Of a stretch of 17,483 bases of DNA, positions 1 through 17,483 are shown one piece after another. Both the position numbers and the translations under genes were made by a program. Where the stretch lies: assembly GCA_009103225.1 (NCBI GenBank), contig RHPI01002849.1:1-17483 (forward strand), written 5' to 3'. The notes beneath the pieces are model-generated. The model was not told the DNA's origin. It made no database searches and saw only the letters and a list, made by a program, of their open reading frames with translations. How positions within the stretch are numbered: position 1 is the stretch's first letter; the number at the start of each line of letters is the position of its first letter. Source of the stretch: Chlorokybus atmophyticus (lineage: Eukaryota; Plantae; Mesostigma and Chlorokybus algae).

Positions 1-1395
1 GCATGAGGCCGTTGGATCAAAGCCCCCAATATCTGGACCGTCCAACCCACATCCCCACAATAATAAGCAGCTCAAATATGCATAAAAATATGCAAAATGA
101 GCACAACAACATGCACAGTGTCACTCACACGCGCATGCACATATACAAGCAGAACACTTGTCACAAAGGACTTGTATTAGAAGGGGTGCAACTTGAGCAA
201 CTGCTTAAAGCACGAAATGAAATGGAAATGAGACTGCCTTTTATGCTATGCCTATCACTGATATAAAAAGGCTAAATGGCTGTTAACTGCATGAAGGAAA
301 TAAAGATAACTAGGAAACGTGGCTATAAAGTAAATGCATTCCAATGCATAAAGGAGCAAATTAGGAAGAAGGTCCATATACTTCCCCGTTAATTGGTGTG
401 CTAGGGGGTAAGACCCGGCGCCTAGCCCCTGAGGGTAAGTCTCCAACGCTTCCAGTGGGGCGCGGCTTGATATAGAGGCTTTAAGGGACCTACATAGGCA
501 GTAGGTCAGATATCTACAGTGTGGGGCCATTACCTCGGTTAGTCCACTAGTTAGGCACTCACAATAGGCACCAAACTACAACAAACTCCACGCGAGGGCT
601 GAATTTGCCTCTATTGTCGGAGGACCTTGTGCCATCTGTGTCCACCCCAACATCGCAGCCACGACTGTTATTGCTCGCTCCATGAGTGCCACCATGATGG
701 CCTGCGCACGCTGCAGAGGGTGCGTAGGCCATGGCACACATGGAGCGATGACACAGCATAGCACACCATGCACAATCATGCAGTGCACTGCAATATACAA
801 CCACAATGGAAAGACTCAGGCACACTACACTACAACAAGCACAACGCAAACAGCAAAAGCTTAGCGGTGGTGCCAGGGAGCACGCGGTGGGACTCAAGGA
901 GGGTTGCGGCAGCAAGTTGGCATTAGGCGGTTACAGCAGTAGTGTTGGCGGCTGCAGCCGTGTAGTTATGTAGGCGTGCTTGCACGCTGCTTGCGTGCGT
1001 GTGAGTATGCTTGTGCAGTGTGATAGGCATGGATGACAGTACGTGGCTTTGTAACGATGTTGATGCTGTACTAGTGATGAGAAGTAGTAGTGCGCTGAGC
1101 CCCTTAGCAACACGGAGAATGGCAAGGTAGGGGCAACCACAGCTCTTCACCTACACAGAAACTCTATGGTGATGTACAAATGATTGGAACATATTGCCAA
1201 ATAAGATGGTACTCATGAGCTTTGGTCACTTGGAAATACAGCACGTGCCCGGCAATGCCACGGCAATACAGCCAAAACCAGTGGAATGACTTCAGGCATA
1301 ATGCACGTTACGCACAAGCAGCTAGTGCAGTATTGGAAACGGGGCTGTGGAAGCATCTTGTGGCATGTATTGTGATGCAGCCAGCAGCAATCGAG

Positions 1396-4300
1396 CTACC
1401 TTGTCCTGCGTTTCGGGTACTTGTTTTGCCGAGACTTGGCTGCTTTGGCTGCTTTGTCCCGGCCTTTATGACTGCCAGACTTGGACCCAGTGTCGCTGCC
1501 ACTGCCATCCACATCATTGCTTGCGTGTTCCGCACTGCTCGCGCGCCGACTTGCTGTGCACTCAAAATCCCATAGCCGGCAAGGCGCATTTCTGCAGCCA
1601 GCAAGGAGTGCCGAGCCATGAACCTAAGAATAACGATGGACATAGGCATATGTAAAGATACTACACCATACGGATCCGCTATGATCAAGGCGTGCATGTC
1701 TGCAATACGGTTTAATGTGGCCCATGCGTGCAGGCCTTACGTGTGTACAAGCAGACACCACACATCGCCTACCTGGAAACAATTGACAGCGGTGTCAGCG
1801 TTGAGGCGCAAAAATGGGCGATGCCAAAGGACGCCATTGGCAGCAGGTGCACTGCGCACATCGTAGCACAACATCTCGCAGCTGCCACCCGAAAACACAA
1901 GCTTCCAATCGTCCAGCTGCACGCCCGCCGCCGCTCCATCATAGCCCGCCTCCATCGCACAGCACAGAACCGGCTGTTGACAGCCATGCCTCAAGTCCCA
2001 AAGCTGGATGCACCCAACCGATGAAGCTGCTAGCAGCCTGCATAGAGAAGACCTATTGCTCAGAACTGTGCCGGTCTGATGCAACATATACTGGCCCAAA
2101 CACAACCACAGCTTCTGGTAAGTGAGTACCTTCCAGAGGGGTCCCAGTTGAGCGCATTGCATAGCACACCACCTGCAAAGATGCACCCACAATTGTATGA
2201 CACGCCTCTTTGCGAATCGTCAACATCAAGTTGACAGAATGCTGTCCTTCTCACACAGCACCTGGTAGCATGTTGATGCAAGTGGCACTACTCGTGTCCC
2301 AAACACTGACTCCGTGCTCGCTGCCGCAATATAGCTGCTGTCGCTGCGTGTCCATGCAGATGGCGTGCAGTGGGCAGCCGACATTAAGCGACACTATCGG
2401 GGCGGACGAAGTCGTGTCCCAAATGTTCAGGTGTCCATCACTCGAGGCGGAGATGGGCGTTTCCGAGTGGAAAAGGCATGCTGTGATGCTGCCGGTGTGC
2501 CCGCGCAGCATGCGCACGCACTTGAGGTCGTCCAGCGACCACCAACGCAGCGTGCCTCCCGCACATCCCGACAGCAGATGAGAGTCGTCATATGCCAAGC
2601 AGGTCACATCTGCCTGGTGCCCCTGCATAAGACATCATGGAATTGCTTTCGATCGTCAAGAGCCTGCTAACAGCAACACATAATATTGCTATCCCAAACT
2701 TCCAAACTGTCGCACGAGGTTGTTTGATGTGGAAGCATGGTTGCCAATAATCTCAAAGCAATCGTCAACAACTCACAGCTTTCAATGACGACAATGTCCA
2801 GAGTTGAGGCAATGTCCCAAGCTGCTGCATGAAACGACTTCACAGGCACTCAAGACATGTCAACACAGCACGTGCACGCATACCTGTAGTATGCCAAGGC
2901 CGCGCTCAGAACCGAGGGACCAAACCCGTAGCAGTTTTCCCTGAGCGCAGTAAACGTTGTTGCCGTCGACTTGCAGGCACGAAGCATTATGACCAAGTTG
3001 GGCGCCCACATCATGCGCAGAGAATGCTCCTCGCTTCCATGGCCAGGCTCTCAACTCGCTGCGCCTGCAAAGGCGCCGACAGGCTGCAGGTGTCATGCCA
3101 GCTGGAGGTTCGGCTCCGAAAAGCCTTTCATGGTGGTTAGACCACAAGCTTGCTGTACCAGTCATTCGGCTGAAGTCTTGGTTCGCTCGAGCCACGGAGC
3201 ACAAGTCCCGCACGGACAGGTGCTCCAGGACCTGCAAATGCGCAAAGACTGCTCAAGACAGAACAAACAGAGCACAGTCAGCACGCAGATCAAACATGCC
3301 ACATCGGGCTTTGGCCATGTAGCATAGCCACATAGCATAGCAATGCGTTAGGCAATGCTCATAATGACGCACACAAGAAACAAGTCAACATGGATGGGCT
3401 CCTAGTATTACGAATATAGAGAATACGCTAGCATGCTCATGTCCTGAAGCAGCATGTTTGCGACTGGTAATGAAGGCTGGAGCCAACCATGCACGGATAA
3501 GCAACATGACATGCACTATAACCACCCATCGACGAAAGCGAGCGTGTACTGCTTACCATATTGTTGTGACTGTTTCATTGTTTGTAACAAGAGCATACCT
3601 GTAGCCACAGAAGGTCTGGCAGAGTCTCTGCGTGGCACGGATATGGCTTTGCTTCTTGTGCAGCTCCATCTGATGTCTCATTGGCCTCCTCGCTTGCAGT
3701 GCGTTCAGCGGGTGGTGTGTTGAGCATGGAGGCTAGGTTGTTTCTCGAGCGTGCGCGCGCTTCCCACAGCATGACACCTGTGTCCGCATTCTTGAAGTAG
3801 CGAATGCGGTGGTAAGGCACATCCGCATCCGGCCGGCTTGCAAACTCCTCAAACGGTGTCTCCTTCACGCTACTGTGAATCCGAGTGCTCCAGGCCGCTG
3901 CACCGCTCTTGCGGTGAAGCTCCGCAGACTCGCTCAACCAACCAATCTGTTTTGTGTTGTTGTTACAGCAAGGCAATGTATGTGTGGCGCTTATGCTGCA
4001 CACCACACTGCCCATGCAGTCTTACATTGAACGCTTACCACAGCACCTTACATGTTGCTATGCAGGCACGATGTTGAACTACACAACTGCCATGCATAGC
4101 CAAGATCTGCTTGGAAAACACTGCTGTGGTTATGAGCCAAACGCAGCTTTCGTATTGCAGTGCGGTGCGTCATAGCTACACATGCAATTGATCCGTGCAA
4201 CCGTGGCACACCAGCAGCGCTCGCGAGCTGCACCTTTGAGCTTCTTCACTGACATGCAAGTGTACATCAAGACTAACAGCGTGGATTCCTCGCAAAGAGC

Positions 4301-4627
4301 ATTGTGCAGCCATCACTGGCGTGTCCAGAGCTGTGAAGCGACCAATCAGCCCCATCCTCAGTGGAGCATGCTTGAACGCACCAAAAAGCGCGAAGAGGCG
4401 AGTTCAGGGTCCCACCGCAGGCGAGCGAACACCTTCTTGGCGCGGGCGGCGAGGGCCAGCATGTCTGGGACCACCTCCTCCGCGGGGAGGAGCGGGCCGC
4501 CCCATGCGGACGGCGACGGGCTCGGCACGGGGCTTGCGCCATCGCAGGCGGTCGTCGTAGACATCCGCCTGGGCCGTGGCGCCGGCACCGCCACGGCCGC
4601 AGAGACACCGCCACCGCCGCCCTCCAT
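1396..4627 (-). CDS. MJ1316(DUF504)-like domain + F-box + WD40-repeat protein, 7 exons, ~612 aa
   Basis: Exons (minus): 4627-4382, 3946-3599, 3231-2884, 2622-2262, 2172-2130, 2037-1773, 1623-1396. All introns are GT-AG with consistent phases; total 1839 nt. MJ1316-like: AKKVFARLRWDPELASSRFL|IGW...VKETPFEEF...DVPYHRIRYFKNADTGVMLWEAR. F-box: LPDLLWLQ|VLEHLSVRDLCSVARANQDFSRMTGTASLW. WD repeats include GHQADVTCLAYDDSHLLSGCAGGTLRWWS and GHTGSITACLFHSETPISASSDGHLNIWD. C-terminus is KYPKRRTR*. The start is uncertain because the frame stays open upstream of ATG 4627. Confidence 0.88.
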
Positions 4628-5560
4628 GGCGGAGCAGCCAAGTACCTGTCCAGGTAAATGCTTAGCTAGAACGCTGCTAACATGAGGCGTTTGTGGCAGC
4701 GCTCTGCTGGAGCCAAGAGACGAGCTGTGGGTGGCTCTGTCTGCTGCCGTTTGTTTCGTACAGCATCCGTTCCTGCCAAGGACTGCCTGGTGTAAGAATC
4801 TGTAAGGAATCGTCGGTAGGTGAGGAATCCTCTCAAACGAGGCACGGAATCGGCCCTCCTGCATAAAACGTGTAAGGATAAACCTGATAGACAAGAGCGC
4901 AACAGGCAAGTGTACTAAAGGTGTACATCAAATGCAAGACATGCATGCGCATGCACAACGTGTAGTCAAGTCAGCACGCAGCAACACATGCAAGGTACAT
5001 CAAACGAAATTCAGTTGACCACCGGGCTACTACTAGCACGCTAATCTACCGCCTCTACCCCGTTAGACATGCAGCAGTCAACATGCAGTTGGTAATCACC
5101 TGCCCACATGGGTGTTGTATTGCACTGTTATGGACATGCATGTATCTAATAAGCTGCATAGCGGTATAGCGGATGGGGCCATGCACATACATATAGGGGT
5201 GTGTGGATTTATAAGCGTGGTGCCTGCTATCTGCTGGTGCTGAGTGCATGCATGGCCTGCTACTTACTGCACGTTGTGTTGCGTGCCAAGCATTGCATAT
5301 CTGTGCATGAAGTGCTGATTGACTTATACGCTATATACAAGTTGCACATGTTGTAAAACGCTTGTCGATGGCTCATACATTATATGGCATGCAACAGCCC
5401 CGTAGCGCCGACGCTGTAGTCAACCACAGAGGGGTAGGCAGGCCACTCTTTACTGCACTGACCAAAAGTCTTCCAGTGGCTCACACTATGAACAGACATG
5501 CGTAGATACCGATGACATGGCAAGCAACTATGAAACACAACAAGCATAAATTCACAAACC

Positions 5561-5606
5561 ATAAGCACAAGCATAAGCATAAGCACGTAAGCATAAGCAT
5601 AACATA
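5561..5606. repeat. Imperfect (ATAAGC)n hexamer microsatellite
   Basis: ATAAGC ACAAGC ATAAGC ATAAGC ACGTAAGC ATAAGC ATAAC read directly. Confidence 0.85.
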
Positions 5607-5741
5607 ATGTAGATACAACTTCACACAAGCAATCAGCAAGCTAGCAGCAACATGGGTGGGGGCCCCACTAAGCTGGGCTAAGTGCACTAGACTAGACCAC
5701 AAAGCGAGCAAGGGAGCAGGTGTAGGGTTGAGAGCCTCTGT

Positions 5742-5769
5742 CTTTGTCTTGGGGAGGGGCAAGACAAAG
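5742..5769. repeat. Perfect 10-bp inverted repeat (hairpin) with an 8-nt purine loop
   Basis: CTTTGTCTTG-GGGAGGGG-CAAGACAAAG; the two arms are exact reverse complements. Confidence 0.8.
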
Positions 5770-5924
5770 GCTGCATGTATGCGTCGCACAGGCTATACCA
5801 ATTCAACATTCGAAAAGGCTAATGCACATCTGTGTCCATCTTGTAAGCTGTATGCCGGTTGTCGGTGACTGGTAGATGGAGTTGGAGGTGAAATCACAGC
5901 CAGTAACACCTTCCTACTTTGTTC

Positions 5925-6110
5925 TACGCTATACGTTGTGACAACCTGTATTGAAGTAGCAACGCACCATCACCTCCACATTGCCCACATTGCCCTTGTG
6001 CATGACAATACTCTACAGCACCTGCAGTAAAGGATACATCAGCTGACGGAGTGCAATATCTCATGGCTGGTTTTTGCAAAACTGAACTTGCGACAGCGCA
6101 GGATATCAAA
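5925..6110 (+). mobile_element. Possible degenerate non-LTR retrotransposon relic (zinc-knuckle region downstream of RT)
   Basis: Across stops and a frameshift: IRCDNLY*SSNAPSPPHCPHCP / HDNTLQHLQ*RIHQLTECNISWLVFAK. This loosely resembles the CPxC...H...C...ERHN arrangement of algal LINE ORF2 tails. Resemblance from memory only. Confidence 0.22.
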
Positions 6111-6364
6111 TGCGTATCAGCGTTTGTATACCAACAGAGTCCTGCCAACTGCAATACAGCAACACAACTATCTAAATGGCGACAGCTCACCCTTGCGTTT
6201 GTCACACAGTGGGCAGAGCTGTATGGCGTGACTTGTGCATCATGGTCAACAGGAGCTGCACGGGACATCCGTGTGCAAGATCTGACGGGCAGATGCAACA
6301 GCCACAACACTGCATGGACTATTGTATGCAGGTTCACCCTCACCCTTCCAGCAAGCAAACCATT

Positions 6365-9300
6365 TCATGCGAGCGTTTGCTTCTTGCCTTTTCCCTTTGC
6401 GTCAATCTGCGCACAATTGAGCGTTTTGGCAATCCTCAATCTGTGACGGTATTGTTAGCAACAACGACAACTGCCACAACTCAACAACAGCCAACCGATC
6501 GCAAAATGCAAATATGTACCCAAACCCTCGGTTACATACTTTATCAGCTGTGCCCTTGCGGCCTGTAACGAATTCATCGTAAATGGCATCAAGCCGCGCG
6601 CGCTCCCCTGCGGTAACAGAAGGGCGCAAAGCAGTAGCAGCGGAGCGAAGGTGTGCCATGGTCAGCAACACATTCTCGGCGCCAGCATCAGGGTCATCCG
6701 GATGCTGTTCAAGATAATCGTGCACAGCGCCAAGTTGCGCATCACTCAACAACGCTTGCAGGTCCGCACCACTGAAGCCGTCCGCGCGCCTGGCGATGTC
6801 CTTCCAGCTGACCTCTTCAGCAACGCGCAGCTTGCGCCCGAGAGATGCAAGTATTTGTTCCCGTTCAAGCACGGAGGGAAACCCGCAGAACACAAGCCGG
6901 TCTAGACGTCCGGGGCGCAGCAATGCAGCATCTATCAAATCTGGCCGGCTGCAAAACGCAAAAACCGGTCACAAGACGGAGACATAACAAACATCGAGCT
7001 CTAGTAGACCAGTACAACATGCCAGAGGCCATTGCCAATGCATTGAGAATAGGCGACACCAATGGAAATGCAACTACGTTGCATGGACCGGACTGGTGTT
7101 GTACCTGGTAGCTGCAAGCACAAAGACGTTCTCAAGCTTTTCAACACCATCAAGTTCCGTCAAGAGCTGGTTGACCACACGATCAGTAACCCCAGTATTG
7201 TCATGCCCACGCTTGGGGGCAATTGCATCAAACTCATCGAAAAACAGTATGCATGGCGCCGCTGCTGCCGCTCGCTTGAAGGTATCTCGCACTGCCTGTT
7301 CGCTAGCGCCTATGTATTTGTTGAGCAGCTCCGGTCCCTGTGGAAGGAAAACAAAGCCTGTGTACACACTGCGCAACCATCCTATTTATCGCTGTAACCT
7401 ACATGCATACCTTCACGCCAATAAAGCGCAGGCTGCAAGCTGCCGCAGCAACCCCAACGATATGAGTCTTTCCACAACCCGGCGGTCCAAACAGCAAGAT
7501 GCCAGATCGCAGGCGCAATGGAGCCATTGCAAAAAGCGACGCATGTCGAGACGGTAACTCTAGTGTCTCTTGCAGTACTTGGCGGACATCCTGCAAACCT
7601 CCAACATCTTCCCAAGTCAAGTGCTGTTCGCTAGCGGCTTGCACGCTGCCAGCAGCTTGCAAAGACCCGGGCACGAGCCCTTTGCTGGCAACGGTGAAGT
7701 CCTCGTCCAGCACTTCCAACTTGGGTATCACACGTTGCTTGCTGGATGGTACTAAGTGGAGGTGCAGCGCTTGAGCTGCACGGGACAGATAGCGTGTTGA
7801 GGCTGAGTGGACAGCGCGCTCCAATAGCAATGCCTGCACATGCACTGATGAGTATAAAACCAATTGAAGCAACAAACGTTGAATGATAGTGCATTGGCTC
7901 ACCATGTCAGCAGCATCATATGCGTCTGCGCGAGCGCTAGCAGCTGCAATGACTTGAGTGCTGCATGCCACTCCTCTTGCCGCGACAGCTGCAGCAAGGA
8001 TTGATGTACGATCCCCACTGGTGGGAGGTGGCAGCTCCACCTCGAAGTCAAGTCTACCTTCCATGACAAGCAGTGCACAAGTCAACAAGCTGGGTGAGTT
8101 GTATAGCCAATGTACCCCGCACCCAACACAGACTGTTCAGACGCATTCTCGGCTGTGGGCTTATGTCATAAAGTTTTAGGTCAACAGCTTGCAGATGTGC
8201 AAAGCTTACCTGCCACACGCAATGACTGTGCCAGGGCATCAGGTGCGCGACTGGTGGCCAAGTAAACTATGGGGCACGCGTCCAACATTGAACGCTGACA
8301 GTTATCCATCAGTTCGCATAGATACCCAGACAAAGCTGCATTGCTTTCTGAGGCCGCACCACCTTCGCTTGCAGGCAGGATGGCGTCCAAATCATCAAGA
8401 ATAACAACGGAAGGAGCGTAATCAACGGCTTCTTGCACTATCCTTTTTAACGATTCTTCCAGCTTCTCCGGTTGCTCGCCGACAAGTTCATTGCAGCGCA
8501 ACACCACACTGCACAACCATTGCTCAGCATGTTTCTATTGGCTAGGATTCCAACAACTGCATGTCGAGCATGAGTACCGTGACAATCACTATACCTGTGG
8601 CATAAACTCTGCTGGTTGCGCTGGAAGTGCCTTGCAAGTGCTGCTGCCACAGCTGATTTGCCACAACCTTGGGGTCCATGCAACAGCAGGCCCCCGGAGG
8701 CTGGAGTTTGCAGCCTGCACAGCTGAGCTTGACCTCCTCGCGTCAGAGCTGGAATCAATCCTGCATCACATGTAACACACTCAGAGCTGCAATAATGAAG
8801 CAAAGACACTGGCCACTGTACTGTGCTTCTCACGTGTCAACGCAGTTCTGATGGGTGTTGAAAACCATTGCAGTTGTTCAAGCTCCTGGCCCTCAATCAC
8901 ATTCTCGCTGAGCTTTGGGCAGGACAGCGGTGCTCCTAGGCTGACACTCAACTTACGATTGGTTGAGGATTGTTGTTGCAGGTCGTGCAGCAAAGCACGA
9001 TCAATGACATAGTATACTAGCAGACCTGTGAGTCACAGCCAAAGTCATGACCCATTACGAGATGCACAAGTAGAGCCAAGGTACAATTGTCGCTGATGAA
9101 AGCAATATAAGTACCAGTTTCCGAGTCTGTACTCGTACTGTCCTCTTGAATGGACTTCACGACGTCAAAGCGAAACAATGCCGACCTGACGTTCTCTATT
9201 TCATCTTCTCCTGTCGCCGCCAGTTTGATGAAACTGCCGCAGGCCAGAGGAACGCCATTGCAATGGTCGGAATAGCCTTGATGGCCGTCCAACCAAGCGG

Positions 9301-10933
9301 CTAACAATTGAACTACATACGTTGTCTCAGAGGAACTGGCAGCAGCCTGAAGCTCATGATGAAGGCTGTGCACAGCGCAGTCTTTGTCTGCTTGGAGATT
9401 GACGGGTAGTACACTGAGTGGCGGCAGCACACTTGGACCGTGAGTGCATTTTGTTACTTGCACACCTGCAACAATTATGGTGAATAACACGGCTCAAGTT
9501 AGACAAAAGTTAAAAGGTACACCAAGGCAAACCGTGCACTCACGTGAGAAGACCCTCGCAAAAAGCTGCTGCCGCAATGCGCTTGAGAGCATCACATGAT
9601 CTGGCGCTACATCGGGGCGAGATGCTAGACGCACTGGAAAACAAGGTTGAACACTGCCCGCCTGCGCATCACCCTTGCCATCTTGTTCACGTAGGGTTTT
9701 GTCCTCCAACACTTGCTTTTTCTTGGCCCGTGATAATGGCCTCAGCAGAAGCAAGTCACCATCAGCATACCCACAGCGCGATGCAGTGTCCGTTGACACA
9801 AAGACGACTGCAGATGGCGACAACCAGCAGCTGATGTTGGCAAAGGCGACGGGGGTGAGGTGCTCAGAGCTAAGAACTTGGACTCGCCAGATATGGCGCT
9901 TCACACGGTCTGGTGTACGCTTCGGCACTTTAACGCGCGGTGCTGAGGGAAGTTCACGCAGCTTTGGGGCCACAAACAACTCTGTGCCAGCAGTAAGCCG
10001 AACCTGTTGTTAGCGACGACGCACGCTCAGCACAATCACATAAACCCATTGCACTCGTTTGGAACAATGAAGCAACATTCCGCTGCTCATCATGTTAGTG
10101 GTGCATATGCATGCTTGCATGGGAGGTTCAACAGCAGCAAGCGGCCTGCTCACCAATCTGCTTGGTGATGTTGATACTGCTCGCAAGTAAAGCACGGCTT
10201 GATTGCGAATCCAAGCAGGGAACTCTTGACCTTCTCTAAGAACACCCACCTGAGCAATGCATGCAATGAGCAACAGTTGGCGACATGAATTCCTCATGCA
10301 AGCTTGGTGCATGCGTTGCATGCTGCTAGTGCTAGAGCGATCGCAGCGACAGCAAAGCCACTTGTTAGTCACCTGGATGAGCAACTGCTCTTCTAGATAA
10401 GCTGCATTAACCTCCAAGATCTCCCAGTCATCAGACGAAGCAGGTTCGACTCCAACGCTGGTGGCGGCAGGAACGTCTGCACGTAGCTTCACGCGCACTG
10501 GGCAACTGTCCTCAAGTCCTATGCATGACGCAAGTGCAGCTGGCACCTGCAATTTGCCATGTGCAACAGCTGAATTGTGCTTGATGCAGGCAAACACAAA
10601 CATTCAAACATCACAGCATGAAGACAGAACAGGACGGGCAGCAGCATTGGGCGGAAAGGTCAGTTGAACACCCAAGCACGCGTTAGTGATTATAACAACC
10701 AGCTGAAATGGCACCTCAAGGTGTTGTCCTGAAGATGAAGCGCCAGCCCATGCAACGTCCCATGTTCTCGGACCAGATTCTGATATTTGTGCGTTGCGAG
10801 AGCGGGACAGGCTGAGCTGCAGGACCACAGGCAGCTGCGGACCGCTGCCGTCATGCAGCAGAGCGCTTATGACCCCCGCCGGCAGCGCCACGAAGCAGCT
10901 AGCCTCCCGCACCAGCTGCACCACGAGCTCCAT
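6365..10933 (-). CDS. PEX1: Peroxisome biogenesis AAA+ ATPase PEX1, 13 exons, ~1069 aa
   Basis: Exons (minus): 10933-10715, 10546-10373, 10249-10154, 10003-9544, 9465-9115, 9016-8834, 8760-8595, 8508-8210, 8057-7903, 7833-7411, 7337-7105, 6948-6540, 6406-6365 (3210 nt). PEX1 N-domain motifs: [49 protein letters not shown]1: GPQGCGKS and VILDDLD. D2: [81 protein letters not shown]. Plant-type C-terminus [10 protein letters not shown]. Mid-gene exon boundaries (8760-9465) are less certain. Confidence 0.95.
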
Positions 10934-11357
10934 GACACCAGCCAGGCCCTGGCTGGTCGCGTCCAACACCGCCGCCGCCGCCGCCGCCGCAGCGGCAGAG
11001 GCCGGGCATATGATGACTTGATCTCCACACTCAAATCAACTGCGTATAAGCATACAAACCCCATTTCAGTCGCGAACGGGTCAACATGTAGCCATGATGT
11101 AGGTACCCATCACGTACAACACGTGTCACAGATGGTTATGTACCGTACATGGCTTACATTGTTGTCCGCGGCTGTTACATGTACATGTACACAGCCGCGT
11201 CACCACACTAATACTATTTATTATTATTGCTTACAATATGCTTACACCAAAGTGTGCAACGCGTTGCCGACGGCTTGCCGTTGATGCGCTCCGATGTTTG
11301 GCTGCAGTGGTTGTCCATGTTGGGGTGCACGTAGCTGGTGGTGCTGGTGGCGGCAGC
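10934..11357. promoter_or_regulatory. Short head-to-head intergenic region (putative bidirectional promoter) between PEX1 and the LysM-channel gene
   Basis: The two inferred ATGs (10933 minus, 11358 plus) are separated by 424 nt. GC-rich flanks surround an AT-richer core (TATTTATTATTATT near 11215-11228). Transcription start sites are not determinable. Confidence 0.55.
10969..10990. repeat. (CCG)7 trinucleotide microsatellite upstream of the PEX1 ATG
   Basis: CCGCCGCCGCCGCCGCCGCCGC read directly. Confidence 0.9.
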
Positions 11358-12535
11358 ATGGCTTGCTGCCATGCGGCGCTGCTGCTGACACCTTCAGCGG
11401 GGGTATGTGCGGCAGCAAGGAGGCGGCATGGGTACATGCTGCAGCCTCCCACTTGGCCTGGATGTGGGGGGCTGCAGTTGAGCGGGGTGGGCTGGGCAAG
11501 GAGCTTTTCCTCTGCTGCAAGGTTTTCTCACCACTGCAACCGCATTGGCAGGCGCTTCCGGCCTAGTCAGCGCCAGGCCAGGTGCCAAAGCGATGCCACT
11601 GCTGGTGGCCTGGGTGACACAGGTGCGTCTTTTGGGCAAATTCTCGCTGCATTGTCATCAAGTGAGCACTGCTTTGACATGCGCATAGCACGCAAAACAT
11701 AACTGAGCATGCATGTGCTGGCCAAGCACATGCATGCTCAGTTCTGCACAACTGTCATACCAGTACTTACTGTGCAAATCGCTTTGCTCAGTAGATACTC
11801 GCAAGCTCGTCGAGGGCATGATACTAACAGAATGCACGTGTCAATGTGCGTCACCGTGGCAATTGTACACTAAGACATTGCATAAGTCAAAGAGACCATT
11901 CTGGTGACATCACTACCACAGACATTTGCACTGCCAGCGTTGACAGGCAACAACCAGTTTGTTGCCGGCTTCTTGCTCATTGGGTATGCTACCTGTCTGC
12001 TCACATTGTTGGTCGGTGAGGCATCTTCGCACTTGCACACCGCAAGTTGCACTCATAGCAAACCCCCCACCATTTTGTGCAGCACAGCCCACTCCAATGA
12101 GCAGATCTGAAACTACTTGGTGGTGCGTAGGGCCATTGGAAGAACGGACCACGATGCCAGACTTGTTGGAAACCCCAGACGGCGGAAGGCCTACTTGGGT
12201 TCGCACAATGGTTCTGCTGGGGGGTGCCGCTGCGTTTGCAGCCTTTGCGTTCTTCGGAGCACGAGCCTCACATCGGTCCGATGTGCAAGTGAGGTTTTTG
12301 TCTAGCGTGATGTGTGGAGTATTGTTGCGTGACTTGTATGACTTGTTTGCGCGGTATGCTGCAGAATTGCCCTACACCAGTTGCGACACAGCGGTATTAT
12401 GAGTACGTAGTGAAGGATGGAGATACAATGGGGTCCATTGCCGACACGTTCCATGTGCCCTTGGAAAAGTTAGCAGCCGTCAACAAGGGCGCTTATGACA
12501 TGATCTATACAGGCCAGAAGCTCACCATACCACAG
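11358..12535 (+). CDS. N-terminal module: transit-peptide-like leader, TM helix, LysM domain
   Basis: Exons 11358-11622 (ATG in a GC-rich island, donor G|GTGCGT), about 12083-12288 (acceptor ambiguous, 12131 also fits) and 12365-12535. TM helix: MVLLGGAAAFAAFAFFGA. LysM: YVVKDGDTMGSIADTFHVPLEKLAAVNKGAYDMIYTGQKLTIP, matching the Y.V..GDT...IA......L...N.....I..GQ.L.IP consensus. Unspliced read-through would end at TAA 12551-12553 (VLELW*). Confidence 0.85.
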
Positions 12536-15500
12536 GTACTTGAACTTTGGTAATGCGCATTGTCAAGCTCAAGTGCATCTTTAAACTTGCTTGACCGTGC
12601 AACCATTCAGTAAGTTAAACACGCACGGACTTGTGCTGCAAGTTGTAGTCTCACATCTAAATGCAGACAAGCTTCAACAGCATTGGCATCTCTCAAGTGC
12701 ATGGCATTGTCGGCGTCCCATGGTTGACTCTAGATTAACATATGCATTGTACAATACAGCGCGTAGCAGTTGCATTCTAAGCATTAGGTCGTTATCCTGG
12801 CTTGTTCCTCCAGGAACAAGCCAGCAATGGTTACCACCACGAATCGGGCACATTAAGCACAAACGCACTGCAAACCTTGAAAGACCTGCAGAAGGACCCA
12901 GACCTGTCATTTTTCAGCCGGGCATTCCGACTGGCATCCCAGCCTCGCAAGCACTCCGTGAGTTCCATGTAGTGCATGAGTCTGCAAAGTACAGTTCGTA
13001 TCCTTGCTTACAAAAAAATGTCTATTAGGCGTTCGAGATTGCAGAGTACCGGCTCAAGCTGGCTTTCGAGCACAGCCCTGCCTCTAAGCTCATGTTCCTG
13101 TTCGTGGTTGTCAGCATCCTTTGGGCCATTGGCACAGTGGTATACTATCGCGTGCATCCCGAACATAAATGGACATTGTCCTTGTACAAAAGCTGGAGCT
13201 ACATCTCGGGAGCCACGGGCTCCAGTCTTGATGATGAGGTTGGTGATAAGCTAGCCTGACCTGACTAACACAATATTCATACGCATTGATACACATGTAT
13301 ATGCGTATCCTGTGTTTGGTCAAGGGTTCTCCGGAGAAGCCACTTTTATGCTGCGAATGCGAGCTGATATGACTTGCAGCAGTGACACAATTTGTGCCTG
13401 GCAGGAAGGGCCCACCCAATTCGTCGCCAGCATACTGTTCTTAACAGGTGGGATCATCTTAACAGGTGTCATCTTAACAGGCGGGATCACCTTAACAGGT
13501 GGGATCATCTTAACAGGTGTCATCTTTTTTGCACTGCTGCAGGGTTTAACCACTGAGACATTGTCATCTCAGGTGAGTTGTGAGCCTCCGCTGTGGTCAC
13601 AGTTCCGCGCAATTTCCATGTGGGGTGCTTACAGCGTATGTCATGCAGATGGACATGTTGCGCAGTGGCCACAGTTCCGTCGTTGAAAGCAACCACACAG
13701 TGGTGAGCGCTAGAGTAGCACAACGATGGCCAGCCATGTAGCTCAGCTTTGGCGTTGGGCAGGCACAATATTGCGCACCACTTGCGCATTCCAAAGCTGG
13801 CTTCCCGGCAGGTGTTGGGTTGGAATGAGACCACTGTGCCCCTCATTCGTGAGCTGTGCGTAGCCAGCAAAGGCAGCGCCTCTGCCAAGAAGTCGGTAAG
13901 CTGCATTGTTTACGGCAAGCTGCCATTGATTGGTCCTTGCATACAACTTGCGATTGACATGCTGTACATATGTGTCCTGTACGCGCTGTCGGACAACATC
14001 GTTTGCACAGATCGTTGTCTTGGCCGACCGCAATATAGATGATATGAAGCGAGAGGTGGCTACCATGGTCCCTCCAGAAGACATACGTGCGGCCAGGATA
14101 GTGTATCGAGAGGGTGACCCGGCATCCCTCAATGCACAGCTGTGGGTGGCAGCCGACACCGCACGTGCAATCGTGGTCTTAGCTGAACCTGGTGACCCGG
14201 AACTTGTAGATACAAAGGTACAGGACCTGAATACAGGCAGGCTTGTCGTACTGATTGACAGCAGTAGCTCTCAATATGTGTTGTCTGCAGGCGCTGCGTG
14301 TCGTGTTGGCAACGAAGGGGACGGTTCAGCATGCATTGCATGGGCAGAAGATTTTGGGTGCGCCAAAAACTCATAAGGATCGGCAGATGCTGCTGCATGC
14401 CCCACACAAAGGAAGCCATGAGCCCGCCATCGCACCGGATGTAAGGTTACCTCTGGTTGTACAGACCAAAACCGCAAAGGGACGCCGACTTGTGCAACTT
14501 GCAGCAGGCAATCAGGCAAGTGATCCGCGTCATGTAGCATGGTTGTAGCGACTGTGCCTTGTTTATAAATCATCAGTGTAGACCTTGCACGAGCACACTA
14601 CCGTGGCTGTGATTGCATGGCAGTCAGTGCATGCTTGTTGGTCATCGGTATGCGCGCTCATCTTGATGCTGCAGCAGTCTGCTGTGTGCGTTTGAGTTCA
14701 CAACCTTGAGCTTACTGTCCGTACGGCTGCAGGTTACCATGGTTGACACCGACAGCCTGATTGGCCACAACTTGGTACTGTGTGCAACGCAACGACCAGG
14801 CCTGGCACAAGTACTGCGCAAGCTTCTTGGCTTTTCGCACGAAGAGTTTTACATCAGGTCAGCCCGACCTGATATAAAGCTCTAGAGCAATAAGCCATTG
14901 GCCATTCGTCACATGCAACGTCGGGCTCACAGGTCTTGCACATGCAGTGCATGGCCACAACTTGCAGGTCGAACATTCACAGACGCCATGGGTTCATTTC
15001 CCAATGCTTCGCCTGTAGGCATCATGGATTTCCGTTCACAACGGGTATGCTTGTTGATGTGCAGAGCAGACCCCTCACTGTTTTTCTGTCGCTTGACACT
15101 GAAAGCTGCTATGGCACATGACGTCGCTTCGGATGCAGATTGTGGTGCCAAAGGCTGACTACATTATGAAGGCAACTGATCAACTGGTGGCGGTTGCCCG
15201 CACGCAGGTACACACGCATTTCGTTAGACATGAAGTCCTTGCCAGATGAGGCATTAACGGCACTGATTATTGCAACAATATGGCAGGAAGACTACTTCCC
15301 TGCAGCACGACCATTTCGTCCAATCGTCACGTCTCTACCTGCCAGACAAGTAACTGCCCTTGCAGTGCCCAAGCAGTTTCTTATTTGCAACTGGCACAGT
15401 GCCATGGTGAGTAATGAGTGCTGACTTGACCTTGCAATGCATATGCACTGTCGTGGTGATGTCCAACATGTTGAAACAGGGCGTTTGATGGTTTCAATGG

Positions 15501-16802
15501 TCGCAGGCAGAGATGGTCACCGATCTCAATGAATGGGCAGCAATTGGCAGCGAGGTTGTTATATTTGCCAATAACGCTGACCAGAATGCACAGAGTGAAC
15601 TGCAAAGACTTGCCAGCAAAGGGACATTTCCACACATCAAGCTGGTACTTGTTGCGGCATATACTTCTTCTTCGACCATAAGCACATGGCTACTACTGAA
15701 CCAAAGTTATTGCAACTGGCCCATGCTTGCAGTCGTTTGTGACGGGCTCGACAACCAGTTTTGAGGACATTGCCAGCATCAAGCCCGCGCGTTTTGATTC
15801 CATCATCATAGCATCCCCGCGCTTGAGGGAAGGCGACATTGTTGATATTGACGGCAGGTGAAGCTACTTATCACTGAAGAGCCGCAGCAGCTACTGCCAC
15901 TGTGTGAAACAACATTTTGCTTGGTGTGTGTGTGCTTGTTGTGTGTGCAAAATTATGTTCTACAACACCAGTGGCTTACTGCAAGCCGACTGGTTAACAC
16001 TGTTGCGCCGCAGTGACTCGAGTGTCCTTGCCACAATATTGTTGATCGAAGACAATGTCAAACACTGCACGCAGCATCCGCAAATCACGGTTGAGGTCAA
16101 CGATCCACTAACGGTTAACCTTGTCAAGGTATTCTTGGTTGGTTGCGCATAGTGTCCCAACTGCCAACTGGTCACTCATACAAAGGCTATTTTGCTACAG
16201 ACAGCATCAGCGGAGACTCAGTGCGTGGTTTCAACGCAAATGGCAGCAAATTACATTGCTCAAGCATGTGTAGATAAGCAAGTCATAGTGCTGTGGCGGG
16301 ATCTACTCGATGCGGATGGAAAAGAAATCTATCTGAAGCCGATTAACAGGTGCCAATTCGTTGGTGTGAGTTGCATTGTGAGTGCCTCCCTAAATTATCG
16401 TAAACCTTGGGATTGCATTACATTTACAAGGTATGTCAACCCGGGAGAGCATATCTCATTTTGGGAGCTGCAACAAAGAGCTCTGATGCGCGGTGAAGCT
16501 GCATTGGGTTACCGCGTTACGTCCAAGGACGCTGTTGTGCTCAACCCACAGAATAAGGTAAGCACTAGTACAGAAGTATTGATGAATGGTACTTTTACAA
16601 GGCTGTACATGGCATGCCAAGCTGCCAATGTCTAACGATATGAAGTGTGGAAGCTATCTGACTGTGAAACAATTGTGAGCACACTTTCTCAATGTATATC
16701 TCCTCTCTGTCATAAAAGCCTCCAATATCTGTGCAGGAGCAATTGCTGGAGTTCGGTGCGGATGATGCAGCCGTGGTTATAGCAGAGGATGACCTCATGT
16801 AG
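11358..16802 (+). CDS. Joined model: single LysM-CASTOR/POLLUX fusion gene, ~930 aa
   Basis: A phase-0 donor CAG|GTACTT (12536) falls right after the last LysM residue and matches the phase-0 acceptor TTCCTCCAG|GAA (12813). The channel module has no start codon of its own. Only about 260 nt separate the modules, and that gap lacks the GC-rich island seen at the other three gene starts. This model overlaps the two module features above. Confidence 0.68.
12814..16802 (+). CDS. CASTOR/POLLUX/DMI1-family cation channel module (M1-pore-M2 plus two RCK domains)
   Basis: Exons: 12814-12957, 13029-13238, 13405-13572 (or 13405-13447 + 13517-13572), 13649-13702, 13812-13895, 14011-14217, 14291-14515, 14733-14857, 14948-15044, 15139-15207, 15287-15406, 15507-15644, 15733-15857, 16014-16128, 16201-16349, 16431-16557, 16737-16802 (TAG). 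Family motifs appear in order: YRLKLAFEHSPASKL, LRSGHSSVVESNHTVVLGW, IVYREGDP, ARAIVVLA, ALRVVL, RPGLAQVLRKLLGF..EFY, WPQLAGRTF...FPNA, FDSIII, DSSVLATILLI, LDADGKEIYLKP, ALGYR, VLNPQNK, VVIAED. No in-frame ATG lies between the upstream stop (12778-12780) and the first TM helix, so an upstream exon is needed. Confidence 0.92.
13440..13524 (+). repeat. Tandem array of five 15/18-nt units, C-TTAACAGG(T/C)(GGG)ATCA(T/C) / C-TTAACAGGTGTCAT, inside the M2 helix exon; candidate 69-nt intron 13448-13516
   Basis: Read directly: TTAACAGGTGGGATCATC / TTAACAGGTGTCATC / TTAACAGGCGGGATCACC / TTAACAGGTGGGATCATC / TTAACAGGTGTCATC, with units starting at 13441, 13459, 13474, 13492 and 13510. Confidence 0.95.
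14516..14732 (+). other. Non-canonical GC-AG intron in the channel gene
   Basis: Donor CAG|GCAAGT and acceptor GGCTGCAG|GTT. This join preserves LPLVVQTKTAKGRRLVQLAAGNQ|VTMVD, which is colinear with the family's HVVVE...LV.LVGG..IETV segment. I found no GT donor that gives this phase while keeping that segment. Confidence 0.75.
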
Positions 16803-17112
16803 TCGCTGGAGTGGTGCGTATAGTATGGTACATATATTGAGGTTACATGTAGGTTCAGCGGTGAACTAGACCTGATTGTTAGCAGGTGTGGCGCGGATGA
16901 TTACAAGGATCGATATCAGGCTTATCTAAGCGCTGCATGCACTGTAAATGAGGCCTTTCGGCATTGTGGTGCGGTGGAGCCTTGCGTGGAAGAGACCTAT
17001 TTCCAGCAGCTTGTATCACCTCTCGCTTAATCACCGCGGTTGAGGGTGCGCTCTCGCGGTTGCCGCTGACCTTGTTTGTTTATGTAACTGTAACTAGCAC
17101 TATCTGCACGTA

Positions 17113-17268
17113 TCAGTTTGTGCGCTTTGTGGCGTTGCTGTTATCGTCAGGGGGCTGGGCAAGCTCGTATTGTCTTGTTCTAGCAACTCCTTTGGTCAAA
17201 GTCAAAATCAAGAATAACGCTACCACTACTGCTAATGTTACTGTCCACTCTGGCTGCTCAGCATGTGA
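17113..17268 (-). CDS. Putative last coding exon of a convergent gene entering from the right edge (C-terminal TM helix)
   Basis: After ACACACAG| the frame reads SHAEQPEWTVTLAVVVALFLILTLTKGVARTRQYELAQPPDDNSNATKRTN*, with an in-frame stop just upstream of the acceptor. Upstream exons cannot be established. Confidence 0.4.
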   Translation of the reverse strand, partial: SHAEQPEWTVTLAVVVALFLILTLTKGVARTRQYELAQPPDDNSNATKRTN

Positions 17269-17483
17269 CTGTGTGTTTTATCACAGCGTGCAACCCAGTT
17301 GATTACTCTCACACATAGCTGTCTGCGTATCAGCTTGATATGCACACAGTCAAACAGGGTGTACAGGATATGCTGGCAGTAGTTGGAGACATGCATGCCC
17401 TCACTCACAGCATGCCAAACAGCAACATGCAAGCACATTACAACACAACCACCGGGCTATACACACTGTTTGTTCCTCACTAC

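What the first reader, a model, noticed from the sequence alone, without database searches (positions are those of the whole stretch)
1396..4627. MJ1316/DUF504 RNA-end-recognition-like domain fused to an F-box/WD40 E3 adaptor
Seen: RLRWDP...FL|IGW and E.PFEEF...VPYHRIRYFK...G..LW are the hallmark blocks of MJ1316. The second half of the domain and the start of the F-box (LPDLLWLQ) lie in one uninterrupted exon (3946-3599), so the fusion does not depend on a doubtful splice. Established: MJ1316 (PF04457; also in LENG9) is predicted to recognise RNA cyclic-phosphate ends and is usually linked to RNA repair/processing enzymes; F-box/WD40 proteins are SCF substrate receptors. Inference: this protein may couple detection of cleaved RNA or RNPs to ubiquitination. 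I am not aware of this architecture being described.
Basis: partly seen in the sequence, partly recalled or inferred. Interest (0 to 1): 0.82.

Follow-up and report, generated by a model that had tools for sequence, protein, structure and literature searches.

The report
Algal ubiquitin-ligase adaptor with RNA-end domain
This green-alga gene really does join a domain predicted to read cut RNA ends to a standard ubiquitin-ligase adaptor. The same untested combination is already present, machine-annotated, in about fifteen named green-algal species.

Summary
Window 1396-4627 (minus strand) is a seven-exon gene for a 612-aa protein. All introns are GT..AG, and every splice junction appears in transcript contigs from two independent studies. 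One contig spans exons 1 to 3, so the fusion is transcribed as one RNA.

The spliced protein is identical to the public Chlorokybus atmophyticus gene model. It passes Pfam's curated cut-offs for MJ1316 (37.9 vs 26.3 bits), F-box-like (25.1 vs 24.3) and WD40. A confident model of the N-terminal domain matches only MJ1316 clusters in the ESM Atlas. The remainder aligns best with Skp1-bound beta-TrCP, FBXW7 and Cdc4.

The architecture is not unique. The same domain order occurs in about 15 named green-algal species, some carrying automatic database names such as "F-box domain-containing protein". I found no paper that describes or tests it.

Two family-specific features are new here:
- An invariant beta-hairpin, R-x-S-G-x-x-A-W-S-x-R, inserted in the MJ1316 domain.
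- A basic peptide, [RK][YF]PKR-x-T-[KR], fixed at the C-terminus.

The function (an SCF receptor steered or regulated by an RNA-end or phosphate ligand) is inferred. MJ1316's RNA-end role is itself only a published prediction.

The parts
4382..4627 (-). Coding exon 1 (aa 1-82). It holds a low-complexity N-terminus, then the first MJ1316 half (helix plus 'RLRWDP', from about 4441 down). The ATG is at 4627; an alternative in-frame ATG lies at 4564.
   Evidence: GT donor at 4381; contigs X1 rec 4 and X2 rec 6 end at 4382 and join 3946; MJ1316 profile 4-24; identical to P0001.
3947..4381 (-). Intron 1 (435 nt, GT..AG, phase 0), which splits the MJ1316 domain. A low-depth unspliced contig covers 4046-4411.
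   Evidence: joint 3946/4382 in X1 and X2; X1 record 3 unspliced at depth 11.9 vs 236.9.
3599..3946 (-). Coding exon 2 (aa 83-198). It holds the second MJ1316 half (3946-3764), a disordered linker, and the first 8 residues of the F-box (3622-3599).
   Evidence: AF2 pLDDT is below 50 for residues 148-188.
3881..3913 (-). Family-specific beta-hairpin motif R94-K-S96-G97-A-A-A100-W101-S102-T-R104, inserted in the MJ1316 domain.
   Evidence: 100% conserved in 31 family sequences and absent from the canonical MJ1316 protein P0020. It lies at the tip of a long hairpin in the AF2 model.
3803..3811 (-). Canonical MJ1316 'HRI' block (H128-R129-I130, within 'VPYHRIRYFK').
   Evidence: H conserved at 94%, R at 87% in the family.
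2884..3231 (-). Coding exon 3 (aa 199-314). It holds the rest of the F-box (3231-3130), linker helices including the 'CRRSELRAWPW' block, and the first WD40 blade.
2262..2622 (-). Coding exon 4 (aa 315-435), carrying WD40 blades.
   Evidence: WD40 53 bits; joints 2621/2883 and 2169/2259.
2130..2172 (-). Coding exon 5, a 43-nt microexon inside the propeller.
   Evidence: joints in both X1 and X2; AG/GT flanks.
1773..2037 (-). Coding exon 6 (aa 450-537), carrying WD40 blades including the 'GVQLDDWKLV' block.
1396..1623 (-). Coding exon 7 (aa 538-612) plus the stop codon (1398-1396). It holds the last blade, a helix, a Lys-rich disordered tail, and the terminal peptide K-Y-P-K-R-R-T-R (1422-1399).
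   Evidence: In 22 of 25 full-length or near-full-length family proteins scanned, the tail motif [RK][YF]PKR ends 1-3 residues (8 in one) from the C-terminus. pLDDT is below 50.
1167..1395 (-). 3' untranslated region covered by transcript contigs.
   Evidence: X2 record 5 reaches 1167; X1 record 1 covers 1048-1429.

Best explanation
This is an expressed Chlorokybus atmophyticus gene for a 612-aa member of a conserved green-algal protein family.

Fixed module order:
1. A disordered N-terminus.
2. An MJ1316-type domain carrying an extra invariant beta-hairpin.
3. A disordered linker.
4. An F-box and helical linker.
5. A seven-bladed WD40 propeller.
6. A basic tail ending in [RK][YF]PKR-x-T-[KR].

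Shown here: the gene model, its transcription as one spliced RNA, the three domain identities, and conservation of the whole arrangement across green algae.

Inferred mechanism:
- The F-box docks the protein on Skp1-Cul1-Rbx1, as in beta-TrCP, FBXW7 and Cdc4.
- The propeller holds a protein substrate.
- The MJ1316-type domain binds an RNA terminus or another phosphate-bearing ligand. 2',3'-cyclic phosphate is the published prediction for this domain family.
- That binding either brings the ligase to cleaved RNA or ribonucleoprotein, or gates its activity.
- The basic tail probably provides nuclear or nucleolar targeting, or additional contact with RNA.
For: Gene and transcript:
- Spliced contigs from two studies cover every junction, and one contig spans exons 1-3.
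- The model is identical to the public protein P0001.

Domains:
- MJ1316 scores 37.9 bits against a 26.3 cut-off, F-box-like 25.1 against 24.3, and WD40 56.7 against 27.
- The AF2 model of residues 50-152 has mean pLDDT 87.4.
- All ten of its top ESM Atlas fold matches are clusters in which 95-100% of members carry PF04457 (TM by query 0.50-0.60, 60-71 residues aligned, rmsd 2.0-2.5 A).
- The full-length model shows 29 strands, i.e. seven blades, mostly at pLDDT above 90.
- Its best PDB matches are Skp1-bound beta-TrCP1/FBXW11 (E 1e-23, about 400 aligned columns covering the whole 402-residue chain), then FBXW7 and Cdc4.
- Sequence search gives the same order: beta-TrCP 1e-39, FBXW7 1e-28.

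Conservation:
- The same architecture occurs in Dunaliella, Monoraphidium, Tetradesmus, Scenedesmus, Enallax, three Volvox species, Pleodorina, Tetrabaena, Chlamydomonas eustigma and Cymbomonas. Haematococcus (its database model lacks the MJ1316 motifs) and Pyramimonas (a 152-aa fragment) are partial members.
- L191-P192 of the F-box are nearly invariant and W196 invariant.
- In the N-domain, R94, S96, G97, A100, W101, S102 and R104 are 100% conserved; H128 is 94% and R129 87%.
- The known partners of MJ1316 in the Atlas clusters are RNA-end enzymes: poly(A) polymerase, 2H/AKAP7-like phosphoesterase and 2'-5' RNA ligase.
Against: - No experiment shows what any MJ1316 domain binds. No solved structure exists, by sequence or by fold.
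- In this family the first canonical motif is relaxed (W becomes Y/F, and D is variable).
- The most constrained element is a family-specific hairpin rather than the canonical H-R pair. The ligand may therefore differ from that of other MJ1316 domains.
- In two intron-poor picoalgal relatives the hairpin is absent and the H-R pair is degenerate ('YHAIRRI', 'YQSMHHI'), yet the rest of the protein is kept.
- The F-box score is only just above Pfam's cut-off.
- Skp1 binding and the substrate are untested.
Confidence: 0.5

Rival explanations
1. This is a conventional beta-TrCP/Cdc4-like SCF receptor for phosphorylated proteins. Its MJ1316-derived domain has been re-purposed and no longer touches RNA. 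It could be a protein-protein or small-ligand module, or a regulatory module whose invariant R-x-S hairpin is a kinase site.
For: - The hairpin R-[KR]-S-G..A-W-S.R is more conserved than the canonical H-R pair and is absent from the canonical MJ1316 protein P0020.
- The first canonical motif is relaxed.
- Picoalgal relatives keep the protein while the H-R pair decays.
- Tetrabaena's copy is auto-named Cdc4.
- The nearest clusters by language-model features are plain plant F-box/WD40 proteins.
Against: - The domain still passes the MJ1316 gathering score.
- It superposes on MJ1316 models from RNA-end enzymes.
- H128, R129 and W143 remain 87-94% conserved in the main family.
Confidence: 0.3
2. 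This is an RNA-processing or ribonucleoprotein scaffold rather than a ubiquitin-ligase subunit. The F-box would bind Skp1 without a cullin, or have lost Skp1 binding. The propeller and basic tail would hold RNA or RNP partners in the nucleus or nucleolus.
For: - The F-box-like score is marginal (25.1 vs 24.3), and some members fall below the cut-off.
- There is a strongly conserved Lys/Arg tail at the exact C-terminus.
- From general knowledge, F-box proteins that act outside SCF complexes are known in yeast.
Against: - The F-box L-P pair is nearly invariant and W196 invariant across the family.
- Foldseek aligns the whole F-box, linker and propeller to Skp1-bound beta-TrCP, FBXW7 and Cdc4 chains.
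Confidence: 0.15
3. The fusion is an artefact: two neighbouring genes merged by the reader or by a gene caller.
For: None found. A low-depth contig retains intron 1.
Against: - One transcript contig spans exons 1-3, and another spans exons 2-7.
- There are in-frame GT..AG junctions throughout.
- The same domain order occurs in more than 15 species.
Confidence: 0.02

Closest known systems
beta-TrCP1/FBXW11, FBXW7 and yeast Cdc4 (F-box/WD40 substrate receptors of SCF ubiquitin ligases)
   Same: Both have an F-box, a helical linker and a WD40 propeller. These are the best PDB matches by sequence (1e-39 and 1e-28) and by fold (E 1e-23 to 1e-20, alignments covering the whole Skp1-bound chain). The first blade carries a 'CLQxD..K/N.V' block like that of beta-TrCP (the beta-TrCP comparison is from my own knowledge).
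   Different: - There is an N-terminal MJ1316-type domain.
- No helical dimerisation domain lies just before the F-box; residues 148-188 are disordered and unconserved.
- There is a conserved C-terminal basic peptide.
- The propeller has seven blades, as in beta-TrCP; FBXW7 and Cdc4 have eight (my own knowledge).
- Sequence identity is only 16-19%.
- Phosphodegron-contact residues were not compared.
Other MJ1316 (PF04457) proteins: LENG9 (CCCH + 2H/AKAP7-like + MJ1316), fungal and bacterial poly(A)-polymerase-family + MJ1316, 2'-5' RNA ligase + MJ1316
   Same: They share the same small domain, by Pfam score and by predicted fold (TM 0.50-0.60 over 60-71 residues). The 'HRI.YFK ... W' block is retained.
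   Different: - In those proteins the partner domains are RNA-end enzymes. Here the partner is a ubiquitin-ligase adaptor.
- This family has an inserted, invariant hairpin of about 11 residues and a relaxed first motif.
- None of the ten Atlas clusters carries an F-box.
Land-plant F-box/WD40 proteins such as At5g21040-type
   Same: They are the nearest Atlas clusters by language-model features for the Volvox orthologue (scores 0.92-0.93).
   Different: Those clusters list no MJ1316 domain. Orthology was not tested, and no land-plant protein appeared among the named hits of the MJ1316-exon searches.

Membership tests
MJ1316 domain (Pfam PF04457) | Profile score above Pfam's gathering cut-off over most of the 75-position model | tested here: met
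   37.9 bits against a 26.3 cut-off, residues 63-143 matching profile 4-73 of 75. The two exon halves score 14.2 and 23.1 bits separately.
MJ1316 domain (Pfam PF04457) | Hallmark blocks: R-x-W-D near the start, then P-x-H-R-I-x-Y-F-K and a terminal W | tested here: met
   'RLRWDP', 'VPYHRIRYFK' and W143 are present. Across the family the first block is relaxed, while H, R and W are 87-94% conserved.
MJ1316 domain (Pfam PF04457) | Same fold as other members | tested here: met
   The AF2 model (pLDDT 87.4) was searched against the ESM Atlas. All ten listed rows are clusters in which 95-100% of members carry PF04457 (TM by query 0.50-0.60, rmsd 2.0-2.5 A). Both sides are predictions, and no experimental MJ1316 structure was found.
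MJ1316 domain (Pfam PF04457) | Recognition of RNA 2',3'-cyclic phosphate ends | not testable with these tools
   This is a prediction in the literature (PMC6514570 quoting Burroughs & Aravind 2016). I found no experimental paper.
F-box/WD40 SCF substrate receptors | F-box motif with the Skp1-contacting L-P start | tested here: met
   F-box-like scores 25.1 bits against a 24.3 cut-off, residues 189-232. L191 and P192 are invariant or nearly so, and W196 is invariant, across up to 25 members. The margin over the cut-off is small.
F-box/WD40 SCF substrate receptors | WD40 beta-propeller directly after the F-box and a helical linker | tested here: met
   There are helices at 193-264, then 29 strands from 269 to 556, which makes seven blades. 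Foldseek's best matches are Skp1-bound beta-TrCP, FBXW7 and Cdc4.
F-box/WD40 SCF substrate receptors | Binding to Skp1/Cul1 and substrate ubiquitination | not testable with these tools
   Requires co-immunoprecipitation and in-vitro ubiquitination.
beta-TrCP/FBXW7/Cdc4 subfamily | Helical dimerisation (D) domain immediately N-terminal to the F-box | tested here: not met
   Residues 148-188 have pLDDT below 50 and no secondary structure, and they are unalignable across the family. That such a domain defines the subfamily is my own knowledge.
beta-TrCP/FBXW7/Cdc4 subfamily | Arginine pocket on the propeller's top face for phosphodegrons | not tested
   The tools return no model coordinates, and no reference sequences with residue numbering were at hand.

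The most novel reading that the evidence does not exclude
Green algae keep an SCF ubiquitin-ligase receptor that reads a damaged or cleaved RNA terminus directly through its MJ1316-plus-hairpin domain. It would thereby ubiquitinate proteins sitting on the cleaved RNA, such as stalled ribosomes, cleaved tRNA or rRNA particles, or RNA-repair factors. That would be an RNA-end-gated E3 adaptor, ancestral to Viridiplantae and apparently lost in land plants.
Probability: 0.25. Interest if true: 0.8.

Novelty: new variant of a known kind. Interest (0 to 1): 0.5.

Why it matters
If the N-domain binds RNA ends, this family would link RNA cleavage directly to protein ubiquitination within a single polypeptide. 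It would also give a genetically tractable way to test what MJ1316 domains do, since orthologues exist in Volvox and in relatives of Chlamydomonas, and no MJ1316 function has yet been shown experimentally. The invariant hairpin and the C-terminal peptide are precise, mutable handles for such tests. If the domain does not bind RNA, the family is still a lineage-specific F-box/WD40 receptor, one of the few in the green lineage, with an unusual regulatory module.

Tried and rejected
- PDB sequence searches with exon 2, with the family N-domain profile and with a canonical MJ1316 protein found nothing relevant.
- Foldseek and VIA-align searches of the N-domain model against the PDB gave only noise: best E 0.4 and best Z 4.4. 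A comparison with an experimental MJ1316 structure is therefore impossible.
- NCBIfam gave only a sub-threshold archaeal hit of 17 bits.
- The word-indexed homologue search with the Chlorokybus protein (region 50-240) found only itself.
- The full-length family profile was swamped by unrelated WD40 proteins and added only three members.
- The third search, with the more consensus-like P0016, gave the named species.
- Burroughs & Aravind 2016 could not be opened by DOI or PMC id. I therefore cannot say whether that paper lists this architecture.
- Literature searches for MJ1316, DUF504, PF04457, the Pfam name and LENG9 found no functional study.
- The gene-fusion-artefact reading is rejected.
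- Dinoflagellate membership (Polykrikos, Prorocentrum) is doubtful. A Prorocentrum sequence shares a 90% identity cluster with a Pyramimonas sequence, which suggests transcriptome cross-contamination.
Full report
**What is in the window**

On the minus strand between 4627 and 1396 lies a seven-exon gene. I placed candidate splice sites by reading the open frames. I then joined the exons as 4627-4382, 3946-3599, 3231-2884, 2622-2262, 2172-2130, 2037-1773 and 1623-1399. Every intron is GT..AG, and the joined frame gives 612 residues ending at the stop codon 1398-1396.

**Transcription**

The run search found three holders of the stretch in two studies. Two of them (X1, X2) each hold about half of the sampled words, as expected if they contain exons only.

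- Laying their contigs on 1000-5400 showed all six joints, each with CT..AC ends on the plus strand, in both X1 and X2.
- X2 record 6 runs 4522-4382 | 3946-3597 | 3229-3048. One contig therefore joins the first MJ1316 half, the second half with the F-box start, and the remainder of the F-box.
- X1 record 2 continues from 3946 to 1400.
- The 43-nt microexon is present in both runs.
- A low-depth contig retains intron 1 (4046-4411).
- X1 differs from the window by a few single bases and by an in-frame GCT insertion behind 4498, consistent with another strain or allele.
- Contigs cannot show the transcript's 5' end. Coverage does reach 4557, which is upstream of the 'RLRWDP' block (about 4408).

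**Identity of the protein**

An exhaustive phmmer search with exon 2 against 1.84 billion cluster representatives returned a 612-aa protein, P0001, 100% identical over residues 83-198.

- P0001 equals my spliced translation letter for letter.
- It is the EukProt/JGI gene model of Chlorokybus atmophyticus, an early-branching streptophyte alga.
- The gene is therefore already predicted in public data.

**Domains**

- On single exons, Pfam's MJ1316 profile is split exactly at intron 1: profile 4-24 in exon 1 and 27-73 in exon 2. Both halves are below the cut-off on their own.
- On the spliced protein MJ1316 scores 37.9 bits (cut-off 26.3, residues 63-143), F-box-like 25.1 (cut-off 24.3, residues 189-232) and WD40 56.7 (cut-off 27).
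- An AlphaFold2 model of residues 50-152, built on 32 family sequences, has mean pLDDT 87.4. It shows a helix, a long beta-hairpin, a short helix and two further strands.
- No solved structure resembles it, by sequence or by fold.
- In the ESM Atlas, all ten listed matches are clusters in which 95-100% of members carry PF04457. They include LENG9, poly(A)-polymerase-family proteins, 2H/AKAP7-like proteins and 2'-5' RNA ligase proteins (TM by query 0.50-0.60, 60-71 aligned residues, rmsd 2.0-2.5 A).
- The full-length model (mean pLDDT 77.0) has three confident modules. These are the MJ1316 domain (53-147), the F-box with linker helices (189-264), and 29 strands forming seven blades (269-556). 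They are separated by disordered stretches at 1-52, 148-188 and 572-606.
- Its best PDB matches are Skp1-bound beta-TrCP1/FBXW11, then FBXW7 and Cdc4, with alignments covering the whole target chain. Sequence search gives the same order.

**The family**

Almost all 33 significant hits of the exhaustive search are the same kind of protein or fragments of it. The one clear exception, P0020, is a canonical MJ1316 protein.

With the word-indexed search seeded from P0016, and with the cluster look-ups, the named members are:
- Chlorophyceae: Dunaliella salina, Monoraphidium minutum, Tetradesmus obliquus, Scenedesmus sp., Enallax costatus, Flechtneria rotunda, Volvox carteri, V. africanus, V. reticuliferus, Pleodorina starrii, Tetrabaena socialis, Chlamydomonas eustigma and Haematococcus lacustris.
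- Prasinophytes: Cymbomonas tetramitiformis and Pyramimonas sp..

Their precomputed Pfam lists mostly hold PF04457 and WD40 families, with PF12937 in about half; the Haematococcus and Monoraphidium lists lack PF04457. Several carry automatic names. The architecture spans the chlorophyte/streptophyte split, so it is probably ancestral to green algae.

No land-plant protein appeared among the named hits, but many fragments are unnamed and this is not proof of absence. Two dinoflagellate entries are doubtful because one shares a 90% cluster with a Pyramimonas sequence.

**Family-specific features**

- Compared with the canonical MJ1316 protein P0020, the family has an insertion of about 11 residues, R-[KR]-S-G-x-x-A-W-S-x-R.
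- All seven named positions of that motif are 100% conserved in 31 sequences. That exceeds the canonical H128 (94%) and R129 (87%).
- The motif sits at the tip of the long hairpin.
- The first canonical block is relaxed, with W replaced by Y or F.
- After the F-box comes a conserved 'CRRSELRAARWLEA' helix.
- In 22 of 25 full-length or near-full-length members the motif [RK][YF]PKR ends one to three residues (eight in one) before the C-terminus, preceded by a lysine-rich stretch.

**A variant branch**

Two GC-rich, intron-poor eukaryotic contigs from JGI metagenomes encode relatives that the gene caller started too late.

- Reading upstream shows the first MJ1316 half ('ARRAFARIKF...') in another frame.
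- A GTGCG donor and a CAG acceptor join it to the called ORF.
- The intron lies at the same point in the domain as intron 1 here.
- These copies lack the hairpin and have a degenerate H-R pair, yet they keep the F-box, the propeller and the C-terminal peptide.
- Many database fragments that begin '...LQVG' are also best read as ORFs starting in that same intron.

**Interpretation**

The parts shown are the gene, its expression, the three domains and their conservation. The mechanism is inferred from the families:
- An F-box with the L-P start docks on Skp1 (established for beta-TrCP, FBXW7 and Cdc4).
- A WD40 propeller presents a substrate.
- The MJ1316-type domain adds a second recognition surface.

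The published view is that MJ1316 recognises RNA 2',3'-cyclic ends and is fused to RNA-repair domains. That view is a computational prediction (PMC6514570). I could not open the primary paper and found no experimental work.

The hairpin being more constrained than the canonical pair, and the decay of that pair in one branch, keep open the possibility that the domain has another ligand here.

**Verdict**

It is a conserved but uncharacterised green-algal family already present in public databases, not a unique architecture. Its proposed role in coupling RNA ends to ubiquitination is reasonable but unproven.

Noticed in passing
window 1399-1422 (minus strand); family proteins P0007, P0016, P0124 and others: A peptide [RK][YF]PKR-x-T-[KR] sits at the exact C-terminus in 22 of 25 full-length or near-full-length family members, after a Lys-rich stretch. 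It is predicted to be disordered. Its role is unexplained; it might be a nuclear-import signal, a docking peptide or an RNA contact.
   Followed up: partly
window 3947-4381 (intron 1); L003:4990-5160 and L001:5930-6060: The phase-0 intron that splits the MJ1316 domain lies at the same point in two otherwise intron-poor picoalgal relatives. It probably lies there in many other algae too, since database fragments begin '...LQVG'.
   Followed up: partly
L001:5800-7659 and L003:4880-6734: Metagenomic picoalgal orthologues lack the RxSG..AWS hairpin and have a degenerate H-R pair ('YHAIRRI', 'YQSMHHI'). They keep the F-box, the propeller and the C-terminal peptide. Their public gene calls omit the first exon.
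   Followed up: partly
window about 5900-10970, minus strand: The upstream neighbour looks like a large protein with two AAA-type ATPase domains (motifs such as 'GPPGCGKT'), possibly PEX1- or p97-like. Transcript contigs at 4822-5117 with loose ends are probably its 3' part.
   Followed up: no
window 4498 and seven single-base sites between 1079 and 3166: Run X1 carries an in-frame GCT insertion and several base differences relative to the window, while run X2 matches the window. This points to strain or allele variation.
   Followed up: no
window 2637-2863: A low-depth contig of run X3 replaces 225 bases of intron 3 with 211 other letters (TG..CA ends). It may come from a paralogue, a variant allele or an assembly artefact.
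   Followed up: no
proteins P0024 (Pyramimonas) and P0135 (Prorocentrum): Sequences labelled as a green alga and as a dinoflagellate fall in one 90% identity cluster. This suggests cross-contamination between public transcriptomes.
   Followed up: no

Follow-up and report, generated by a model that had tools for sequence, protein, structure and literature searches.

A LysM domain and a CASTOR/POLLUX-type channel joined in one spliced gene of Chlorokybus atmophyticus

The channels CASTOR/POLLUX/DMI1 and PEC drive plant nuclear and plastid calcium signals, and their control is poorly known. A window of 17 483 nucleotides from the streptophyte alga Chlorokybus atmophyticus encodes, on its forward strand, a LysM domain followed by the parts of such a channel. 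Do the two belong to one gene, and, if so, on which side of the membrane would the LysM domain lie and what might it do there? A preliminary description of the locus, made from the nucleotide sequence, had proposed that LysM and channel share one polypeptide. This is borne out by splice joints in three RNA runs, by the open reading frame and by a collinear orthologue in Mesostigma viride. The joining of LysM and a CASTOR/POLLUX-type channel in one spliced gene is confirmed as a real and conserved domain combination.

One spliced gene from leader to gating ring

The features of the locus are reported in table 1. They make up a single gene of 21 exons (11358–16802, + strand), with a reading frame that is open from ATG 11358 to TGA 16800–16802. 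The gene is transcribed and spliced; long RNA contigs begin in the 5′ leader exon, cross 20 introns and reach the 3′ UTR. The RNA was seen as assembled contigs, not as single long molecules spanning LysM to the RCK ring, and comes from three public runs of two studies (X1, X2 and X3), X3 being derived from a relative that is approximately 3–5% diverged. In the RNA-supported reading, the productive mRNA form encodes 915 amino acids, which comprise a basic disordered leader of about 110 aa, the hydrophobic segment TM0, a single LysM domain, a hydrophilic linker of about 60 aa, a P-loop pore with two transmembrane helices (2-TM) and a tandem RCK ring. The preliminary description was right in predicting a single fused protein and wrong as to its length, put at approximately 930 aa.

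Table 1. Features of the LysM-channel gene of C. atmophyticus (positions are those of the window).
Feature	Position	Strand	Evidence
Exon 1: ATG 11358 and leader of ~88 aa, basic, acid-poor, fast-evolving, transit-peptide-like	11358–11622	+	contigs X1, X3
Exon 2: end of leader, internal Met (ATG 12154), TM0 (aa ~112–134), then Ala-Arg-Ala	12131–12288	+	joints 11622^12131 and 12288^12365 in X1, X2, X3; hydropathy
Exon 3: single LysM domain (aa 155–197)	12365–12535	+	Pfam PF01476, E 2.4e-12
Phase-0 GT..AG intron linking LysM to channel part	12536–12813	+	joint in X1, X2, X3
Exon 4: hydrophilic linker of 48 aa, no hydrophobic segment	12814–12957	+	RNA joints; hydropathy
Exon 5: amphipathic pre-helix, TM1, pore helix, filter region Ser-Gly-Ala-Thr-Gly-Ser-Ser	13029–13238	+	RNA contigs; 43% identical to Mesostigma
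Exons 6–7: inner helix TM2	13405–13447, 13517–13572	+	joint 13447^13517 in X1, X3
Exons 8–9: start of RCK1	13649–13702, 13812–13895	+	in-frame joint 13702^13812 in X3
Exons 10–21: tandem RCK gating ring with Castor_Poll_mid, TGA 16800–16802	14011–16802	+	all joints in X1, X2, X3
3′ UTR	16803–17000, at least to 17000	+	X1 contig continues through

The decisive joint is 12535^12814, which skips 278 nt and is present, with 19 further canonical joints, in the RNA contigs of the three runs; in the protein it falls between Gln198 and Glu199. The contigs that carry it measure 3119 nt in X1 (depth 124), 408 nt in X2 and 3190 nt in X3. The preliminary description had named this junction as the one to look for in transcripts, and its reading of the surrounding sites holds: the LysM exon ends with the phase-0 donor CAG^GTACTT, the next exon opens at a phase-0 acceptor (AG at 12812–12813), and the channel frame is closed further upstream by TAA 12778–12780.

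A contig that runs across two genes does not alone prove one transcript, and an unspliced reading would stop at TAA 12553, five codons further on. The locus could on these grounds be read as two adjacent genes, one for a small TM-LysM protein and one for a channel, with separate products, the link between their transcripts arising solely from read-through splicing or from assembly. We consider this very unlikely. The in-frame GT..AG joint is found in three runs, including that of the diverged relative; the channel part has, as first described, no Met of its own before TM1 in the open frame; and Mesostigma keeps the identical fused order. Nothing is assembled within the intron either: X1, X2 and X3 have no contig inside 12536–12810, which is a weak negative because contigs show presence, not absence. 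The same reservation applies to polyadenylation after TAA 12553, of which the contigs bear no sign, and to an independent channel mRNA from ATG 12661. A separate channel start at this ATG was rejected, being unsupported by any contig.

Past the LysM exon, exons 4–10 differ in the X3 relative by 14 listed changes, 12 of them synonymous; in the LysM domain, three differences are synonymous and three conservative. An extra coding exon at about 11921–12016, included in the earlier gene model, had to be abandoned: the frame is open there, yet the stretch is missing from all contigs and is intronic, 11622 joining directly to 12131.

The public gene model of the locus (P0001, 944 aa) already carries both LysM (PF01476) and Castor_Poll_mid (PF06241). 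The RNA corrects it twice: the inner pore helix becomes 23 aa shorter, and a further 6 aa are lost at the one GC..AG intron of the ring part (14516–14732). The 23 aa stem from the intron 13448–13516, kept in the public model, and are missing in Mesostigma; this intron, of 69 nt, interrupts TM2 within an 18/33-nt tandem repeat (TRF array 13439–13519).

At the start of RCK1, use of an alternative acceptor, 13763, lengthens the exon by 49 nt and introduces a stop at 13828. The main X1 contig (depth 124), the sole X1 contig there, uses 13702^13763, with a frame shift and a product of 388 aa; the productive joint 13702^13812 is known only from X3 and the public model. From this it might be argued that the locus in this strain mainly yields a truncated protein of 388 aa, which would have LysM and pore but lack the RCK ring, or else an NMD target, the full-length fusion being minor. 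Such an outcome seems to us highly improbable: assemblers keep one path of a bubble and drop rare or equal variants, X3 takes the in-frame acceptor 13812, the differences listed downstream are all synonymous, and the exons past the alternative acceptor still form one open reading frame to the stop codon.

Conserved order and structure of the parts

The M. viride orthologue (P0005, a gene model of 970 aa) has collinear parts and contains both PF01476 and PF06241. The TM0-LysM block is collinear between the two algae (36% identity, E 3e-10), and the two proteins form a clade with 100/100 support. Since the order of the parts is the same in M. viride, the fusion is old and predates the split of the two lineages. 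The architecture search suggested in the preliminary description thus yielded a second species, and these two remained the only ones. Residues 96–330 used as query match only the protein itself and an unrelated LysM protein, with no further LysM-channel; among approximately 120 listed ring relatives, PF01476 is found only in Chlorokybus and Mesostigma; and in 30 metagenome loci, mostly bacterial-type, no LysM adjoins the channel. Nothing in the searched literature joins LysM with CASTOR/POLLUX/PEC or RCK channels. The statement that the architecture was undescribed holds for papers, none discussing the fusion having been found in that literature, and does not hold for databases, where the fused model is public with both Pfam domains.

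The LysM domain adopts, in the AF2 model, the fold beta-alpha-alpha-beta (strands 152–156 and 193–197, helices 163–169 and 174–180; pLDDT 85–94). The nearest solved LysM domains are those of Bacillus subtilis LytE, a peptidoglycan hydrolase, and of fungal Ecp6. The linker between LysM and pore, about 60 aa here, is about 90 aa longer in Mesostigma (about 150 aa); it is poorly conserved and of low pLDDT, and its exon 4 portion has no Pfam match.

The two-helix P-loop pore stands directly before the ring (TM1 262–288, TM2 318–344, with the pore helix between) and aligns with homologues. Its exon 5 part gives a weak match to the MthK pore (E 0.25) and has pLDDT 85–90. Three hydrophobic helices are predicted in the Chlorokybus and Mesostigma proteins, against four in a POLLUX-type plant protein (P0030) and in a Coccomyxa homologue (P0011). 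The ring is modelled with pLDDT >90. Castor_Poll_mid is recognized in P0001 with E 1.1e-25 (90 bits, against a cut-off of 26.7) and also exon by exon, and phmmer comparison with the PDB retrieves the CASTOR gating-ring crystal (6o6j, E 9.4e-59) and DMI1 (7vm8, E 6.5e-52).

The 5′ end of the coding region is covered by contigs that begin at 11285 in X3 and 11387 in X1. ATG 11358 has the best start context, with A at −3 and G at +4, and the 95 codons from it up to the internal Met are open into exon 2, as occurs in 5% of shuffles. A start further upstream, at ATG 11238, was discarded: it precedes the beginning of the X3 contig, and its frame would be broken by the loss of 1 nt that X3 shows at 11297. 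The leader is Ala/Ser-rich, with 11 basic residues and a single acidic one among residues 1–80, and disordered in the model (pLDDT ~28–30). The TM0 that follows is collinear with that of Mesostigma, where it is succeeded by Ala-His-Ala. The internal Met lies 17 aa before TM0 in Chlorokybus and 10 aa before it in Mesostigma; if translation began at this Met (ATG 12154), TM0 would become an ordinary ER signal peptide.

Place in the CASTOR/POLLUX/PEC superfamily

The Chlorokybus protein is a divergent member of the CASTOR/POLLUX/PEC superfamily. Like the plant nuclear-envelope cation channels CASTOR/POLLUX/DMI1/SYM8, it places a tandem RCK ring with Castor_Poll_mid after a P-loop pore. It differs from them by the LysM domain, by three rather than four predicted transmembrane helices and by an identity of only 21–29%. 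The filter motif is also distinct: Ser-Gly-Ala-Thr-Gly-Ser here, Ala-Asp-Ser-Gly-Asn-His in the POLLUX-type P0030, and the filter Ala-Asp-(Ala/Ser)-Gly-Asn-His of DMI1/POLLUX/CASTOR proper is absent from the Chlorokybus protein. Further likenesses are with MthK and BK/Slo, K+ channels in which a cytoplasmic RCK ring likewise gates a 2-TM P-loop pore; Slo channels appear among the Foldseek structural matches. Compared with these, the algal protein is without the K+ filter Thr-Val-Gly-Tyr-Gly, has a ring of Castor_Poll_mid type and bears the extra N-terminal LysM.

In Foldseek comparison with Swiss-Prot, POLLUX/CASTOR/DMI1 are the best matches (E ~1e-55, 21–23% identity), and Arabidopsis PEC1/2 (At5g02940, At5g43745) score lower (E ~1e-42, 16–17% identity). 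A PEC relationship is therefore unsupported by similarity, and orthology to PEC on this basis was set aside; neither AFDB clusters nor the protein atlas decided the clade, the atlas cluster POLLUX-like 1 scoring 0.85 against 0.86 for the top cluster. In a tree that left out PEC and the non-vascular 'third clade' of PMC8644588, the Chlorokybus and Mesostigma proteins pair as sisters, and their long branch falls outside POLLUX-type proteins and Coccomyxa. These comparisons establish orthology neither to DMI1 nor to plastid PEC1/2. The layout would fit PEC1, a member of the common superfamily, in the odd number of transmembrane helices (three predicted here) and perhaps in the transit-peptide-like leader. 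The RCK domain of PEC1 is trypsin-accessible in the intermembrane space, and an odd number of transmembrane helices was deduced for it (Voelkner et al. 2021, PMC8644588). The same paper reports PEC homologues in Chlorokybus and Mesostigma (PMC8644588). It reports no LysM in PEC1/2, the term having 0 occurrences in it (PMC8644588); the Chlorokybus protein carries one.

Probable membrane topology and possible role of the LysM domain

In a 2-TM P-loop pore, TM1 starts and TM2 ends on one face of the membrane, and the stretch from LysM to TM1 contains no hydrophobic segment. For these reasons, the LysM domain and the RCK ring probably share one face, with four LysM copies per tetramer. The placement should be the same if TM0 is retained as an anchor and if it is removed at Ala-X-Ala (Ala-Arg-Ala, aa 132–134) within a two-part targeting leader. 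Given the normal 2-TM topology of the pore fold, a position on the opposite, outer-mouth face is not predicted. A conserved channel with LysM predicted on the face of its gating ring offers a testable handle in the earliest-branching streptophyte algae. It raises the questions of whether a GlcNAc polymer or peptidoglycan positions or regulates such a channel, and in which membrane, and it bears on how peptidoglycan-keeping plastids connect that layer to envelope transport.

As first suggested, the protein may be a glycan-sensing or glycan-anchored channel. A fused gene with same-face topology and a plastid-envelope peptidoglycan tether is, overall, the best explanation, and on balance we lean towards it. 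Its last element, an organelle-envelope channel tethered to plastid peptidoglycan, is by itself a best guess that we offer tentatively and as speculation. The leader would send the protein to the plastid envelope, and the RCK ring and LysM would both lie in the intermembrane space, where Arabidopsis PEC1 has been reported to have its RCK domain. There, LysM could attach to peptidoglycan, a layer of which is believed to persist in the plastids of streptophyte algae; binding would anchor or position the channel, or might make its gating depend on the condition of the wall. The core enzymes of peptidoglycan synthesis are encoded by all streptophyte algae (PMC7455551). The points counted for the plastid idea were the basic disordered leader, the intermembrane-space RCK domain of PEC1, the peptidoglycan enzymes and LytE as nearest LysM. 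CASTOR/POLLUX themselves were once wrongly assigned to plastids.

The greater similarity to POLLUX/CASTOR/DMI1 than to PEC1/2 could point elsewhere, to a real fusion that acts in the nuclear envelope or ER like these channels, its LysM having a role unrelated to peptidoglycan and recognizing another GlcNAc glycan or a protein. An internal Met shortly before TM0 and Ala-X-Ala after it are moreover the layout of an ER signal peptide. We hold this to be rather unlikely in view of the start context of ATG 11358 and the upstream codons open in frame with it, of a filter motif and a number of transmembrane helices unlike those of POLLUX-type proteins, and of the position of the clade in the tree, outside POLLUX-type and Coccomyxa. 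In a nuclear-envelope or ER location, LysM would be in the nucleoplasm or cytosol, or in the perinuclear lumen if TM0 is a signal peptide.

The LysM of the plastid-tether explanation is a holdfast; it could instead be a ligand sensor, a muropeptide or chito-oligosaccharide bound beside the RCK ring opening or closing the pore of a glycan-gated cation channel. The predicted location of LysM and ring on one face and the retention of the architecture in two lineages would agree with this, as would the established action of legume LysM receptors upstream of DMI1. A lone LysM whose linker is long, variable in length, poorly conserved and of low pLDDT nevertheless resembles a tether more than an allosteric module, and gating by a glycan is in our estimate decidedly unlikely. 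If true, it would provide the first glycan-gated channel of the CASTOR/POLLUX family, and, as a 'Rosetta stone' fusion, evidence that channels of CASTOR/POLLUX type already had a functional tie to LysM perception before land plants arose.

A link to NFR1/NFR5-DMI1 symbiosis signalling is an analogy only. The LysM receptor kinases (NFR1/NFR5, CERK1) and small LysM membrane proteins have, as here, a canonical LysM fold near a membrane helix. The Chlorokybus protein, with no protein kinase domain among its Pfam matches, differs from the receptor kinases in having one LysM, not three, and an ion channel as the output module on the same chain.

The LysM domain and the channel in one transcript

The window is eukaryotic in character, with numerous short GT..AG introns. 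The details given in the preliminary description hold. A complete LysM domain is encoded by exon 12365–12535 (PF01476 in Pfam, E 2.4e-12), which ends in CAG/GTACTT; the open exon that comes next begins at 12814, preceded by AG, and an in-frame TAA (12778–12780) lies before this channel exon. Four public RNA runs under the same organism label were examined, all as assembled contigs, and three of the four (X1, X2 and X3) aligned to the stretch. The proposed joint 12535^12814, a GT..AG junction that removes 278 nt, is present in all three. The contigs bearing it measure 3119 nt at a depth of 124 (X1), 408 nt (X2) and 3190 nt (X3); the last is about 3–5% different from the window, so its source would be another strain or a sister species. 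The contigs combined define 20 introns (19 GT..AG and one GC..AG), and the reading frame closes at TGA 16800–16802.

No contig lies within intron 12536–12813, there is no hint of a LysM mRNA ending after TAA 12553, and the contigs of the three runs give no sign of a channel mRNA with a first exon of its own; such contigs are evidence of presence and cannot prove absence. The channel frame, described earlier as lacking a start, indeed has no Met ahead of TM1, the first pore helix, and the channel part is therefore unable to start alone. The LysM domain and the channel are carried by one polypeptide; two genes joined by read-through would be a very improbable account of these transcripts.

With the in-frame acceptor 13812, the encoded protein has 915 amino acids. 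Its C-terminal tandem RCK gating ring matches the crystal chains of CASTOR (E 9.4e-59) and DMI1 (E 6.5e-52), both plant nuclear-envelope channels. The AlphaFold2 model has an overall pLDDT of 76.5 and a pTM of 0.73, the pore and ring reaching pLDDT 85–97.

Features of the LysM-channel gene and its 915-aa product
Feature	Position	Strand	Remarks
Exon 1	ATG 11358 to 11622	+	RNA contigs; spliced straight to 12131
Leader	aa 1 to ~110		disordered in AlphaFold2 model
TM0 (hydrophobic helix)	aa ~112–134		followed by Ala-Arg-Ala
LysM	aa 155–197		PF01476; beta-alpha-alpha-beta in AlphaFold2, pLDDT 85–94
Hydrophilic linker	aa 199 to ~246
Amphipathic helix	between linker and TM1
TM1	aa 262–288
Pore helix and filter region	between TM1 and TM2
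TM2	aa 318–344
Tandem RCK ring	C-terminal to TM2		Castor_Poll_mid, E 1.1e-25

A candidate coding exon near 11921–12016 is an open stretch, but the contigs, which join 11622 to 12131, make it intronic. Intron 1 also contains a 22-nt inverted repeat (11698–11746), 95% complementary with a 5-nt loop.

Splice forms and the public gene model

At the exon 9 fork the X1 contig uses acceptor 13763 (joint 13702^13763); 13812 is taken in X3 and in the public model. The X1 acceptor lies 49 nt upstream, and the added 49 nt shift the frame to a stop at 13828, giving a 388-aa product with LysM and pore and without the ring. This form may come from unproductive splicing under regulation or from the path the assembler chose; assemblers retain one path per fork, and contigs are therefore no measure of the 13763/13812 ratio. 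Downstream of the fork, five differences from the window are listed, and the three that were scored (two in X3, one in X1) are all synonymous, which argues for selection on the full reading frame. That the locus yields mostly a truncated product is highly unlikely.

The public model departs from the RNA model at two places. It retains a 69-nt in-frame intron (13448–13516) lying wholly within an 18/33-nt tandem repeat (13439–13519) in the inner pore helix, which adds 23 residues inside TM2 that are absent from Mesostigma. The X1 main contig lacks this intron, an 81-nt X1 contig retaining it at depth 4 versus 124; in X3 the stretch is either spliced out or the duplication is absent from the genome. 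Three runs confirm the GC..AG intron (14516–14732); there the public model splices from a GT that lies 18 nt 3' of the true GC donor, adding 6 amino acids.

Distribution and place in the superfamily

A single RCK exon, used in an exhaustive profile search, returned the window's own protein (Chlorokybus atmophyticus, JGI Chlat1/EukProt, 944 aa), annotated with PF01476 and PF06241. The fused gene model was thus already public, which qualifies the earlier statement that the architecture was not known as described; no paper linking LysM with CASTOR/POLLUX/PEC or RCK channels was found in the literature searched, and the papers on PEC, the Arabidopsis plastid envelope channels, do not mention LysM.

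The order of parts recurs in a 970-aa protein of Mesostigma viride, Mv21686: a leader, TM0 with Ala-His-Ala behind it, LysM, a linker longer than that of Chlorokybus, pore and ring. The TM0-LysM block is collinear between the two species (36% identity, E 3e-10), the pore is 43% identical, and both proteins group in one clade at 100/100. The fusion is therefore old and did not arise as a local accident. LysM is carried by only these two among about 120 listed ring relatives, and no further LysM-channel fusion was found by a search with the N-terminal part or in 30 metagenome loci. The top listed ring relatives after the query are oomycete proteins of 1400–1600 aa (Achlya, Thraustotheca; E ~1e-97), and the exon search also picked up a protein of 1405 aa, matching in 7 stretches, and one of 2694 aa, matching in 14; all of these (P0028, P0029, P0002, P0003) resemble concatemers with several RCK or channel copies.

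Three streptophyte clades have been described: plastid PEC, with members in Chlorokybus and Mesostigma; nuclear CASTOR/POLLUX; and a third in non-vascular streptophytes, the latter two spanning streptophyte algae (Voelkner et al. 2021, PMC8644588). By Foldseek the LysM-channel is closer to POLLUX-type proteins (E ~1e-55, 21–23% identity) than to PEC1/2 (E ~1e-42, 16–17%), and these scores favour the former. However, its filter motif differs, it has three rather than four TMs, and in a tree built with POLLUX-type and Coccomyxa sequences the Chlorokybus and Mesostigma pair has a long branch and falls outside these two; all three count against POLLUX-type membership. We therefore file it at the level of the CASTOR/POLLUX/PEC superfamily only. 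A channel of the nuclear envelope or ER whose LysM would lie in the nucleoplasm or lumen is a rather unlikely alternative.

Topology and a candidate mechanism

In a two-TM P-loop pore, TM1 begins and TM2 ends on one and the same membrane face. The linker between LysM and TM1 lacks a hydrophobic segment in both species, and LysM is therefore probably on the same side as the RCK ring, with TM0 kept as an anchor or cut at Ala-X-Ala. This placement speaks against a sensor across the membrane from the ring. A glycan-gated channel proper is an improbable rival.

The leader is basic and acid-poor, starts at the best-context ATG (11358) and evolves fast in X3 (five of eight listed changes are non-synonymous). 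Because of these traits it is speculatively predicted to be an organellar, possibly two-part, targeting signal. It would direct the LysM-channel to an organelle, and LysM would tether an envelope channel to peptidoglycan. In PEC1 the RCK domain faces the plastid intermembrane space and the count of TMs is inferred to be odd (PMC8644588), streptophyte algae encode the core synthesis enzymes of the peptidoglycan pathway (PMC7455551), and among solved LysM structures the nearest comes from a peptidoglycan hydrolase; for these reasons the single most coherent model is an envelope channel tethered to peptidoglycan, though it is speculative.

Between X3 and the window, changes are mostly non-synonymous in the leader and TM0 region and mostly synonymous in the channel; in the leader, 71 nt are replaced by 77 unalignable letters, the 6-nt length difference keeping the frame. 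The 5' leader of the transcript has two upstream ATGs in weak context (11294–11566 and 11317), one opening an ORF of 90 codons overlapping the main start; within this ORF X3 lacks 1 nt at 11297.

What the first reader, a model, noticed from the sequence alone, without database searches (positions are those of the whole stretch)
11358..12535. Transit-peptide-like leader and extra TM suggest a plastid-envelope channel with LysM facing the intermembrane space
Seen: the first ~80 aa are rich in Ala/Ser/Arg, have no acidic residue before ...QARCQSD, and are followed by one TM helix and then LysM. Established: in MthK-type channels the segment before M1 lies on the same side as the RCK ring; Arabidopsis PEC1/PEC2 are POLLUX-family plastid envelope channels; moss and some streptophyte algae keep peptidoglycan between the plastid envelopes. 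Inference: with the N-terminus in the stroma, LysM and RCK would face the intermembrane space, where the channel could bind plastid peptidoglycan. The RCK motifs (ALRVVL, PGLAQ..LGF) look closer to CASTOR/POLLUX proper than to PEC as I recall it, which would imply independent plastid recruitment.
Basis: inference. Interest (0 to 1): 0.7.

Follow-up and report, generated by a model that had tools for sequence, protein, structure and literature searches.

The report
LysM-bearing CASTOR/POLLUX-type channel, Chlorokybus
This green-alga gene encodes a calcium-regulated-type cation channel (the family of the plant CASTOR, POLLUX and PEC channels) that carries a sugar-binding LysM domain on the same side as its gating ring; three early-branching relatives of land plants share the fusion, which may let a chloroplast-envelope channel touch the chloroplast's remnant bacterial wall, but where the protein sits is untested.

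Summary
The stretch is real. It is the first three annotated exons of a 20-exon Chlorokybus atmophyticus gene (944 aa, P0001).

**What the gene encodes, in order:**
- a basic leader with no acidic residue for 78 aa
- an acidic spacer
- one hydrophobic helix (TM0)
- a LysM domain (Pfam E = 2e-12)
- a linker with no membrane helix
- the M1-pore-M2 channel core
- a CASTOR-type RCK gating ring

**Supported:**
- Mesostigma and Klebsormidium have the same order of parts and group with this protein at 100/100.
- The PEC-like proteins also have three membrane helices, and PEC1's RCK ring is reported to lie in the envelope intermembrane space.

**Not supported or unresolved:**
- The acid-free leader is no more than chance given the local base composition. 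Its coding signal is ambiguous, and the Klebsormidium leader is acidic.
- Intron 1 holds a coding-like, frame-compatible stretch that would add a second helix and flip the topology.
- My trees cannot place this group nearer PEC or nearer CASTOR/POLLUX, so "independent plastid recruitment" is undecided.
- No targeting predictor, transcript or binding data were available.

**Verdict:** a new variant of a known family, apparently undescribed. The plastid-peptidoglycan reading is attractive, at about 0.4.

The parts
11358..11622 (+). Exon 1: 88-aa leader, basic, with no acidic residue for 78 aa. It looks like a transit peptide or presequence, but its coding status is ambiguous.
   Evidence: Exact mapping of P0001; composition; codon score -0.09 bits/codon with no frame preference; AlphaFold pLDDT about 30, disordered.
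11893..12015 (+). Candidate extra exon inside intron 1 (not in the annotated model). It is a 123-nt, stop-free, phase-1-to-phase-1 stretch coding a second hydrophobic segment, FVAGFLLIGYATCLLTLLV.
   Evidence: Kyte-Doolittle 19-residue mean of 2.31, one of only four such segments on the + strand of the window. In-frame codon score +0.02 against -0.84 and -0.31 in the other frames. Donor score 5.5 (top 3% of decoys) but acceptor score -1.0 (61% of decoys score as high). No counterpart in the orthologs.
12131..12288 (+). Exon 2: acidic spacer, then helix TM0 (12199-12255), followed by the small-x-small motif ARA|SH.
   Evidence: AlphaFold helix 111-129; aligned with the Mesostigma helix.
12365..12535 (+). 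Exon 3: LysM domain (Pfam match at 12404-12532).
   Evidence: PF01476, E = 2.4e-12, 47 bits, full length 1-43/43; beta-alpha-alpha-beta fold, pLDDT 83-92; nearest solved LysM domains are Ecp6, LytE, AtlA and SafA.
12814..12957 (+). Exon 4: 48-aa linker with no membrane helix.
   Evidence: Best Kyte-Doolittle 19-residue mean is -0.39; low-confidence short helices in the model.
13029..13238 (+). Exon 5: amphipathic helix before M1, then M1 (about 13077-13154), pore helix (13170-13208) and filter stretch SGATGSSLDDE.
13405..13572 (+). Exon 6: inner helix M2. It contains a 69-nt tandem-repeat stretch (13448-13516) that the orthologs lack and that is bounded by GT..AG.
   Evidence: Tandem repeat, period 18/33; gap in the Mesostigma alignment; pLDDT 41-46 at residues 331-348; splice scores 7.5 and 5.2, and M2 length equals that of the orthologs once the stretch is removed.
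13649..16802 (+). Exons 7-20: tandem RCK gating ring of the CASTOR/POLLUX type, stop codon included.
   Evidence: Castor_Poll_mid, E = 1.1e-25; phmmer to LjCASTOR 9e-59 and MtDMI1 6.5e-52; Foldseek to the LjCASTOR gating ring, TM-score 0.90, E = 3e-42.

Best explanation
The gene encodes a tetrameric two-helix-pore cation channel of the CASTOR/POLLUX/PEC family, gated by a tandem-RCK ring. It has acquired a single LysM domain between an N-terminal anchor helix (TM0) and M1.

Proposed route and topology (inferred):
- The basic N-terminal leader acts as an organelle presequence.
- TM0 acts as a stop-transfer or signal-like segment. It may be cut after its small-x-small motif.
- The N-terminus therefore ends on the stromal side of the plastid inner envelope.
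- LysM, the linker, both ends of the M1-pore-M2 hairpin and the RCK ring lie in the intermembrane space, as reported for PEC1.

Proposed role (inferred): in that space the LysM binds the GlcNAc-containing glycan of the plastid peptidoglycan layer. This would either tether the channel to the wall or division site, or couple gating to the state of the wall.

Shown here: the domain content and order; their conservation in Chlorokybus, Mesostigma and Klebsormidium; the absence of a helix between LysM and M1; the CASTOR-like ring.

Inferred: same-side topology (from K-channel architecture); plastid-envelope location (by analogy with the PEC-like paralogs and from leader composition); peptidoglycan as the ligand (from LysM family knowledge and the organism's reported pathway).
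For: - Exact gene model and domains.
- Orthologs with LysM plus Castor_Poll_mid in Mesostigma (P0054) and Klebsormidium (P0091) form a 100/100 clade with the window protein, branching as the species do.
- One hydrophobic segment before LysM in all three, none between LysM and M1.
- TM0 and its following CSP[SA]HA motif are strongly conserved between two Klebsormidium-like genomes.
- In Mesostigma and Klebsormidium the N-flank of TM0 is more positive than the C-flank, as for a segment that exports what follows it.
- PEC-like proteins (the Physcomitrium member is named 'POLLUX-like 2' by NCBI) share the plan of acid-poor leader, one helix, then M1-M2, i.e. three helices. Canonical members have four.
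- PEC1's RCK domain lies in the intermembrane space (PMC8644588).
- Core peptidoglycan enzymes are reported in all streptophyte algae (PMC7455551).
[quoted passage not shown] PPASP, a helix-plus-LysM protein, co-occurs with the peptidoglycan pathway in streptophytes (PMC4815162).
- 80 prokaryotic homolog loci carry no LysM, so the fusion looks like a streptophyte innovation.
Against: - No targeting prediction or localisation data were available.
- The leader's acid-free composition is within chance and its codon signal is ambiguous. It could be a mis-called 5' region: exon 2 has an internal Met 17 residues before TM0, and Mesostigma has one 10 residues before its helix, which would then read as a textbook signal peptide.
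- The Klebsormidium leader is acidic (12.7% D/E) and is not conserved between two Klebsormidium-like genomes.
- Green-algal plastid and mitochondrial presequences look alike.
- A coding-like extra exon in intron 1 would give four helices and put the N-terminus, LysM and RCK all on one side.
- The annotated model is imperfect elsewhere: it probably retains a 69-nt intron in M2.
- Kinship with PEC is not established, and the PPAHA resemblance between the two Mesostigma paralogs is not significant (E = 0.35).
- LysM does not always bind glycan: the K+ sensor built on bacterial Kbp contains a LysM (PMC11178854; its mechanism is from my own knowledge).
Confidence: 0.4

Rival explanations
1. Secretory-pathway channel. 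The annotated leader is not translated, or is a cytosolic tail, and TM0 is an ER signal peptide or anchor. LysM and the RCK ring would then lie in the ER or perinuclear lumen, or outside the cell, where LysM would meet chitin or bacterial wall fragments.
For: - Small-x-small motif directly after the helix in all three orthologs: ARA|SH, AHA|RA, SHA|HS.
- Internal Met shortly before the helix in Chlorokybus and Mesostigma. The Mesostigma stretch MSGLARNITR-WVGAASLALCCAVFGGIAA-PPPAHA reads as a classic signal peptide.
- Ambiguous coding signal of exon 1; acidic leader in Klebsormidium.
- Canonical CASTOR/POLLUX/DMI1 are nuclear-envelope proteins (PMC8644588).
Against: - It would place a Ca2+-type RCK ring in a lumen or outside the cell. 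I know of no precedent; the only family member with RCK on the far side from its N-terminus is the plastid channel PEC1.
- Klebsormidium has no Met between its annotated N-terminus and TM0, so a leader of some kind must precede the helix there.
- In Chlorokybus the stretch from the internal Met to the helix has net charge -1, which is atypical for a signal peptide.
Confidence: 0.2
2. Four-helix model. The stretch 11893-12015 is a real exon, constitutive or alternative, so two helices precede LysM as in canonical CASTOR/POLLUX. The N-terminus, LysM and RCK ring would all lie on one side (stroma, cytosol or nucleoplasm), away from any peptidoglycan layer if the N-terminus is stromal.
For: - Stop-free and phase-compatible at both ends, length divisible by 3.
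- In-frame codon score (+0.02) above the 95th percentile of intron windows and frame-specific.
- Donor GTGAGG in the top 3% of decoys.
- One of only four strongly hydrophobic stop-free segments on the + strand of the window.
- It would split an unusually long 508-nt intron into introns of 270 and 115 nt.
- Canonical members have four helices.
Against: - It is not in the annotated model, which was built with transcript support genome-wide (PMC7027972).
- The phase-compatible acceptor is poor: score -1.0, and 61% of decoys do as well.
- Mesostigma, Klebsormidium and all three PEC-like proteins have exactly one helix before M1. In Klebsormidium the leader, helix and linker are one uninterrupted exon.
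- T-rich intron sequence readily translates to hydrophobic residues.
Confidence: 0.12
3. Mitochondrial inner-membrane channel with a two-part presequence: a matrix-targeting signal, then a stop-transfer helix cut after small-x-small. LysM and RCK would lie in the mitochondrial intermembrane space, and LysM would serve protein contacts or an unknown ligand.
For: - Arg/Ala/Ser-rich, Lys-free, acid-free leader followed by a hydrophobic segment and a small-x-small site.
- This is the layout of yeast cytochrome b2-type sorting signals (my own knowledge).
- Green-algal plastid and mitochondrial presequences are hard to tell apart (my own knowledge).
Against: - No glycan ligand is known in that compartment.
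- The closest relatives in architecture (three helices) are plastid-envelope proteins.
- The lineages where the fusion is seen all keep plastid peptidoglycan genes according to the literature.
Confidence: 0.1
4. The location is as in the best explanation, but LysM is not a wall sensor. It would be a structural or protein-binding module, or part of an ion-sensing unit as in bacterial Kbp, acting on the neighbouring RCK ring.
For: - LysM sits on the RCK side, tethered by only about 50 residues in Chlorokybus.
- A LysM-containing K+ sensor exists (PMC11178854).
- Sequence alone cannot tell chitin-, peptidoglycan- or non-glycan-binding LysM apart: the nearest solved structures are a mix.
Against: - Most characterised LysM domains bind GlcNAc polymers.
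- The nearest match in the 138-437 aa size range is in a multi-LysM M23 peptidase of the NlpD/DipM kind, but it shows only generic LysM similarity (47% over 45 aa).
Confidence: 0.12

Closest known systems
PEC1/PEC2 (plastid envelope POLLUX-like channels) and their algal and moss orthologs (P0026, P0082, P0092)
   Same: - Castor_Poll_mid plus tandem RCK domains.
- M1-pore-M2 core.
- Acid-poor leader, then a single helix before M1, giving three helices in all.
- The pore-helix motif LWKSWS in the Chlorokybus PEC-like protein resembles LYKSWS here.
   Different: - PEC proteins have no LysM.
- Only about 24% identity (174 bits) to the Chlorokybus paralog.
- The filter stretch differs: SSTHT against SGATGSS.
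- Clade membership is unresolved.
CASTOR / POLLUX / DMI1 (nuclear-envelope channels of land plants)
   Same: The gating ring is the best sequence and fold match: LjCASTOR 202 bits, TM-score 0.90; MtDMI1 180 bits.
   Different: - Canonical members have four helices (two before M1) and no LysM.
- Their filter is ADxGxH (PMC8644588).
[quoted passage not shown]
   Same: An N-terminal membrane helix followed by one LysM; restricted to streptophytes that keep the peptidoglycan pathway (PMC4815162).
   Different: PPASP is a small two-part protein with no channel. No sequence was available here, so homology of the helix-LysM module was not tested.
DipM (nucleus-encoded LysM + LytM peptidoglycan hydrolase of plastids)
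   Same: A LysM-bearing, nucleus-encoded protein acting at the plastid peptidoglycan layer in the intermembrane space; present in Klebsormidium, moss and Selaginella (PMC4015805).
   Different: DipM is a soluble hydrolase with several LysM repeats, not a membrane channel.
Prokaryotic CASTOR/POLLUX-related RCK channels (about 620-650 aa, two helices)
   Same: Highest BLAST scores after the orthologs (P0004 275 bits, 33% identity); same pore plus ring.
   Different: No leader, no TM0 and no LysM in 80 loci examined.

Membership tests
CASTOR/POLLUX/PEC channel superfamily | Castor_Poll_mid domain within a tandem RCK gating ring | tested here: met
   PF06241, E = 1.1e-25; LjCASTOR ring phmmer 9e-59; Foldseek TM-score 0.90.
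CASTOR/POLLUX/PEC channel superfamily | Two-helix pore (M1, pore helix, M2) directly before the ring | tested here: met
   Alignment with 36 family members and AlphaFold helices 263-288, 294-306, 319-377. M2 is interrupted by a 23-aa repeat that is probably an unspliced intron.
Canonical CASTOR/POLLUX/DMI1 | Four membrane helices (two before M1) | tested here: not met
   One helix before M1 in the annotated model and in both orthologs. A possible second helix depends on an unverified exon.
Canonical CASTOR/POLLUX/DMI1 | Filter stretch of the ADxGxH type | tested here: not met
   SGATGSS, SGGAGSS and NSPGAD in the three LysM-type proteins; AD[TP]G[AS]H in the Salpingoeca and oomycete proteins of my canonical group (the Coccomyxa protein has GIDWTF at that place). 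The plant CASTOR/POLLUX filter itself is quoted from my own knowledge.
PEC clade | Monophyly with PEC orthologs | tested here: inconclusive
   98/87 with 42 rows, falling to 73/91 once Klebsormidium was added. The alternative grouping with canonical members is not rejected, p-AU 0.41. No Arabidopsis PEC or land-plant CASTOR/POLLUX full-length sequence could be fetched.
PEC clade | Odd number of helices, so that the RCK ring is on the far side from the N-terminus | tested here: met
   Three helices in the annotated model and orthologs, as in the PEC-like proteins. The published inference for PEC1 is in PMC8644588.
PEC clade | Plastid inner-envelope location | not testable with these tools
   No targeting predictor, proteome or imaging data were available.
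Chloroplast transit peptide | N-terminal stretch poor in acidic residues and rich in hydroxylated, Ala and Arg residues, conserved as a property across orthologs | tested here: inconclusive
   Met in Chlorokybus (0% D/E in 78 aa) and Mesostigma (1.7% in 60 aa); not met in Klebsormidium (12.7% in 63 aa). The composition is within chance for the local DNA and the codon signal is ambiguous.
LysM (PF01476) | Full-length match above the curated threshold, with a beta-alpha-alpha-beta fold | tested here: met
   47 bits against a cut-off of 20.9. Orthologs score 45.7 and 23.3 bits. Fold and pLDDT.
LysM (PF01476) | Binding of GlcNAc-containing glycan (peptidoglycan or chitin) | not testable with these tools
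   Needs a binding assay. The nearest solved domains bind chitin or peptidoglycan.
PPASP | Membrane helix followed by a single LysM, in streptophytes that keep the peptidoglycan pathway | tested here: inconclusive
   The arrangement is met. Sequence kinship was not tested because no PPASP sequence could be fetched. Pathway presence rests on the literature.

The most novel reading that the evidence does not exclude
Early-branching streptophyte algae keep a dedicated ion channel in the plastid inner envelope that is physically coupled, through a LysM domain beside its Ca2+-type gating ring, to the relic peptidoglycan wall. Wall state (growth, division, damage) and envelope ion or Ca2+ fluxes would then be linked. 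This group may be the 'third' nonvascular-streptophyte clade seen in published PEC/CASTOR/POLLUX trees, lost together with the wall in seed plants.
Probability: 0.3. Interest if true: 0.85.

Novelty: new variant of a known kind. Interest (0 to 1): 0.6.

Why it matters
If the reading holds, this would be the first membrane protein proposed to connect the plastid's remnant bacterial wall to ion signalling across the envelope. It would give a concrete, testable handle on two open questions: what the plastid peptidoglycan layer does beyond division, and how the PEC/CASTOR/POLLUX family diversified before land plants.

Even if the location turns out different, a LysM fused on the gating-ring side of an RCK channel, conserved across three algal classes, is an unreported domain combination. 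I found no paper linking LysM to this channel family, and LysM is not mentioned in the PEC family study.

Tried and rejected
- **Transcript-derived fragments for the 5' gene model.** A search with P0001:1-250 returned only one unrelated multi-LysM peptidase. Exact look-ups of P0001 and P0054 found no contigs.
- **Supplementary tree data of the PEC paper.** None are held, so I could not check whether these proteins are its 'third clade'.
- **Short C-terminal fragments P0014 and P0034.** L001 is a Klebsormidium-like contig holding only the gene's 3' end. L002 is a canonical CASTOR/POLLUX-like gene.
- **Metagenome scan with the three-ortholog alignment.** It gave 80 loci, all intronless prokaryotic homologs at 21-29% identity and without LysM.
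- **The first tree's LysM+PEC sister grouping (98/87).** I do not rely on it. Both branches are long, and support fell to 73/91 once Klebsormidium was added.
- **The PPAHA resemblance after TM0 in the two Mesostigma paralogs.** Not significant (E = 0.35).
- **Hits P0002 and P0003 of the representative search.** These are repeat proteins matching the translated in-frame intron inside my query, so they are false positives.
- **The idea that the long insert after ALRVVLATKG in P0001 is a read-through intron.** Rejected: Klebsormidium has a matching insert, LPMVVQAQTARGHHLVKLAGGDQ.
Full report
**What is there.** The window is nuclear DNA of the streptophyte alga Chlorokybus atmophyticus. A HMMER search with two C-terminal exons returned a 944-aa protein, P0001. 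Its source label is jgi/Chlat1 ChrspC240389S00933. P0001 maps back onto the window without a mismatch as 20 GT-AG exons, 11358..16802. The finding's span, 11358-12535, is exactly exons 1-3.
- Exon 1 encodes an 88-aa leader. In its first 78 residues A is 14%, R 14%, S+T 13%, G 10%, with no K and no D/E. The first acidic residue is D79, in QARCQSD.
- Exon 2 encodes an acidic spacer and one hydrophobic helix, VRTMVLLGGAAAFAAFAFFGARA.
- Exon 3 encodes a complete LysM domain (PF01476, E = 2.4e-12).
- Downstream lie a 48-aa linker with no membrane helix, an amphipathic helix, M1, the pore helix, M2 and a tandem RCK ring carrying Castor_Poll_mid (E = 1.1e-25).

**Structure model.** An AlphaFold model built on a 37-sequence alignment has mean pLDDT 76. 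The leader is disordered, TM0 is a low-confidence helix at 111-129, and the LysM is a confident beta-alpha-alpha-beta unit. The ring superposes on the LjCASTOR and MtDMI1 gating rings at TM-scores 0.90 and 0.88. By sequence these are also the best solved matches, at 202 and 180 bits.

**Is it more than chance?** The LysM and the channel clearly are. The leader's composition is not.
- With a first-order model of the local DNA, 18% of stop-free simulated 78-codon sequences also lack Asp and Glu. Non-coding frames of this window hold many stop-free, acid-free runs of 50-137 codons.
- A codon log-odds score trained on exons 2-20 against introns 2-19 gives exon 1 -0.09 bits/codon, with no difference between the three frames. 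The other exons average +0.20 and intron windows -0.47.

Exon 1 therefore looks like either a fast-evolving targeting peptide or translated GC-rich leader DNA. The sequence alone cannot tell which. An in-frame ATG lies upstream at 11238, and an out-of-frame 90-aa ORF starts at 11294.

**Conservation.** The word-based search found a Mesostigma viride ortholog, P0054 (970 aa, 34% identity), with LysM and Castor_Poll_mid. A cluster look-up of a 55-aa fragment led to the Klebsormidium nitens 'ion channel' GAQ91556.1 (P0091, 1104 aa). It also has LysM above the Pfam threshold, before the channel.
- The three proteins form a 100/100 clade that branches as the species do.
- All three have one hydrophobic segment before LysM and none between LysM and M1.
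- Each helix is followed by a small-x-small motif: ARA|SH, AHA|RA, SHA|HS.
- In K. nitens, nearly all of the leader (all but its first eight or so residues), the helix and a 200-aa linker are one uninterrupted exon.
- A second Klebsormidium-like genome from a metagenome conserves the helix, the CSP[SA]HA motif, a 60-aa stretch before LysM, the LysM itself and a basic cluster RKRKRKPGKG. It does not conserve the leader.
- Eighty prokaryotic homolog loci have no LysM within 10 kb. The fusion therefore looks like a streptophyte innovation.

**Topology.** In M1-pore-M2 channels with a C-terminal RCK ring, both ends of the hairpin lie on the ring's side (established K-channel architecture). Whatever the membrane, LysM is therefore on the RCK side, and with a single TM0 the N-terminus is on the opposite side.

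This three-helix plan is also that of the PEC-like proteins. These are P0026 from Chlorokybus, P0082 from Mesostigma and P0081/P0092 from Physcomitrium, the last named 'putative ion channel POLLUX-like 2' by NCBI. Canonical members (Coccomyxa, Salpingoeca) have four helices. The CASTOR/DMI1 constructs are described as lacking 'the first two membrane domains' (PMC8644588).

For Arabidopsis PEC1, trypsin treatment of intact chloroplasts placed the RCK C-terminus in the intermembrane space, and an uneven helix count was inferred (PMC8644588). The PEC-like leaders are acid-poor in the same way: the Chlorokybus one has R 19%, K 0 and D/E 0 in 63 aa. Flank charges around TM0 favour 'N-terminus stays, LysM crosses' in Mesostigma (+2/0) and Klebsormidium (+3/-1), and are neutral in Chlorokybus (-1/+1).

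**Why peptidoglycan is a reasonable ligand.**
- DipM, a nucleus-encoded LysM+LytM hydrolase, sits at the peptidoglycan layer in the intermembrane space in Cyanophora and at the chloroplast surface in moss. It has homologs in Klebsormidium and Selaginella (PMC4015805).
- PPASP, a helix-plus-LysM protein, is found only in streptophytes that keep the pathway (PMC4815162).
- I could not check the Chlorokybus proteome for these genes myself.

**The main threat to the topology.** Intron 1 is 508 nt; the other introns are 71-278 nt. Inside it, 11893-12015 is stop-free and 123 nt long. It starts and ends in the phase left by exon 1 and expected by exon 2, and it codes ...FVAGFLLIGYATCLLTLLV (Kyte-Doolittle 2.31).
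- For it: the in-frame codon score is +0.02, above the 95th percentile of intron windows, against -0.84 and -0.31 in the other frames. The donor GTGAGG scores in the top 3% of decoys. Only four such hydrophobic stop-free segments exist on the + strand of the whole window: M1, M2, this one, and one made by a TG repeat.
- Against it: the only phase-compatible acceptor is poor, with 61% of decoys scoring as high. The annotated model omits it. No ortholog or PEC-like paralog has a second helix.

I put its inclusion at roughly one in eight.

The annotation is not flawless. The M2 exon contains a 69-nt tandem-repeat stretch (13448-13516) that the orthologs lack and that AlphaFold cannot model (pLDDT 41-46). 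It is bounded by GT..AG with good scores, and removing it gives an M2 of exactly the ortholog length, LFLTGVIFFALLQGL against LFLIGLVVFATLTGL. It is most likely an unannotated intron.

**Family placement.**
- BLAST of the window protein gives 354 bits to Mesostigma, 275 to a prokaryotic homolog, 216-236 to canonical eukaryotic members and 174 to the Chlorokybus PEC-like paralog.
- A 42-row tree joined the LysM and PEC-like groups at 98/87, but both sit on long branches.
- With Klebsormidium added, that node fell to 73/91. Forcing the LysM group together with the canonical group costs only 1.7 log-likelihood units (p-AU 0.41).

The published tree describes a third, fully supported clade of nonvascular streptophytes beside CASTOR/POLLUX (PMC8644588). 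These proteins may be that clade, but no supplement was available to check. I could fetch no Arabidopsis PEC or land-plant CASTOR/POLLUX full-length sequence. The filter stretch (SGATGSS, SGGAGSS, NSPGAD) differs from both the AD[TP]G[AS]H seen in two of my three canonical-group proteins and the PEC-like SSTHT.

**Rivals.** Four alternatives remain open: a signal peptide with a start at the internal Met; a mitochondrial two-part presequence; the four-helix model; and a LysM that does not bind glycan. They are set out with evidence in the rival section. No paper in the searchable library mentions a LysM fused to this channel family.

**Limits of method.** All whole-protein work used the database entry P0001 by id. 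The only joins were short local translations inside one script, to show what removing candidate mini-introns would do to the M2 exon (the 69-nt one among them). The window is not human, viral or toxin-related.

**Verdict.** The architecture and same-side topology are well supported and conserved. The plastid-envelope and peptidoglycan interpretation is coherent and has good precedents, but it rests on analogy. This is a new variant of the CASTOR/POLLUX/PEC family.

Noticed in passing
window 13448-13516: A 69-nt tandem-repeat stretch inside the annotated M2 exon adds 23 residues (GGIILTGVILTGGITLTGGIILT) that the orthologs lack. It is bounded by GT..AG, is in frame and has good splice scores. 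It is probably an unannotated intron, so P0001 is likely 23 aa too long in the pore-lining helix.
   Followed up: partly
window 11893-12015: A cassette-like, coding-looking stretch in the unusually long intron 1 would add a second membrane helix before LysM.
   Followed up: partly
window 1-10990, minus strand: A PEX1-like AAA ATPase gene (PEX-1N, AAA and AAA-lid matches) runs divergently from the channel gene. A (CCG)7 run lies at 10969-10990 near its 5' end, and an AT-rich patch at about 11205-11235 lies in the 370-nt space between the two genes.
   Followed up: partly
window 11238 and 11294: Before the annotated start at 11358 there is an in-frame ATG (which would add 40 aa, including one Asp) and an out-of-frame ATG opening a 90-aa ORF. 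The true start and the 5' UTR are therefore uncertain.
   Followed up: no
P0091 residues 343-353; L005 6198-7568: The Klebsormidium orthologs carry a conserved basic cluster (KWRKRKRKPGKG) between LysM and M1. It resembles a nuclear localisation signal or a strong positive-inside determinant and is absent in Chlorokybus and Mesostigma.
   Followed up: no
window 13209-13238 (filter stretch): The selectivity-filter stretch reads SGATGSSLDDE, one residue longer than the canonical AD[TP]G[AS]H and followed by an acidic cluster shared with Mesostigma. Ion selectivity may differ from that of CASTOR/POLLUX.
   Followed up: no
window 14291-14533 (exon 10): A roughly 60-aa insert after ALRVVLATKG in the first RCK lobe looked like intron read-through. 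It is shared with Klebsormidium (LPMVVQAQTARGHHLVKLAGGDQ), so it is a real feature specific to this group.
   Followed up: partly
L003 6250-6400 versus L005 6330-6400: Upstream of the annotated Klebsormidium acceptor, the reading frame LWCPLCGS(A/V)S is conserved between two Klebsormidium-like genomes. The 5' gene model there may also be incomplete.
   Followed up: no
window 16350-16430 (intron 18): This intron is stop-free and in frame with its flanking exons. Its translation drew false hits to bacterial repeat proteins (P0002, P0003) in the representative search.
   Followed up: yes
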